Assembly (NCBI GenBank): GCA_902763885.1
Contig: CACWTU010000008.1
Location: forward strand, 66,427-130,426
Reading direction: 5' to 3'
Length of the DNA: 64,000 nucleotides
Source of the DNA: an uncultured Bacteroidales bacterium
GTDB lineage: Bacteria > Bacteroidota > Bacteroidia > Bacteroidales > Bacteroidaceae
The number at the start of each line of letters is the position of its first letter. The stretch's first letter is position 1. The position numbers were made by a program, and so were the translations under genes. Below are positions 1 to 64,000 of this stretch, piece by piece. The notes under the pieces are model-generated. The model worked only from the letters and a program-made list of their open reading frames with translations, ran no database searches and was not told the origin of the DNA.

Positions 1-336
1 AAGGGCCTCTGCTGTGGCGCGCTCGCTGTCACCTCCCAGATATACGGGTGATGTGTCAAAGTAGTTCACTCCATGCTCCAGTGCAAAGTCAACCAGACGG
101 TTAACCTCTTCCTGGTCAATCACGTTACGGCCCTGTTCATTACGTTTCTGCGGCCAGCGCATACAACCGTATCCCAGCACGCCTATGCCGGGATAGTTCT
201 GCAGCATCTCTCCATGCAGGTCCTTGTTTGATGTGCCAGCCTTACCGGCATTCTTTGCAGCCTTGGGGGTGCAGGAATCAAGAGCCACTGCGGCTGCACC
301 TGCTCCCATATATTTTATAAAATCTCTTCTGTCCAT
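1..336 (-). CDS. aldo/keto reductase family oxidoreductase; N-terminal 112 aa only, gene runs off the left edge; Tat signal plus lipobox
   Basis: Own reverse translation from ATG at 336-334: MDRRDFIKYMGAGAAAVALDSC...GVLGYGCMRWP...VDFALEHGVNYFDTSPVY. RRDFIK is a twin-arginine motif, LDSC a lipobox, and the rest is an AKR N-terminal signature. Absent from the ORF track because no stop lies in the window. Confidence 0.65.
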   Translation of the reverse strand, partial: MDRRDFIKYMGAGAAAVALDSCTPKAAKNAGKAGTSNKDLHGEMLQNYPGIGVLGYGCMRWPQKRNEQGRNVIDQEEVNRLVDFALEHGVNYFDTSPVYLGGDSERATAEAL

Positions 337-342
337 TGTATA

Positions 343-1722
343 TCAGGCATTGTGGTGAATAGAAAGTCCGTTTACGGTGATGGCGCTGATGGGGCGTGAC
401 GGGCAGAGGTTCTCACATGCTCCGCAGCCTATGCAGCGGTCCTCAACAACGGTTGGAATCTGATTTCCCGACGGGCAGTGATATGCACAGTTACCGCAGC
501 TGTCCTTTCCCGTAGCAGGCAGACACAGGTCAAGGTTGACCTTAGCCACACCTATGCGGATGGTCTGTTTCTGCTCCACACTTACAGGTTTGATGGCACC
601 TGCAGGGCAAACCTGGCTGCATGCGGTACATTCCGGACGGCAGTAGCCGTTCTCATAGCTCATGACAGGCTGCAGGAAATGTTCCATGTCCGATGACGGG
701 CGCAACACACCGTTCTTGCAAGCGCTGACACAAAGCTGACAGGCGGTACAGTGGTCATAGAAGTTCTTGACGCTGCCGGCACCGAACGGCACCAATCTTT
801 CAGAGCGCTCAGGTGATTTCTTGGCAATGATGTCAGCCAGACCTCCGTGCATGTGGTCCTGCGCATTGGCAGCTGCACTTGCTGCCACTACGGCGCCGGT
901 TACCAGGAATGCGCGTCGGCCCTCATCCACGGGCTCATCGGCCTTAACGGCACAATCCTTTCTGTTGCAGACCGTCTTGAATTGTATTACTCCCTCCTGA
1001 CAAGTCTTTATGCAGTCAAAGCAATCTACACAGCGGCTATAGTCTATCTTGTGGTTCTTGGTGTCTATACATCCGGCCTTGCAGCCTCGTCCGCACTTGC
1101 CGCAGTTAATGCACTTATTCTCATCAATCTGAAGGCGGAACATTGAGAAACGGCTGAAAAAACTCAATATCGTGCCTACAGGACAGATGGTGTTGCAATA
1201 CTCACGTCCCCATGTCCATGCGCTAACGCAAATGATGATGAGTGTTAGCAGTCCGGTAAGCAGCAGAGGCAGTGTTACTGAACCCGATGCGGTAGCCACT
1301 ATAGAATGCACCATACGGCCGTAAGCACTATACGGAGCAATCAGCGCAATCAGCATCTGGCCGCTTGCCACCAATGAAACGATGGAGAGTACCAGAACTC
1401 CGTAGCGCACCCACTTGTGCTCACTGCGGTATTTGAATTTGAACCTCTTTTTCTTTTTGAACAGTTTCTCCAGTTTGCGTCTAGTCCATATTACAAGATC
1501 CTGGAATACACCCAATGGGCAGATAACAGAACAATAGATGCGTCCCACCAGCAATGTGAGCAGCACTACACCAATTACAACGGCAAGGTTTAAGGCAAGC
1601 AGTGAGGGCAGGAATTGCAGTTTTGCCATCCATCCCCACCAGTCATGTCCTATTCCGATAAACAGCAACGTGATTCCGATCAGGAAGAGCGTTGCAAGAA
1701 AAATTCTTGTTTTTCGTAACAT
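343..1722 (-). CDS. membrane-bound polyferredoxin (NapH/MauN-like, multiple 4Fe-4S clusters)
   Basis: ORF 343..1881, trimmed to MLRKTRIFLATLFL at 1722. N-terminal TM helices carry CSVICPLG and CNTICPVG motifs. There are at least six CxxCxxCxxxC(P) ferredoxin motifs, and an internal RRAFLVTGAVVAASAAANA hydrophobic segment separates two cluster groups. Confidence 0.75.
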   Translation of the reverse strand: MLRKTRIFLATLFLIGITLLFIGIGHDWWGWMAKLQFLPSLLALNLAVVIGVVLLTLLVGRIYCSVICPLGVFQDLVIWTRRKLEKLFKKKKRFKFKYRSEHKWVRYGVLVLSIVSLVASGQMLIALIAPYSAYGRMVHSIVATASGSVTLPLLLTGLLTLIIICVSAWTWGREYCNTICPVGTILSFFSRFSMFRLQIDENKCINCGKCGRGCKAGCIDTKNHKIDYSRCVDCFDCIKTCQEGVIQFKTVCNRKDCAVKADEPVDEGRRAFLVTGAVVAASAAANAQDHMHGGLADIIAKKSPERSERLVPFGAGSVKNFYDHCTACQLCVSACKNGVLRPSSDMEHFLQPVMSYENGYCRPECTACSQVCPAGAIKPVSVEQKQTIRIGVAKVNLDLCLPATGKDSCGNCAYHCPSGNQIPTVVEDRCIGCGACENLCPSRPISAITVNGLSIHHNA

Positions 1723-1895
1723 ATTTGGTTTGTTGGATTTTTCGTTAATCCGGTTTAAATGTCCTTTACTTGTCAAAGATAGCAAAAAGTTTAATATGTA
1801 TTGCCTCATAAGAAATAATCCTGTTGCGTACTTTGCAACCGGGTTGCAAGGGTGGGGGTGTACCTTTGCAGCGGAAATCAAAAAAAGTACGCTAT

Positions 1896-3851
1896 ATGAT
1901 ACACGAACATCACCATCATCACGAGAATGAATGCTGCGAGCATGAACATCATCATGAGCACAATCACGAGCATGAGCACCACCATCATCATGAAGAGGAA
2001 GAGGAGGGCAGAGGCCGTATCATCAAGATAGTCTCCTCTACAGTATTGCTGATTGCTGCTGCAATCATTGAGAGAAAGACCAATTGGGCCGATTGGCAGT
2101 ATCTGCTGCTGTTCCTGGTGCCTTATCTTATTGTAGGCTGGGAAACCCTTAAGGAGGCCGCCGAGGGTCTGATGGAAGGTGAGGCGCTGAGTGAGGACTT
2201 CCTTATGAGCATAGCCACTATAGGCGCGCTTGCCATTGGATTCATGCCAGGTGCCGAGACGCAGTTCCCTGAGGCCGTATTTGTTATGTTGTTCTTCCAG
2301 ATTGGCGAGATGTTTGAGGAGGTGGCCGAGGGCCGAAGCCGCAAATCCATATCGCACCTTATGGATATACGTCCCGATACCGCCAACGTGGAGCGTGACG
2401 GAGAGATATTCAAGGTGGCCCCTGATATGGTAAGGGTGGGTGAGATAATAGTTATCCGCCCGGGTGAGAAGGTCCCCATGGACGGAGTAGTGATTGAGGG
2501 TACATCAAGCCTTGATACTGTGGCTCTTACGGGTGAGAGCGTGCCGCGTGGCGTACAGAAAGGTGATGAGATACTCTCCGGCTGCGTAAACCTGAACGGA
2601 CTGCTCAAGGTACGCACTACAAAAGCGTTTGCTGAATCCACCGTATCAAAGATCCTTGACCTGGTGGAGAATGCCGCCAGCAGCAAGAGCCGCAGCGAGA
2701 GTTTCATTACAAAGTTTGCCCGTGTATATACTCCGATAGTTGTGGGCTTAGCAGTATTGGTTGCTGTAATACCCAGCCTGATAACCGGTGAGTGGGCTAC
2801 ATGGATATACCGCGGACTGCTGTTCCTGGTGGTATCGTGCCCGTGCGCTCTGGTGATATCGGTCCCGCTTACGTTCTTTGGCGGACTGGGCGGCGCATCA
2901 CGCAAGGGTATCCTTATCAAAGGTTCAAATCTGCTTGACAAACTGGCCGGCGTAAAGACGGTTGTGTTTGACAAGACCGGAACGCTCACGGAGGGAGTGT
3001 TTGAGGTGACTGCCGTACATCCTCAGGAGATTGACAACAATGAACTGTTGCACCTGGCCGCACATGTGGAGCGTCACTCCACACATCCCATAGCAATGGC
3101 GCTGCGCAACGCCTATCCCGATGAACAGGATGATTGCGTGATAGCTGATGTCCAGGAGACCGCCGGTCACGGAATAATAGCCAATGTAAACGGCAGGAGC
3201 GTGGCTGTAGGCAACAGCAAGCTGATGGAGAAGGTTGGGGCAGAGTGGCGCCCGTGCCATCATGAAGGAACCATCATCCATGTGGCAATTGACGGCAAGT
3301 ATGCCGGTCACATAGTGATATCGGACCGCATCAAGGAGGATTCAGCTTTAGGCATAGCGCTGCTTAAGGATGCCGGTGTAAACAAGACCGTGATGCTTAC
3401 CGGTGACCAGGAGCATGTGGCAGCCGCCGTGGCCAAAAAGGTTGGTGTGAGTGAGTATCATGCCCAACTGCTTCCGGCTGATAAGGTATCGGAGGTTGAA
3501 AGACTGCTGGCAGGTGGAACATTGGCCTTTGTAGGTGACGGCATAAACGATGCTCCGGTACTTACCCGCGCGGACATCGGAATAGCAATGGGGGCACTTG
3601 GATCAGATGCAGCAATTGAGGCTGCCGATGTGGTGCTGATGGATGACAAACCGTCCAAGATAGCAATGGCCGTAAAGATAGCCCGCCGCACAATCCGTAT
3701 AGCCAAAGAGAATATCTGGTTTGCCATAGGAATCAAGGTTCTGGTACTGCTGCTTGCCATACCCGGCCTGGCCACGATGTGGATGGCGGTCTTTGCCGAT
3801 GTAGGCGTAACCGTCTTGGCTGTGCTGAACGCGATGCGCGCTCTGAAGTGA
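1896..3851 (+). CDS. heavy-metal-translocating P1B-type ATPase (Zn/Cd/Co-type) with His-rich N-terminus
   Basis: ORF 1824..3851, trimmed to ATG 1896 (MIHEHHHHHENECCEHEHHH...). Has the SCPCALV (CPC) transmembrane metal site, DKTGTLT phosphorylation site and GDGINDAP hinge. Confidence 0.9.
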   Translation: MIHEHHHHHENECCEHEHHHEHNHEHEHHHHHEEEEEGRGRIIKIVSSTVLLIAAAIIERKTNWADWQYLLLFLVPYLIVGWETLKEAAEGLMEGEALSEDFLMSIATIGALAIGFMPGAETQFPEAVFVMLFFQIGEMFEEVAEGRSRKSISHLMDIRPDTANVERDGEIFKVAPDMVRVGEIIVIRPGEKVPMDGVVIEGTSSLDTVALTGESVPRGVQKGDEILSGCVNLNGLLKVRTTKAFAESTVSKILDLVENAASSKSRSESFITKFARVYTPIVVGLAVLVAVIPSLITGEWATWIYRGLLFLVVSCPCALVISVPLTFFGGLGGASRKGILIKGSNLLDKLAGVKTVVFDKTGTLTEGVFEVTAVHPQEIDNNELLHLAAHVERHSTHPIAMALRNAYPDEQDDCVIADVQETAGHGIIANVNGRSVAVGNSKLMEKVGAEWRPCHHEGTIIHVAIDGKYAGHIVISDRIKEDSALGIALLKDAGVNKTVMLTGDQEHVAAAVAKKVGVSEYHAQLLPADKVSEVERLLAGGTLAFVGDGINDAPVLTRADIGIAMGALGSDAAIEAADVVLMDDKPSKIAMAVKIARRTIRIAKENIWFAIGIKVLVLLLAIPGLATMWMAVFADVGVTVLAVLNAMRALK

Positions 3852-3878
3852 CCCAAAGGGGACTGTCCCCTTTGGGTC
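3850..3878. repeat. GGGAC-N-GTCCC-cored palindromic element (gacccaaaggggactgtcccctttgggtc); probable terminator hairpin
   Basis: Perfect 14-bp stem. The ATPase TGA stop (3849-3851) forms the base of the stem, and an A-run follows. Confidence 0.7.
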
Positions 3879-3949
3879 AAAAAAAAAGCAAAAGAACGCA
3901 GAAGGAAACGTCTCTATTGTGTATATTCGCAAATCATAAACCCTACTGT

Positions 3950-6900
3950 ATGAAAACTAAACAATTACTGACCATCATTGCGGCAATTGCATTGTGTGCC
4001 GCACCTGCCGTAGCGCAGGAGAGTGTTCCCGTTTACAAGAACACCAACTATTCATTCCAGGAGAGGGCGGTAGACTTGGTGTCACGCCTTACATTAGAAG
4101 AGAAACAGGCCCTTTTGGGCAATAACATGGCCGCTGTTCCACGCTTAGGTATTAAACAGTATAACGTGTGGAGTGAGGCTCTGCACGGTGTGCTGTCAGG
4201 TGCCAACGCATCGGTGGGCCTGCAGGGACCTACATCATTCCCCGGCAGTGTGGCATTAGGTTCCACCTGGGATCCTGATCTGCTGGAGCTTGAGGCATCG
4301 GTCATAGCCGATGAGGCACGTGCCATATTCCAGACAGGCACCAAGGGACTTACGTTCTGGAGTCCGGTGGTGGAGCCTATCCGCGACCCGCGTTGGGGCC
4401 GTACCGGTGAGAGCTACGGTGAGGACCCGTTCCTGGCTGCAGTCATGTCAAGTGGATTCGTGCGCGGTATGATGGGCAATGACCCCGTTTATATGAAGGC
4501 CGTTCCATGTGCCAAGCACTATTTTGCCAACAACAGTGAGTTTGACCGTCACGTAGGCAGTTCCAATATGGACAGCCGCGATATGCGTGAGTTCTATCTC
4601 TATCCTTATAAGGAACTGATAGAGAAGGATAATCTGCCATCCATCATGTCATCATACAATGCTGTGAACCATGTACCTACGTCAGCCAGTGCATTGTATC
4701 TGGACACCATAGCCCGCCGCACATACGGTATGAAGGGCTACGTGACAGGTGACTGCGCCGCCATTGAGGATATCTATACTGGTCACTACTATGTGGAGAC
4801 TGCAGAGGAGGCTACTGCCGCCGGACTCAAGGCCGGTGTTGACTCTGACTGCGGAAGCGTATATCAGCGTTATGCCCTGAGCGCACTTGAGAAAGGTCTT
4901 ATCACTGAGGCCGATATGGACCGTGCGCTGGTTAATATGTTCATTATCCGTATGCGTACCGGTGAGTTTGACCCGCTTATGAAGGTGCCGTATGCCAACT
5001 TCCCGGCCAGCACCGTCAACTCAGAGCGCAGCCAGGCCATCGCACTTGAGGTGGCAACACGTACTCCCGTCCTGCTCAAGAACGAGCATGTTCCGGGCAA
5101 GGCAAACAAGGCTCTGCCTATAAGCCTCAAGGATATAAAGAGCATCGCACTTATCGGCCCGCAGGCTGACCGTGTTGAACTTGGACCGTACTCCGGACGT
5201 CCGGAGCAGTCAAGCCGTACAAGCCCATACGCAGGTATCAGCAAGTACATTGCAGACAAGGGACTGGATATTGAGGTTACCCTGGCACAGGGCGGAAGCA
5301 CCAAGAGTAAAAGCAACCTGCTTTACGTAGCCTATTTTGACCTGGAGAAGGCCGATGGCAGCAAGAGTCATCATGACGCTACCAAGTACACCTCTTCATC
5401 AGATGGTATAACCGTTGGTTCCGGTATGGGCACAGAGGAACAGGTACGTTCCATTGATGACGGTTCATGGACCGCGTATGAGAACGTTGACCTTATCAAT
5501 GTTGACAAGATAACCATCGGTGCAAATATCCCCACTGAAGGTGGTATCATTGAGGTACACGTAGGCTCACCTGAGGGTAACCTGATAAGCACCATTGAGG
5601 CTACCCGTGCATCGGGCAAGCGTGTGGGTGGCGTTTATGGCGCCAGCACTCCCATGGAGGGTAAGGTGAACCGTCTGGGTTACAACGGGCCGCAGACTCT
5701 TTATCTGGTCTATAAGGCACCTGAGGATGATGAGATTGCAGAGGATGTTGTTGAGGCTGCACGTAAATCGGACGTGGCCATAGTATTTGTAGGTACTGAT
5801 GAGAATACCGCAACTGAGGAGGCTGACCGTCTGACTCTGAACCTGCCGGGTAACCAGGTCAAGCTGATACAGGCTGTGGCAAAGGAGAATAAGAATACCA
5901 TCGTGGTGATGCAGACGTTAGGTTGCGTTGAGGTGGAGGACTTCAAGAATCTGGAGAATATCCCAGGTATATTGTGGACAGGATACAACGGTCAGGCGCA
6001 GGGTGCTGCCATTCCTATGGTGCTGTTCGGTGATGTTACTCCCGGCGGTAAGTTGAACGCTACATGGTATAAGTCAGTCAAGGACCTGCCGCCTATCACT
6101 GATTACACTCTGCGCGCCGAGAACGGCAAGCCCGGACGTACGTTGTGGTACTTTACCAAGCCGGTATCATACGAGTTCGGTTACGGTCTGAGCTACACCA
6201 CATTTGAATACTCTGATTTCCAGATAAGCAAGAGCAACATTACTCCCAATGACAAGATTACCATAAGTCTTAACGTAAAGAATACCGGTGACTTTGACGG
6301 TGATGAAGTGGTGCAGATCTATATGACCACACCGGACAGCCCTGCATCACTGCAGCGTCCTATCAAGAGGCTCAAGGGATTCAAGCGCGTAACCATTCCG
6401 CGCGGACAGACCCGCTTGGTAGAGATTGAGATTGACTGCGCTGACCTGTGGTTCTGGGATATGAAGAATGACCGTATCACATATGATTCCGGCCGTTATA
6501 TATTTGAGATAGGCTCATCTTCAAAGGATATCCGCGGAACCGTATCTGCCAATATGAACGGACGCTTTAATCCGCAACTCAAGACCGTGGTGGCCGATTG
6601 CCGCGTATCAGTCCTTGAGATTGGCCAGACAGCTCAGACACAGACATCGGCCTGTCTTACTGATGACTCATTCATAGGATTGGACAAGGCTACTGTTAAG
6701 TACGTTAGCAGTAATCCGTCTGTGGCCAGTATCAATGCTTCCGGCCTGCTTACTGCAGTAGGTCCCGGCATAGCTACCATAACAGTAAGCGTGACATACG
6801 GCGGCAAGACGGTAAGTGATACCTATTCTGTCAAGGTTAACGCAGATCTTTCATTGGCTACACTCAAGAATGCAGGCAAGTCTCTGCTCAAGCCTGGCCG

Positions 6901-7753
6901 TAACCAGTACAGCGTGCTGGGTAAGATGTCATCAAAGGTTACAGCCTCAGCCAAGTCATCAAAACTGAGCGTAAATGTGGAGCAGGCTCCTACAGTACCC
7001 GGAACTGCTGTCGTAACAGTATCAGAGCCTGTAACCGGTGATGTACAGAGCTATTATGTGAACTTTGGCACTAAGGGCGTTCCTGATGAGTTCAATAACA
7101 ACAGTCTGGGCAGTCAGTGGAAAGTGATACGCCGCAATGATGAGAATCTTTGGATAGATAACGGCTGGTTGTCGATTATCGCTGAGACAGGTGATATAAA
7201 CGGTACGTCTGACAACGCAGCCAACATGATTCTTCAGAGCGCCAATACTGACTGGACAATTGAGACCAGACTCGCCACAAACGCTGTTCCTGTTTCTGCA
7301 CAGAATGCCGGTCTGGTAGCTTATCAGGATGATTCACATTTTGTAAAACTGGTTTATACCGCCGCCGGATTCCGTCGTGGCCAGCAGGCAGCAGCACCAG
7401 CACCTGCTTCAGGGAACGTGCAACTCTATGTTGAGGAGAACGGATCATCCAAGAGCACGGTAAGTGTGAGCTTGGCAGGGGCCGAAATCAAGAATAATAA
7501 CATATATCTTAAACTTGACAAGGACGGCAGTATCTACACTGCATATTACTCAGTTGACGGAAAGAGTTGGGTTCAGGCCGGTCAGGCTGACATCTCGCTT
7601 AAGGATATCCAGGCTGGAGTGATGGCATGTCAGGGCGTGATGAACATGCGTATGGGTATGCGTCCTGGCGGGGCAGCCGCCGCAGCACCGGCTCAACAGA
7701 ACAATGCCCAGTTCAGGGCCAACTTTGACTGGTTCAGGATCAAGAACAGATAA
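3950..7753 (+). CDS. multidomain glycoside hydrolase family 3 (beta-glucosidase/beta-xylosidase-like) with CBM6-like insert, Ig-like (Big_2-like) domain and C-terminal concanavalin-like domain
   Basis: ORF 3779..7753, trimmed to MKTKQLLTIIAAIALCAAPAVAQ (signal peptide) at 3950. GH3 motifs include RDPRWGRTGESYGEDP and the GYVTGDC nucleophile region. The CBM6-like stretch is IDDGSWTAYENVDL...IEVHVGSPEGNLI. C-terminal features are FEYGYGLSYTTF, an Ig-like VKYVSSNPSVASINASGLLTAVGPGIATITV, and a FDWFRIKN tail. Confidence 0.85.
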   Translation: MKTKQLLTIIAAIALCAAPAVAQESVPVYKNTNYSFQERAVDLVSRLTLEEKQALLGNNMAAVPRLGIKQYNVWSEALHGVLSGANASVGLQGPTSFPGSVALGSTWDPDLLELEASVIADEARAIFQTGTKGLTFWSPVVEPIRDPRWGRTGESYGEDPFLAAVMSSGFVRGMMGNDPVYMKAVPCAKHYFANNSEFDRHVGSSNMDSRDMREFYLYPYKELIEKDNLPSIMSSYNAVNHVPTSASALYLDTIARRTYGMKGYVTGDCAAIEDIYTGHYYVETAEEATAAGLKAGVDSDCGSVYQRYALSALEKGLITEADMDRALVNMFIIRMRTGEFDPLMKVPYANFPASTVNSERSQAIALEVATRTPVLLKNEHVPGKANKALPISLKDIKSIALIGPQADRVELGPYSGRPEQSSRTSPYAGISKYIADKGLDIEVTLAQGGSTKSKSNLLYVAYFDLEKADGSKSHHDATKYTSSSDGITVGSGMGTEEQVRSIDDGSWTAYENVDLINVDKITIGANIPTEGGIIEVHVGSPEGNLISTIEATRASGKRVGGVYGASTPMEGKVNRLGYNGPQTLYLVYKAPEDDEIAEDVVEAARKSDVAIVFVGTDENTATEEADRLTLNLPGNQVKLIQAVAKENKNTIVVMQTLGCVEVEDFKNLENIPGILWTGYNGQAQGAAIPMVLFGDVTPGGKLNATWYKSVKDLPPITDYTLRAENGKPGRTLWYFTKPVSYEFGYGLSYTTFEYSDFQISKSNITPNDKITISLNVKNTGDFDGDEVVQIYMTTPDSPASLQRPIKRLKGFKRVTIPRGQTRLVEIEIDCADLWFWDMKNDRITYDSGRYIFEIGSSSKDIRGTVSANMNGRFNPQLKTVVADCRVSVLEIGQTAQTQTSACLTDDSFIGLDKATVKYVSSNPSVASINASGLLTAVGPGIATITVSVTYGGKTVSDTYSVKVNADLSLATLKNAGKSLLKPGRNQYSVLGKMSSKVTASAKSSKLSVNVEQAPTVPGTAVVTVSEPVTGDVQSYYVNFGTKGVPDEFNNNSLGSQWKVIRRNDENLWIDNGWLSIIAETGDINGTSDNAANMILQSANTDWTIETRLATNAVPVSAQNAGLVAYQDDSHFVKLVYTAAGFRRGQQAAAPAPASGNVQLYVEENGSSKSTVSVSLAGAEIKNNNIYLKLDKDGSIYTAYYSVDGKSWVQAGQADISLKDIQAGVMACQGVMNMRMGMRPGGAAAAAPAQQNNAQFRANFDWFRIKNR

Positions 7754-7758
7754 CACTG

Positions 7759-8559
7759 ATGCTTTTAGGGCTCAGACATAACCGGAAACTGTTCCCCGCC
7801 ATAATCATGTTATGGTGGGGGACAGCTTTCAGTTTGTATGCCGCAACCCCGCAGATTATTGATGCCAAACCGTTTGATGACGGTTTTGTGATAGCCTCCA
7901 CTGACGGCATGCTTTACTGGACAGATATTGACGGCATCCATCTGGACAGCGTGAACCTTAAAACAGACATTGCCGGCATTGAGGTGACTGATGGCTCAGT
8001 GCTTGCCGTAACTCCAGACTGCACTATCCTGAAGGTGGAGCGTAACGGCAAGACCAGCCGTCTAAGCCGCAGGCAGATAAACGGCGGTTACAACCGCGTG
8101 GTAGGGATAGCCTGTTCAGGTGGCAATACATTTGTGCTTACAGTATCTGGCATCATCCTTAAAACCACCGATTTTAAGTCTTTTACGTCATTTGATTTCA
8201 ATCAGGCTTATACCGGTTATTATGAGCATACCAGTTTCAATGCTATCTGTTCATCGGACAACAGCATTTTCATTACCGGTATCTATGACAACGGACTGCC
8301 TGCCGTATTCACATCGGCCGTGGGCAATATCTGGAGCGAACGCACCCTTACCTATATATATAGCGGTGAGACCCTCTCATTGGAGCATCAGCCCCTGTCA
8401 ATGGCATACGATGCCCGCATGGACCGTTTTGTTTTGGGCTGCACAGACGGTTATCTCTTCTACTTGCCCGGCTGTTCCCACTGCAACGCCATAGAGAGCA
8501 AGACTCACTCAGACATTACGGCGGTTGCTTTTAATGAAGGCTACTGTCTCATACGTTGA
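7759..8559 (+). CDS. hypothetical secreted protein (possibly beta-propeller-like)
   Basis: 266-aa ORF starting 6 nt after the GH3 stop, with a hydrophobic N-terminus (FPAIIMLWWGTAFSLYA). I recognise no family motif. Confidence 0.45.
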   Translation: MLLGLRHNRKLFPAIIMLWWGTAFSLYAATPQIIDAKPFDDGFVIASTDGMLYWTDIDGIHLDSVNLKTDIAGIEVTDGSVLAVTPDCTILKVERNGKTSRLSRRQINGGYNRVVGIACSGGNTFVLTVSGIILKTTDFKSFTSFDFNQAYTGYYEHTSFNAICSSDNSIFITGIYDNGLPAVFTSAVGNIWSERTLTYIYSGETLSLEHQPLSMAYDARMDRFVLGCTDGYLFYLPGCSHCNAIESKTHSDITAVAFNEGYCLIR

Positions 8560-8572
8560 AACTTATGGCACT

Positions 8573-9604
8573 ATGAAAAAAACCACATGGATAGGATTGA
8601 TTCTGCTGCTGTTTGTGACGGCATGCAGGATGTTTATACCTGTAGCTGAATTTTATGCTGCATACTGCTATCCTGTCATATCGTTTTGTCTGGCATTGCC
8701 CACCTCAATATTCCCGTTTTCCCTTGAGGAGATAACGGTGTTTGTTTTCATTTTCCTGTTTATAAGCATCATTTTCGTATCAATCAGGCGAAAACGCGGT
8801 TTTTTATATTGGCTTAAAAGAACGGCGGCTCTGATAATGTGGTTTATAGTGTGGTTCTATATGGGGTGGGGTAACAACTACTTCCGCAAGCCGCTTTATG
8901 AGAGGGCAGGGGTGGAGCGCCACCCTTTTGAGAAAGATGAATTCAACAGATTCCTGGCCAGCTATACGGCAGAGCTAAACCGTACGGCAGGAGCCGTTGT
9001 CAATTTAGAAAAAGCTGAACTTGAAAAGGATATCAATGAATTCTACTGCCATCAGCCGGCTGAACTGGGATATACCAGGCTGCACAGGTGGCAGCGTACC
9101 AAACGTCCTTTGATGAACTGGCTATATTCATCGGTATCGGTTTTGGGTTATATGGGGCCGTTTTTCTGTGAGTCACAACTGAATCTGGACCTTCTCGATA
9201 CTGAGTACGTATCTACCCTTGCGCATGAGAAAGCTCATCTGGCAGGAGTGACCAGTGAGGCGGAGGCTAACTATTGGTCATACGTCTATTGTCGTCAGTC
9301 AAGTGATGACGGCGTGCGCTACAGCGGATACCTGCATCTGCTTCCGTACATTATGATAAATGCCGGAGCACTCTACAGTGAAGATGAATATAAGGAATGG
9401 TTGGGCCAGGTGAATCCGGTTGCCATAGATGACTTCAGAAAAACCCGTGAATACTGGCAGCAGAAACGAGTAAAGATACTTGATGATATTCAGTTGTGGA
9501 TGATGGACTCCTATCTAAAGTCAAACAATGTCAGTGAGGGGGCCGATGACTACATAGGAGTAGTGGGTATGGTTATAACCATGGATTCCCGACTGGACAA
9601 ATAA
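8573..9604 (+). CDS. DUF3810-like membrane protein with HExxH zinc-peptidase-like motif
   Basis: ORF 8525..9604, trimmed to [12 protein letters not shown] at 8573. Has N-terminal TM helices and [10 protein letters not shown] (HExxH). Confidence 0.6.
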
Positions 9605-9615
9605 ACAGAAAGCTT

Positions 9616-10233
9616 ATGAATCATAATCCGTTGTTGCCGTTTTTGGTTGAGGGCCGTATTGAGGCCGGGTGTGATGAAGCCGGGCGTGGGTGTCTGGCCG
9701 GACCTGTCTATGCGGCAGCGGTGATATTGCCGCCTGATTTCAGCAATGAACTGCTCAATGACTCCAAGCAACTGACTGAGAAGCAGCGCTATGCCTTGCG
9801 TCCCGTAATTGAGAGGGAGGCTCTGGCTTGGGCTGTGGGCGTGGTCGATAATCAGGAGATAGACAGGATAAATATTCTCAAGGCTTCATTTACGGCAATG
9901 CATCGGGCTATAGACCGTCTTAAGGTACGCCCGGAGCATCTGCTGATAGACGGCAACCGCTTTATCCCATATCCCGGCATAGCACATACCACAATCGTCA
10001 AGGGTGACGGCAAGATGATGTCCATTGCGGCTGCATCGGTCCTGGCCAAGACTTATCGTGATGATTTCATGAACCGCATAGCAGAGGAATACCCTCAGTA
10101 TGACTGGCTTGAGAACAAGGGCTATCCTACTAAGAAACATAGGGACGCCATTAAGAAACACGGGACCACACCTTATCACAGGATGTCTTTCAATCTGCTT
10201 GGTGACGGACAGCTTTCTCTTGATTTTACTTAG
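9616..10233 (+). CDS. rnhB: ribonuclease HII
   Basis: [23 protein letters not shown]-terminal catalytic motif, plus [10 protein letters not shown], typical of RNase HII. 205 aa. Confidence 0.9.
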
Positions 10234-10293
10234 CGTAAACGGTCACGGATGTACAGATTTTTTTGTACCTTCGCGCTGTCAAATGATATTTTC

Positions 10294-11391
10294 ATGATAA
10301 AAAGGTTCGTATCTTTTCTGTTGCTTGCCATTTTTGTGATAAATCCGGCAAGATCATTCAATTATAACCTGACCTCATCTTCTCTTGATTTCAATCTTGA
10401 ACTTAATCCGTTTTTCTTAAACGACTCCAATAGTGATTTCAGCCTTTCCGGTGTTTCTGAGACTGAATCAAAGAAGCCTGGTCTGAACAAGAGCGCGGCC
10501 ATAGTGCTTGGTACGGAAGCTGTACTTATAACAGGCATTATGTCATCACTCTATGCATCCTGGTATTCCGGTTCAGAAACAGGTGGATTCCATTTTTACA
10601 ATGACAATGACGAGTGGCTCCAGATGGATAAGTTCGGTCATGCCAACTCCTGTTACAATTTGGCTAATGTAGGCTACGAGGCATTGTCTATGGCCGGCAT
10701 GGATGAAAAGCGCTCTATCCTGTATGGCGGTCCTCTGGGCTTGTCAGTCCTGGTGCTGGTTGAGATATTTGACGGATTGTCAAATGATTGGGGCTTCTCT
10801 TGGGGGGATATGACTGCCAATCTGCTTGGCACAGGTCTGTTTATGGGACAGCAGGCTCTATGGCATGAACAGCGTATAGCTTTGAAATATTCATATCATA
10901 ATTCAGGATGCCCCAAGTATGATGTGAAGAACCCTGTTACAATGGAGAGGGATTACATAATGGGTAAGGACTGGCTTGACAGGATTTATGAGGATTACAG
11001 CGGTATTACCGTCTGGCTGGCCTGTGATGTGAAATCTCTTTTCATGAAAGAGACAAGCCGTTATCCCTCTTGGCTTGGCTGGGCCATAGGATATGGCGCT
11101 GAGGGAATGACAGGAGAATACAACAACTACGCTCCCGCAGGAAACGTAGGTGAAGACGGTAACTGGGGACGCGGCTGGGAGGATACGCCCGGGCACTTGA
11201 CATATATGCCAAATGATGCCCGTCAGCGCAGATTGTTTTTTGCTCCTGATATAGACATCTCACGCATCCCCTGCAAGAACAAGACCCTGAAGCATATCCT
11301 GAGAGTGCTTAGTGCAATAAAACTCCCTACACCTACGCTTGAGTACCGTCCGGGTGAGGACCGCCTGGCTTGGCATTGGCTCTATTTCTAA
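10294..11391 (+). CDS. hypothetical exported protein, DUF2279-like
   Basis: ORF 10249..11391, trimmed to MIKRFVSFLLLAIFVINPARS (signal peptide). The DKFGHANSCY and FSWGDMTANLLG motifs resemble the DUF2279 family; recognition is weak. Confidence 0.5.
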   Translation: MIKRFVSFLLLAIFVINPARSFNYNLTSSSLDFNLELNPFFLNDSNSDFSLSGVSETESKKPGLNKSAAIVLGTEAVLITGIMSSLYASWYSGSETGGFHFYNDNDEWLQMDKFGHANSCYNLANVGYEALSMAGMDEKRSILYGGPLGLSVLVLVEIFDGLSNDWGFSWGDMTANLLGTGLFMGQQALWHEQRIALKYSYHNSGCPKYDVKNPVTMERDYIMGKDWLDRIYEDYSGITVWLACDVKSLFMKETSRYPSWLGWAIGYGAEGMTGEYNNYAPAGNVGEDGNWGRGWEDTPGHLTYMPNDARQRRLFFAPDIDISRIPCKNKTLKHILRVLSAIKLPTPTLEYRPGEDRLAWHWLYF

Positions 11392-11497
11392 TTGAGAATT
11401 GAAAATTGAGAATTGAAAAAGACGGTCCGATGGATCGTCTTTTTTATGTCACAAGCTTTAACGCAGGTACAGCGTATTATTTTTCAATTTTCAATTT
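11390..11497. repeat. inverted heptamer-repeat element (ATTGAGA/ATTGAAA arms) enclosing a terminator hairpin
   Basis: Left arm aattgagaattgaaaattgagaattgaaaaa (11390-11420). Inner hairpin aagacggtccgatggatcgtctt plus a T-run (11419-11446). Right arm tttttcaattttcaattt (11480-11497) overlaps the last codons (PKLKIEK) of the convergent ABC ATPase. Confidence 0.7.
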
Positions 11498-12286
11498 GGG
11501 AATGATGCACAGTGAGCCCTCTACATTGTGTATATCGAATTCTATTCCTCTTTGTGAAAAGAATCGGCTCAGAGTGCCGTCCGTGGCCAGTTTTTCAGGA
11601 GTACCGGTAATGACTCCGTTGGTCTGGTCCATCAGCCAGATGGTATCTGCTATCTGTAAAGCCAGTTCCAGGTCATGCGTGGATAGGAATATGGTCTTTC
11701 CTGTGGTCCGTGACAGACGGTGGAGCAGTTGCATCAGCTCTACCTTGCTGGGAAAATCCAGGAATGCCGTAGGCTCATCAAGGAATATTACCGGAGTCTC
11801 CTGTGCAAGGGCTTTGGCTATCATAACTTTCTGACGTTCACCGTCACTCAGCGTCTGGACCATGCGGTCTTTCAGGGCGGTTATGCCCACCATCTCAATA
11901 GCTTCTGAAACGGTCTGACGGTCATGTTCTTGCAGCGTGCCCCAGAATCCGGTGTATGGACTGCGGCCTAAGCCTACCAGGTCTTCAACGGTCATGTTCC
12001 TGAGATCAGTCTTCTCAGTGAGCACCACACCTATTACCTTGGCCAATTCCTTGTCTGAATAATCCTTCAGATTGCGTCCCATTATGATGATATCACCGCT
12101 TACGGGGGGCAGGAATGCTGACAGCGTACGGAGTAGGGTAGATTTACCTGCACCGTTGGGGCCGAGCAGACAGGTCAGTTCGCCTCCATAAATGGTAGCA
12201 TTGATATCATGGGCAACTACGGTCACATTGTTCTTGCCGCGGTATCCGGTGCTAAGCGCCTTTATCTCAATAGTGGGATGCTTCAT
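11477..12286 (-). CDS. ABC transporter ATP-binding protein, FepC/BtuD (iron-siderophore/cobalamin) type
   Basis: Walker A GPNGAGKST, signature LSDGERQKV, Walker B VIFLDEPTAFLD. 269 aa, COG1120-like. Confidence 0.85.
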   Translation of the reverse strand: MKHPTIEIKALSTGYRGKNNVTVVAHDINATIYGGELTCLLGPNGAGKSTLLRTLSAFLPPVSGDIIIMGRNLKDYSDKELAKVIGVVLTEKTDLRNMTVEDLVGLGRSPYTGFWGTLQEHDRQTVSEAIEMVGITALKDRMVQTLSDGERQKVMIAKALAQETPVIFLDEPTAFLDFPSKVELMQLLHRLSRTTGKTIFLSTHDLELALQIADTIWLMDQTNGVITGTPEKLATDGTLSRFFSQRGIEFDIHNVEGSLCIIPKLKIEK

Positions 12287-12293
12287 ATAAATG

Positions 12294-12301
12294 CAAAGGT
12301 A
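12294..12301 (-). promoter_or_regulatory. candidate Bacteroidota -7 promoter element TACCTTTG
   Basis: Matches TAnnTTTG and sits only about 7 nt upstream of the ATPase ATG, implying a near-leaderless mRNA. Confidence 0.3.
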
Positions 12302-12322
12302 ACTATTTTCTACAAAAATAAT

Positions 12323-12347
12323 AAAAGGAGGGTAGTGCCCTCCTTTT
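12323..12347 (-). terminator. hairpin aaaaggaggg-N5-ccctcctttt with flanking T-run on the minus strand
   Basis: 10-bp stem immediately downstream of the 1174-aa gene. It separates that gene from the ATPase. Confidence 0.6.
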
Positions 12348-12372
12348 ATTGTTTAGTACGATTGTAAGAAAC

Positions 12373-15300
12373 TTACTTGAATACTATCTTTCCGTTCACG
12401 ATATTGAAACCGGGCTGCAACTCCTGCAGAGGCTGGCCTGCAAGGTTGTGTATTTCCGGAATCGTATTCTGAATATCCTTCATGTCTTTGACGTCTGTGG
12501 TGATATCAACGTTCTTTTCAGGTAGAACCTCCTGACCCTCTGCACCGAAGTTGTCGAAGCAGAAATAGGCGGGAGTGTTCATGCCATAGTCGCCATTGTC
12601 GGTGCTGGAGAGTGCAAAGCCAATCTTTGCAACTTTACCAAGGCAGGAGAGGTCAACATAGCGCCAGTCTTTGATGATGTAAGCAGTTGTCTCATCACGC
12701 AGATCGGCCAGATAGAATTCCTTTGTACCGGTCACATTGTTATTTGCATCATATCCTGTGATGGTCAGTTTGAACCAATCGCCCTTGCCGAACTTCTTTG
12801 CAAAGGTGTCACCACCAGTCATGGAATTATAGGCATAGCTGCTGTTGGTGATATAGAAGCCAGGAACGACTGCAGAGTCAGAGAGTAGGGTAACGTAGCA
12901 TGGGCCATTGAACTCTGAGGCATAGGCAACGCCGTATTTGGCTGAGCCATTATAGCCGCCGCCAACAACGTTGTTCCACTGATCATCGAGTGTCTCGTAC
13001 TTAGTCTCAGCGCGGTTAGCATATCCAAACCAGTACCAGTAGTCATAGTCGCTCATGCAGCCTGTAGCGAACTCGAAGTCACCGCTTACAAACTCAGTGC
13101 GGTCGTCATCATCCTCTGTGGAAACACTCATGTGTCCCTCCTCACCAATTTCAATCTCCTCAAAAGTGGCAACATCGAGAGGCAATACTACATTCTTCTC
13201 AGGCAGAACCTCTTGGCCCTTTGCACCGAAGTTGTCGAAGCAGAAGTATGCAGGTGTGTTCATGCCATAATCTCCATTGTCACTGCTGGACAGCTCAAAA
13301 CCAATCTTGGAAACTTCACCAAGGCAAGAGAGATCAACATAGCGCCAGTCATTTATGATGTAAGCCTTCTTGGAATCGCGCAGGTCGGCCAGATAGAACT
13401 CCTTGGTGCCGGTTTCCTCATCATTTTCATTGTAGCCTGTAATGGTGAGTTTGAACCAGTCACCCTTCTCGAACTTCTTGGCAAAGCTGTCACCACAGGT
13501 CATGGAGCTATATGCATAGCTGCTGTTGGTGATGTAGAATCCGGGAACAACTACAGGATCATCAGGCAGTTTGATATAGCAGGGACCGTTGAATGGAGCG
13601 GCAAAGGCTACACCATAGTTGGCAGATCCGTCATAACCACCGCCGACAATGTTGTTCCACTGGTCATCAAGTGACTCATATTTTGTCTCTGTGCGGTTAG
13701 CATATCCAAACCAGTACCAATAGTCCCAGTCGCTCATACAGCCTGTAGCGAACTCAAAGTCACCGCTTACAAACTCTGTGCGCTCATCATCCTCTTCTGT
13801 AGAAACACTAATGTGTCCTTCTTCACCAATTGCAATCTCCTCAAAAGTGGCGATAGCGGCAGGTTGCTTAAGTTTCAGTTCCACAGCGGGAACACGACCG
13901 AATACGGCACTCTGTGAGATGGCTGTGAAGTTAGGAGCACGGCCGGTTGTCTTGGACGTAGCACGGTGGTTACCTACAGGGTCGCCAAAGCCGCTGATAC
14001 CCATAACGCCGTCAGAAAGTTCTATTGTAGCCTCCGTCCAGTCCTCGGGAACGGTGAATGTAACAGCCTGAGAGGCGGGGGTAGCAGCCATCGTGTACTG
14101 GTTGCCCTTTCCGTTCTTTACGGTAATTCCATCAGAAGCTTTCTTATATGAGAGGAATGCGCTGAAATTGTGGATGCCAGCCAGTTTGTTGGCGGGATGA
14201 TAGAGGCCGGTGTACTGTACGGTAACAGCATCGCCGGGCATAACACCTGATACAACATTACCGCCTACTATGATGTCGCGATGACAGGGCTTGGCGGTGA
14301 TGACCTGGTAGAGACTCTTGCCGTCAGCGTCAGTCAGACATACAATGTTGCGGCCTTCTGTGAGGCGGACGGTGTAGCTGCCGTCATTATTGTCTGTAAC
14401 TCCATCGGCAGAGAAACCTGTGTAAGATGCTATGTTGGTGCCAATGACTGGACGGGCCAGTGTAACAGATGCAACGCCCTCGGGAGTGAAGGTATAGTCA
14501 AAACCTTCCTCGGTATCGAGATAATAGAGTACATCGAATTCTGCATCGACATTCTCCATGGAGAGCTTGGTGTCGATAGGATCGCCACCACCCCAAGGAG
14601 TGACAGTGGTCAGATACTCCTTGTTGATGATCATGTTAGACTTGATGTCTGTTGCTGCTTCACCTACGGTAACTACAAAGACTCCTGTATTCTCGGGCCA
14701 GATAGCGCCCCAGTCAGCGCCGCCTACAAAATCCTTCTTGGTAGCACCGCTGTATTGATTAAGGTGGATGGCATCATAGGTAACTAATACGATGGCTGTA
14801 CCTGTGCCTACTGCAGTCAGCAATTCATCCTCAACCTTTACGACGGAGTAATCCTCCTCACCGTTCAGATTCACAACGGTAAAGTTATAGTCGGGATCGA
14901 TGAAGTAGTTACCTGTAACGGACTCAATAGGTTGCCAGTTACGTATCGGCAGGATGTCAAAGGTATCACCCACATTGGCTAACTGCAAATGTCCGGCTGG
15001 ATTGATGTTCAGGAACAGGTCGCCCACGTTGTACTTGCTGTTGGAGTTTACGTCATAATCAATGAACTTGGGGTCCTTAGCCGTCATATCTGCATCCGTA
15101 AAGACAAGTGTGGGGCGTTTTGTGCTATCTCCGCTCATGGTAAATATACCGGCTTGAGTAAGTTTGCCCTCCTGGCTGACGCGATAGTTATAGACCTGCT
15201 TGTCTGCAAGACGGAATTTATATACGGTGCCGCCGTTTGTGATGCTGTCAGGAGCTACCTCCTTGAACTTGACAAAGTGAGCGGTCTTGGTGCCAAGAAA

Positions 15301-15897
15301 CAGATTGGCTCCTGCAGGAACAGTGACGCTGTAAGGATAACTCATGGGAGCCTCGGCGCTAACGGAGGCGTTGAAAGTAACAGTACCACTGTAGTAACCT
15401 GAGAGATAGCCTTCTGCTGAACGGGCATCGGATGGAACTATCTCCAAACTGTAGGTGTTACCGTTGAATACCAGGAACATCTTCTTTCCTGAAGTGTATT
15501 CACCCATGGTGGTATTGACCTCATCACCCTCTTTAGTTGTAACCTTCAGGTTAAAGGTGTAGTCAGTACCATACACCCAACCGTTGTTCTTAACCGTTAT
15601 CTCGGGTGAGAAGATAGCAAAAGTGGTGTGGTCGGCATCGATGTCAAGCTGAATGGTTCCGTTTTCAGTCAGAGTGTCCTTATCTGTAGCCGTAAGCAGA
15701 TAAGAGCCGTCTGCTGCATCGAATGTGTACTTGTTGCTGGTGGGGTTACCTACAGCCACAGTGTCATTGGTATCCATATTTACCAGTGACTTGATCAGTC
15801 TACTTTTGGCGTTCATTGTCACCTCTACCTGGGTGGCAAAAGCATTGCCCGCTACGAGCAATGTCAACGTCATGAAGCTTAGTAAAAACTTTTTCAT
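12373..15897 (-). CDS. large secreted protein with two tandem DUF4465-like domains (BtuH-like candidate B12-binding protein) and T9SS-like C-terminal tail
   Basis: 1174 aa with signal peptide MKKFLLSFMTLTLLVAGNAFA. Two ~222-aa repeats carry YWYWFGYANR...QWNN..GGGY...PGFYITNSSYAY...NTPAYFCFDNFG. C-terminus is IHNLAGQPLQELQPGFNIVNGKIVFK. It lies in a riboswitch-controlled locus. Confidence 0.65.
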   Translation of the reverse strand: MKKFLLSFMTLTLLVAGNAFATQVEVTMNAKSRLIKSLVNMDTNDTVAVGNPTSNKYTFDAADGSYLLTATDKDTLTENGTIQLDIDADHTTFAIFSPEITVKNNGWVYGTDYTFNLKVTTKEGDEVNTTMGEYTSGKKMFLVFNGNTYSLEIVPSDARSAEGYLSGYYSGTVTFNASVSAEAPMSYPYSVTVPAGANLFLGTKTAHFVKFKEVAPDSITNGGTVYKFRLADKQVYNYRVSQEGKLTQAGIFTMSGDSTKRPTLVFTDADMTAKDPKFIDYDVNSNSKYNVGDLFLNINPAGHLQLANVGDTFDILPIRNWQPIESVTGNYFIDPDYNFTVVNLNGEEDYSVVKVEDELLTAVGTGTAIVLVTYDAIHLNQYSGATKKDFVGGADWGAIWPENTGVFVVTVGEAATDIKSNMIINKEYLTTVTPWGGGDPIDTKLSMENVDAEFDVLYYLDTEEGFDYTFTPEGVASVTLARPVIGTNIASYTGFSADGVTDNNDGSYTVRLTEGRNIVCLTDADGKSLYQVITAKPCHRDIIVGGNVVSGVMPGDAVTVQYTGLYHPANKLAGIHNFSAFLSYKKASDGITVKNGKGNQYTMAATPASQAVTFTVPEDWTEATIELSDGVMGISGFGDPVGNHRATSKTTGRAPNFTAISQSAVFGRVPAVELKLKQPAAIATFEEIAIGEEGHISVSTEEDDERTEFVSGDFEFATGCMSDWDYWYWFGYANRTETKYESLDDQWNNIVGGGYDGSANYGVAFAAPFNGPCYIKLPDDPVVVPGFYITNSSYAYSSMTCGDSFAKKFEKGDWFKLTITGYNENDEETGTKEFYLADLRDSKKAYIINDWRYVDLSCLGEVSKIGFELSSSDNGDYGMNTPAYFCFDNFGAKGQEVLPEKNVVLPLDVATFEEIEIGEEGHMSVSTEDDDDRTEFVSGDFEFATGCMSDYDYWYWFGYANRAETKYETLDDQWNNVVGGGYNGSAKYGVAYASEFNGPCYVTLLSDSAVVPGFYITNSSYAYNSMTGGDTFAKKFGKGDWFKLTITGYDANNNVTGTKEFYLADLRDETTAYIIKDWRYVDLSCLGKVAKIGFALSSTDNGDYGMNTPAYFCFDNFGAEGQEVLPEKNVDITTDVKDMKDIQNTIPEIHNLAGQPLQELQPGFNIVNGKIVFK
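12508..13851 (-). repeat. in-frame tandem duplication (two ~670-bp units) inside the 1174-aa gene
   Basis: Units 13186-13851 and 12508-13173 encode ATFEEI(A/E)IGEEGH...LPEKNV with high amino-acid identity, and long identical nucleotide runs are visible. Confidence 0.9.
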
Positions 15898-15920
15898 TTT
15901 GTCGATTATAAATTAAATGG

Positions 15921-17207
15921 TTATTGATTTAATATCATTTTCTTTCCGTCCTTTATATAGAGCCTCAGAGGCATTATTCCATTTGATGCTTCCGGATTTG
16001 TGATTGGTCTGCCGCTGAAGTCATATACTGAGTGTCCGTTGTCAAACATTGAACGTATAATATTTTCAACATTGTCAAAATGGCCGTCCGGTGGCAAAGC
16101 CAGAAAGTGTCCCGGGTTGATATAGACCTTGTGTTTGCCTATCAACTGACCCTCCGGTGTCCACTGATAGAGGTAGCCTGCGCCTTCAAATGATCCGGCA
16201 TCGGTACCATAGATATATCCGGTGTAGGGGTTTACGTAGATGCCGTACGGTTGCATCATTTCTGAGAAATCTGATTTTAATGTGCCTGGCAGCGTCAGCG
16301 ACAGTCCGCTTTCTCCTCCGGTTTCAATCATTGTCTGGGGGTCAATGGTAAGACATGAAAACTCATATTCACTCGTGATATATGAGAAACATGAGCCTAC
16401 GGCAAGGAACTTACCGTCCAGGGTAGTGGTATTATAGGTTACGGGATAGTTAAATACAACAAAGCATTCCTGATTGTTGAGTGCCTTCTCGCAATCCAGG
16501 ATAAGACCGCAGGCGGGTATCTCATAGTAGTCACCGGGCGAGTTGATGCAGAGATAGCGTCCGCTCTGCGACATCTCTCCGTAGAGATTGGGAATACCGG
16601 TATTGACATTCTTCTCCAGCTCCATCGTTGAGGCATTGACTATGCTCACAGTCGTTTCAAGGTCATGGTCATATTCCTGTGCCGCATATCCGCCGGTGTT
16701 GGCCACAAAGAGGTGTCCGTCATAGAGGGCAATGCCTTCAGGCTCGTAACCTACCTCGCAGGCGGCAACGGTCTTGAAGCTGGCTAAATCAATCTTTGCC
16801 ACGAAACCTTTGTCAAAATACTTGTAGCCGCTTGTGGTCAGGCACTCATGTCCGTAGCTGGTCACATATACATACTTGCCGTCAGTGCACAGCCTGCGGT
16901 TGTTGGGGATGTCCTCTGTGGCAGCTACAGCCTTGCCTTCAGGGGTTATGAACTGAATTATGTTTGACCAGTTAATGGTTATTGCTATTAGGCTGTCATT
17001 GATTTGGATGATGTCGTTTGGGGTGTCGCCAAGTTTATAACCGTTTTTGTCACGGAACCACTGGTTACTCACCACTTGTCCGTCCTCAAAGTAGGTCATA
17101 CGGCCGTTGTCTGCCTGCCACATTCCCTCGTTCAGTAGAATGATGCGTTCCTGAGCGTGTAAGCTGACCGTGATGGCGCAAATGATTATAAGGATGAGTT
17201 TTTTCAT
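15921..17207 (-). CDS. secreted beta-propeller-like protein, candidate BtuG-like B12 capture protein, T9SS-like C-terminal tail
   Basis: 428 aa with signal peptide. Its start overlaps the TonB receptor stop by 4 nt (17204-17207). Repetitive YV(T/N)..G.. blades. C-terminus is SVYDFSGRPITNPEASNGIMPLRLYIKDGKKMILNQ. The call rests mainly on position next to btuB. Confidence 0.5.
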   Translation of the reverse strand: MKKLILIIICAITVSLHAQERIILLNEGMWQADNGRMTYFEDGQVVSNQWFRDKNGYKLGDTPNDIIQINDSLIAITINWSNIIQFITPEGKAVAATEDIPNNRRLCTDGKYVYVTSYGHECLTTSGYKYFDKGFVAKIDLASFKTVAACEVGYEPEGIALYDGHLFVANTGGYAAQEYDHDLETTVSIVNASTMELEKNVNTGIPNLYGEMSQSGRYLCINSPGDYYEIPACGLILDCEKALNNQECFVVFNYPVTYNTTTLDGKFLAVGSCFSYITSEYEFSCLTIDPQTMIETGGESGLSLTLPGTLKSDFSEMMQPYGIYVNPYTGYIYGTDAGSFEGAGYLYQWTPEGQLIGKHKVYINPGHFLALPPDGHFDNVENIIRSMFDNGHSVYDFSGRPITNPEASNGIMPLRLYIKDGKKMILNQ

Positions 17208-19195
17208 ATTCCAAATGAGAGTGTCAGTTTATAGTTGCGGCCGGGCATAGGGTAGCGCGGCAGATGTTCATATTGTTCATCCAGAACATCGCACACTTCA
17301 AGACAGATGCCCAGTGAAGTCTTTTTGATGTTACGGGTATAGGTGAGCTTCATGTCAATGTTATGATAAGGCTCCAGGATGTCCTCGGGGTCAGCTTTGC
17401 TCCACATACGCTCACCTACGTACAGGTATGAGGTGGTGAACTGCAGCGTACGCCAGCCACAGATGGCGGTAATGCCTGTTGAAAGAGTAGGTGAGTAGCA
17501 GATAGGCTTGTCATACATATCCTCATCCTCAGGGTCGGTCCTGTCCACGTCACGCTGCCAGGTGATGGAATTGAGCAGTGAGAAATGCCAGTCATCAGTG
17601 TGATAACGTCCTTGTATCGTGGCGTTGAGGCCTCGGCAGAAGGTATAGCCGTAGTTCATCATGGACCATGTGTAGGTTCCTTTCAGGGGCAGGCACACTA
17701 TGCGGTTCTCTATCTTGTTCTGATAGATGTCCGCTTGCAGAGATGCGTTCCAATGACGGGTGTCTAAGTGGTACTCCAATCCCAGATTCAGCTGTTTCGT
17801 ATATTCAGGCTTCAGGTTGCGGTTGCCCACCTGAGTGTAGTACAGGTCATTAAGTGTGGGAGCACGGAAGATGGTCTTGTACCATGCTCTGAATGTCAGT
17901 CCTTTTATTGTATAGGCTGTTGAGACTGCAGGCGTCCAGCGGTCCAGCGGATCAGCTGCACCCACATTCGCAAAGGTTTGATCTTTATAATGCTGGTGCA
18001 GCAAGGAGCCCGCCACCTGCAGGCCATGCCAATCGGCCCGTACCGCCATCACCTGCTTCTGGTCTATACGCACTACATCATCAAATCTCTTAAGATCAGC
18101 CTCCAACTGGCTGTAACGGATATCGTAGCTGGCAGAGAATGATATCCAGGGCCAGGGCATGAATGCATAGCTTATTGCCCCGTAGCCATCCTGTTGACGA
18201 TAGTGATTGTCAACACGTGCGGTGTTCTGGTTCTCGGGGTAGTCAGTGCAGTAACGCAGATACTCGTTGGCGTATTTGGCATTAAGCTTTACGTGGTGGT
18301 ATTCCAGGAACTGCTTCTGATACGAGGCTTGTATGAAGAAGTCACGGTCCCATTCGCGCCCTACGTTGACATATTTGTTACTCAGACGCCGCACGATACC
18401 GCCCGGACATCCACGCTCGCTGTCATAATAATAGATGTGTGATGAGAATCCATCCTTGAACAAGGCTCCCTCAATGCGTCCGTAACGGATATCACTGTTG
18501 GTGCGGCGTCCTACGGTGTCTTCAAACTCTGAGTGGTAGCGGAATGGATAGTCGCCACGTGAGTCCGTCCATTCTCCATCGATGAATCCGCTCCATCCGT
18601 TTCTCTCAAACTGTGCATTGGCCTTTGCCATCCAAGTGGAGAATGATGCACGGCGTAACTGTATATCCAATGAGTCTTTTATGGGACGGCGGGTACGCAA
18701 ATAGACGGTTGCTCCTGAGGCATATTCTGATGCTGACTGGCAGTTGTCAAGCTTGTTTGCGTTGTAGAGCGATACGCTCTCCATCGTTGACAATGAAAAC
18801 TTACCCAGGTCTACAGTTCCGTTCTGGGCGTTGGTGATGCGGATACCGTCAACATAGACGCCCACATGCTGCGCTCCGAGTGAGCGGACGTTTATGGTCT
18901 TGAGACCTCCAAGTCCGCCGTAATCCTTAATCTGTACGCCCGCAAAATACTTAAGTGCATCGGCCACCGTAGTGGTGCTCAGAGCCTGAAGCTCGTTTCC
19001 ATGTAGTGTCTGAGATGTGGCTATGGTATGGGATGGCTCTTCAGAGATAATGATAACTTCCTGCAAATGCTGAATGCTGTCAAGACTTGACGGTATATAC
19101 CTGGTCCCAACATCCTGTGCCATGACATGCCACACTGGCATGCATAACAGCATCATCAACCACAATTTGCTGTGTTTTTGCTTACAAGCTTGCAT
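17204..19195 (-). CDS. btuB: TonB-dependent outer-membrane receptor, cobalamin-type
   Basis: 663 aa with signal peptide. Plug domain motifs (VADALKYFAGVQIKDYGGLGGLKTINVRSLG), a beta-barrel body, and a cobalamin riboswitch directly upstream. Confidence 0.8.
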   Translation of the reverse strand: MQACKQKHSKLWLMMLLCMPVWHVMAQDVGTRYIPSSLDSIQHLQEVIIISEEPSHTIATSQTLHGNELQALSTTTVADALKYFAGVQIKDYGGLGGLKTINVRSLGAQHVGVYVDGIRITNAQNGTVDLGKFSLSTMESVSLYNANKLDNCQSASEYASGATVYLRTRRPIKDSLDIQLRRASFSTWMAKANAQFERNGWSGFIDGEWTDSRGDYPFRYHSEFEDTVGRRTNSDIRYGRIEGALFKDGFSSHIYYYDSERGCPGGIVRRLSNKYVNVGREWDRDFFIQASYQKQFLEYHHVKLNAKYANEYLRYCTDYPENQNTARVDNHYRQQDGYGAISYAFMPWPWISFSASYDIRYSQLEADLKRFDDVVRIDQKQVMAVRADWHGLQVAGSLLHQHYKDQTFANVGAADPLDRWTPAVSTAYTIKGLTFRAWYKTIFRAPTLNDLYYTQVGNRNLKPEYTKQLNLGLEYHLDTRHWNASLQADIYQNKIENRIVCLPLKGTYTWSMMNYGYTFCRGLNATIQGRYHTDDWHFSLLNSITWQRDVDRTDPEDEDMYDKPICYSPTLSTGITAICGWRTLQFTTSYLYVGERMWSKADPEDILEPYHNIDMKLTYTRNIKKTSLGICLEVCDVLDEQYEHLPRYPMPGRNYKLTLSFGI

Positions 19196-19234
19196 TTCGA
19201 ATCATCAGCCCATCCCCGGGGTGCTTTATGTTGA

Positions 19235-19430
19235 CTCTTGCAAGAGGCAGGTCTTCTGACTATGTCGTCCGGTCGCAAACGCCTTCCCAATAAACTCAGT
19301 GGCATATTGTTTGCCGGTAAAACACGACTTACAGCTGCGGGACAGTCCGGGATTTTCACCCGATTCCCTTTTAATCTCTCATGTCTTGAAAGTCAAGCCT
19401 TTAACTGACTATGCAAGGGAGAGAACCAAT
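19235..19430 (-). promoter_or_regulatory. cobalamin (B12) riboswitch
   Basis: The minus-strand leader reads aaaagggaatcgggtgaaaatcccggactgtcccgcagctgtaag ... gccactgag...tgggaaggcg ... agtcagaagacctgcc (B12 box, 19246-19261). All are hallmark conserved blocks. Confidence 0.85.
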
Positions 19431-19438
19431 TGCATTTG

Positions 19439-19446
19439 CAAAGGTA
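19439..19446 (-). promoter_or_regulatory. candidate -7 promoter element TACCTTTG for the riboswitch-btuB transcript
   Basis: TAnnTTTG match just upstream of the riboswitch 5' end. Confidence 0.4.
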
Positions 19447-19492
19447 TATTTTTTTTATGAAAACAGCAGGATTCTATATCAATGACATTAGT

Positions 19493-20551
19493 TCAATCGA
19501 GCTTGAGGTCACCATTCTTGATCCAGCCGGCCTTACGCATCATCATGCCAAGGATGATGGTCAGTATGGCGGGGATGATTATGCTGATGGAGATCAGGTC
19601 AATCCAATCGGCTGCGGTGATGGCTGTGCGTGCGCCATCTGTTACCTCCTGCATCCAGCCTGTGTAAACGCCTATCGGACCCACAAGACCGCAGGTGCCC
19701 ATGCCCGATGCAATGGCGGGGCCGTTCATCTCAAGCTTGAACAGGCAGGTTGCTATAGGGCCTGTTATGGCCGATACAAGGGTGGGGGCAATCCAGATCC
19801 TGGGATTCTTGACTATGTTGCCCATCTGGAGCATGCTGGTGCCAAGGCCCTGTGATATGATACCGTTCCAGCGGTTCTCACGGAAACTGAGAACTGCAAA
19901 TCCCACCATCTGGGCGCAGCATCCTGCAAGTGCGGCACCTCCGGCCAGGCCGGTCAGGCTCAGCGCGGCACAGATAGCGGCCGAACTGATAGGCAATGTG
20001 AGTGCCATACCAACTATTACTGAAACCAGGATACCCATCAGGAACGGCTGCTTGGTGGTGGCCCACATGATTACCTCTCCTAAACTGCTGGCGGCAGAAC
20101 CGATTCCGGGTGCCCACCAATATGAGAGTCCTATGCCGACTGCAATGGTTACCAGCGGTGTTACAAGAATATCAATCTTGGTCTCTTTTGATATGGCCTT
20201 GCCGAACTCTGATGCAAAGATGGTCACAACATAAACTGCAAGCGGACCTCCTGCACCGCCCAGTTTGTTGGCTGCGGCACCTACTGCCAGCATGGAGAAC
20301 AGCACCAGATTGGGTGTACCCAGTGCGAATGCGATTGATGCGGCCATAGCCGGGCCGGCCATGCTCTTGGCAAATCCGCCTATGTCAACTAGCCACTGCA
20401 AGCCTGTCTGCTCACCTATAGTAGCAATGATTGTACCTATCAGAAGTGATGCAAAAAGGCCTTGCGCCATAGCGCCAAGCGCATCAACACCGTAGCGCTT
20501 ACCGGACACTACAATGTTTTTTCTCTCTAAGAATGATTTGAACTTTCCCAT
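19493..20551 (-). CDS. PTS EIIC-like (PTS_EIIC_2-type) integral membrane permease
   Basis: 352 aa, highly hydrophobic and G/A-rich multi-pass protein. The N-terminus MGKFKSFLERKNIVVSGKRYGVDALGAMAQGLFASLLIGTII is typical of the stand-alone EIIC-like family seen in Bacteroidales. Confidence 0.6.
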   Translation of the reverse strand: MGKFKSFLERKNIVVSGKRYGVDALGAMAQGLFASLLIGTIIATIGEQTGLQWLVDIGGFAKSMAGPAMAASIAFALGTPNLVLFSMLAVGAAANKLGGAGGPLAVYVVTIFASEFGKAISKETKIDILVTPLVTIAVGIGLSYWWAPGIGSAASSLGEVIMWATTKQPFLMGILVSVIVGMALTLPISSAAICAALSLTGLAGGAALAGCCAQMVGFAVLSFRENRWNGIISQGLGTSMLQMGNIVKNPRIWIAPTLVSAITGPIATCLFKLEMNGPAIASGMGTCGLVGPIGVYTGWMQEVTDGARTAITAADWIDLISISIIIPAILTIILGMMMRKAGWIKNGDLKLD

Positions 20552-20559
20552 AACGGCTG

Positions 20560-20567
20560 CAAAGATA
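20560..20567 (-). promoter_or_regulatory. candidate -7 promoter element TATCTTTG
   Basis: TAnnTTTG match 8 nt upstream of the EIIC-like ATG. Confidence 0.3.
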
Positions 20568-20605
20568 GTGCAAGCTGAGAGGAGAAAAAAGGAGTTTGCT
20601 CATTT

Positions 20606-22933
20606 TTATGGTATAGGCCAGACTGTGGTCTTGGTGCATCTTACCGGTACTGACAGACGGCCTGCCCTGATGAGGAAATCACCCTCCTCAAGCATCCACT
20701 GGCTACCGTCGGCGCTTACAAATGCCAGGTCACGGGCTTTCAGGCTGAATGTGACGGTGCGGCTCTCACCCGGTTTCAACTCAATCTTGGTGAAATCACG
20801 CAGACGCTTGTTGTCCGGTATGACCGATGCAACCAGATCACTGGTATAGAGCAGAACGGCCTCCTTACCGGCTAATGAACCGGTGTTCCTGACATCGACC
20901 GATACGGTCAGTACATCATCCGATGTGAATTCATTGCGGTCCACTTTAAGGTTGGAGTAATCAAATGTGGTGTAACTGAGACCATAGCCGAAGGGCCACA
21001 GCAAAGATACCTTGGCATCATAGTTATAGGCGCCCTGCATGGTGCCCACCTCCTCGCTCATCTTGTAATCGTAGTTGGCCAGAGAGTTGATCTCACGCGG
21101 ATAGGTGTAAGGCATCCTGGCTGAGAAATTGGCATCGCCGGCAATAAGGTCAACCAGTGCATCGGCACCATAGTTACCTGGCAGGAATATGTCAATGATT
21201 GCCTTGGCGAGTGGTTCTATGTCAGTGATCAGGCGGGGACGGCCTTCATTGAGTACCAGGATTACCGGCTTGCCGGTGGAGGCGAGTGCCTTGACCAGAT
21301 TCCGCTGGTTCTCAGACAGCCACAGGTCTGTCAGGTTGCCGGGAGTCTCGCAGTAGCTGTTTTCACCGATGCAGGCTACAATGACATCGGCCTTACTGGC
21401 AGCGGCAACGGCTTTGTCAATCTCCGGGCGGTTTTCCATATAGTATTCACCGCGTTCATTATAGCTGACACCCTTCTCAAGGATGATGTTTTCAGCTCCG
21501 AACTTATTGCAGAATGCCTCATAGATGGTGTTGTATGGAGCGGTTATGTCCTCGTTGCCGGATCCCTGCCAACTGTAGCTCCATCCTCCGTCCAGACAGC
21601 GCATTTGATTGGCGTTAGGGCCGGTAATGAGAATCTTGGTATTCTTGGCAAGCGGCAGTATCCCGTTCTCGTTCTTAAGGAGGACCTCACTCTCAAGCGC
21701 TGTGGTATATGCCTTTTGCTCAAACTCCTTTGATGCGAACTTTTCATATCCCTGGGCACCGGTATTGGGGGTCTCAAACAGTCCCAGACGGTACTTGAGA
21801 CGCAGGATGCGGCTTACGGCATCGTTAATACGCTCCATGCTTACCTTTCCTTCTTCAACCAGTTCCTTGAGATATATGCAGAAATCCACACTGTATGGAT
21901 CCATGCTCATGTCGATACCTGCGTTTACGGCTATACGGATGGCGTCTTTCTTATCGACGGCAACTTTCTCACGGGTGTAGAGGTTGTTGATATCGGACCA
22001 GTCAGTGACAATCATTCCGTCCCAGTTCAGATCTTCCTTGAGCCACTTGGTAAGGTACTCGTAACTGGCGTGTACAGGCACTCCGTTTATGCTGCTGGAG
22101 TTGACCATAACGCTCAGAGCACCGGCCTCAATGGCGGCTTTGAATGGTGCAAAATACTTCTCGCGGAGCATGGCGGGAGATATGTACGCAGGAGTGCGGT
22201 CCTTACCGGTGAAGGGAGCTCCGTATGCAAAGTAGTGCTTTACACATGCTGCTACATTATAGGGTCCCAGATGGTTGGGATCAGCGCCCTGATAACCCAG
22301 GATCTCTTTCTCAACCATACGTGAGTTTACTATTGCGTCCTCACCGAAACTCTCATATATACGTGGCCAGCGCGGATCGCGGCCCAGGTCCAGAACAGGA
22401 TTGAATACCCATGGACAGTTGGCGGTGCGGCTCTCATATGCGGTCACTTGGCCCATCTCAAATGCCAGGTCCGTATTGAAGGTGGCAGCCAGGTTGATGG
22501 GCTGGGGGAATATGACTGAACCGCTCACGTATGAGGCGCCGTGATTCTGGTCAAGTCCGTATATGCATGGAATGCCTATGGTTTCAAGTGATTTCTTCTG
22601 TATGTCACTGATAATCCTGTACCAGTGCTCTGCCTTGACGGCACGTCCCGGTGTGTTGAGAACCGAGCCGGTACGATACTTGCCTATGAGTGAATCCATT
22701 ATGGTTTCATTGACGGCAAATGAGGCTTCACCGAATCTGGCCGATCCCATGGTGCTGAGCTCCAGCTGGAGCATCTGCCCGATCTTGTCATCCAATGTCA
22801 TCTTGGAGAGTTGTGACTTGATTTTCTTCTCAATGGCGGCATCGCGGGGGATGGAGGGCTCATGCTTGCTGACTGACTTGCCGCAACCGGCCATGATACC
22901 CAATGCCAAAAGTATTAAGGTAAGTTTTCTCAT
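20606..22933 (-). CDS. glycoside hydrolase family 3 beta-glucosidase (BglX-like), lipoprotein
   Basis: ORF 20606..23338, trimmed to MRKLTLILLALGIMAGCGKS (lipobox) at 22933. Motifs: DPRWPRIYESFGEDA, MIVTDWSDI (nucleotide-like nucleophile Asp region), FGYGLSYTTF. Confidence 0.85.
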   Translation of the reverse strand: MRKLTLILLALGIMAGCGKSVSKHEPSIPRDAAIEKKIKSQLSKMTLDDKIGQMLQLELSTMGSARFGEASFAVNETIMDSLIGKYRTGSVLNTPGRAVKAEHWYRIISDIQKKSLETIGIPCIYGLDQNHGASYVSGSVIFPQPINLAATFNTDLAFEMGQVTAYESRTANCPWVFNPVLDLGRDPRWPRIYESFGEDAIVNSRMVEKEILGYQGADPNHLGPYNVAACVKHYFAYGAPFTGKDRTPAYISPAMLREKYFAPFKAAIEAGALSVMVNSSSINGVPVHASYEYLTKWLKEDLNWDGMIVTDWSDINNLYTREKVAVDKKDAIRIAVNAGIDMSMDPYSVDFCIYLKELVEEGKVSMERINDAVSRILRLKYRLGLFETPNTGAQGYEKFASKEFEQKAYTTALESEVLLKNENGILPLAKNTKILITGPNANQMRCLDGGWSYSWQGSGNEDITAPYNTIYEAFCNKFGAENIILEKGVSYNERGEYYMENRPEIDKAVAAASKADVIVACIGENSYCETPGNLTDLWLSENQRNLVKALASTGKPVILVLNEGRPRLITDIEPLAKAIIDIFLPGNYGADALVDLIAGDANFSARMPYTYPREINSLANYDYKMSEEVGTMQGAYNYDAKVSLLWPFGYGLSYTTFDYSNLKVDRNEFTSDDVLTVSVDVRNTGSLAGKEAVLLYTSDLVASVIPDNKRLRDFTKIELKPGESRTVTFSLKARDLAFVSADGSQWMLEEGDFLIRAGRLSVPVRCTKTTVWPIP

Positions 22934-22965
22934 AAACAATAAGGTTTTTTGCAAAGATAAAAAAA

Positions 22966-22996
22966 TGGCACAAAAGGGACAGTCCCTAATGTGCCA
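22966..22996. terminator. palindromic element tggcacaaaagggacagtccctaatgtgcca with T-runs on both strands
   Basis: Lies between the rpsP stop (23019) and the GH3 start (22933). Same core as the other GGGAC-N-GTCCC elements. Confidence 0.65.
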
Positions 22997-23018
22997 TTTT
23001 TGGTTTGTAGATAGAGAA

Positions 23019-23597
23019 TTAAGCCTCAGCGGGTGCTTCCTCAGCTGCGGGAGCCTCCTCAGCGGGAGCCTCTGTAGCTTCAGCTGCTGCCTCCTGGGCT
23101 GCTGCCTCAGCGGCTGCTGCTTCAGCTGCGGCCTTAGCCTCAGCCTTCTTGGTAGCCACCTTCTCAGCGATAGCTTCGTTAACCTTCTTCTCTGCTTCAA
23201 GCTTAGCCTTGGTCTGATCGCGCTTAGCCTGCTCATCCTTAACGGTGATAGCCTTGAGTGCACTCTCCTTAGCCTGCTTCCAGGCATCAAACTTAGCCTG
23301 AGCTGCTGCCTCATCAAAAGCGCCCTTCTTGACGCCACCCTTGAGGTGCTTCATCAGGTACACGCCCTCACGTGAGAGGATGTTGCGTGCAGTGTCGGTG
23401 GGCTGTGCGCCAACCATTACCCAATACAGGGCTCTTTCGAAGTTCAAATCTACTGTAGCGGGATTGGTGTTAGGATTGTAGGTACCAATCTTCTCAATAA
23501 ACTTTCCATCACGTGGAGCTCTGGAGTCTGCAATTACGATTGAATAGAAGGCATAACCTTTGTGGCCTTTTCTCTGCAATCTGATTTTTGCTGCCAT
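23019..23597 (-). CDS. rpsP: 30S ribosomal protein S16 with A/E/K-rich C-terminal extension
   Basis: [42 protein letters not shown] is the canonical S16 N-terminus. The ~100-aa low-complexity tail is usual in Bacteroidota. Confidence 0.92.
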
Positions 23598-23640
23598 AAG
23601 TTGTTGTTTTTATTGAATTTATAAATGATTTGAATAGCCG

Positions 23641-26214
23641 TTATCCCGTAACGGCGGCGCAAAGGTAGCCGTCAGTTGCCTCGTCATAGAAGCTGAAAGC
23701 ATCCTTGTTGATCTCAACCTTGACGGTCTTGGTCTGACCGGCAGGTATGTTCACACGTGCAAAACCGGCCAAAGACTTGATGGGAGCACCTGCATCGTCA
23801 AGTGACTTTACGTAAACCTGTATAACCTCGTCACCGTCAAGGTTACCTGTATTGGTGACAGGAACAGAAATTGACAGGTTCTGCTTCTTGGCCTTGCCTG
23901 ATGTCTTGGCCTTGCCGTAGCTGAATGTGGTATAGCTCAGTCCATAACCGAAAGCATACAAGGGCTGTCCCTTGAAGTAACGGTAGGTGCGGTTGTTCAT
24001 TGAGTAGTCCTGGAAATCAGGAAGTTGGTCAGTTGATGCGTAGAAGGTAACCGGCAGACGTCCTGCGGGGTTGTAATTGCCGAACAGAACATCGCCAACG
24101 GCCTCACCGCAAGCCTGACCTCCGTACCATGCTTGGATAAGGGCGTCATACTTGCTCTCTACGTTTCCGAATCCCATGGCACTGCCTGATACGTTTACCA
24201 GGACGATGGGCTTGCCGGTTGCATCAAGTTCAGCCAGGAGCTGCTGCTGGATCTCTGGGAGCTCAATCTCTGAACGGTCATGACCTTCACCCTCGATGTC
24301 TGATGAGATACCGCTTACCATGATAATGACATCAGCCGGAGCAATTTTCTTTATAACGCTTGCAAAGTCAACCGGACCGCGGCTGTAGATATCGAATGAG
24401 AATGATGCTGAACGGGCCTCAGGCTGAACCAGGTCAATGTAGATATTGTAGGTCTTGCCCTCCTCAACATGGAATGTTGTCGATGCACCGCCACGGCCAC
24501 CGCCGAATCCGCCGAAACCGCCGCCGAAACCGCCACGGCCGCCGCCCTGACCTGCGTTCTTGGCGATGGTGTCACCGTTCAGGATGAAGTTGTAGCGTGA
24601 GCTTCCACGTACATTATAAACCATATCACCAGTGTAATCGGCTGTGAAACTGCCGGTGTATTTGGCTGAGAATCCTGTCATGTTTACACCGTCGGCCCAT
24701 GGGCAATCCTCATGTGCAAGGGCGGGGGATGTGGTGTTCAGGCTCAAAGGCTCGTCATAGTCAACCCTGGCTGCAACGGCACCGGTCCAGTCAAGAGAGT
24801 TGTAATACTCAGCGTGCAGACCCTTGCCGCCGTTTATCTCAGATACATAGTGCTTGGTGATATAAGGTACATTCAGGTCACAACCCTTCTCATAGATGAT
24901 CTTTGCATTAGGAGCGGCCTCACGGATACCGTCCAGGATGGTCTTGGTGTTGGCTGCTGAAGGATAACCGTTGTAGTTGCCCAGGATGACGCGTGCATCA
25001 TCGGCATTGGGGCCTACAACTGCTATTGTCATGTCCTTCTTCAAGGGCAGCAGGCTGTTCTTGTTCTTGAGCAGGACGATAGCCTCATGGGCTGCCTTGC
25101 TGGCAAGAGCGGTGTGGGCGGGACTGCTCAGGTCATCGAGACCCAGGTTAGCCCAGGGAAGATCCTCGGCCGGATCAAACATACCCAACTCAAAGCGGGC
25201 CTTGAGGATACGGCGAACGCTTACGTCAATATCGGCCTCAGTGATAAGACCCTTTGAGATGGCTTGGGTGAGTGAACGGTAGCTGGTACCGCACTCTATG
25301 TCTGCACCAGACAGAACGGCATCGGCCGATGCGCTTGCGGCATCCTCGTGCGTGCCATGCTGGCGGGCGTTGAAGAAGTCACCTATGGCACCGCAGTCAG
25401 TTACCACGAGACCCTTGAAACCCCACTTGTTGCGCAGGATGTCCTGCAGCAGGCGGTCGCTGGCGCAGCAGGGATCGCCCTCGTAACGGTGATATGCGCA
25501 CATTACCTCCTGAACGTTTCCGTCCTGAACCAGGCTCTTGAATGCCGGCAGGTAGGTCTCCCACAGGTCACGGCCCGATACGGTTACGTCAAACTGGTGA
25601 CGCAGGGGCTCGGGACCGCTGTGCACTGCGTAGTGCTTGGCGCATGAGTGAAGCTTCAGGTACTTGGAGTCATTGCCCTGCATACCCAGAACGGTCTGCG
25701 TACCCATTACCGAGTTCAGGTAGGGATCCTCGCCCGGAGTCTCCTGGCCGCGTCCCCAGCGGGGATCACGGAATATGTTCACGTTGGGGCACCAGAATGA
25801 GAGTCCGTTGTGCCAGATGCTTCCGTTAGGCTGTGTCACGCCCAACTGATGATGGTCAGTGGTGTTCCATACGGCGCGGGCCTCATCGGATACGGCGCTG
25901 TAAATCTCATACTGCTGTGGCGCATCAAAAGTTGCACCCAGGGCAATTACCTGCGGGAATACGGTTACGTCATCATAGCAGATTCCGTGGCAGGCCTCAT
26001 TCCACCAGTTGTAGGCAGGAATGTCAAGACGGTCCACTGAAATGGAACCGTTCATCATAAGGCCTATCTTCTCTTCAGGAGTAAGCAATGAAAGAAGGTT
26101 GTCCGTTCTTTCGTCAAATGACAGTTTTGGATTCTGGAACGGATACTCATAATTCTGGGCGCCGGCAGGGATGATTGCGGCGGCCATCATGCATAGAAAT
26201 GCGATCTTTTTCAT
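23641..26214 (-). CDS. glycoside hydrolase family 3 (beta-glucosidase/xylosidase) with PA14-like insert
   Basis: 857 aa with signal peptide MKKIAFLCMMAAAIIPAGAQ. Motifs: FRDPRWGRGQETPGEDP, LVVTDCGAI, FGYGLSYTTF. The PA14-like region (GLHAEYYNS...) contains a GGGRGGFGGGFGGFGGGRGG insert. Confidence 0.85.
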   Translation of the reverse strand: MKKIAFLCMMAAAIIPAGAQNYEYPFQNPKLSFDERTDNLLSLLTPEEKIGLMMNGSISVDRLDIPAYNWWNEACHGICYDDVTVFPQVIALGATFDAPQQYEIYSAVSDEARAVWNTTDHHQLGVTQPNGSIWHNGLSFWCPNVNIFRDPRWGRGQETPGEDPYLNSVMGTQTVLGMQGNDSKYLKLHSCAKHYAVHSGPEPLRHQFDVTVSGRDLWETYLPAFKSLVQDGNVQEVMCAYHRYEGDPCCASDRLLQDILRNKWGFKGLVVTDCGAIGDFFNARQHGTHEDAASASADAVLSGADIECGTSYRSLTQAISKGLITEADIDVSVRRILKARFELGMFDPAEDLPWANLGLDDLSSPAHTALASKAAHEAIVLLKNKNSLLPLKKDMTIAVVGPNADDARVILGNYNGYPSAANTKTILDGIREAAPNAKIIYEKGCDLNVPYITKHYVSEINGGKGLHAEYYNSLDWTGAVAARVDYDEPLSLNTTSPALAHEDCPWADGVNMTGFSAKYTGSFTADYTGDMVYNVRGSSRYNFILNGDTIAKNAGQGGGRGGFGGGFGGFGGGRGGASTTFHVEEGKTYNIYIDLVQPEARSASFSFDIYSRGPVDFASVIKKIAPADVIIMVSGISSDIEGEGHDRSEIELPEIQQQLLAELDATGKPIVLVNVSGSAMGFGNVESKYDALIQAWYGGQACGEAVGDVLFGNYNPAGRLPVTFYASTDQLPDFQDYSMNNRTYRYFKGQPLYAFGYGLSYTTFSYGKAKTSGKAKKQNLSISVPVTNTGNLDGDEVIQVYVKSLDDAGAPIKSLAGFARVNIPAGQTKTVKVEINKDAFSFYDEATDGYLCAAVTG

Positions 26215-26297
26215 AAGTTATAAGGTCAGTTATTTGTTTGGTTGCAGAATTTGGGAAGCCAAATATACGGATAGATTTTGAAAACACAAAAAGGGGA

Positions 26298-26398
26298 GGG
26301 GCACAAAGGGGACGGTTCTTTTTGTGCCCCTCTTCCTAGGAGAACTTTTGGGGTATCATCACATAGGGGCACAAAAAGAACCGTCCCCTTTGTGCCCC
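26298..26398. repeat. double palindromic element: two perfect 33-nt inverted copies, each itself a hairpin
   Basis: ggggcacaaaggggacggttctttttgtgcccc (26298-26330) and its exact reverse complement (26366-26398), separated by 35 nt. It lies in the divergent GH3/rseC promoter region. Confidence 0.85.
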
Positions 26399-26443
26399 AA
26401 ATAAAAAAATGGAATTAATGTATCGGGAAAAACGGAAAAGTTT

Positions 26444-26451
26444 TACATTTG
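26444..26451 (+). promoter_or_regulatory. candidate -7 promoter element TACATTTG for the rseC-rnf operon
   Basis: TAnnTTTG match 27 nt upstream of the rseC ATG. Confidence 0.4.
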
Positions 26452-26477
26452 TAGGGTAAATCTGTTCAGGAGCATTA

Positions 26478-26891
26478 ATGGCACAAGACATAAGGCATCA
26501 GGGTGTTGTCGATTCAATTGACGGTCAGTCCGTTATTGTACGCATTACCCAGTCATCGGCTTGTGGAGGGTGTCAGGCAAGGAACATTTGCCGTGCTGCC
26601 GAGTCAAAGGACAAGTTGGTTGAGGTGAGTTGCACTGATGCCGGCAGTTTTGGCGTGGGGCAGACGGTGACGGTGGCTGGTGCTGAAAGTCTGGGGCTGA
26701 AAGCCGTGACTTTTGCTTTTGGGCTGCCTCTGTTGCTTTTGTTGGCCGCACTTGTTACAGCAGTGGCGGTTGCGGGCAGCGAGAAGGTGGCGGCGATAGC
26801 GGCGCTAGGAGTGCTGGTTCCATATTATCTGGTGCTGTTCTTGCTTCGTGACAGGATAAAGAAGGATTTTCAATTCAGAATAATAGAGTAA
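26478..26891 (+). CDS. rseC: RseC/MucC-family (SoxR-reducing system) protein
   Basis: 137 aa with N-terminal GVVDSIDGQSVIVRITQSSACGGCQARNIC and two C-terminal TM helices. It takes the standard position ahead of rnfB. Confidence 0.75.
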   Translation: MAQDIRHQGVVDSIDGQSVIVRITQSSACGGCQARNICRAAESKDKLVEVSCTDAGSFGVGQTVTVAGAESLGLKAVTFAFGLPLLLLLAALVTAVAVAGSEKVAAIAALGVLVPYYLVLFLLRDRIKKDFQFRIIE

Positions 26892-26898
26892 ACAGGAT

Positions 26899-27750
26899 AT
26901 GACGTTTATTGTGACTGCCGTTCTTGTACTTGGCATTACCGGGCTTGTAATAGGTCTGGTGCTGTATGCCGTATCAAGAAAATTCAAGGTTGAGGAGGAC
27001 CCGAGAGTGGCCCGTATCATCGATCTCTTGCCAGGCGCCAATTGTGGCGGATGCGGATTCCCCGGATGTGCCGCTTTTGCCGAGGCTTGTGTAAAGAGTG
27101 AATCCATGGACGGGCTCAAGTGCTCAGCATGTAAGAAAGAGGTGATGCAGCAGGTTGCTGCCATAGCCGGCCATACTGTTGAGCTGGGAGTTGAGAAGAT
27201 AGCTGTTGTAAAGTGCAGCGGCTCGTGTGAGAACAGGCCCAAGACCGGCGTTTATGACGGTGCCTCAAGTTGTGCTGCGGCTGCCCTGATGAACGGAGGT
27301 GATACAGGCTGTTTTTGGGGCTGCCTGGGATGTGGTGACTGCGTTAAGGCTTGTAAGTTCGATGCCATAAAGATGGATCCTGAGACAGGCCTGCCGGTGG
27401 TGGATCAGGAAAAATGTACCGCATGCGGAGCCTGTGTCAAGGCCTGTCCTCGCAGCGTGATAGAACTGCGTAACCGCAACAAGATGGACCGCAGGGTATA
27501 TGTAAGCTGCGTCAACAAGGATAAGGGCCCCGTTGCCAAGAAGGCGTGTGCCGTAGCCTGCATAGGTTGCGGCAAGTGTGTCAAGGCCTGTGCGTTTGAG
27601 GCCATCACGCTTGAGAACAATCTGGCATACATAGATCCTGACAAGTGCCGCCTGTGCCGCAAGTGCGTTGACGAGTGCCCGCAGCATTCAATCCTGGCAG
27701 TGAACTTCCCGCCCAGGAAGGAGAAATCAGAACCAACAGATAATAATTAA
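26899..27750 (+). CDS. rnfB: Rnf electron transport complex subunit B
   Basis: N-terminal TM, LPGANCGGCGFPGCAAFAEAC motif, several CxxCxxCxxxCP ferredoxin motifs. Confidence 0.9.
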   Translation: MTFIVTAVLVLGITGLVIGLVLYAVSRKFKVEEDPRVARIIDLLPGANCGGCGFPGCAAFAEACVKSESMDGLKCSACKKEVMQQVAAIAGHTVELGVEKIAVVKCSGSCENRPKTGVYDGASSCAAAALMNGGDTGCFWGCLGCGDCVKACKFDAIKMDPETGLPVVDQEKCTACGACVKACPRSVIELRNRNKMDRRVYVSCVNKDKGPVAKKACAVACIGCGKCVKACAFEAITLENNLAYIDPDKCRLCRKCVDECPQHSILAVNFPPRKEKSEPTDNN

Positions 27751-27756
27751 GGTATT

Positions 27757-29094
27757 ATGAATACTTTCACAATAGGTGGTGTACACCCCGAACCCAATAA
27801 GCTTACGGCTGGCAAGAAGATAGAGACTTTGGGTTTGCCCAAGCAGGCTGTCTTCCCGCTGTCACAGCATATCGGAGCGCCGGCTGTACCCTGCGTGCAG
27901 AAAGGTGATACTGTACGTGTAGGAACCAGAATAGCTGAGCCTGGCGGTTTTATGTCGGCATCAATCCATTCATCGGTTTCCGGCAAGGTGGCTAAGATAG
28001 ACACAGTAGTCGATGCCAGCGGCCTGCGCAAACCTGCCATATTCATAGATGTGGAGGGTGATGAGTGGGAACCGTCAATAGACCGCACAGACACGCTTCT
28101 GCTTCAGAACAACCTGTCACGCGAGGAGATAATAGAGAAGATCAAGAATTCCGGTGTGGTAGGTATGGGCGGTGCCTGTTTCCCTACACATGTCAAGCTT
28201 TCTCCTCCAAAGGACTGCATGATAGACACTCTTATAATCAATGCTGTAGAGTGCGAGCCTTATCTTACGGCCGATCACCGTCTCATGCTGGAACATCCTG
28301 ATGAGATAATAGTAGGTATAAAGCTGATCCTGAAGGTTCTGGGCATAGACCACGCTGTCATAGGCGTTGAGACCAATAAACAGGATGCCATTGAACTGAT
28401 GAACTCAAAACTGTCAATGGTAAGCGGCATTGAGGTTATGTCTCTTAAGATGAAATATCCTCAGGGCGGTGAGAAACAGCTCATAGAGGCTGTTACGGGC
28501 CGTCAGGTTCCGCCACCTCCGGCACTGCCTGCCAATGTGGGTTGCGTGGTGCAGAACGTAGGAACCGTATATGCCATATATGAGGCCGTCATGAAGAACA
28601 AGCCTCTCATCGAACGTATTGTTACGGTTACAGGCAAGAGCGTCAAGAACCCATGCAACCTCAAGGTCCGTATGGGTACTCCGGTAAGCCAGCTGCTTGA
28701 GTATGCAGGCGGCATGCCTGAAGATACCGGCAAGTTGATTTCCGGCGGCCCGATGATGGGACGTCCGCTGCTGGATGAGACCGCTCCTGTGGTCAAGGGT
28801 ACATCGGGCATACTTATGATTCCCGAGAGCGAGGCTGCACGCCGTGAGGAACGCAACTGCATACGTTGCGCCAAGTGCGTCCAGGCCTGCCCTATGGGCT
28901 TGGAGCCTTATCTGCTTGCTACAGCATCAGAATCCGGTGATTGGGAGTGCGCTGAGGAGAACTGGATAATGAGTTGCATTGAGTGCGGATGCTGCCAGAG
29001 CACCTGCCCATCACGCCGTCCGCTGCTTGATTGGGTACGTCTGGCCAAGAACAGGGTGGGCGGAATTATCCGCGCACGTAACGCTAAGAATTAA
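27757..29094 (+). CDS. rnfC: Rnf electron transport complex subunit C
   Basis: GMGGACFPTHVKL nucleotide-binding motif plus CIRCAKCVQACP and CIECGCCQSTCPS clusters. 445 aa. Confidence 0.9.
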   Translation: MNTFTIGGVHPEPNKLTAGKKIETLGLPKQAVFPLSQHIGAPAVPCVQKGDTVRVGTRIAEPGGFMSASIHSSVSGKVAKIDTVVDASGLRKPAIFIDVEGDEWEPSIDRTDTLLLQNNLSREEIIEKIKNSGVVGMGGACFPTHVKLSPPKDCMIDTLIINAVECEPYLTADHRLMLEHPDEIIVGIKLILKVLGIDHAVIGVETNKQDAIELMNSKLSMVSGIEVMSLKMKYPQGGEKQLIEAVTGRQVPPPPALPANVGCVVQNVGTVYAIYEAVMKNKPLIERIVTVTGKSVKNPCNLKVRMGTPVSQLLEYAGGMPEDTGKLISGGPMMGRPLLDETAPVVKGTSGILMIPESEAARREERNCIRCAKCVQACPMGLEPYLLATASESGDWECAEENWIMSCIECGCCQSTCPSRRPLLDWVRLAKNRVGGIIRARNAKN

Positions 29095-29100
29095 GGAATT

Positions 29101-30087
29101 ATGGCTCAGAAACTACATATAACAACCTCACCGCATGTGCATTGCGGTGACACCATAGAGAGGAATATGCGCTGGGTGGTTTGGGCTCTTATGCCTGCAC
29201 TCATTGTATCGTTCTTTGTGTTTGGAGTGGGCGCGCTGATTGTGACCGCCACATCAGTACTGTCCTGCCTTTTCTTTGAATGGTTCATAACCAGGTTCAT
29301 ACTTAAGAGACCTTCTACACTGGGTGATTTGTCAGCTACCATAACAGGTATCCTGCTGGCATTCAACCTGCCGTCAAACATACCTCTTTTTATGATTGTG
29401 GTGGGTGCTCTGGTGGCTATCGGAATAGGCAAGATGGCGTTCGGAGGCCTTGGTAACAACCCGTTCAACCCCGCTCTTGTGGGCCGCGTGTTCCTGCTCA
29501 TATCATTCCCGGCCAAGATGACCTCATGGCCTGTTCCGGCCGGCATTGCTGCATCTTATATTGATGCCGAGACGGGTGCCACTCCTCTTAATCTGATTGG
29601 ACAGATAGCAGGAGGCAATACTGCAGCGGCCGATCAGCTGCCCAGCCTGGCCAACCTCTTCATCGGTAACACAGGCGGCTGCATAGGTGAGGTGAGTGCT
29701 CTGGTGCTGCTCATAGGCTTGGTTGTATTGCTTTGCGCCAAGGTTATAACATGGCATATTCCGGTAAGCATACTGAGTACGGTTGCTGTCCTTACCGGTC
29801 TTATGTGGCTTATCAATCCGGTGCTCTATGTCAACCCGCTCTATCATCTCTGCTCAGGCGGCCTCATGCTGGGTGCCATCTTTATGGCTACGGATTATGT
29901 GACATCGCCCATGACCCCCAAGGGTATGGTGTGGTATGGTATAGGAATAGGATTCCTCACGGTGATTATCCGTTATTTCGGTTCATATCCGGAGGGAATG
30001 TCATTCGCTATCCTGATCATGAATGCGGTTGTTCCGCTCATTAACAACTGGTGCAAACCTAAACGTTTCGGGGAGGCTGCAAAATGA
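29101..30087 (+). CDS. rnfD: Rnf electron transport complex subunit D
   Basis: Polytopic NqrB/RnfD-like protein with the FMATDYVTSP flavinylation-site motif. Confidence 0.9.
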   Translation: MAQKLHITTSPHVHCGDTIERNMRWVVWALMPALIVSFFVFGVGALIVTATSVLSCLFFEWFITRFILKRPSTLGDLSATITGILLAFNLPSNIPLFMIVVGALVAIGIGKMAFGGLGNNPFNPALVGRVFLLISFPAKMTSWPVPAGIAASYIDAETGATPLNLIGQIAGGNTAAADQLPSLANLFIGNTGGCIGEVSALVLLIGLVVLLCAKVITWHIPVSILSTVAVLTGLMWLINPVLYVNPLYHLCSGGLMLGAIFMATDYVTSPMTPKGMVWYGIGIGFLTVIIRYFGSYPEGMSFAILIMNAVVPLINNWCKPKRFGEAAK

Positions 30088-30755
30088 AGAAACTGCAATC
30101 AAACATACTGAATATGGCCTTGGTGCTCACCTTGATAGCAGTGGTTGCTGCGGGTGCGCTGGCTTGGGTCAACAATTTGACCAGCGGTCCCATTGAGGAG
30201 ATAAACAACCTGGCCATTGAGAACGGAATAAAGAGTGTCATACTGGGTGACCGTGATATCCGGTTTACGGTCGATAACCCCGTGGAGCAGGACGGATTCG
30301 TGTTCCACAGCGTGAATGACATGAACGGTAACCTGATAGGTACAGCCGTTGAATCTACTGACAAGAACGGATTCGGCGGTGCTCTTAAGGTGATGGTAGG
30401 ATTTGATCCTGAGGGTAAGATTCTGGGTTACACGGTGCTTGAGCACAGTGAGACTCCGGGACTGGGTGCTCAGGCTGACGGCTGGTTCCGCCAGGCAAGT
30501 GCTGAGGAAAAGGAGCAGTCTGGTGTGGCAGATGTCTTGCTGGGTGCTCCCGGCAAGCCCGGTAACCACAATATCATTGGAATGAACCCCGGTGATGATA
30601 TGATGATTGTAAGTAAGGATGGAGGTGATGTGGATGCCATCACAGCATCGACAATTACCTCTAAAGCATTCTTGCGTGCAGTGAACGCCGCCTATAAGGC
30701 CTTGTTCGGATATACTGCCGCCGATGCTGTGAGCGGAGCTTCATCACAGAACTAA
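30084..30755 (+). CDS. rnfG: Rnf electron transport complex subunit G (FMN-binding)
   Basis: 4-nt overlap with rnfD. Single N-terminal TM, ETPGLG motif, and DAITASTITSKAF FMN-attachment motif. Confidence 0.85.
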   Translation: MKKLQSNILNMALVLTLIAVVAAGALAWVNNLTSGPIEEINNLAIENGIKSVILGDRDIRFTVDNPVEQDGFVFHSVNDMNGNLIGTAVESTDKNGFGGALKVMVGFDPEGKILGYTVLEHSETPGLGAQADGWFRQASAEEKEQSGVADVLLGAPGKPGNHNIIGMNPGDDMMIVSKDGGDVDAITASTITSKAFLRAVNAAYKALFGYTAADAVSGASSQN

Positions 30756-30767
30756 ACAATTGCAGCG

Positions 30768-31358
30768 ATGAACTACTTCAAGACAATAATAAACGGAATA
30801 GTCAAGGAGAACCCCACTTTTGTTCTCCTGCTTGGAATGTGTCCCACTCTGGCTACAACCACATCGGCTGTAAACGGATTGGGAATGGGTGTGGCTACAA
30901 TGTTCGTGCTGATATGTTCCAATACGTTCATATCACTGCTTAAGAACATCATTCCCGATGGTGTGAGAATACCTTGTTATATAGTGGTAATAGCATCATT
31001 CGTGACTCTGCTCCAGATGCTCATGCAGGCCTATGTTCCTGACCTTTACAAGACGCTGGGTATTTTCATTCCTCTTATCGTTGTGAACTGCATCATTCTA
31101 GGACGTGCTGAGGCATTTGCCGCCAAGAACAATGTCCTGGCATCAATCTGTGACGGCATCGGTATAGGCATCGGCTTTACCGTGGCTCTTACCCTGCTTG
31201 GATTTGTACGTGAGCTGCTGGGCAACGGAGCCGTATTCGGTTACCGTATTTTCCCGGAGTCAATGAATATGCTGGTGTTTGTGCTTGCTCCCGGAGCGTT
31301 CATCACACTGGGTCTGCTTATGGCTATCGTCAATTCAGTAAAGAACCGTAAATCCTGA
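30768..31358 (+). CDS. rnfE: Rnf electron transport complex subunit E
   Basis: NPTFVLLLGMCPTLA and GRAEAFA motifs. 196 aa, NqrD/RnfE-like. Confidence 0.9.
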   Translation: MNYFKTIINGIVKENPTFVLLLGMCPTLATTTSAVNGLGMGVATMFVLICSNTFISLLKNIIPDGVRIPCYIVVIASFVTLLQMLMQAYVPDLYKTLGIFIPLIVVNCIILGRAEAFAAKNNVLASICDGIGIGIGFTVALTLLGFVRELLGNGAVFGYRIFPESMNMLVFVLAPGAFITLGLLMAIVNSVKNRKS

Positions 31359-31363
31359 ACACT

Positions 31364-31984
31364 ATGGAATATTTTCTGATATTCATCTCGGCTATATTCG
31401 TCAATAATATAGTGCTGTCCCAGTTCCTGGGCATCTGTCCGTTCCTGGGTGTCTCCAAGAAGATCAATACCGCTGCCGGTATGGGTGTGGCTGTCACATT
31501 CGTGCTCACGGTGGCCGTGATAGTTACATACGCACTACAGAATTGGGTGCTCAATCCTCTGGATCTGGGCTATCTGCAGACCATAGTGTTCATACTTGTG
31601 ATAGCCGGTCTGGTGCAGATGCTTGAGATGATACTCAAGAAGGTTTCACCTTCACTGTATCAGGCTCTGGGTATCTTCCTGCCGCTTATCACCACCAACT
31701 GCTGCATACTGGGCGTATCAATCATGGTGGCAAACGGCGTCTATAATGCACAGGGGCTTGAGCCTAACCTGCTTACCGGTGTGATTTATGCAATCGCCAC
31801 ATCAATAGGTTTCGCTCTGGCATTGATAATATTTGCCGGAATCCGCGAGCAGCTGGCCCGTGTACGTGTTCCCAAGAGCATGGAGGGCATGGCAATCGCT
31901 CTGATTACCGCCGGCCTGCTGGCTCTGGCGTTCATGGGATTCAGTGGCGTGGATCACGGCATAGCTGTGGCTGCCGGTTTGTAG
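31364..31984 (+). CDS. rnfA: Rnf electron transport complex subunit A
   Basis: NNIVLSQFLGICPFLGVS and LITTNCCILG motifs. NqrE/RnfA-like. Confidence 0.9.
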   Translation: MEYFLIFISAIFVNNIVLSQFLGICPFLGVSKKINTAAGMGVAVTFVLTVAVIVTYALQNWVLNPLDLGYLQTIVFILVIAGLVQMLEMILKKVSPSLYQALGIFLPLITTNCCILGVSIMVANGVYNAQGLEPNLLTGVIYAIATSIGFALALIIFAGIREQLARVRVPKSMEGMAIALITAGLLALAFMGFSGVDHGIAVAAGL

Positions 31985-31995
31985 AAACTTTCAAT

Positions 31996-32024
31996 GGCGC
32001 AAAGGGGACTGTCCCTAATGTGTC
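31996..32024. repeat. degenerate GGGAC-N-GTCCC palindromic element (ggcgcaaaggggactgtccctaatgtgtc)
   Basis: Shares the core and the gtccctaatgtg flank with the element at 22966-22996. The outer stem is imperfect and an A-run follows. Confidence 0.5.
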
Positions 32025-32041
32025 AAAAAAATAATTGAAAT

Positions 32042-34654
32042 ATGAGAATTACAGGAGTTTGTTTTTCAGCTTTAAGTTTGTTGGTGGCTGCCTGCGGAGG
32101 CGGCGCACCTGCTGACGGTACCCAGTTGGCAAATGGCAAATATACTGCCGATGCCCTTAACGTAGAGAGTACCATTACTGCTACTGTGACCATCAAGGGT
32201 CATAAGATTTCTTCAATTAGCATCAAGGACAACGGTTCTACGTATGCACAGTACACTTCACCGTATGAGTCGCTTATAAAGCCTATAATTGAAGCTCAGA
32301 GCACCGACGTTGATGGCGTTACAGGCGCCACATACTCATCGGATGCCGTAAAGAAGGCTGTGGATATTGCTCTTGCCCAGGCCCGTGGTGAGAAACCTGT
32401 TCCCGCCAAGAATGCTGTCCTGGCTTTCACTCCCGGCACATATACCGGCAGTGGTAAGGGTTACGGCGGTCAGATTCAAGCCCGTGTTACTTTCAGTGAG
32501 ACAGGTATTACCGATATCCGCGTGGGCCAGCAGCGTGAGACCGCTCATGTGGGTGATGTGGCTTTGCAGACACTTCCGGCTAAGATTATTGCTGCAAACG
32601 GTCTTAATGTGGATGCCGTATCGGGCGCCACAATGTCAAGCTTCGGCCTTAAGGAGGCTGTTCTGGATGCTGCTGATCAGGCTGGCGTAACCAATCGTAA
32701 AGCCTTTATTGATAATACAGTAAAAAGTACACCGAGTGCTCCCATTGAGGATACCTGGGATGTTGTGGTAGTAGGTGGCGGTGGTGCAGGTCTCTGCGCT
32801 GCGGCACAGGCTGCACAGGACGGAAGCACTGTCCTTATCATTGAGAAGAACGCTGAGCTGGGTGGTAATACCCTTGTATCAGGCGGTGTATATCAGTCTG
32901 TTGACCACAGTCTGGTATGGGACATCAATAATCCTAAAGCCACTAGCGCCAAGGGATTTGACGGCAGGATGCACAATAAGGTCCGTGCCACGGTGGGTTG
33001 TGTAAATGACCTAAAGGTGATATATGGCTGGAGTGAGGCTCCGTTTGATGCATCATACTATAAGGATCATGAGTTTGTGGCCGGTGATATTGAGGAACTC
33101 TCCAAGCACGGTGTCCATCCTGAGTATCTCTCAACCCTGCAGGAGCTCAAGAAAGAGATAAAGGCTTATCTGGACTATGCTGAGCCTCAGCTCCAGAAGG
33201 GTGTGCCTGAGAACCAGCTCTTGCTGTTTTCAACCACCAATCTGCATATCTTCCAGACCTACTATGGCGGTCTACGTCAGAACACAGCAAAGGATGAGTG
33301 GATTTACGGTGACTATGACCTGGTTAAGCAGTTCGTTGTTGAAGGTGAGCAGCTCAAACCCTGGCTCATGGAGATGGGCGTAGGTTTCAGTGACAGCCAG
33401 TCAACTCTGGTAGGTGCCCTGTGGTATCGCGGTAACACCATGAACGGTTGTACTGCCGATGCTGACGGTGACGGTACAACAGAGCGCTATTCAGGCAACT
33501 GGGGCTCATACGTCATGGCTCCTCTGGCAGTGGTCAACAACGCCAGCAAGCACAACCGTGTGATGAGGGAGACCAGTGCCAATGAACTGATATTCGAGAA
33601 CGGCCGCGTGACAGGTGTCAAGGCTAAGATGGCCGATGGCACAGAGGTTACCGCTCACGCCAAGAAGGGGGTCATCATAGCTACCGGCGGATATGCTGCA
33701 AACATCCAGAAGGTACTCAAGACCAACAAGTACTGGTCACGCCAGTATCTTTCACCCAACATCGGTACCACCAACCGTTCATCATTGCGTGGTGACGGTA
33801 TTGATATGGCAGAGAAGGTGGGCGCTGCAACAGTGGGCGAGGGCTATACACAGCTCATGCCTCTGGGTTACATAGCCGATGGTGCAATCGCATTTGGCGG
33901 TGTAGAGAACGCCATCTTCATCAGCCCCAAGACCGGTAAACGCTATGTCGATGAGTGCTCAGAGCGTGATGTACTCTCTCTGAACGGCTTCAAACACGGA
34001 ATAGACCTTAAGGGCAGACGCGGTGTTTACTTCTACATCACACCGGGCTTTGGCGGATTCGGAGGTGGATTCGGCGGCGGATTCGGCGGATTCGGCGGCG
34101 GTGGATTCGGCGGATTCGGCGGCGGTGCTCCTGGTGGCAACACGCAGGCCAATGCCAATGCGACAGCAGTCCCTGTGCGCCGTTTCAACGGACGTGACTG
34201 GAGCGGCCGTGCATCGGAACTGCCTGATTTCTTCAAGGAGTTAGGTATTGAGCTTGATGCCGAGACCGTAAAGAACAGCATTCGTGAGTATGATATGGCT
34301 GTTATGGAAGGCCGTGAGCCTGAGGGTGTAGGCAAACGTCACGCCACCAGTCTGATAGGAAGCGCACGCCGTGGTGCCGACGGTCAGTATGACAAGTCAA
34401 CCTATAACATTGACGATGCCAACCTGACCATCCGCGTGCTTGCTCCTTCAACCCACCACACAATGGGTGGTCTTAAGATTGACCTGGACCGCCGCGTTCT
34501 GGATACCAACGGCAAGGCAATCCCCGGCCTCTATGCCGCAGGTGAGGTTACCGGCGGATTCTTCGGCGGCAACCGTCTGGGCGGTAACGCCCTCACCGAG
34601 TGCATGGCCTCCGGCCGCATCGCCGCCAAGGGTGTTGCAAAAGACAACAATTAA
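32042..34654 (+). CDS. exported lipoprotein flavin reductase: two FMN_bind domains plus an FAD-dependent fumarate/urocanate-reductase-like (FAD_binding_2) domain
   Basis: Lipobox LLVAACGGG. FMN-attachment motifs DGVTGATYSS and DAVSGATMSS. Dinucleotide fold VVVVGGGGAGLCAAAQAAQDG..IEKNAELGGNT. C-terminal HHTMGGLKID and GLYAAGEVTGG...GGNAL. Carries a Gly/Phe-rich insert. Confidence 0.8.
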   Translation: MRITGVCFSALSLLVAACGGGAPADGTQLANGKYTADALNVESTITATVTIKGHKISSISIKDNGSTYAQYTSPYESLIKPIIEAQSTDVDGVTGATYSSDAVKKAVDIALAQARGEKPVPAKNAVLAFTPGTYTGSGKGYGGQIQARVTFSETGITDIRVGQQRETAHVGDVALQTLPAKIIAANGLNVDAVSGATMSSFGLKEAVLDAADQAGVTNRKAFIDNTVKSTPSAPIEDTWDVVVVGGGGAGLCAAAQAAQDGSTVLIIEKNAELGGNTLVSGGVYQSVDHSLVWDINNPKATSAKGFDGRMHNKVRATVGCVNDLKVIYGWSEAPFDASYYKDHEFVAGDIEELSKHGVHPEYLSTLQELKKEIKAYLDYAEPQLQKGVPENQLLLFSTTNLHIFQTYYGGLRQNTAKDEWIYGDYDLVKQFVVEGEQLKPWLMEMGVGFSDSQSTLVGALWYRGNTMNGCTADADGDGTTERYSGNWGSYVMAPLAVVNNASKHNRVMRETSANELIFENGRVTGVKAKMADGTEVTAHAKKGVIIATGGYAANIQKVLKTNKYWSRQYLSPNIGTTNRSSLRGDGIDMAEKVGAATVGEGYTQLMPLGYIADGAIAFGGVENAIFISPKTGKRYVDECSERDVLSLNGFKHGIDLKGRRGVYFYITPGFGGFGGGFGGGFGGFGGGGFGGFGGGAPGGNTQANANATAVPVRRFNGRDWSGRASELPDFFKELGIELDAETVKNSIREYDMAVMEGREPEGVGKRHATSLIGSARRGADGQYDKSTYNIDDANLTIRVLAPSTHHTMGGLKIDLDRRVLDTNGKAIPGLYAAGEVTGGFFGGNRLGGNALTECMASGRIAAKGVAKDNN

Positions 34655-34677
34655 CTGAAATAATTCTTTATGAATGA

Positions 34678-34708
34678 CAAAGGGAGGCTCTGCGTAGAGC
34701 CTCCCTTT
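34678..34708. terminator. bidirectional hairpin aaagggaggctc-N6-gagcctcccttt
   Basis: 12-bp perfect stem between the convergent reductase (+) and nuclease (-) genes. Confidence 0.7.
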
Positions 34709-34724
34709 CTTTATAGCATTATTT

Positions 34725-35501
34725 TTATCTCGTCCAGATGGTTCTGTCTATTGAATCCTCCACTTTTTCCTCTATGCTGTCGTCCAGGCCGGGGAATAGG
34801 TCCATTCCTATCAGCGTTTCAATTTCATTGACCGTGCACCAGTAATCCTCTGGCTGATGGTGTGTGGCCTCGTTTGGTAGAACCATTGCAATGCTCTGGT
34901 ACTTGCCGTTGGCCTTGATCAGGAACGCTTTGAAGAATGCATCGGGTATCACAACCTTGTGGTCTCCCAGAGTGCCGTATTTGTTTGTGCCGATGACTGG
35001 TCCGCACACTATATACACGCTGCCATATCGCTTGGCCATTCGGCGGGCCAGGCTCTCGGTTGTGGCCCAATCGCCTCTGTTAAGGGTGCCGTTCTGCGGG
35101 CAGATGTTACTCATGTAGAAGCTCTCCTCATACGCCTGGCTGGACCATTTCATGTCTGCCTTGGGGGCCATGTGACCTCGCTGCCAGCCGTCATTGTTTC
35201 TGTAATCCTCGCGGTAGGCGGTGCGCTTCCCGTTAGTCTCAGGGTCCCAGCGGAAACTATCATTCCCTCTTTCCGGATTAGACGGGTTAGCCTCATCGGC
35301 CGTAAGCTCATATGCCACCCAGTCCGGAATCAGAGTCTCGCGGTTGTACAGCGTGGCATACCCGGTATGTACAAACACCTCCTGTCCGTAATTCACCGCA
35401 GGCCACTCTAACGGCTGGCCCAGCTGCTGTGGGCTGCTCTGTCCGCAGGCATTAAGGCTTAGGCAGAATAGGGCACTTAGTATGATTGCAGATTGTTTCA
35501 T
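34725..35501 (-). CDS. DNA/RNA non-specific endonuclease (NucA/EndoG-like), lipoprotein
   Basis: ORF 34725..35834, trimmed to MKQSAIILSALFCLSLNACGQ at 35501. Active-site motif WQRGHMAPKADM, and NICPQ downstream. Confidence 0.85.
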   Translation of the reverse strand: MKQSAIILSALFCLSLNACGQSSPQQLGQPLEWPAVNYGQEVFVHTGYATLYNRETLIPDWVAYELTADEANPSNPERGNDSFRWDPETNGKRTAYREDYRNNDGWQRGHMAPKADMKWSSQAYEESFYMSNICPQNGTLNRGDWATTESLARRMAKRYGSVYIVCGPVIGTNKYGTLGDHKVVIPDAFFKAFLIKANGKYQSIAMVLPNEATHHQPEDYWCTVNEIETLIGMDLFPGLDDSIEEKVEDSIDRTIWTR

Positions 35502-35618
35502 AGTCCTCTTTTTACAACCGTCAAAGTTACGAAAAGGTTTGTGTAAATGTAGGGTGATTATGTATTTGTGAAATAGGCAGATTTTATATAAGTTTGTGTC
35601 GTAATTAAAAGCAGTGAG

Positions 35619-36542
35619 ATGATAGCATTTCCGAACGCTAAGATAAACATAGGACTCAATGTCGTGGCAAAACGTGATGATGGGTACCACGACATTGAGA
35701 CTGTGTTCTATCCGGTGCTGTTGCAGGATGCGCTGGAGGTAAAGCCTATGCGTCCGCTTGATCCGGCGCAGTTGCGTAAGCGTCTTGAGGCTGGGCTTCT
35801 GGTTCAGCCTGATGATGTTTTCCTGCCTTACCATCGTCTTTTCCGCAAGAAGGAGGATATCCCATGCTGCTCACTTGAGATGACGGGTAATGAGTTTCCG
35901 TTCAAGGCGGCCGATAATCTGGTTGTCAAGGCTTATCTGCTTCTGCAGCAGGATTTTGACTTGCCGTCAATTGATATCAAACTGCACAAGCATATTCCAT
36001 CGGGAGCAGGCTTGGGCGGTGGCTCATCGGACTGTGCGTTCATGATATCGCTTTTGAACCGCAGGTTTAATTTGCGCATGCGTGATAGCATGATGGAACG
36101 TTATGCCGCACGTTTGGGTTCTGACTGCGCATTCTTTATATCCAACACTCCATCCATCGCCATGGGTAGGGGTGAGATTCTCAATCCTATCAGCCTCTCA
36201 CTCAAAGGTTACACCATTCTGCTGGTCAAGCCCGATGTATCCGTCAGTACGGCCGAGGCTTACGCATCGCTTACTCCAAAACAGCCTGAGATTCCGCTTG
36301 CAGAGGCAATAAAGCGTCCGGTGGCTGAGTGGAAGGATTGCGTGTTCAATGACTTTGAGACTACGGTCTTTGCCAAGTATCCGCTTCTGGCTGATATAAA
36401 GCAGAAGCTGTACTCAATGGGTGCTGTCTATGCGGCAATGTCCGGTTCAGGTTCTACGGTTTATGGCTTGTTCCGTGCACCGATAGACAATCCTGCTGAC
36501 ATATTCCCTGATATGTTTACCTGCCAACGTGAGATGGCATAA
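35619..36542 (+). CDS. ispE: 4-(cytidine 5'-diphospho)-2-C-methyl-D-erythritol kinase
   Basis: MIAFPNAKINIGLNVVAKRDDGYHDIETVF N-terminus and GHMP kinase motif IPSGAGLGGGSSDCA. Confidence 0.85.
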   Translation: MIAFPNAKINIGLNVVAKRDDGYHDIETVFYPVLLQDALEVKPMRPLDPAQLRKRLEAGLLVQPDDVFLPYHRLFRKKEDIPCCSLEMTGNEFPFKAADNLVVKAYLLLQQDFDLPSIDIKLHKHIPSGAGLGGGSSDCAFMISLLNRRFNLRMRDSMMERYAARLGSDCAFFISNTPSIAMGRGEILNPISLSLKGYTILLVKPDVSVSTAEAYASLTPKQPEIPLAEAIKRPVAEWKDCVFNDFETTVFAKYPLLADIKQKLYSMGAVYAAMSGSGSTVYGLFRAPIDNPADIFPDMFTCQREMA

Positions 36543-36552
36543 ATAAGTTGAT

Positions 36553-37275
36553 ATGGAACGGTTTAATCACTTGACAAATAGAGGCCTAAAGCACTGTCTG
36601 ATGGTGGCGTTGCTCTTGCTTTTATATGTTCCTTCATCATTCTCCCAATCTGCAAACGCTCTCTATCTTAAGGACGGAAGCAGAATTATAGGGTATGTGC
36701 TGAATTTGGATTCTGTGGGCGTTGTTTCAATGCGTACAACTGAGGGAGAGATGGTTACAGTTCCTATGTCTAATGTGGACAACATCAATTGGTCATATGA
36801 GATTAAGCAGTCAGGCGTAGGCGCCATCTACAGATATGCCGACAGGTTCCGTTGGGTTTATAACAATGAAGATCTGTCTGACCGTAATTATGAGAGGTTC
36901 TTTGATGATGATCTGTATCATGCGTATATCACGGGCAGCAACCTGTTTAATTTAGGAGGAGCCTGCTGGTTGTACAGTGTGGCATGCCTGGCATTTGCTA
37001 TCTGGACATTTGAGCCCGGAGCCGATTCTCAGAGCTCCTCATTCTTTGTATATACGGCAGGAGCCGGTGTGCTGGCCTGTCTGGGTGGCGTGTTTACCAA
37101 GATGGGCAAGAAACGGCTTAACTGGGTTGAGAGGACATTCAACAGTCAGAATGCCGCTGATAATGAAATATCATATTCATCAGGCATACTGAACTCCGTC
37201 AAATTGAATCCTTCAATAATGCTTACTGCCCAGCGTGATATATCTTTCGGCGCAACTTTGAGCTTTACTTTCTGA
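36553..37275 (+). CDS. hypothetical membrane protein
   Basis: 240-aa ORF with a signal/TM segment at the N-terminus and two hydrophobic helices in the C-terminal half. No recognisable motif. Confidence 0.45.
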   Translation: MERFNHLTNRGLKHCLMVALLLLLYVPSSFSQSANALYLKDGSRIIGYVLNLDSVGVVSMRTTEGEMVTVPMSNVDNINWSYEIKQSGVGAIYRYADRFRWVYNNEDLSDRNYERFFDDDLYHAYITGSNLFNLGGACWLYSVACLAFAIWTFEPGADSQSSSFFVYTAGAGVLACLGGVFTKMGKKRLNWVERTFNSQNAADNEISYSSGILNSVKLNPSIMLTAQRDISFGATLSFTF

Positions 37276-37355
37276 TAGAATAGCTCTGTTTAGGATTGTT
37301 GAAAACAGGGGGATAATATGCCTCCTGTTTTTTTATTTGTGGCAGGGCAAACTTT

Positions 37356-37363
37356 TACCTTTG
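37356..37363 (+). promoter_or_regulatory. candidate -7 promoter element TACCTTTG for dnaB
   Basis: TAnnTTTG match 20 nt upstream of the ATG. Confidence 0.4.
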
Positions 37364-37382
37364 TACCGGAAGAAAAAAGAAT

Positions 37383-38894
37383 ATGGCAGACTCCAGAAGC
37401 AGACAGCGTAGCACGCGCACAAATACAGACGGCATAGTCCTTAACCACCTTCAGCCCCAGGCCCTTGAGCTTGAGGAGGCTGTAATCGGTGCATTGATGA
37501 TAGAGCAGGATGCATTCCCCAAGGTGAGTGATATCCTCAAGGCTGAATCTTTCTATGACCACCGTCATCAGGTTATCTATGAGGCAGTGGCTAACCTCTC
37601 ACTTAATCAGCGCCCTATAGATATACTTACCGTAACTGAGCAGCTCAAGAGCAACGGCACGATTGAAGAGGCCGGCGGCCCGCTTTATGTTACCCAGCTG
37701 GCGGGAAAGGTAACCTCATCGGCCCACATAGAGTATCACGCACGTATCATTGCCCAGAAAGCTATGGCCCGTGAGCTGATAACCTTTACCAGTGAGATCC
37801 AGACCCAGGCGTTTGATGATACTACCGATATCTCCGAACTTCTGGGCGAGGCAGAGAACAAGCTGTTCCAGATAGCTCACCGCAACGTGAAGAAGGATTT
37901 TGCATCGATTGATGTGGTGCTGCAGGAATCTGTAAACCGTATCCGTACGGCTGCACAGCGCGCTGAGGGTATGAGCGGACTGGCCAGCGGATTCAATGAC
38001 CTGGATAACATCACATCAGGCTGGCAGAAATCAGACCTTATAATTCTGGCTGCCCGTCCGGCTATGGGAAAGACTGCCTTTGCACTCTCTATGGCCAAGA
38101 ACATTGCGGTGAACAATCAGCAGCCGGTGGCTCTGTTCTCACTTGAAATGAGTAATGTCCAGCTGGTTAACCGTCTGATATCCAGCGTATGTGAGATTCC
38201 AGGTAACAAGCTGCGTGACGGCCGGTTGGCTCCTTATGAGTGGAACATCCTGGACAGTAAGATCAACGCCCTGCAGAACGCTCCCATATATCTGGACGAT
38301 ACGCCTTCACTCTCCATCACAGAGTTCCGTACCAAGGCCATTCGTCTCAAGCAGGAGCATCAGGTGGAGCTCATCATCATTGACTACCTGCAGTTGATGA
38401 ACGCCAGCGGAATCCGTTTCGGTAACCGTCAGGAGGAGATTAGTACCATATCACGTAACCTCAAGGGTATAGCAAAGGAGCTGGATATTCCTATCATTGC
38501 CCTGTCACAGCTTAACCGTGGCGTAGAGGGGCGTGAGGGTTATGAGGGCAAGCGTCCTCAGTTGAGTGATTTGCGTGAATCTGGTGCCATTGAGCAGGAT
38601 GCTGATATAGTTTGCTTCATCCACCGTCCGGAGTACTATAAGATTTATGAGGATAATAACCACAATGACCTGCACGGCATAGCTGAGATTATCATAGCCA
38701 AGCATCGTAACGGTGGAGTGGGTGATGTGCGTCTATCATTCCAGAGTGATTTGGCCCTGTTTGACAACATAGGTACAGGCGGGGCTCCCGGCGCCCGCAA
38801 GGGTAGCGTCAAACGCTCCAAGATGAATGATGAGCCAATTCCGCCAGAAGATCCGCTGGATTCCTATCCCAACTCCGGTGACGTTCCGTTTTGA
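37383..38894 (+). CDS. dnaB: replicative DNA helicase
   Basis: PQALELEEAVIGALM N-terminal motif, Walker A ARPAMGKTAF, IIIDYLQLM, SQLNRGVE. Confidence 0.93.
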   Translation: MADSRSRQRSTRTNTDGIVLNHLQPQALELEEAVIGALMIEQDAFPKVSDILKAESFYDHRHQVIYEAVANLSLNQRPIDILTVTEQLKSNGTIEEAGGPLYVTQLAGKVTSSAHIEYHARIIAQKAMARELITFTSEIQTQAFDDTTDISELLGEAENKLFQIAHRNVKKDFASIDVVLQESVNRIRTAAQRAEGMSGLASGFNDLDNITSGWQKSDLIILAARPAMGKTAFALSMAKNIAVNNQQPVALFSLEMSNVQLVNRLISSVCEIPGNKLRDGRLAPYEWNILDSKINALQNAPIYLDDTPSLSITEFRTKAIRLKQEHQVELIIIDYLQLMNASGIRFGNRQEEISTISRNLKGIAKELDIPIIALSQLNRGVEGREGYEGKRPQLSDLRESGAIEQDADIVCFIHRPEYYKIYEDNNHNDLHGIAEIIIAKHRNGGVGDVRLSFQSDLALFDNIGTGGAPGARKGSVKRSKMNDEPIPPEDPLDSYPNSGDVPF

Positions 38895-38987
38895 ATTGAG
38901 AATTGAGAATTGAAAATTAGCCATCCGGTGCGTATCATATTACGCAGGTGCTTGTAATTCTCGATTCTCAATTCTCAATTCTCAATT
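38894..38987. repeat. inverted heptamer-repeat element (ATTGAGA/ATTGAAA arms)
   Basis: Left arm aattgagaattgagaattgaaaatt (38894-38918) starts on the last base of the dnaB TGA. Right arm aattctcgattctcaattctcaattctcaatt (38956-38987). The loop carries ttacgcaggtgc, matching taacgcaggtac in the 11390-11497 copy. Confidence 0.75.
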
Positions 38988-38995
38988 ATAATTAG

Positions 38996-39003
38996 TACCT
39001 TTG
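38996..39003 (+). promoter_or_regulatory. candidate -7 promoter element TACCTTTG for pheT
   Basis: TAnnTTTG match 27 nt upstream of the ATG. Confidence 0.4.
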
Positions 39004-39029
39004 CGGTTTGAAAACGAAATAGGTGTTTT

Positions 39030-41522
39030 ATGAACGTTTCATATAAGTGGCTCAAGGAGTATGTTGACTTTGATTTGACTCCTGATGAAGTGGCTGCGGC
39101 CCTCACATCAGTAGGTCTTGAGGTTGACGGAGTAGAGGAGGTTCAGTCTGTAAAAGGTGGCCTTAAGGATATCGTGGTAGGTGAGGTTCTTACCTGCGTG
39201 GAGCATCCCAATTCAGACCATCTGCATGTAACCACAGTTAATCAGGGTAGTGGAGATCCCGTACAGATTGTGTGCGGTGCTCCCAATGTGACTGCTGGCC
39301 AGAAGGTCGTGGTTGCTACCATCGGCGCCAAGATCTATGAGGGCGATGAGTGCTTTACCATCAAGCCTTCAAAACTGCGCGGCGTTGAGTCATTCGGCAT
39401 GCTCTGCTCTGAGAAGGAACTGGGTCTGGGTAATGACCACTCCGGTATCATGGTTCTTCCATCCGATGCCGTTCCCGGCACTCCTGCCGCTGAGTATTTC
39501 CATCTTGAGTCAGACTTTGTGATTGAGGTTGATATCACTCCTAACCACAGTGACGCCTGCTCACACTGGGGCGTAGCCCGCGATTTCTATGCTTGGCTGC
39601 TCCAGAACGGTTACAAGACCGCTCTGCATCGTCCTGACTGCGACGGCTTCAAGGTAGATAACCAGGATCTCAAGATTGATATTGACGTTCAGAATACCGA
39701 GGCTTGCCCGCGTTATGCCGGCGTAAGCATCAAGGGCGTTACCGTAAAGGAGAGTCCCGACTGGTTGAAGAACAAGCTTACAGCCATCGGACTTCATCCT
39801 ATCAATAACATTGTAGATATCACCAACTATATACTTTTTGCTTACGGACAGCCGCTGCACAGCTTTGATGCCGATAAGATCAAGGGCGGCAAGGTGGTTG
39901 TAAAGACTATGCCGGAGGGTACCCCGTTCGTAACTCTGGACGGTGTGGAGCGTAAGCTCTCCGAGCGTGACCTGATGATCTGCAACACTCAGGAGCCCAT
40001 GTGTATGGGTGGCGTATTTGGTGGCCTGGAGTCAGGCATATCAGACTCTACTAAGAACGTGTTCCTGGAGAGCGCATATTTCCATCCTACCTGGATCCGC
40101 AAGAGCGCACGTCGTCATCAACTCAGCACTGATGCATCATTCCGCTTTGAGCGCGGCATTGACCCCAACGGCACACTGTATGCACTCAAGCAGGCCGCTA
40201 TGCTGGTTAAGGAACTGGCCGGCGGTACCATCTCAATGGATATCAAGGATGTTTATCCTTCCAAGATAGAGAACTTCAAGATTGACTTTGAGTTTGACTA
40301 TGCTGACCGTCTTGTCGGCAAGCAGCTTGACCGCAAGGTTATGAAGAGCATTGTTGAGAACCTGGGCATTACGGTGGAGTCATTCTCTGAGCAGGGCATG
40401 AAACTCTCGGTTCCTCCTTTCCGCGTTGACGTTCAGCATCCGTGCGACGTAGTGGAGGAGATTCTCCGTATCTACGGTTACAACAACATAGACTTTGACA
40501 AGTCTGTCAAGTCAAGCCTTACCGTTCAGGGTGAGGTGGACCGCTCACATAAGCTGCAGGATCTGGTATCGGAGCAGTTGGTTGGCTGCGGTTTCAACGA
40601 GATCCTGAACAACTCGCTCACCCGCGCCGCCTACTACGACGGTCTGGAGTGCTGCCCGCCTGAGAAACTGGTTCGCGTCATCAATCCGCTCAGTGCCGAT
40701 CTGAATGTGCTGCGTGAGAACCTGGTGTTCGGCGGACTGGAGAGCCTGTCACACAACATACGCCGTCAGAGCTCAGACCTTAGGTTCTTTGAGTTCGGCA
40801 AGTGCTACTATTTTGACGGTGTAAAGCGTGAGGCACTCAAGGAGCCGGGTAAGGACGGCGAGCCTCAGAATCCGCTGCGTGCATACTCTGAGGATTATCA
40901 CCTGGGCCTCTGGATTACCGGCCTGCGTGTATCGGGCTCATGGGCTCATGCTGATGAGAAAAGTTCAGTATATGAGCTTAAGGCATATGTTGAGAACGTG
41001 TTCAAGCGTATCGGTCTGGCACAGAATGCTCTGCAGATTGAGGAGTTTGACAACGCAATATACAGTTGCGGCCTGCGTTACAAGTTGCGCTCAGGCAAGA
41101 CCGTTGCCGAACTGGGCCTTGTTAACCGTGCCCTGCTTAAGGCTACTGATGTGGAGCAGCCTGTATATTATGCCGATATCAACTGGGATGAGCTGCTCAA
41201 GGCTACCCGAAAGGTTAAGACCAGTTTCACTGACCTGCCCAAGTATCCGGCCGTTCGCCGCGACCTGGCTCTTCTGGTTGACAAGAGCGTCAAGTTCAGT
41301 GATATTGAAAAACTGGCTTACCAGACTGAGAACAAGATCCTTAAGGAGGTTACCCTGTTTGATGTCTATGAGGGTAAGAATCTTGAAGCTGGAAAGAAGA
41401 GCTACGCTGTAAGCTTCCTGCTTCAGGATGAGAGTCAGACCCTTAACGACGCCCGCATTGACAAGGTCATGAATAACATGATCAATGCAATGCAGAGCAA
41501 GCTCGATGCAAAGTTGAGATAA
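39030..41522 (+). CDS. pheT: phenylalanine--tRNA ligase beta subunit
   Basis: MNVSYKWLKEYVDFDLTPDEVAAALTSVGLEV N-terminus, tRNA-binding domain, B3/4 and B5 domains, FDVYEGK C-terminal motif. 830 aa. Confidence 0.93.
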   Translation: MNVSYKWLKEYVDFDLTPDEVAAALTSVGLEVDGVEEVQSVKGGLKDIVVGEVLTCVEHPNSDHLHVTTVNQGSGDPVQIVCGAPNVTAGQKVVVATIGAKIYEGDECFTIKPSKLRGVESFGMLCSEKELGLGNDHSGIMVLPSDAVPGTPAAEYFHLESDFVIEVDITPNHSDACSHWGVARDFYAWLLQNGYKTALHRPDCDGFKVDNQDLKIDIDVQNTEACPRYAGVSIKGVTVKESPDWLKNKLTAIGLHPINNIVDITNYILFAYGQPLHSFDADKIKGGKVVVKTMPEGTPFVTLDGVERKLSERDLMICNTQEPMCMGGVFGGLESGISDSTKNVFLESAYFHPTWIRKSARRHQLSTDASFRFERGIDPNGTLYALKQAAMLVKELAGGTISMDIKDVYPSKIENFKIDFEFDYADRLVGKQLDRKVMKSIVENLGITVESFSEQGMKLSVPPFRVDVQHPCDVVEEILRIYGYNNIDFDKSVKSSLTVQGEVDRSHKLQDLVSEQLVGCGFNEILNNSLTRAAYYDGLECCPPEKLVRVINPLSADLNVLRENLVFGGLESLSHNIRRQSSDLRFFEFGKCYYFDGVKREALKEPGKDGEPQNPLRAYSEDYHLGLWITGLRVSGSWAHADEKSSVYELKAYVENVFKRIGLAQNALQIEEFDNAIYSCGLRYKLRSGKTVAELGLVNRALLKATDVEQPVYYADINWDELLKATRKVKTSFTDLPKYPAVRRDLALLVDKSVKFSDIEKLAYQTENKILKEVTLFDVYEGKNLEAGKKSYAVSFLLQDESQTLNDARIDKVMNNMINAMQSKLDAKLR

Positions 41523-41542
41523 TAACTAAAAAATACAATAAA

Positions 41543-42277
41543 ATGGGAAGAGCATTTGAATTCAGAAAGGCCCGCAAGCTGAAACGCTGGGGCAACATGG
41601 CTAAGACATTTACCCGCATAGGCAAACAGATTGCCATTGCTGTCAAGGCTGGCGGTCCGGATCCGGACAACAACTCTACACTGCGTGCCATCATAGCTAC
41701 CGCTAAGCACGAGAACATGCCTAAGGACAATATCGAGCGCGCTATCAAGAACGCGATGGGTAAGGACCAGAAGGATTACAAGGAGATGAACTATGAGGGT
41801 TACGGCCCCCACGGAATCGCCATCTACGTTGAGACCCTGACCGATAACACCACCCGTACCGTTGCCAACGTACGCTCAGTATTCACCAAGTTCGGCGGCA
41901 CACTGGGCACCAGCGGCAGCCTGGACTTTATTTTCAGCCACAAGTGTCAGTTCACCATCGCCCTTAAGGACGGTGTCGATATGGATGACCTGATCCTGGA
42001 GCTCATTGACCTTGGCATAGAGGAGGAGTACGATATCGACGAGGAGGAGAACGAGGTAACCCTGTACGGTGATCCCAAGTCATACGCCGCTATCCAGAAG
42101 TGGTTTGAGGAGAACGGCTATGAGGTTAAGGCAGCCGAGTTCACCCGCATCCCCAACGACCTCAAGGATGTTACCCCTGAGCAGCGCGAGACCATTGACA
42201 AGATTGTAGAGCGTCTGGATGAGGATGATGACGTACAGAACGTCTATACCAACATGAAACCTCTGGACGAGGAATAA
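41543..42277 (+). CDS. YebC/PmpR family DNA-binding transcriptional regulator
   Basis: MGRAFEFRKARKLKRWGNMAKTFTRIGKQIAIAVKAGGPDPDNN is the family-defining N-terminus. Confidence 0.9.
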   Translation: MGRAFEFRKARKLKRWGNMAKTFTRIGKQIAIAVKAGGPDPDNNSTLRAIIATAKHENMPKDNIERAIKNAMGKDQKDYKEMNYEGYGPHGIAIYVETLTDNTTRTVANVRSVFTKFGGTLGTSGSLDFIFSHKCQFTIALKDGVDMDDLILELIDLGIEEEYDIDEEENEVTLYGDPKSYAAIQKWFEENGYEVKAAEFTRIPNDLKDVTPEQRETIDKIVERLDEDDDVQNVYTNMKPLDEE

Positions 42278-42299
42278 TTATCAGAAACCTAATAAAAAA

Positions 42300-42330
42300 G
42301 AGACGGCGTCATTCGGAGCCGTCTCTTTTT
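42300..42330 (+). terminator. rho-independent terminator gagacggc-N10-gccgtctc plus T-run
   Basis: 8-bp GC-rich stem followed by ttttt, 20 nt after the yebC-family stop. Confidence 0.75.
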
Positions 42331-42341
42331 AAATTTCAAAT

Positions 42342-43094
42342 ATGGAAACATTTGATGCCAAACAGGTGAAGAACCAGGTGGTTCAGTGGATCAGAGACTG
42401 GTTTGAGGTTAACGGAAAGGGTTGTAATGCAGTGATTGGTATTTCCGGCGGTAAGGACAGCAGCACTGTCGCTGCTCTGTGTGTAGAGGCTCTTGGACGT
42501 GACCGTGTGATAGGTGTGACCATGCCTAACGGTGTGCAGAAGGATATATCGGACAGTATGAAACTGATAAACCATCTTGGAATCCGTTACTTCAATGTGA
42601 ATATCGCCGATACATACAATGCTCTGATGAATACAATCGGAGAGCAGCTTGCTCCCGATGGCACTGAGATAAGCCGTCAGACCATCATCAATATGCCGCC
42701 GCGCCTGAGAATGACTACGCTTTATGCCATATCACAGTCCATGAACGGCCGCGTGGCTAACACCTGCAACCTGTCCGAGGACTGGGTGGGTTACTCTACA
42801 CGTTATGGTGATGCAGCCGGTGATTTCGCTCCTCTGGGCGGTCTGACAGTGGCTGAGGTCAAGGCTATCGGCCGTGAACTTGGCCTGCCTGCTGACCTGG
42901 TTGACAAAACCCCTTCGGACGGACTGAGCGGTAAGAGCGATGAGGATAACCTGGGCTTTACATATGCTGTCCTGGACCGATATATCCGTACCGGCGTATG
43001 TGATGATCCCAAGATCAAGGATTCAATTGACGATAAGCACGTAAAGAATCTTTTCAAGTTACAACCTATACCTCATTTTGAGTACAACGCCTGA
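42342..43094 (+). CDS. nadE: ammonia-dependent NAD+ synthase
   Basis: PP-loop GISGGKDSS. 250 aa, with an overall NadE-like layout. Confidence 0.8.
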   Translation: METFDAKQVKNQVVQWIRDWFEVNGKGCNAVIGISGGKDSSTVAALCVEALGRDRVIGVTMPNGVQKDISDSMKLINHLGIRYFNVNIADTYNALMNTIGEQLAPDGTEISRQTIINMPPRLRMTTLYAISQSMNGRVANTCNLSEDWVGYSTRYGDAAGDFAPLGGLTVAEVKAIGRELGLPADLVDKTPSDGLSGKSDEDNLGFTYAVLDRYIRTGVCDDPKIKDSIDDKHVKNLFKLQPIPHFEYNA

Positions 43095-43230
43095 TAATGT
43101 GAGGTATATTTTGCAATTATACAGTTTATATGCTCAAAAGTGATCGTTTTAAAAGAAAAACGGTCACTTTTGGGTATAATGTGTTGTGAAAATATGTAAT
43201 TTCGCGGCGATTTTTAAAACACATATAATC

Positions 43231-43428
43231 ATGAACGAAATGGTAGGCGAATACGCTGGTCTGATCTGGCGCGCACTTGAGGGTAAGAATGCCCTTTCAC
43301 AGAAGGAAATTAAAAAGGCAACTAAACTGAAGGACAAAGAGTTTTATCTGGGACTCGGATGGTTACTCCGTGAAGACAAAATCAATGTTACTGAGGGTGA
43401 GGAAGAGAACTATTACGCTCTGAAGTAA
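43231..43428 (+). CDS. small winged-helix protein (DUF2582-like)
   Basis: ORF 43186..43428, trimmed to MNEMVGEYAGLIWRALEG at 43231. The pattern GLIW..L......S..EI.K.T.L...E....LGWL.RE.KI is typical of that family. Confidence 0.55.
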   Translation: MNEMVGEYAGLIWRALEGKNALSQKEIKKATKLKDKEFYLGLGWLLREDKINVTEGEEENYYALK

Positions 43429-43459
43429 TAAGTGGAAACCTTTTTCTAATTGAATAAAA

Positions 43460-43494
43460 GCGCCGGAAGCATGAATAGCTTCCGGCGCTTTTGT
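43460..43494. terminator. hairpin gcgccggaagc-N7-gcttccggcgc with T-run
   Basis: 11-bp perfect GC-rich stem flanked by A-run and T-run, so it can act bidirectionally. Confidence 0.75.
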
Positions 43495-43576
43495 TTATAA
43501 GCCAAGCAGCCCGACCTCACGGTCAGGCTGCTTGAATTATTAACCCTAAACTTATGAAAATCTTATATTGTGTTTA

Positions 43577-43909
43577 TTACTTTGCTATGCGGCTGTTGAT
43601 GTAATCCATCGGTATGCTGTTGATGGCAACCTCGTTCTGTGCTGTAACCAGTACTGCGCTGAACTTCTCGGTGTATTCGTCCTTGAGGTCCTCGATCTTG
43701 GCGGTCTTGGTCTCGTCGTTGATATCGGCGCGGCATACATTCTCAATGTCGGCGAGCATCTTCTGATACATGGGGATGAACTGGAGGGCGTCAGCCTGGT
43801 TGAGCTCGGCAACTACGTCGGCTACGGTAGCCTCATTCTCGTTAACACTCTGAGCGTTTGCTCCAAATCCGATGAACAGTGCTGCAACGGCAGCGATGAT
43901 AGTCTTTAG
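43577..43909 (-). pseudogene. small secreted-protein ORF with intact signal peptide but no canonical start codon
   Basis: The minus frame is open from 43924 and reads IFNPP-LKTIIAAVAALFIGFGANAQS-VNENEATVADVV...MYQKMLADIENV...INSRIAK. The first ATG/GTG/TTG comes 46 codons after the signal-peptide start, and the expected start position holds CTA. Confidence 0.4.
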
Positions 43910-44197
43910 TGGAGGGTTAAATATTTATACTCCGTTAACATAATACTTAATAAAATGCTGATTTTGAAAACATAGTTAACATAAAGAAAATCAGCGATAA
44001 ACATAATTTATCGCTGATTCATCTTTTTAACTTAACTTGCTTATTTGTAAACTATGGAGTTTCTAACCTTGGCGTTGTTTTTCGCGGTGTTCATATTTAA
44101 TAGTCGTATAATAAGGAAAAGTTAAGTTTTGGGGTGACCGAAGGCTCAAAAAAAGCACTATCTTTACGCTCTAGAAATTACATAACCAAAATAAGAT

Positions 44198-45451
44198 ATG
44201 GAAAGAACATGGCGTTGGTTTGGCAAGAAGGATAAGATTACCCTTGCCATGCTTAAGCAGATTGGCGTTGAGGGAATCGTGACAGCTCTGCACGATGTAC
44301 CTCTTGGCCAGGTATGGACTCGCGAGAAGATACGTGACCTGCGTGAGTACATTGAGAGTTACGGAATGCGCTGGAGCGTAGTTGAGAGTCTGCCGGTGGT
44401 TGAGACCATCAAGTACGGCGGACCGGACCGCGACCATCAGATTGAGGTTTACAAGGAGAGCTTGAGGAACTTATCGGCCGAGGGTATCCACTGCATATGC
44501 TACAACTTCATGCCGGTTCTGGACTGGGCCCGCACGGACCTCTTCCATATCAACCCCAACGGCTCAACCAACCTATATTTCAATTACGCTGAGTTCGCAT
44601 ACTTTGACATCTATATTCTTAAGCGCGCAGGCGCACGTGAGGAGTGGGCTAAGTTCCGTTTCCCCGCAGGAGTAGGTGAGGGACGTAGTGTTCTGGCTGA
44701 GGCCGATGAACTGGCCAAGACCATGACTCCTGAGGGCGAGCACAAGCTGGTTGAGACCATAATCATCAAGACCCAGGGATTCGTGAGCGGAAACTTCAGT
44801 GAGAACGACGAGGCTCCCATCCAGAAGTTCCGTGATTTCCTGAACCTGTACAAGGGTATTGACAAGGCACAGCTCCGTGCCAACATGAAATACTTCCTGG
44901 AGGCCATCATGCCTACCTGCGAGGAGTACAACATGAACATGTGCGTACACCCCGACGATCCCCCGATTGAGGTTCTGGGTCTGCCGCGCATTGTCCGCAC
45001 CGAGGAGGATATCCAGTGGTTCCTGGATGCAGTGCCCAACAAGCATAACGGCCTCACGTTCTGCGCCGGTTCATTATCAGCCGGTGCATATAACAATGTG
45101 GTTGAGATGGCTAAGAAGTTTGCGTCACGCACACACTTTGTACATCTGCGTTCATGCCACATATTCCCCAACGGTGACTTTACCGAGGCATCGCACCTGG
45201 GTGGACGTGCAGACCTGATTGAGCTATGCCGCATATTTGAGAAGGAGAATCCAGCTCTGCCCATGCGTGTGGATCACGGTATGACATTTACCGATGAGCC
45301 CGGTGGCATTATGGATGAGTCCAGCCACGGACACAACGCAGGTTACACCCTGCTGGGCCGTATGTTCGCCATGGGCCAGGTGCAGGGCATACTTGCTACC
45401 GTTGACCGTGAGCTTGGAATTGAATACAAACAACCCGGATTCTTTGATTGA
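44198..45451 (+). CDS. uxuA: mannonate dehydratase
   Basis: MERTWRWFGKKDKITLAMLKQIGVEGIV N-terminus and NFMPVLDWARTDL motif are characteristic of UxuA. Confidence 0.9.
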   Translation: MERTWRWFGKKDKITLAMLKQIGVEGIVTALHDVPLGQVWTREKIRDLREYIESYGMRWSVVESLPVVETIKYGGPDRDHQIEVYKESLRNLSAEGIHCICYNFMPVLDWARTDLFHINPNGSTNLYFNYAEFAYFDIYILKRAGAREEWAKFRFPAGVGEGRSVLAEADELAKTMTPEGEHKLVETIIIKTQGFVSGNFSENDEAPIQKFRDFLNLYKGIDKAQLRANMKYFLEAIMPTCEEYNMNMCVHPDDPPIEVLGLPRIVRTEEDIQWFLDAVPNKHNGLTFCAGSLSAGAYNNVVEMAKKFASRTHFVHLRSCHIFPNGDFTEASHLGGRADLIELCRIFEKENPALPMRVDHGMTFTDEPGGIMDESSHGHNAGYTLLGRMFAMGQVQGILATVDRELGIEYKQPGFFD

Positions 45452-45494
45452 CGCAAAGGGGTCGTTTAACTTTGCGTCATTTAACTTTGCGTCA
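45449..45494. repeat. palindromic element tgacgcaaaggggtcgtttaactttgcgtca plus a 15-nt tandem copy (tttaactttgcgtca x2)
   Basis: The stem starts exactly on the uxuA TGA stop. 45465-45479 is duplicated at 45480-45494. Confidence 0.7.
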
Positions 45495-45513
45495 ACGCTA
45501 AACTGAGAAAGAG

Positions 45514-47100
45514 ATGAAACTTACAGAAATAACAAAAGGCGGATTCAAAGCCGCAGAGTGGGAGAGCAAGGGTTATGAGCTCCCAAAGTTTGATATAGCA
45601 GCAGTTCGCCGCAAGACTCACGATGCTCCCACATGGGTGCATTTTGGCGGCGGTAACATATTCCGTGCCTTCCCGGCCGCCATCCTGAACGATGCTCTCA
45701 ATACAGGCAAGTATGACCGAGGCGTGATTGTGGCCGAGACCTTTGATTATGAGGTGATAGACAAGGCCTACGCTCCGTATGATAACCTCTCACTGCTGGT
45801 TAGCCTGCAGTCAACAGGCACTGTAGAGAAGAAGGTTATTGCATCGGTAACTGAGGCCCTCAAGGCCGATTTCCAGTTCCCCGACTGGCAGCGCCTTGTG
45901 GAAATATTCCGCAACCCCTCACTCCAGATGATATCATTCACCATCACCGAGAAGGGTTACACCTATAACGATGCGGATCTGGCGCGCGGTCTCAAGCCCG
46001 TACTGGCCATGGGTAAGGTATGCGCCCTGCTGCTGGAGCGCTTCAATGCCGGCAAGCTGCCTCTTACCGTCCAGAGTATGGACAACTGCTCACACAACGG
46101 CGATAAGGTAAAGGCCGGAGTGATGGCATACGCCGAGCGCTGGGTGGCCGATAAGCTGGTTCCCGCCGAATTTCTGGCATACCTCAAGGATGAGACCAAG
46201 GTTACATTCCCATGGTCAATGATCGATAAGATCACACCCCGTCCGCATGAGAAGGTCAAGGAACTGCTGGCCAAGGACGGCTTTGAGGATAACGATTACA
46301 TCGAGACCGAGAAGCATACATTTACCGCCCCCTTTGTAAACTCCGAGGAGGTGCAGTATCTGGTAATCGAGGACAACTACACCAACGGCCGTCCGCCGCT
46401 GGATCTGGGTGGTGCCCTCTATACTACACGTGAGACCGTAGATAAGGTTGAGACCATGAAGGTAACCACCTGCCTCAATCCCCTGCATACCGCAATGGCC
46501 ATCTACGGCTGCATGCTTGGCTACACCCTTATCAGTGCCGAGATGGCCGATGAGGACCTGCGTCCCTTCATCCAGAAGATGGGTTACATGGAGGCAATGC
46601 CCGTGGTGGTTGATCCGGGAATCCTGAACCCGTATGAGTTCATCGGCGCTGTAATCAAGCGTCGTCTTCCTAATCCGTTTATGCCTGATGCTCCTCAGCG
46701 AATAGCATGTGACACCAGTCAGAAGATTCCCATTCGCTTTGGCGAGACCATCAAGAAATACATTGCACGCGGTCTTGATATGGACAACCTGGTGCTCATA
46801 CCTCTGGCACTTGCCGGCTGGGCACGCTACCTTAAAGGCATCAAGGATGACGGCACCCCGTTTGATCCATCACCCGATCCTCTGCTGGCAGAAATGCAGG
46901 CAATCGTAGCTCCTCTGGAAATCGGCAAGGCTGATCAGGACTACTCATGCCTAAAGAAACTCTACAGCCGCAAGGACATCTTTGCTGTAGATCTCTACGA
47001 GGCCGGTCTGGGTGAGCGTATAGAAGGCATGGTCAAGGAACTCTACGCCGGTCCCGGCGCCGTCCGCAAGACCCTCCACAAGTACGTCCTGGCTCGCTAA
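45514..47100 (+). CDS. mannitol dehydrogenase family oxidoreductase, likely fructuronate (D-mannonate) or tagaturonate reductase
   Basis: 528 aa. N-terminal Rossmann HFGGGNIFRAF, mannitol_dh C-terminal region, and adjacency to uxuA. Confidence 0.75.
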   Translation: MKLTEITKGGFKAAEWESKGYELPKFDIAAVRRKTHDAPTWVHFGGGNIFRAFPAAILNDALNTGKYDRGVIVAETFDYEVIDKAYAPYDNLSLLVSLQSTGTVEKKVIASVTEALKADFQFPDWQRLVEIFRNPSLQMISFTITEKGYTYNDADLARGLKPVLAMGKVCALLLERFNAGKLPLTVQSMDNCSHNGDKVKAGVMAYAERWVADKLVPAEFLAYLKDETKVTFPWSMIDKITPRPHEKVKELLAKDGFEDNDYIETEKHTFTAPFVNSEEVQYLVIEDNYTNGRPPLDLGGALYTTRETVDKVETMKVTTCLNPLHTAMAIYGCMLGYTLISAEMADEDLRPFIQKMGYMEAMPVVVDPGILNPYEFIGAVIKRRLPNPFMPDAPQRIACDTSQKIPIRFGETIKKYIARGLDMDNLVLIPLALAGWARYLKGIKDDGTPFDPSPDPLLAEMQAIVAPLEIGKADQDYSCLKKLYSRKDIFAVDLYEAGLGERIEGMVKELYAGPGAVRKTLHKYVLAR

Positions 47101-47123
47101 AAAGCCTCGCATCAGCAAAATAA

Positions 47124-47150
47124 GCGCATTAGGAATTGTTCCTGGTGCGC
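47124..47150 (+). terminator. hairpin gcgca-ttaggaattgttcctgg-tgcgc plus T-run; degenerate member of the palindrome family
   Basis: 5-bp outer stem plus an inner aggaa/ttcct stem, then tttt. Lies 24 nt after the stop. Confidence 0.55.
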
Positions 47151-47217
47151 TTTTATTATGTCACAGGGAAACGATACTATTTTGTCTTTTTGTTATTTTT
47201 GCAAAAATAGTCTGATT

Positions 47218-48135
47218 ATGAGAAAGATTTCAAAGTGGTTACTCACTCTCGTGATAGTTGGCTTCAGTACAGTCTCGACGCTGGCCCAGAAGGCCAAGGA
47301 TATTGTGATTCTGTATGAGAATGATGTGCATTGCAGTATTGACGGATATACCAGGTTGGCCGGACTGCGAGATGCCATTGCCAAGGCCGATACGTGTTAC
47401 GTCGGTATTGTGAGCTGCGGCGATTTTGCGGCCGGAGCCGATGTGGGTAAGAACTCACAAGGTAAGTATATAGTGGATATACTCCGTTCTGTGGGTTATG
47501 ATGCCATCACGTTAGGTAACCATGAGTTAGACTATGGAGTACCCCATATCAAGGAACTGATGCAGCAGGCAGGTGCACCGGTTGTATGCTCCAACCTGTT
47601 CGATATGGAAGGTAATCAGATTTTCCCGTCTTACACAATACACCAGTACGGAAACAAGCGCGTGGCTTTTGTGGGTGCACTTACACCACAGACCATGCAG
47701 ATTGAAAGGAGTGCATTCTATGAAGCTGATCGCAACCAGCTTTATGACTTAAAGCGCGATGCAATCTATGACCTGGTTCAGCAAGCCGTGGATGACGCTC
47801 GTGCCAAAGGAGCCGATTATGTGATCATGCTCTCACACCTTGGTGAAAGACCTGCCAGCCGCGTTGACTCCCATGAACTTATAAGCAAGACCAATGGTAT
47901 TGATGCATTGCTCGATGCCCATACCCATTCCACGGTACCCTGTGTTTATGTTGAGAACAAGGACGGCAAGCAAATCCCCATCACCCAGACCGGTATCCAT
48001 TTTGCCAACATCGGCAAACTGATAATATCAACAAGCGGCAAGGTAAGCGTCCAGCTCATGCCCGTGGAAGAAATCACCTACACCAGCCCCCGGGTAACCG
48101 CCGTCACTGACAGCATAAAGTCTCTCCTCCCTTGA
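47218..48135 (+). CDS. metallophosphoesterase (5'-nucleotidase/UDP-sugar hydrolase N-terminal type)
   Basis: ORF 47158..48135, trimmed to MRKISKWLLTLVIVGFSTVSTLAQ. Motifs: ILYENDVHC, GDFAAG, LGNHELD, LSHLG, DAHTH. No 5'-nucleotidase C-terminal domain follows; an IS remnant sits there instead. Confidence 0.75.
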   Translation: MRKISKWLLTLVIVGFSTVSTLAQKAKDIVILYENDVHCSIDGYTRLAGLRDAIAKADTCYVGIVSCGDFAAGADVGKNSQGKYIVDILRSVGYDAITLGNHELDYGVPHIKELMQQAGAPVVCSNLFDMEGNQIFPSYTIHQYGNKRVAFVGALTPQTMQIERSAFYEADRNQLYDLKRDAIYDLVQQAVDDARAKGADYVIMLSHLGERPASRVDSHELISKTNGIDALLDAHTHSTVPCVYVENKDGKQIPITQTGIHFANIGKLIISTSGKVSVQLMPVEEITYTSPRVTAVTDSIKSLLP

Positions 48136-48177
48136 CACAGGGAAACGATGACACAGGGAACCGATACTATTGTGCCA

Positions 48178-48633
48178 TTTGTTTGCCGCCGACTCTATCT
48201 TGGTGCCGTCTATGTACTGCACATTCAGCGACACCAGGCCCTCGTCATGCAGAAGCACCACTATCTGGGTGAAGATGCTGTCGAAACAGCCGGACAGACG
48301 CTTGCTGCGGAAGAGGTTGATGGTACGGAAGTCCGGGGTCTGCATGCCGCTCAGCCACATGTATGCTATATTCTCCACAAGGAGTTTCTCCATCTGACGG
48401 CCGGAGTACACATTGTTCAGATATGCATAGACGATGACCTTGAGCAGCATCCTGGGGTTGTAACTGCTTGTCCCGCCGCCCTTGTATCCCGATTCGATGT
48501 CCGATATGTCGAGCCTGTCGATGATGGCGCTTACAACACGAGCCTTGTGGTTCCGGGGAAGATAATCGCCAAGACATGGAGGAAGAAGCAGACTGTCGTT
48601 GGGATTATAAGATTTAAAAACTACCTTTGTCAT
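48178..48633 (-). mobile_element. IS1182/IS5-type transposase gene remnant (N-terminal ~152 aa only)
   Basis: MTKVVFKSYNPNDSLLLPPCLGDYLP..H.ARVV..IIDRLD...YKGGGTSSYNPRMLLKVIVYAY...SGRQMEK...N.AYMWL...PDFRTINLFR...YIDGTKIE is the conserved transposase N-terminus. The homology stops at about 48178, where a repeat element abuts it. The rest of ORF 48028..48633 is read-through. Confidence 0.7.
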
Positions 48634-48772
48634 TGTTGTTTAGCTATTATGCTTTTGGGCTGTTAAACTGTTTGTATATGGCTTGGAGGACGGTCAGTTC
48701 ATTATTGTTCTGCCAGACGGTAGGATGTACAATTCAGTGGGTATCAAGGTTAATTAATAAATGGTTATTTAC

Positions 48773-48780
48773 TATCTTTG
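48773..48780 (+). promoter_or_regulatory. candidate -7 promoter element TATCTTTG for the first paralog
   Basis: TAnnTTTG match 18 nt upstream of the ATG. Confidence 0.35.
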
Positions 48781-48797
48781 TGTTACAAAAGATTTAA

Positions 48798-49910
48798 ATG
48801 AATATGAATAATAAAGTTCCTTTTCATGCCGCACTGATTATGATGTGTGTCATTGCATTTTCCGTATCTCTTGGCTCTTGTGAAAAGAATGATGCTGATC
48901 AGATTGATGATGAATACTCTCTGAGCCTAAACGTTGATACCAATGGTGTCAACTTTACTATAAGACCTTTACTTGATTGGGGTGCCACTGTGGCTGACGT
49001 GGAAAAGTACATGGCTAAGAATTATCCTAGCTGGGAAGTTGAGGATGATGGAAAGCTGGTATATGATTCTACAGTAGTATCATGGTTAAAATCGTATAGT
49101 TGTAATGATATATACATGTATTTCTTTTTTAAGGATGAAGCAGGTAATGGTTTCTGTATGATTGAATTCGATTTCTATGGAAAGAATAATATAAAGCAGC
49201 TTCAGGATGAATGTGTAAGATTGGGCCTTAAATATAAGGGATTGTTATATTGGGAGGAAGTTCCTTATCTTTTATCTTATCATTATTTATCTGCTGATGA
49301 GAAGCTTGAGGTAAATTTGTTCTTTGAAAACTTTGATGATGAAGATTACTGGGGAATTTCTTTCCAGTCCTTAGACAAAGATGATCAGAATCACTTGGTT
49401 GACACGGAAAATCTCTGTATTAACGTTGATGTAGATGAGGGCAGCTATAGCCTGATCCCCTTTAAGAATTGGGATGGCACTTTGGCCGATGTCAGGGACT
49501 ACATGGCTGAAAACTATCCGGATTGGGAGGTCGAGGATGGCGGAGCAATGATAAAGGATACCGTAGACTTGGATACCGTTCCCCACTGGTTTGCCTTATA
49601 TCATAAGGATAGTCTGGCTGTCTTCTACCATTTTGAAGATGTGGAGGGAATCAGGTTTAGCAGTGTACAATATGCATACTACTCATCGGCAGACGTGACA
49701 CAGAACAGAAATGAATTTACAAGAAACGGTCTTATATATATAGGTCATGATACATTATTTTATCAAGATCAGATATCCAATTACGTATATGTTCCTTTAA
49801 GCAAGGATTATTATGTGACAACTTCATCCTGGGATTTGTATAATGGTGCCTGGTCTATAGATATAGCTCCGTATGATGAGAGATTCATAAACCGTGTCAA
49901 GCGTGAATGA
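48798..49910 (+). CDS. hypothetical surface lipoprotein, two-domain internal repeat, paralog 1
   Basis: 370 aa. Lipobox SLGSC followed by acidic EKNDADQIDDE (surface export signal-like). The block WG/WD-T-ADV..YM..NYP.WEVED.G occurs twice. AT-rich coding sequence. Confidence 0.6.
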   Translation: MNMNNKVPFHAALIMMCVIAFSVSLGSCEKNDADQIDDEYSLSLNVDTNGVNFTIRPLLDWGATVADVEKYMAKNYPSWEVEDDGKLVYDSTVVSWLKSYSCNDIYMYFFFKDEAGNGFCMIEFDFYGKNNIKQLQDECVRLGLKYKGLLYWEEVPYLLSYHYLSADEKLEVNLFFENFDDEDYWGISFQSLDKDDQNHLVDTENLCINVDVDEGSYSLIPFKNWDGTLADVRDYMAENYPDWEVEDGGAMIKDTVDLDTVPHWFALYHKDSLAVFYHFEDVEGIRFSSVQYAYYSSADVTQNRNEFTRNGLIYIGHDTLFYQDQISNYVYVPLSKDYYVTTSSWDLYNGAWSIDIAPYDERFINRVKRE

Positions 49911-49948
49911 CCCCAAAATGCCCCAAAGGGGACAGTCCCCCTGTGTCA
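49908..49948. repeat. GGGAC-N-GTCCC palindromic element (tgaccccaaaatgccccaaaggggacagtccccctgtgtca) plus T-run
   Basis: Starts on the TGA stop of paralog 1. Core ggggacagtcccc at 49928-49940. Confidence 0.65.
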
Positions 49949-49974
49949 TTTTTTCAAAGTTACACATAATTTAA

Positions 49975-51084
49975 ATGAATATGAATAATAAAGTTCCTTT
50001 TCATGCCGCACTGATTATGATGTGTGTCATTGCATTTTCCGTATCTCTTGGCTCTTGTGACAAGAATGATGCTGATCAGATTGATGATGAATACTCTCTG
50101 AGCCTGAATGTTGATACCAACGGTGTCAACTATACCATCAGACCTTTACTTGATTGGGGTGCCACTCTGGCTGACGTTGAAAAGTACATGGTCAAGAATT
50201 ATCCTGACTGGGAAGTTGAGGATGATGGAAAGCTGGTATATGATTCAATATGGGATAGATGGATATTATACTATGGGTGTAACAGAATGACGGTTTATTT
50301 CTTTTTTAAGGATGAAAAAGGAAGTAGTTTAATAATGACTCAATACTTATGCGATGGATCAAATGATATAAAGCGGATTCAGGATGAACTGTTAAGATTG
50401 GGTTTTATTTACAAGGGACTGTTATATTGGGATTACCTGCCGGATGATTTAACCTATCTTTATTTCTCTGCCGATGAAAAACTTGAGGTTCAATTGGGCG
50501 TGAATAACAACGAAGGGGATGATTTCTGGGTGATAAATTTTCAGCCCACTGACAAAAATGACCTGAATCAACTGATTGACCAGACAACCATGAGTCTGAT
50601 CATTAATTCCGAGAATGACAGTTGTAGCTTGACTCCTTTGATGGATTGGGGCGCTTCATTTACAGATATCAAGAGATTCATGGCTCAGAACTATCCTGAT
50701 TGGGAAATACAGAATAACGGAGATTTGATTTGTGATACCATCGCTGAAGATTCTTTAGATTGGTATGCCAAATTTAGTAATGGTGAATTCAGCCAATTCT
50801 TCTTTTTTGACAATGGTGATGGTGAAAGGTATCATTCTTTCCAATTCGTAGACTATTCATCAACTGATGAAAAACCGCTTAATTGGGAACTGACAAGAAA
50901 CGGCCTTGTATATTTAGGTCATGATACAACGTATTATGTGGAAGAAATATCGAATCACGTATATGTTCCTTTAAGTAAAGACTATGTTGCTTTAGCTTCA
51001 GCCTGGGAAATGTATGGAGGCTGTAGGGTTATTGATGTCATTCCATACGATGAGGAGTACATAAACAGTATCATGCGTGATTGA
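49975..51084 (+). CDS. hypothetical surface lipoprotein, two-domain internal repeat, paralog 2
   Basis: 369 aa. The first ~285 nt are about 95% identical to paralog 1 (first ~100 nt identical), and the remainder is much more diverged. Confidence 0.6.
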   Translation: MNMNNKVPFHAALIMMCVIAFSVSLGSCDKNDADQIDDEYSLSLNVDTNGVNYTIRPLLDWGATLADVEKYMVKNYPDWEVEDDGKLVYDSIWDRWILYYGCNRMTVYFFFKDEKGSSLIMTQYLCDGSNDIKRIQDELLRLGFIYKGLLYWDYLPDDLTYLYFSADEKLEVQLGVNNNEGDDFWVINFQPTDKNDLNQLIDQTTMSLIINSENDSCSLTPLMDWGASFTDIKRFMAQNYPDWEIQNNGDLICDTIAEDSLDWYAKFSNGEFSQFFFFDNGDGERYHSFQFVDYSSTDEKPLNWELTRNGLVYLGHDTTYYVEEISNHVYVPLSKDYVALASAWEMYGGCRVIDVIPYDEEYINSIMRD

Positions 51085-51090
51085 CCTAAA

Positions 51091-51170
51091 AGAGTACCAA
51101 AGGGGACAGACCCCAATGGTACTCTTTTTCGAAAAAAGGTACCATTGGGGTCTGTCCCCTTTGGTACTCT
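51091..51170. repeat. double palindromic element (two inverted 35-nt hairpin units)
   Basis: agagtaccaaaggggacagaccccaatggtactct (51091-51125) and aaggtaccattggggtctgtcccctttggtactct (51136-51170). Confidence 0.85.
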
Positions 51171-51193
51171 TTTGTACTGTGTGCTTTTTTCAC

Positions 51194-51201
51194 TAATTTT
51201 G
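51194..51201 (+). promoter_or_regulatory. candidate -7 promoter element TAATTTTG for lepA
   Basis: TAnnTTTG match 20 nt upstream of the ATG. Confidence 0.4.
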
Positions 51202-51220
51202 CAGGGTAAAAACACCTTCT

Positions 51221-53002
51221 ATGGAGAACATCCGGAATTTCTGTATAATTGCGCATATCGATCACGGTAAGTCAACGCTGGCTGACCGTCTGCTGGAGTA
51301 CACTCATACCATCAATATCACCGAGGGCCAGATGCTTGATGACATGGATCTGGAGAAGGAGCGCGGCATCACAATCAAGAGCCACGCCATCCAGATGGAG
51401 TATGAGTACAAGGGCCAGAAATACGTCCTGAACCTTATTGACACTCCGGGACACGTGGATTTCTCATATGAGGTAAGCCGATCCATCGCCGCTTGCGAGG
51501 GCGCCATTCTGGTGGTCGATGCCACGCAGGGTGTGCAGGCGCAGACCATCAGCAACCTTTACATGGCCATTGAGCATGACCTGGAGATTATCCCGGTCAT
51601 AAACAAGTGCGACATGCAGAGCGCCATGCCCGATGAGGTTGAGGATGAGATTGTGGAGCTGATAGGTTGCAAGCGCGAGGATATCATACGTGCATCGGCC
51701 CGTACGGGAATGGGCGTGGAGGAGATCCTGAACGCAATCGTGGAGCGCATCCCGCATCCGGTAGGTGATCCCGATGCTCCATTGCAGGCACTTATCTTTG
51801 ACTCCGTATTCAACTCATTCCGCGGAATCATAGCATATTTCAAAATCGAGAACGGCTCCATCCGCAAGGGTGACAAGGTAAAGTTCTTCAATACCGGTAA
51901 AGAGTATGATGCCGATGAGGTGGGCGTGCTCCGTATGGATATGGTGCCGCGTGATGTGATGACCACAGGTGATGTGGGTTACATCATATCGGGCATAAAG
52001 ACATCGACCGAGGTCAAGGTGGGCGATACAATCACCCATGTTGCCCGCCCCTGTGACAAGGCCATTGCAGGATTTGAGGAGTCCAAGCCTATGGTGTTTG
52101 CCGGCGTTTATCCCATTGAGGCCGATGAGTTTGAAGACCTGCGCGCCTCACTTGAAAAACTGCAGCTGAACGATGCATCCTTGAGCTTCTTCCCTGAGTC
52201 ATCAGCCGCCCTGGGATTCGGATTCCGCTGCGGATTCCTGGGTCTGCTGCATATGGAGATTGTGCAGGAACGTCTGGACCGCGAGTTTGACATGAGCGTT
52301 ATCACAACTGTTCCTAACGTATCATATATGGTCTATGACAAGCAGGGTAATGCAATTGAGGTACACAACCCCAGTGGCATGCCAGACCTTACACTGATTG
52401 ACCACATTGAGGAGCCGTATATTGATGCATCAATAATTACCACTACTGATTACATCGGCCCCATAATGACTCTGTGCCTGGATAAGCGAGGAGAGCTGGT
52501 AAAGCAGCAGTTCATTGCGGGTAACCGTGTGGAGATATACTTCAAACTGCCTCTGGGTGAGATAGTGATTGACTTCTACGATAAACTCAAGAGCATATCA
52601 AAGGGTTACGCATCATTTGACTACCATCCCGCAGGATACCGTCCGTCCAAGCTCATCAAGCTGGATATTCTGCTTAACGGTGAGCCTGTCGATGCCCTGT
52701 CTACACTTACTCATGTGGACAACGCCTATGACCTGGGTCGCCGCATGTGCGAGAAACTTAAGGAACTCATACCGCGCCAGCAGTTTGACATAGCAATCCA
52801 GGCAGCCATCGGTTCCAAGATCATTGCCCGTGAGACCATCAAGCAGGTGCGTAAGGATGTGACCGCCAAGTGCTACGGCGGTGACGTATCGCGTAAGCGC
52901 AAGCTCTTGGAAAAGCAGAAGAAGGGTAAGAAGCGCATGAAACAGATAGGTAATGTGGAGGTTCCGCAGAAAGCATTCCTGGCCGTCCTGAAGCTGGACT
53001 AA
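51221..53002 (+). CDS. lepA: translation elongation factor 4
   Basis: [23 protein letters not shown]1 motif, [12 protein letters not shown], and the LepA-specific C-terminal domain ([21 protein letters not shown]). Confidence 0.93.
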
Positions 53003-53005
53003 AAA

Positions 53006-53082
53006 AGAGTACCAAAGGGGACAGACCCCAATGGTACTCTTTTTTTAAAATGATACCATTGGGGTCTGTCCCCTTTGGTATC
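53006..53082. repeat. double palindromic element, near-identical copy of 51091-51170
   Basis: agagtaccaaaggggacagaccccaatggtactct (53006-53040, identical to 51091-51125) and gataccattggggtctgtcccctttggtatc (53052-53082). Lies between convergent lepA and the acyl-CoA ligase. Confidence 0.85.
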
Positions 53083-53089
53083 TTTTTTA

Positions 53090-54799
53090 TTACTCTTTCT
53101 GATAGAGGAATCGTTTGATGCTCTTCTTGGGAGTCTTCTCAAACTCCTCATGATAGATGCGAATCTGTGAGATCTTCTCGTATGACGGCAGAATGTTGTT
53201 GAGTTCCTGGCGGTTCTGCTCCATAACCTCGGCAATTTGCTCATCGGTCAGGCCAGTCTTCATAGCCTCGTCAAAATCGGGATATACCAGGGCAACCAGT
53301 TTGTCACTCTCAGAGATTACAACTGATTCATTTACCAGAGGCATGTTGTTCAAGTGATCCTCAATCTCCTCAGGATAGATGTTCTGACCTGAAGGTCCCA
53401 GGATCATGCTCTTGCTGCGGCCCTTGATGAATATGTTGCCATCCTTGTCCATTATGCCAAGGTCACCGGTGTACATCCAGCCGTCCTTGTCAATGGTCTC
53501 CTCGGTAAGTTTCTCATTCTTGTAGTAACCCAGCATCACGTTGGGACCGCGGCAGATAATCTCACCGGGTACATGTTCGGGATTGGAACTGAGAATCTTG
53601 ACCTCCATGTTGGGCACTGGTTTACCGCATGAACCGAGAGCAAACGTGTTCTTGTCATCATATGCTATGATAGGACCGCACTCGGTTGCGCCGTAACCTA
53701 CAGTATAGGGGAATCGTATTGACGATATGAATTTCTCAACCTCCTGATTGAACGGTGCACCACCCAGAATTACCTCATAAAAGTTTCCGCCGAATCCCTT
53801 TATCATCTCCTCGCATACTTTCTTCTTGATCTGGTCATTTACGATAGGCACCTTGAGCAGGAACTTCATCTGAGGAGTCTCAAGCTTGGGAAGTATGTTT
53901 TTCTTTATGATCTTCTCAATTACAAGAGGAACGGAAACGATGAGTGTGGGCTTGATCTCGCCGAGTGCCTGGAATATAATCTTGGGGCTCGGCAGGCGGG
54001 TCAGGAAGTAGATGTGGCATCCCATCAGGAACTCATGGAAGAACTCAAATGAGAATCCGTACATGTGAGCCATAGGCAACATGGATATGATCTTGTCACC
54101 GGGTTTCATCACAAACAGGGCTTTACGTCCAAACAGATGGTTGCTTATGAGTGAACGGTAGGGGAGCATCACCCCCTTGGAGAATCCCGTTGAGCCTGAT
54201 GTGTAGTTGATCATGGCCATGTCATCAAAGCCTGCCTCATAATACTTGACATCCTTGGCAGTAAACTCCTTGGGATATTTGCGGCCGAACAGTTCATTCA
54301 GACGCTCGCGTGCCTCAGTGAGTTTCTCATTGCGTGATATTGCTATCTGGAAATCATCAAGCAGTATGATACCTTCAAGATCAGGCATAGAAGCCTCATT
54401 CAGGTTCTCCCATATCTGCTCACCGGCAAAGAAGAGCTTGGTCTCAGAGTGGTTGATGATATGGTGTATGTTATCGGCCTTGAACTCATGAAGGATTGGA
54501 ACAACTACGGCACCGTATGTGAGGGCTGCCAGGCATGCGGTTCCCCAGTTTGAACTGTTCTTGCCGCAAAGTGCTATGCGGTCACCGGGCTTAAGTCCGG
54601 CCTCCTCAAACAGAATGTGGAGTTTGGCGATACGGCGTGCTACATCGCGGAAAAGCAGTGTAGAACCCTTGTAGTCAGTGAATGCCTCAAGATCCCAGTT
54701 CTTGATAATGGAACTGCTTATATAAGCGTTTAGATTCTTCTCTGTGAAGACATTGTCGGATCTGTCGTAATGATCAATCATGTAATTATGTAATTTCAA
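53090..54799 (-). CDS. long-chain fatty acid--CoA ligase (AMP-binding enzyme)
   Basis: AMP-binding motif YTSGSTGFSKGV, plus GYGATE and TGDLG. The track start at 54799 is a TTG. The first ATG (MIDHYDRS) is at 54781, so the true start is uncertain. Confidence 0.85.
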   Translation of the reverse strand: MKLHNYMIDHYDRSDNVFTEKNLNAYISSSIIKNWDLEAFTDYKGSTLLFRDVARRIAKLHILFEEAGLKPGDRIALCGKNSSNWGTACLAALTYGAVVVPILHEFKADNIHHIINHSETKLFFAGEQIWENLNEASMPDLEGIILLDDFQIAISRNEKLTEARERLNELFGRKYPKEFTAKDVKYYEAGFDDMAMINYTSGSTGFSKGVMLPYRSLISNHLFGRKALFVMKPGDKIISMLPMAHMYGFSFEFFHEFLMGCHIYFLTRLPSPKIIFQALGEIKPTLIVSVPLVIEKIIKKNILPKLETPQMKFLLKVPIVNDQIKKKVCEEMIKGFGGNFYEVILGGAPFNQEVEKFISSIRFPYTVGYGATECGPIIAYDDKNTFALGSCGKPVPNMEVKILSSNPEHVPGEIICRGPNVMLGYYKNEKLTEETIDKDGWMYTGDLGIMDKDGNIFIKGRSKSMILGPSGQNIYPEEIEDHLNNMPLVNESVVISESDKLVALVYPDFDEAMKTGLTDEQIAEVMEQNRQELNNILPSYEKISQIRIYHEEFEKTPKKSIKRFLYQKE

Positions 54800-55480
54800 T
54801 TATTTGTTCAAGTTGTAGTTTCTCTCTCCGAATATGGCGCTACCGATGCGTACCATATTGCTCCCTGCCTCTATGGCAAGCTCATAATCACCGCTCATGC
54901 CTGCTGATATGGTGTTGAAATCAGCACTGCCAGCAAAATAATTCTGCTTATAAGTATCAAAGATTTCCTTAAGGCGGCCGAACTCACGGCGTACCTGAGC
55001 CAGGTCATCAGTATTGGTGGCCATTCCCATCACACCACCTATGGTTATATTCTTAAGGTTCTTCCAGTCACCCTGCTCAAGCATGGCGCTGCATTCATCG
55101 GGGCTGAATCCGAACTTGGTATCCTCACTGGCAATGTGCAACTGCAGAAAGCAAGTGATATGACGGCTGTTTCTGGCAGCCTGACGGTCAATCTCCACAA
55201 GCTTGTCATAAGTGTCAACACCCTGTATGACCGATACATACGGAGCCATCATCTTGATCTTGTTGCTCTGTACATGGCCGATGAAATGCCACTCGATATC
55301 CCGGGGTAGAACTTGGCTCTTGGCGGTCATCTCCTGCACCTTGTTCTCCCCGAATATACGCTGTCCGGCATCATAAGCCTCCTGCAGCATCTCTACAGGA
55401 TGGGTCTTTGATACAGCCACCAGTTTTACTCCTTGAGGGAGAGAGGCCTTGATTCTGTTCAGATTCTCTTTGATATCCAT
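54800..55480 (-). CDS. yggS: YggS family pyridoxal-phosphate-dependent protein
   Basis: ORF 54800..55525, trimmed to MDIKENLNRIKASLP at 55480. Motifs: VAVSKTHP (PLP lysine), HFIGHVQSNK, RIGSAIFG. Confidence 0.85.
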   Translation of the reverse strand: MDIKENLNRIKASLPQGVKLVAVSKTHPVEMLQEAYDAGQRIFGENKVQEMTAKSQVLPRDIEWHFIGHVQSNKIKMMAPYVSVIQGVDTYDKLVEIDRQAARNSRHITCFLQLHIASEDTKFGFSPDECSAMLEQGDWKNLKNITIGGVMGMATNTDDLAQVRREFGRLKEIFDTYKQNYFAGSADFNTISAGMSGDYELAIEAGSNMVRIGSAIFGERNYNLNK

Positions 55481-55662
55481 ATTCCAGAAAAACGCTGCAA
55501 AGTTACGTAGTGGTGGTAAGTGCACTCTTTTTTATTTGCCATTATTTACTTTTTGTGCACATTTGATATTAATGTGTGCATGATTTTAAAGCCTTTCCTA
55601 TATAAATAGAGATAGTCGAAAGCAAAGATAAGGCATAAAATCTTTATCTTCGCGTCTTGAAA

Positions 55663-56901
55663 ATGGAGAAGTTTCTGGCCAGAAGACTGTACGGTAGGGA
55701 CGAGGGCGTTAAAGGAGGCTCGCGTCCGGCTATCATCATTGCCACAACAGGCATTGCGGTAGGTCTGGTGGTGATGATACTTACCTTGGCCGTAACCCGC
55801 GGATTCAAAAGTCAGATACGCGACAAGGTGATGGGATTCTCACAGCATATCACCGTTACAAATTACTACGCAGGTCTGAGTACGGTTGAGGATCCTGTTC
55901 CCTGTACAGATTCCACCATGTATGCCTTGCTATCGCAGAGTCTTATTGAAAGGGTGCAGCCATATGTGAGCAAACCTTGTATAATAAGGACCCAGGAGGC
56001 TTTTCATGGTTTTATGCTTAAGGGTATCAATGCCGATTATGACCGCACATTCCTTAACCGCTACATGGTCAGGGGCGGTTTCCCTCAGCCACAGGACTCA
56101 CTCGGTAACAACTGGATAGTGCTTTCCCGCGCCATTGCCGATATGTTAGGGCTGGATGTAGATGCTAAGGCCGATGTCTATTTCATGCAGGATCAGGTAC
56201 GCATACGCCGTCTTACTGTAACCGGAATCTATGAGACTGGTTTTCTTGAGTATGACCGCATGTTCGGAATTACTGAACTGCAGTTGCTCCAGCGTCTTAA
56301 TGGATGGGAACCTTATGAGTACAGCGGTCTGGAGATAGGCCTTACCGATGTACGTAAGGTAGATGATGGATACGGTCAGGTGCGTGATGTGATCAATGTG
56401 CTTGAGAAACAGACAGATGAGAGTTTCCTTGTCCAGACATTATACGATACACATTCCGGTCTTTTTGCATGGCTCGACGTTCTGGACCTGAATGTATGGA
56501 TCATACTTGCGCTAATGTTGGGAATAGCCGGATTCACTATGATATCAGGTCTTCTCATTATCATATTTGAACGTACGGCCACAATAGGTACTCTCAAGTC
56601 ATTGGGTGCATCAAACAAGACTGTAAGAGGTGTATTCATGCGTCTTGCATCATTCATTATCCTTAAAGGAATGGTGATAGGAAATCTGGTAGGTGTGATT
56701 ATCTGTCTTGTGCAGCAGTGGTTCCATATCATACCATTGGATCCGGCCAACTACTATCTGGACAGTGTGCCTATGCAGTTGGGGGCAGGATGGTTCATCA
56801 TTCTTAATATAGTGATGTTTCTGCTTTCTACGCTGATGATGCTTATTCCGTGTGCTGTCATCTCCCGCATCGTTCCCTCAAAATCAATCCGCTTCGAGTG
56901 A
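55663..56901 (+). CDS. FtsX/LolE-family ABC transporter permease
   Basis: The first ATG is at 55663 (the track start at 55657 is TTG). Layout is TM1, a large periplasmic loop, then three C-terminal TMs, with a TIGTLKSLGAS motif. Confidence 0.8.
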   Translation: MEKFLARRLYGRDEGVKGGSRPAIIIATTGIAVGLVVMILTLAVTRGFKSQIRDKVMGFSQHITVTNYYAGLSTVEDPVPCTDSTMYALLSQSLIERVQPYVSKPCIIRTQEAFHGFMLKGINADYDRTFLNRYMVRGGFPQPQDSLGNNWIVLSRAIADMLGLDVDAKADVYFMQDQVRIRRLTVTGIYETGFLEYDRMFGITELQLLQRLNGWEPYEYSGLEIGLTDVRKVDDGYGQVRDVINVLEKQTDESFLVQTLYDTHSGLFAWLDVLDLNVWIILALMLGIAGFTMISGLLIIIFERTATIGTLKSLGASNKTVRGVFMRLASFIILKGMVIGNLVGVIICLVQQWFHIIPLDPANYYLDSVPMQLGAGWFIILNIVMFLLSTLMMLIPCAVISRIVPSKSIRFE

Positions 56902-56930
56902 CCCAATAGGGACAGTCCCCTTTGGGTCAC
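56898..56930. terminator. shared palindromic terminator gtgacccaatagggacagtcccctttgggtcac
   Basis: Both convergent stop codons (TGA 56899-56901 on + and TGA 56929-56927 on -) lie inside the stem. Confidence 0.75.
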
Positions 56931-57757
56931 AGCAGTGAAGACATACCTTCACGTAGCTCAGGCATGGGGCATTTGGTATCGCGCTCCACTATCAGTGTCT
57001 TTAGACCGGCGTAAGGGCGAATTTCTTCTTCTATATCCTTGAGCGGACGGTCCTGGCCGAAATAGGCTTTTGCAAAGAATTCCCAAAACCTGATTGCCAC
57101 GGGCTTTGCCATATGGAACGCCTCCTGTATGAATTCCTCTTTACTGAGGACACAACACAGATATACCATGCCGACATCAAACAGATTGAATCCGTAGCAG
57201 AAATCTCCCAGGTCAATGAAATAGCGATTGGTACCTGTAAATATGGCATTGCCGTACTGCAGGTCACCATGGATGGCGGTGTCGGTATCGGGGGCATCGG
57301 CAATGAACTTTCCGATACGGTCTTTCTGGGCGGTGCTGAAAAACGGATTGTCAGCCAGCAGTTTGTAGTAGCGGTCCTTGACGCATTCAAACTGAGTGGT
57401 ATCTACGTGGACGGAGTGAAGCTTGAGGCTCATCTCAGCAAACTCACTTGCGTACTGTTCTGCAAGCTCCGGATTATCACCGGTGGCGCGGGCGTATGAT
57501 TTCTTGTCACGGATGCGACGGAACCTTATGCCGTATCGGCCATCATCAGTAACTACATAGTCTCCTGGCTCCGGGGTGGGTATGCCTAACTCAAAAACCT
57601 TGCGGGCCAGATTCATCTCATCAAGAGGCTGCTGTATCTTGCCCGGAAAGTAGAGCTTGAGCATAAGGTCCGGATCAGTACGATGGTTGTAACTCTCACC
57701 GTTGGCACCTCCTCCGGAGATGATGTAGTCATTAAGGTTAATATGAACAGCTTCCAT
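56927..57757 (-). CDS. aminoglycoside/choline-kinase-like phosphotransferase (APH family)
   Basis: Brenner-type catalytic motif HGDLQYGNAIF and metal-binding IDLGDF. 276 aa. Its start overlaps the upstream stop (TAATG). Confidence 0.75.
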   Translation of the reverse strand: MEAVHINLNDYIISGGGANGESYNHRTDPDLMLKLYFPGKIQQPLDEMNLARKVFELGIPTPEPGDYVVTDDGRYGIRFRRIRDKKSYARATGDNPELAEQYASEFAEMSLKLHSVHVDTTQFECVKDRYYKLLADNPFFSTAQKDRIGKFIADAPDTDTAIHGDLQYGNAIFTGTNRYFIDLGDFCYGFNLFDVGMVYLCCVLSKEEFIQEAFHMAKPVAIRFWEFFAKAYFGQDRPLKDIEEEIRPYAGLKTLIVERDTKCPMPELREGMSSLL

Positions 57758-58338
57758 TATTTATCACCGAATACTCTGTTAATAAGCCATTCAAACTCCT
57801 GGAAGGCAAATGTGTCATCCAGCTCGCGCAGAGAGTCTGCCAAACCACGGTAATGCCACTCATGTTCTTTAGGGTCATGTACACGGAATAAGTTCCAGAT
57901 TTTGTCACCCTGCATATACTGATCCCTTGCAATGGCGCGCATATTGGACAGCTTGTCACCTATGGCAACGATTTTTGCATCTCTCGATACTGCGGCCAGG
58001 CGGTCTATGGCAGCCTGCTTGCGGTCATGCCAGCTGTCCTCTTCCGAACGGTTTTCAAATACCACATCCGTCTCTGCGCTGACAAGTGATGCCACTCTGT
58101 CACCGAACTCGGAGCGTATCTGTTCAATTGTTACGTCAGTATCCTCAACGGTGTCATGAAGTGCTGCAGCAGCCAGGATTTCCTGGTCAGAGGTAATAGT
58201 GGCAGCTATTGAAACAGCCTCCATGGGGTGTACAATATAAGGGAATCCCTTACCGCGGCGTTCTGTGCCGGCATGTGCCTTGACCGCAAACATAATGGCG
58301 CGGTCAAGCAGTTCTGTATCTAATGGTTTGTTTGGCAT
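57757..58338 (-). CDS. stand-alone HD-domain (p)ppGpp-hydrolase-like protein (small alarmone hydrolase)
   Basis: AHAGTERRGKGFPYIVHPMEAV and ALHDTVEDT (HD motif) match the RelA/SpoT hydrolase domain. 193 aa. Confidence 0.75.
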   Translation of the reverse strand: MPNKPLDTELLDRAIMFAVKAHAGTERRGKGFPYIVHPMEAVSIAATITSDQEILAAAALHDTVEDTDVTIEQIRSEFGDRVASLVSAETDVVFENRSEEDSWHDRKQAAIDRLAAVSRDAKIVAIGDKLSNMRAIARDQYMQGDKIWNLFRVHDPKEHEWHYRGLADSLRELDDTFAFQEFEWLINRVFGDK

Positions 58339-58339
58339 T

Positions 58340-59410
58340 TCAGTTGTCTGTATTCATGAAAGGAAGATCTTTTGCCTGCTCCATCAGCATCTCGGCCATC
58401 ATCTCGTTACTGTCTGACTCACCGTTAAGCGTGTCAAACATGTTTTTGATTCCGGCCTTTCCGCCTCCGTTCTTGAGTATATATGCAATGCAAAGGTCTT
58501 GCGGTCCTATTGATGATGATATTATGTCAAGGTCTGTAAGTCCTATCTGATAGCATGCCAGTTGGTATGCACCGTCGGAGTATTTCTTGACGACAGATGC
58601 TATATCGCCTAACGATTTGAGCCCCATGCTTTTGAATACAGGCAGGTAGGGCATCAGCGGAACTTCCTGTATCTCAGCCTGGTTCATGGCGGCAATACGC
58701 TTGTTAAGCTGGTTGAACGGTTCCAGTTCAAGGTAACTGCGGAACGTATCACCATCAATGGGAACCTCATCCAGATTGCCTGAGCGGACAAGAGCCTGTA
58801 CCCTGCGGCGGTAGTCAGTCAGTTCTATGCGTATCTTGCTGAACTCATCATCCACAAGTTCCAGCATACCTGCCAGACGGCTCATGTTCCTCATATAACG
58901 CTTGGGTATCTCCACTCCTGATTTGTAACCGGTGTCATGGTCCATATTGGCCCAGGCATGCTGCAGTAATGTGCGCATCTGGATCTCAAAACGGTACGGG
59001 AAACCCGGTACAGAGCAGATATAGTGCAGTGAAAGATAACCGAAACTGTCTATCTCATGTATCTTGCGTTTGTCAACGGAGTTCTCCCAGTCTATGGTAA
59101 AGAGACGTTCTACGGCCGATGCCACTTTATCCACATCATCCAGATAGAATGTAATCACTCTCAGGCCCAATATATCAGTGATATCTGAGAGACTGTTGTA
59201 TTTGTGTCCCTTCAACTCCAGCTTGCCGGCCAATGAATCATATGCCTTGACACGTGATTCTATGGCGGCGACAATAAGTCCGGCATCAGCCAGAGTCTTT
59301 TTGAGCTTCTCCTTTGTATCCTGTTCAATCTCCCTGAAACGTGGCAGATTATTCTGATATTCATCCAGGATTGACTGACAGTGCGCATCAAGATGTCTTG
59401 CCTTTGACAT
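58340..59410 (-). CDS. RelA/SpoT-domain nucleotide pyrophosphokinase (small alarmone synthetase) with extra C-terminal domain
   Basis: Synthetase-domain motifs: SRVKAYDSLAGKL, DILGLRVITFY, GYLSLHYI, EIQMRTLLQHAWANMDHD. About 150 further residues have no motif I recognise. Confidence 0.75.
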   Translation of the reverse strand: MSKARHLDAHCQSILDEYQNNLPRFREIEQDTKEKLKKTLADAGLIVAAIESRVKAYDSLAGKLELKGHKYNSLSDITDILGLRVITFYLDDVDKVASAVERLFTIDWENSVDKRKIHEIDSFGYLSLHYICSVPGFPYRFEIQMRTLLQHAWANMDHDTGYKSGVEIPKRYMRNMSRLAGMLELVDDEFSKIRIELTDYRRRVQALVRSGNLDEVPIDGDTFRSYLELEPFNQLNKRIAAMNQAEIQEVPLMPYLPVFKSMGLKSLGDIASVVKKYSDGAYQLACYQIGLTDLDIISSSIGPQDLCIAYILKNGGGKAGIKNMFDTLNGESDSNEMMAEMLMEQAKDLPFMNTDN

Positions 59411-59439
59411 AGTTCAATGTGTTGTTGAAAATACAGATG

Positions 59440-59447
59440 CAAAGATA
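59440..59447 (-). promoter_or_regulatory. candidate -7 promoter element TATCTTTG for the SAS-SAH-kinase operon
   Basis: TAnnTTTG match about 30 nt upstream of the SAS ATG, in the divergent region shared with rmuC. Confidence 0.4.
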
Positions 59448-59514
59448 TTTTTTTCTTTGTCCTAGGCAATGATTTATTGACTATATTTACGACTGGAAAC
59501 AATTTATTTGGCAG

Positions 59515-60813
59515 ATGGAAATCATAATAGGTGTTTTGTGTGCAGCATTGGGCTTACTGGCAGGTTTTATGCTGGGACGTAACCATAAGCGTGAGGCAGA
59601 GCTTGAGGCGCAGGTCAAGGTGCTGGAGTCACAGGTTCAGACTGCCGATAAGCAGATGCTTAAATCCAAGGAGGAGTGGCAGGCCCATACGCAGGAACTG
59701 CTAACGGCACAACAGGCTAAATTTGATGAGACAATAGCCAAGGTCACGGCACAGATGCGTGACGCCACTGATGAGATGCTTAAGAAGCGCCAGGAAGAGT
59801 TTTCTGCATCAAGCAACACCAGTCTTGGGCAGATAGTCAATCCTCTAAAGGAGACTATTGACAAGATGAAGGAGGCCATGAAGGAAAATACCATAAAGCA
59901 GACAGAGATAGGAGGTGAGATCAAGACTCAGGCTCTGAATATGATGCGCCAGAGCGAGGCGGCCAAGAACAGTGCCGATGAGCTTACCCGCGTGTTCCGT
60001 CACGCAGGCAGGGTGCAGGGCAACTGGGGTGAAATAATTCTCGATGAGTTACTTGAATCCCAAGGCCTGACCAAGGGGGTACACTATGAGATACAGTCTT
60101 CAATCCGTGATTCTGCCGGTGATGTGGTCCGTAATGTTGATGATCACGGTATGCGTCCCGATGTCATCCTGCATCTTGATCAGAAACGTGATGTCATCAT
60201 TGACTCAAAAGTGTCTCTTACCGCTTTCATGGATTATGTGAACGCAGAGGATGAGGCTGACCGTCAGAGATACCTCAAGGCTCATGTGGACAGTATCCGT
60301 AAGCATGTAAAGGAACTCTCCACAAAGGATTACTCATCATACGTAAAGCCTCCCAAGGTGCGTATGGATTATGTGATTATGTTTGTGCCCAACACCGGTG
60401 CTCTCTGGACCGCTATCACCGCGCAGCCCGATTTATGGCGTAATGCCATGGACAGTAATGTCTATATTGCCGATGAGCAGACCCTGTTTGCCGCTCTGCG
60501 TATCATCAACCTGACATGGACCCAGATAATTCAGGCACAGAATCATGAGAAGGTGTTTGAACTGGCCAATGAACTTATGGACAGGGTAGGGCAGTTCATG
60601 GGCAGATACAAGAATATGGGCGATGCCCTGTCAAAGGCTCTCAAGGCCTATGAGGATGGCGAGAAGAAACTTCAACCCGGAGGCCAAAGCATACTTCAGA
60701 CTTGTGGTAAGCTGCAGAAACTGGGAGCTAAGCAGAGTTCCAAGAACCCCTTGCCTCAATTGGATGATGATTCAGAAACCGGGGAGGATCCGGAGAGACT
60801 GATTGAAGAATAA
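59515..60813 (+). CDS. rmuC: DNA recombination protein RmuC
   Basis: N-terminal TM plus coiled coil, WGE..L..LLE motif (NWGEIILDELLES), PDVILHLD nuclease-like core, MFVPNTGA. Confidence 0.85.
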   Translation: MEIIIGVLCAALGLLAGFMLGRNHKREAELEAQVKVLESQVQTADKQMLKSKEEWQAHTQELLTAQQAKFDETIAKVTAQMRDATDEMLKKRQEEFSASSNTSLGQIVNPLKETIDKMKEAMKENTIKQTEIGGEIKTQALNMMRQSEAAKNSADELTRVFRHAGRVQGNWGEIILDELLESQGLTKGVHYEIQSSIRDSAGDVVRNVDDHGMRPDVILHLDQKRDVIIDSKVSLTAFMDYVNAEDEADRQRYLKAHVDSIRKHVKELSTKDYSSYVKPPKVRMDYVIMFVPNTGALWTAITAQPDLWRNAMDSNVYIADEQTLFAALRIINLTWTQIIQAQNHEKVFELANELMDRVGQFMGRYKNMGDALSKALKAYEDGEKKLQPGGQSILQTCGKLQKLGAKQSSKNPLPQLDDDSETGEDPERLIEE

Positions 60814-60816
60814 AAA

Positions 60817-60854
60817 AGACCTGGGTCACATAAGCATCGGCCCAGGTCTTTTTG
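60817..60854. terminator. bidirectional hairpin agacctggg-N15-cccaggtct with flanking A-run and T-run
   Basis: 9-bp stem between convergent rmuC (+) and the STAS gene (-). Confidence 0.7.
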
Positions 60855-60870
60855 TGAAATACTGATGTTA

Positions 60871-61176
60871 TCAGTCCTGAATCTCGAACAGGTTCAGGAA
60901 ACCGGTCATCATGAAGACTGAGCGGATCTCATTGTTGATAGCCTTGACAATTACCTTGCCGCCTTTTGATGCAGCAGCCTTGCGCAGTGACAGGAACAGT
61001 CTCAGACCGGAGCTTGAGATGTACTGCAACTGAGTGCAGTCCAGGATGACGGTTCCTGCAGCAAATTGTGTCAGATTATCAAAATCACCGCTTATCTCCT
61101 GTGAGGCGGGTGTGTCCAAACGACCTATTAACTGTGCGGTCGTTACAGAATCCTGTGTGTTGATTTTTACTTCCAT
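60871..61176 (-). CDS. STAS-domain anti-sigma-factor antagonist (SpoIIAA/RsbV-like)
   Basis: 101 aa. LDCTQLQYISSSGLRLFLSL contains the conserved phospho-serine motif (DxxxxxxISSSGL). Confidence 0.8.
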   Translation of the reverse strand: MEVKINTQDSVTTAQLIGRLDTPASQEISGDFDNLTQFAAGTVILDCTQLQYISSSGLRLFLSLRKAAASKGGKVIVKAINNEIRSVFMMTGFLNLFEIQD

Positions 61177-61199
61177 AATTCTAATATTTATTATTGTTC

Positions 61200-62708
61200 T
61201 TAATCTTCCGTATCTCCCATAATGATGACCAGCCTGTCACCAACCATAAGCTTAAGGCTGCCATGAGGAACGATATACTTTTCAGCCCGTCTTACCATAA
61301 TTACACGTATGCCGTGAGGCAGATGCAGGTCACGCAGTGTCTCTCCGCGTTCAAGATCCTCCTCCGTTACAATATGGTCACGCAGCATTCCCATCTCCTC
61401 CGGTATTTCCATGCCGAAAGTCTCCACTTCAGGGTCATCGTCTATGCTCATGTTGAGCAGACGGGCCATAGGTGAAATAGTCATTCCCTGAACTAGAAGT
61501 GAGAGCAAGGTGATGGAGAACACTATGTTGAATATCTCGTTTGAGCCATCCACACCCTCAACTACGGTATAGAGTGCGAACAGGATGGGGCCCGCTCCTT
61601 TGAGTCCTACCCATGAAGCCAGAATTTTGGCTCTGAATGTGAATCCTTTGAACGGTGCCAAACTGAGCAGGGTACCGATTGGGCGTGCTATAAGCATAAG
61701 GAACAGTCCTATTAAGATTGCCGGCCAAATGATATGTGGTATCTGTGAAGGCTTGGCCAGCAGACCCAGCAACAGGAACATGATAAGCTGTGAGAGCCAT
61801 GTTATTCCGTCAAAGAACAGGAGCACGTCTTTCTTGAACGGCAGGTTTGGAGTGTTACCTATCACTATAGCTGATACATAAAGTGACAATAGACCGTTGC
61901 CACCTATGGATGATGCAAAACCGTTGGCGAACAGTGCTATGCTCAGAATCATTATAGAGTAGAGCGGGCTTGTCTGGAGCTTTATTTTGGGCAGTAGCCA
62001 ACGGGCGGCGTGTCCCAGAGCAAGTCCAACTCCAAAGCCTAGTATAATCTGTTTTATCAGAATCCAGACTCCTGTAAGAATTATATTAAATGTACCTGAT
62101 GCCCCTGATACGCCGTGAAGTGCTTCCATAATCTGCACCAGGAGTATGGTAAGCACATATGCCATAGGGTCATTACTACCAGACTCAAGCTCAAGCATCG
62201 GTCCCAGGTTTTCACGGAGTGTGAGACGGTGACCTCGCAGTATTGAGAATACGGATGCTGAATCTGTTGATGAGAGCACTGTGGCCAGAAGGAAACAGCC
62301 CATGATGGTTGTACCTGCACCTCCAATCTTGTCACCGAGTGCAAAATAGATGAACAAACCTGTGGCTACTATTGTCAGGAACACGCCCAGTGTTGACATG
62401 GATATTCCCTTCCTGATGATAGGGCGTGTCTCCTCAAGTGATGTCTCCAAACCACCTGTGAGTAGGATGATGGTCATCGCAAGATGTCCGAGGAACTCTG
62501 CTGCTCCAAGATTATTCACATTGATGCCTAAACCATCCTCACCGGCCAACATTCCTATTATGAGGAACAGAAGCATGGTGGGAACGCCGAATTTGGTACC
62601 TATTTTTGCCATGATTATGGCAATGAACATCAGAATGGAGACAAGCAGGATGAGGTTTCCTGATGCCAGATCGATGTTGAATATAGAAAGAGGTATGGCT
62701 GTCATCAT
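61200..62708 (-). CDS. K+/H+ antiporter (CPA1, NhaP2/CvrA-like) with C-terminal TrkA-C (RCK_C) domain
   Basis: 502 aa with about 12 TM segments. N-terminus is FGVPTMLLFLIIGMLAGEDGLG. C-terminal soluble domain is LRDLHLPHGIRVIMVRR...GDRLVIIMG. Confidence 0.8.
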   Translation of the reverse strand: MMTAIPLSIFNIDLASGNLILLVSILMFIAIIMAKIGTKFGVPTMLLFLIIGMLAGEDGLGINVNNLGAAEFLGHLAMTIILLTGGLETSLEETRPIIRKGISMSTLGVFLTIVATGLFIYFALGDKIGGAGTTIMGCFLLATVLSSTDSASVFSILRGHRLTLRENLGPMLELESGSNDPMAYVLTILLVQIMEALHGVSGASGTFNIILTGVWILIKQIILGFGVGLALGHAARWLLPKIKLQTSPLYSIMILSIALFANGFASSIGGNGLLSLYVSAIVIGNTPNLPFKKDVLLFFDGITWLSQLIMFLLLGLLAKPSQIPHIIWPAILIGLFLMLIARPIGTLLSLAPFKGFTFRAKILASWVGLKGAGPILFALYTVVEGVDGSNEIFNIVFSITLLSLLVQGMTISPMARLLNMSIDDDPEVETFGMEIPEEMGMLRDHIVTEEDLERGETLRDLHLPHGIRVIMVRRAEKYIVPHGSLKLMVGDRLVIIMGDTED

Positions 62709-64000
62709 TTACTTATTTTCTTGATAAGAGTGAGTACGTTGCGTCCGTTTACTCTCTCATAATTGATATGGTCCATAATCTGACGTATCAGATGTATTCC
62801 CAGTCCTCCTATGGAACGATCCTCCGCACTAAGCGTTATATCAACCTCAGGTTTGGCTGTGGGGTCAAAAGGTGTACCGGAATCAATGATTATGAATGAT
62901 ACCTCAGAGCCGTTTGATTTGACCTCAATTGTTACGTTGCCTACCGTACCTGCGGGATAAGCGTAGTTCATGACATTGACAACGGCCTCCTCAATGGCCA
63001 GATTGATCTGCATGGTTGAAGACATATCAAAGCCATTGGCTTCACAAACCTCATCAATGAAGGTGTTGAGCCTGGGTACGCGCTTCAGGTCATTGGTGAG
63101 TGTGAGGGTGCGCTGATATTTTATCTCCTCATGATGCTTTGTGTACTGAATGGCAAGCATGGTAAGGTCATCGCTCTGATCAGCCTCACCTACGAATTCA
63201 TGAACGGCACTGGTCATGCGTTCTATTATAGCTGTAGGTGAGAATACCCGGTTCTGTTGCAGATTATGCGCCAGGTCAATGGTGCGGTTCATCTCAAACT
63301 GGTCATGATTTATGTTCTCAGCCTCGGGGAGTCCGTCAGTATAAAGGAATATTGTCGTGTCCGGGTCAATAAGGGTCTCCTGCAGCGTGAACTTCCAATT
63401 AGCCATTACTCCCACCGGCAGGTTTGAGTCAACGGGCAATAATCCGGCGCCGGTATTACCGATAAGTATCGGCGCATCGTGACCGGCATTGCAATAGTGC
63501 ATACGTCCGGTGGGCAGATCCAGAACACCTACGAACAGGGTGACGAACATGTTGGAATCATTATCCTCCGACATGGCGTCATTGATTCTGGATATGATTT
63601 TCTCCGGTGATGATTCATGGGCCGAAATGGTTCTGAACAGAGCCTTTGTCACCACCATATAGAGTGATGCCGGAACCCCCTTGCCGGATACATCGCCGAT
63701 ACAGAAGAACAGCTTCTCATCACGGATAAAGAAGTCAAATAGGTCGCCACCCACCTCTTTGGCAGGAGTCAATTGTCCGAATACATCAATGTCATCTCTA
63801 TCAGGATATGGCGGAAATATCTTGGGGAGCATAGCCATCTGGATATCGCGGGCAATCTTTAGTTCACCCTGTATGCGTCCTTTCTGCTCGTTTACCTGTT
63901 TCAACTCTTCAATCTGACGTACAATGGACTGTTGCATGTATCTGAATGATTCATTCAGTTTTCCAATCTCATCGTTATGCTTATATTCCGTAATCTCCTC
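62705..64000 (-). CDS. HAMP-PP2C (SpoIIE/RsbU-like) phosphatase fused to an RsbW-like HATPase kinase domain; 5' end beyond the window
   Basis: The frame is open through to 64000 (EEITEYKHNDEIGKLNESFRYMQ is the end of a HAMP domain). PP2C motifs: GGDLFDF, IGDVSGKGV, TDGLPEA. C-terminal HATPase: EEAVVNVMNYAY...DSGTPFDP...GGLGIHLIRQIMD. Overlaps the antiporter start by ATGA. Confidence 0.8.
   Translation of the reverse strand, partial: EEITEYKHNDEIGKLNESFRYMQQSIVRQIEELKQVNEQKGRIQGELKIARDIQMAMLPKIFPPYPDRDDIDVFGQLTPAKEVGGDLFDFFIRDEKLFFCIGDVSGKGVPASLYMVVTKALFRTISAHESSPEKIISRINDAMSEDNDSNMFVTLFVGVLDLPTGRMHYCNAGHDAPILIGNTGAGLLPVDSNLPVGVMANWKFTLQETLIDPDTTIFLYTDGLPEAENINHDQFEMNRTIDLAHNLQQNRVFSPTAIIERMTSAVHEFVGEADQSDDLTMLAIQYTKHHEEIKYQRTLTLTNDLKRVPRLNTFIDEVCEANGFDMSSTMQINLAIEEAVVNVMNYAYPAGTVGNVTIEVKSNGSEVSFIIIDSGTPFDPTAKPEVDITLSAEDRSIGGLGIHLIRQIMDHINYERVNGRNVLTLIKKISK

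Follow-up and report, generated by a model that had tools for sequence, protein, structure and literature searches.

The locus considered here raises the question of why a gene for a small alarmone synthetase (SAS) should be packed together with genes for a small alarmone hydrolase (SAH) and for a phosphotransferase of the APH/choline-kinase fold. The three genes occupy the minus strand of a 64,000-nucleotide stretch of an uncultured Bacteroidales genome (hereafter the window, in which all positions are counted), and the first-pass annotation had read them as a toxSAS-like toxin-antitoxin or defence module with an extra component. The trio was found to be a sub-block of a larger cassette that also encodes a dCache-HAMP-PP2C-HATPase_c_2 sensor and a STAS protein, so that the toxin-antitoxin reading found no support in this clade, and the arrangement appears to be an alarmone switch under the control of a signal and not a module of the toxin-antitoxin or anti-phage kind.

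Gene content and catalytic domains of the trio

The trio encompasses the SAS of 356 amino acids (58340..59410), the stand-alone SAH of 193 amino acids (57757..58338) and the phosphotransferase of 276 amino acids and TIGR02172 type (56927..57757), all on the minus strand, and the domains assigned to them earlier, RelA_SpoT, HD_4 and APH, respectively, all scored above the Pfam gathering cut-offs. The SAS/SAH junction reads TGA-A-ATG with a single spacer base at 58339, the SAH/APH junction reads TAATG with a 1-nt overlap at 57757, and the open reading frames, junctions and quoted motifs were recovered exactly as described by the ORF listing and a motif check. Since all three enzymes share their catalytic motifs with their orthologues, the trio represents real genes and not chance reading frames. 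The TAnnTTTG-type box reported upstream of the SAS was located by pattern search as a Bacteroidetes-type -7 box, TATCTTTG, at 59440..59447 (minus strand), some 30 nt ahead of the SAS start codon (ATG) and within the 104-nt divergent spacer common to rmuC and the SAS; boxes of this type number 49 across the window versus 31 expected, and another is found within the SAH gene (58287-58294). Of the single terminator claimed for the trio, what stood was a strong, stable hairpin over the APH stop codon (56889..56935, minus strand; folding dG -28.4 kcal/mol, z -4.97), whereas no clear U-tract accompanies it and a consensus terminator scan found no canonical intrinsic terminator after the APH gene; lying between the convergent APH and FtsX genes, this hairpin is a possible bidirectional terminator common to both.

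The SYNTH domain of the SAS (approximately amino acids 1-211; 58778-59410, minus strand) matches Pfam RelA_SpoT with 69 bits over amino acids 52-165, above the gathering cut-off, and the catalytic residues R53, K55, D79, G82, R84, E142, Q144, H151, Y162 and K163 are invariant in the family alignment; the active site appears intact, as membership of the toxSAS group of Jimmy et al. 2020 demands of a SYNTH domain, and judging by these motifs the enzyme looks active. The AF2 model of the whole SAS reached a pLDDT of 92.7, with RelQ and RelP as the top Foldseek matches (TM 0.8, E about 2e-9), and the profile scores were 80-92 bits against RelQ/RelP versus 34 against CapRel and 19 against FaRel2, these two being the toxSAS subfamilies covered by the comparison. 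The catalytic domain therefore resembles RelQ (YjbM/SAS1) and RelP (YwaC/SAS2), with which it shares all catalytic residues, much more closely than it resembles CapRel or FaRel2. Membership of the housekeeping RelQ/RelP group was nevertheless rejected, as identity to RelQ is only about 30% (65 bits by BLASTP), the score against the YjbM equivalog NF053588 is 54.7 bits, far from its cut-off of 320, and in place of a single-domain architecture of about 210-230 amino acids the window SAS adds a helical C-terminal domain of 145 amino acids and lies in a different genomic context.

This C-terminal domain (amino acids 212-356; 58343-58777, minus strand), a stretch of about 150 residues without any Pfam match, is all-helical and novel. 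Modelled separately, it gave a helical fold with a pLDDT of 96.9 and no structural match in PDB or BFVD (best PDB E 2.4, TM ≤0.3), the whole SAS aligned with CapRel (7ZTB) at a TM of only 0.38 with an rmsd of 23, and the profile match to CapRel covers the SYNTH domain alone. The predicted fold thus appears unrelated to that of CapRel, which speaks against the fused phage-sensing domain suggested earlier, and a CapRel-like C-terminal sensor or pseudo-zinc-finger antitoxin domain was rejected on these results. Three sequences in which the domain is joined to amidohydrolase, FeoB or HAD domains (P0158, P0209 and P0140) were set aside as probable assembly or gene-calling chimeras. What emerges is a new, confidently predicted domain on a widespread SAS family that has phage-borne members also.

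The SAH exhibits an HD_4 match of 78 bits (8.6e-22), with Lmo0812 (4yf1) as its best PDB sequence match (8.6e-22), followed by Mesh1 and Rel hydrolase domains, and its motifs RRGKGFPYI-H, LHD..EDT and GDKLSNMRA are conserved in 35 orthologues, so that it is predicted to be a small alarmone hydrolase of the Mesh1/PbcSpo-like type, a stand-alone HD protein with HD...ED...D/N motifs. The linkage to an SAH is no proof of an alarmone product, because SAHs also reverse tRNA pyrophosphorylation (bioRxiv 10.1101/2021.04.30.441581). The phosphotransferase scored 50.1 bits against Pfam APH (gathering cut-off 23.2) and 226.8 bits against TIGR02172, borderline to the cut-off of 228.2; no PDB sequence match was obtained, and conservation across 43 orthologues extends to the Gly-rich loop, K34, HGDxQxxN and IDxGDF, in agreement with a predicted kinase-like fold of the APH/TIGR02172 family (Gly-rich loop, HxDxxxxN, IDxxD). 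For TIGR02172 itself no literature was found, and the cassette gives this uncharacterised kinase family a functional context.

The sensor-STAS cassette and its conservation in Bacteroidales

Beyond the trio, the window carries a second minus-strand block that consists of a single-domain, RsbV/SpoIIAA-like STAS protein of 101 amino acids (60871..61176; Pfam STAS 2.4e-16; motif YISSSGL), a Na+/H+ exchanger of 502 amino acids with a C-terminal TrkA_C (RCK_C) domain (61200..62708; Pfam Na_H_Exchanger and TrkA_C) and the 3' part of a sensor gene for a PP2C (SpoIIE) domain and a HATPase_c_2 domain, the latter an RsbW-like serine kinase (62705..64000), whose frame runs off the window. In identical contigs the full sensor comprises 783 amino acids with the order dCache_1/PDC, HAMP, PP2C and HATPase_c_2 (Pfam SpoIIE 2.4e-46; HATPase_c_2 3.9e-26 at the C-terminus). 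The PP2C motifs GDVSGKG, NAGH, TDG and DD are conserved in 58 orthologues, as is the serine motif Y(I/V)SS(S/T)GLR of the STAS protein in 53, where the serine is predicted to be phosphorylatable. By its motifs, the set would qualify as a partner-switching module, comprising a PP2C phosphatase with metal-binding motifs, a kinase of the RsbW/SpoIIAB-type HATPase_c_2 family and a single-domain STAS protein with its serine, and the recurring genes of the cassette include none for a sigma or anti-sigma factor. An inverted rmuC gene (59515..60813, plus strand; Pfam RmuC 1.3e-83) lies between the sensor-STAS block and the trio, which are separate transcription units in the window; rmuC is divergently paired with the SAS in the closest lineages only and is not considered a functional part of the cassette.

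Neighbour counts were taken from 58 species-level rumen and gut Bacteroidales genomes that offer 5 kb or more of sequence to either side of the SAS, for genes on its strand and within 7 kb of it. The STAS gene was the most constant neighbour (52/58), followed by the sensor with PP2C and RsbW-like kinase domains (47/58), the SAH (43/58) and the APH kinase (40/58), and all four partners stood beside the SAS in 38 of the 58 genomes; the Na+/H+ exchanger was lineage-variable, occurring within the cassette in 9/58 and at several different positions. At least six gene orders were observed across the lineages, through which the set persists with median gaps of at most 12 nt (4 nt at the STAS-to-SAS junctions) and with linkage to the SAS kept down to 51% SAS identity. 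The SAS and SAH genes lie within 30 nt of each other at 18 of 19 junctions, and an alternative order, with three genes between the two, was observed in relatives of 87% identity; loci with this separation are L001-L004 and L015. The arrangement of the window recurs in contigs with an identical SAS protein and in one relative of 94%. The kinase gene is co-conserved with the pair as had been anticipated, being present in 39 of the 43 SAH-containing loci, and APH paralogues of 25-37% identity also adjoin the SAS in distant lineages. The composition of the cassette varies, since most Prevotella-type genomes lack SAH and APH next to the SAS; the STAS gene and the sensor are retained there and the SAS keeps its catalytic residues, yet no SAH was found within 7 kb in 13 of 15.

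The orthologous SAS clade spans over 80 species-level genomes, all of the order Bacteroidales; where examined, its flanks are housekeeping genes (lysC, lysA, yggS-like, fadD-like, lepA and ftsX), and its genes are apparently vertically inherited and highly conserved. The presence of the cassette in dozens of species of dominant rumen Bacteroidales, including the cultured Prevotella P6B1 and MA2016, makes the idea of an alarmone switch directly testable.

Natural fusions were also observed. Three proteins of 521 amino acids (P0122, P0391 and P0392; from NCBI and JGI), with 81-82% mutual identity, join a HATPase_c_2 domain to the SAS; the fused kinase domain shares 57% identity with its counterpart in the window sensor (compared for P0122), and the fused SAS shares 50% with that of the window, C-terminal domain included. 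The fusion lineage is small, with three clusters at 90%, and the fusion genes stand alone, with no STAS or PP2C gene within 8-10 kb. In another protein (P0179) the same type of SAS is fused to an HD_4 hydrolase. Taken with the linkage, the kinase-SAS fusions make the SAS the candidate output of the partner-switching module.

Defence, housekeeping and uncoupled-neighbour readings

In a toxin-antitoxin or anti-phage module, the SAS would be a growth-arresting toxin that the SAH counteracts as a type IV antitoxin, phage would be sensed by the C-terminal domain, and the kinase would be an added component; in a variant, the partner-switching proteins would act within a chromosomal abortive infection system as its neutralising or trigger layer. 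The tight SAS-SAH adjacency is in keeping with this, as the same architecture is established for FaRel (PMC7229694) and SAHs detoxify alarmone-making and tRNA-modifying toxSAS alike (bioRxiv 10.1101/2021.04.30.441581). Both the C. marina pair FaRel/ATfaRel and CapRel (PMC7229694; PDB 7ZTB) bear likenesses to the trio, in that an SAS is tightly followed by an SAH or in that a protein of about 350 amino acids combines an N-terminal SYNTH with a C-terminal non-catalytic domain and has distant phage-borne family members; a kinase-fold third gene is nowhere described in the toxSAS literature that was searched, in agreement with the first-pass annotation. The present clade differs from them in being chromosomal, vertically conserved and placed inside a signalling cassette, and from CapRel in profile score and C-terminal fold. 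The separation of the SAH from the SAS in the 87% relatives likewise weighs against an antitoxin role, and its absence near a catalytically conserved SAS in Prevotella-type genomes argues against an obligatory SAH antitoxin; furthermore, input reaches the module through a periplasmic dCache domain, a small-molecule sensor and no obvious phage detector.

The defence-island setting also failed to appear, as the locus is chromosomal with housekeeping synteny and no GC anomaly, in place of the patchy or mobile distribution of toxSAS genes, and PADLOC returned nothing for the SAH, APH, STAS, sensor, exchanger and phosphatase genes. Its only match, to the defence-candidate model PDC-S33, is partial (50-74 bits, SYNTH domain only) and is shared by unrelated family members, so that membership of a defence system was rejected. 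Outside the clade, the SAS has its nearest relatives in uncharacterised SASs of about 340-380 amino acids that occur as single genes on prophages and plasmids (94-161 bits by tblastn), such as those of the Bacteroides finegoldii phage-plasmid NZ_OY725946, the Klebsiella plasmid pZZW20-3.5K, the Mycobacterium prophage prophi68-1 (gp42; 94 bits) and IMG/VR contigs. They share 31-43% identity with the window SAS over the SYNTH domain and some of them 30-36% through a homologous C-terminal domain too, and one lies beside an AbiP-like gene. As these distant relatives are single genes on prophages and plasmids, the SAS could have toxSAS-type chemistry. Members of the broad family on prophages and plasmids reach 28-49% identity, and the tblastn and IMG/VR scans found no relative above 50% in phages, IMG/VR viral contigs or plasmids (best 49% or less); many have other C-termini, they stand alone in accessory regions, and SAH, APH, STAS and sensor genes accompany none of the 80 viral-contig relatives, so that a mobile-element origin was also rejected. 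Two further distant members (P0160 and P0180) lie on short contigs in unrelated contexts (HEPN; dodecin/DUF6314). Weighing these observations together, we regard a toxin-antitoxin or anti-phage function as improbable for this clade.

The SAS and SAH might instead represent the housekeeping alarmone machinery of the lineage, a split bifunctional RSH replacing a missing long Rel/SpoT, and the high conservation with apparently vertical inheritance, the SAS-HD fusion and the RelQ/RelP-like catalytic domain would all suit such a role. Bacteroidia, however, typically possess a long Rel together with RshB (PMC3153485, Table 2), the SAS of Prevotella-type genomes has no adjacent SAH, and a dedicated sensor input suggests a specialised signal and not the general stringent response, so that this role appears very unlikely. 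No other RSH gene occurs within the 64-kb window, which says little on the whole genome; a 2011 survey lists no SAS for Bacteroidia. It is also conceivable that the neighbours are uncoupled, with the sensor and STAS protein controlling another target, such as a sigma factor or a transporter elsewhere, and with the SAS, SAH and APH kinase forming a nucleotide-metabolism trio of their own, linked to the module by no more than co-regulation or co-inheritance. The two separate transcription units flanking rmuC fit this account, as does the fact that STAS-only proteins often have unknown targets (PMC8256260), but the linkage persists through the different gene orders and down to distant SASs, the STAS-to-SAS gap is only a few nucleotides, an orthologous kinase domain is fused to an orthologous SAS in three independent sequences, and a recurring sigma or anti-sigma gene is lacking from the cassette; we consider uncoupled neighbours unlikely.

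A proposed partner switch with an alarmone synthetase as output

We hold it moderately probable that the trio makes up the enzymatic half of a conserved signalling cassette on the chromosome, namely a partner switch in which the SAS takes the place of the sigma factor and the SAH acts as the reset. The membrane sensor, with its periplasmic dCache, HAMP, cytoplasmic PP2C and RsbW/SpoIIAB-like serine kinase domains, would constitute with its STAS substrate a partner-switching module without a sigma factor, the slot of which the SAS would occupy. As for the binding partners and the direction of regulation, we infer that the RsbW-like kinase domain of the sensor holds the SAS in check, probably via the SAS-specific C-terminal helical domain, and that a ligand signal would activate the phosphatase, whereupon the dephosphorylated STAS protein would take the kinase domain and leave the SAS free. 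The freed SAS would pyrophosphorylate a purine nucleotide, with GDP/GTP, giving (p)ppGpp, as the most likely substrate and adenine nucleotides as less likely ones, and the co-transcribed SAH would clear the product, resetting the switch. The APH-fold kinase, with a Y_phosphatase3 phosphatase in some lineages, may be linked to the SAH as a second push-pull pair, and the substrate of this pair would be the nucleotide product or one of the proteins, and the TrkA_C-bearing Na+/H+ exchanger may serve as a local effector. The complete course, in which an extracellular cue is turned into an alarmone pulse through a kinase-sequestered SAS, release by dephosphorylated STAS and reset by the SAH, with the APH/Y_phosphatase3 pair acting further on the nucleotide, which might thereby become a messenger not yet described, or on the enzymes, is put forward only tentatively.

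To our knowledge, little has been described of the post-translational switching of small alarmone synthetases beyond RelQ allostery, and most sigma-less partner-switching modules that we know of have no known targets; the cassette joins these two gaps, with a natural kinase-SAS fusion as guide. No paper was found on the combination of partner switching with an alarmone synthetase, a hydrolase and an APH-fold kinase. In the HsbR/HsbA system of P. aeruginosa, HsbA contacts the diguanylate cyclase HsbD, with no sigma-factor output. The SypE/SypA system of V. fischeri provides the precedent for dual kinase/phosphatase and STAS modules with non-sigma outputs (PMC8256260). Both systems resemble the cassette in combining PP2C and HATPase_c_2 in one protein, in possessing a single-domain STAS protein with a conserved serine and in a locus without a sigma factor, for which a nucleotide-messenger enzyme is a plausible output. 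Unlike theirs, which is a receiver domain, the input of the cassette is a periplasmic dCache with HAMP, and its candidate output is a RelA/SpoT-type synthetase accompanied by a hydrolase of its own and a kinase of the APH fold.

The alarmone genes and their signalling neighbours

Three minus-strand genes encode a small alarmone synthetase (SAS) at 58340-59410 (356 aa, Pfam RelA_SpoT at aa 52-165), a stand-alone HD alarmone hydrolase (SAH) at 57757-58338 (193 aa, HD_4) and an APH/choline-kinase-fold phosphotransferase, the APH-fold kinase, at 56927-57757 (276 aa, APH), all three domains scoring above their Pfam gathering thresholds. The coordinates match the first-pass annotation exactly, and the domain assignments, the 1-nt spacer (TGA-A-ATG) and the TAATG overlap are present as it described. 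The promoter-type box it placed ahead of SAS was likewise recovered as TATCTTTG, ~30 nt upstream of the start codon. Where the annotation proposed a terminator, the kinase stop codon lies in a strong hairpin (dG -28.4, z -5), and the terminator scan found no canonical terminator there. Another TAnnTTTG box (TATGTTTG), at 58287-58294 (minus strand), falls within the 5' end of SAH; it may serve as an internal promoter or have arisen by chance. Among NCBIfam models, SAS scored far under the YjbM equivalog cut-off and the kinase lay at the edge of TIGR02172 (226.8 bits vs a cut-off of 228.2). The regional GC content of the trio is ordinary, and no second RSH-type gene was found within the 64-kb window.

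Beyond the opposite-strand rmuC gene (59515-60813, plus strand) lie, on the minus strand, a 101-aa STAS protein (60871-61176), a Na+/H+ exchanger with a TrkA_C domain (61200-62708) and, running off the window end, the 3' part of a sensor gene in which a PP2C (SpoIIE) phosphatase is fused to an RsbW-like HATPase_c_2 kinase; contigs with an identical SAS protein give the full sensor as 783 aa with dCache_1/PDC, HAMP, PP2C and HATPase_c_2 domains. The rmuC product matches RTasRmuC, a PADLOC model for a DRT accessory, at 209 bits, with no reverse transcriptase near the gene. Among the closest lineages, both types of arrangement keep rmuC and SAS as a divergent pair, and the two genes move together. 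In the window-type loci L005-L010, an NMT1/THI5-like periplasmic binding-protein gene lies ~15 nt 5' of the dCache sensor (e.g., L010:1250-2242, beyond the window end), and its product could be a co-sensor. Elsewhere in the window, tandem paralogous predicted lipoproteins of 370 aa (48798-49910, plus strand) and 369 aa (49975-51084, plus strand), neither with a Pfam match, share 56% identity overall, rising to near-identity in the first 60 residues, and occupy a low-GC patch (0.42-0.44 vs ~0.49 elsewhere).

Conservation and rearrangement of the cassette

Scanning of species-representative genomes yielded 80 loci with SAS identities of 51-98%. Nearly all belong to Bacteroidales of the rumen or gut, with Bacteroidales bacterium UBA1182 as the closest, and the survey also covered Paludibacteraceae, Cryptobacteroides, Alistipes and the isolates Prevotella sp. 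P6B1 and MA2016. Window proteins were mapped on these loci by tblastn, and same-strand genes no more than 7 kb away were counted in the 58 genomes whose SAS has 5 kb or more of flanking sequence on each side. STAS was found near SAS in 52/58 genomes, the PP2C-kinase sensor in 47, SAH in 43 and the APH-fold kinase in 40, with all four present in 38 and the exchanger within the cassette in 9 of the 58. The kinase, an extra component in the first-pass annotation, is genuinely co-inherited, most tightly with SAH. Catalytic or phospho-acceptor motifs are kept across orthologues in all five core proteins, and median intergenic gaps in the cassette are 12 nt or less.

Gene order varies by lineage, as in SAS-SAH-APH-sensor-STAS; sensor-STAS-SAS-APH-SAH-(Y_phosphatase3), which with the phosphatase is the usual order of Paludibacteraceae-type loci; sensor-STAS-SAS only in Prevotella-type genomes; and rmuC(rev) / SAS-sensor-exchanger-STAS-SAH-kinase in relatives whose SAS shares 87% identity with that of the window, where SAS and SAH are non-adjacent; further orders also exist. 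The Y_phosphatase3 gene (PF13350) is an extra member in ~18 species (e.g., L039:14444-15244). One 87% relative (L013:10001-12914) carries SAS-SAH followed directly by FtsX, the kinase gene being absent. Tandem duplicate sensor and STAS pairs adjoin a single SAS in locus L027, and additional non-adjacent sensor/STAS copies occur in L064 and L063, which suggests that several inputs converge on one synthetase in these loci.

Synthetase type, natural fusions and mobile relatives

The SAS family comprises 7,756 clusters at 50% identity (E <=1e-3); most of its members are 350-380 aa long and carry a conserved extension at the C-terminus. The first 200 residues of the SAS AlphaFold model (pLDDT 92.7) superpose on RelQ/RelP with a TM of ~0.8, whereas CapRel superposes poorly (TM 0.38, rmsd 23). 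Similarly, the SAS-family profile scored 80-92 bits against PDB sequences of RelQ/RelP, 34 bits against CapRel (SYNTH domain only), 22-25 bits against long Rel and 19 bits against FaRel2. The C-terminal domain (aa 212-356), modelled alone, is helical with a pLDDT of 96.9 and had no structural match in PDB or BFVD, and the CapRel-like sensor earlier proposed for this region is accordingly set aside.

Natural fusions join the cassette proteins. The 50%-identity representative P0122 (521 aa) carries an N-terminal HATPase_c_2 domain followed by SAS, its SAS part matching the window SAS at 50% identity over residues 6-353 and its kinase domain 57% identical to that of the window sensor (E 1e-49); two more such fusions of equal length from other sources are 81-82% identical to it (P0122, P0391 and P0392; L094:8001-9566, L096:2282-3847). 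The fusion gene stands alone in housekeeping surroundings (MFS transporters, YidC, AspRS). Joining orthologous parts, these proteins give the best computational clue that SAS and the RsbW-like domain may act as a physical pair. Moreover, P0179 (528 aa, L095:1208-2794) fuses a SAS of the window type, C-terminal region included, to an HD_4 hydrolase in the order synthetase to hydrolase, the reverse of long RSH enzymes, and this supports a functional pairing of SAS and SAH.

Beyond the Bacteroidales clade, the SASs closest in sequence (28-49% identity) are uncharacterised and are encoded by single genes of mobile elements, found on a Bacteroides finegoldii phage-plasmid, a 3.5-kb Klebsiella plasmid, a mycobacterial prophage and at least 100 IMG/VR contigs. 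Part of this set shares the C-terminal domain; no SAH, APH, STAS or sensor genes were found near the SAS in 80 viral loci. These relatives indicate that the broad family may include defence-type toxSAS, and the window's SAS clade forms a branch that is chromosomal and vertically conserved, in a context unlike theirs. On one IMG/VR contig (L112:3055-7095), a 357-aa SAS with a homologous C-terminal domain is flanked by a 611-aa gene with a putative GHKL-ATPase-like N-terminal motif, recognised by eye, and a gene with weak AbiP similarity (E 3e-4), which looks like the defence hot-spot context of a distant family member.

A proposed partner switch and competing readings

The first-pass annotation read the trio as a toxSAS-like toxin-antitoxin or defence operon; its domains and the co-conservation of the kinase hold, while this functional reading, like a CapRel-like sensor, is not supported. 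A type IV SAS/SAH pair would be expected to stay obligatorily adjacent, yet Prevotella-type genomes dispense with SAH next to a SAS whose catalytic residues are intact. In addition, housekeeping genes flank the locus (lysC, lysA, yggS-like, fadD-like, lepA, ftsX), the partner genes are without matches to defence models and the cassette input is a periplasmic ligand sensor, so that a toxin-antitoxin or defence role appears improbable. These points fall short of proof; SAHs can reverse tRNA pyrophosphorylation too (bioRxiv 10.1101/2021.04.30.441581). That SAS and SAH are the sole alarmone machinery of the lineage is also unlikely, because Bacteroidia typically have Rel and RshB (PMC3153485).

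Judged by its domains, the cassette appears to hold a full partner-switching module (PP2C phosphatase, RsbW-like kinase and STAS with its serine) without a sigma factor, and the linkage of this module to a pair of alarmone enzymes, synthetase and hydrolase, is persistent. In the most parsimonious model, SAS would be the output of partner switching: the dCache domain would be the entry for an extracellular chemical input, the sensor kinase domain would hold SAS, dephospho-STAS would free it and SAH would reset the signal. The literature search turned up no paper in which partner switching or STAS is tied to a small alarmone synthetase, and Jimmy et al. 2020 say nothing of STAS or of a kinase. 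The cassette is widespread, apparently undescribed and open to testing in cultured isolates. Two precedents exist for kinase/phosphatase and STAS logic, the second being HsbR/HsbA, one target of which is a diguanylate cyclase. The other, SypE/SypA, has a kinase/phosphatase fusion and STAS logic in common with the cassette (PMC8256260), which is best filed as a combination of two known kinds of system.
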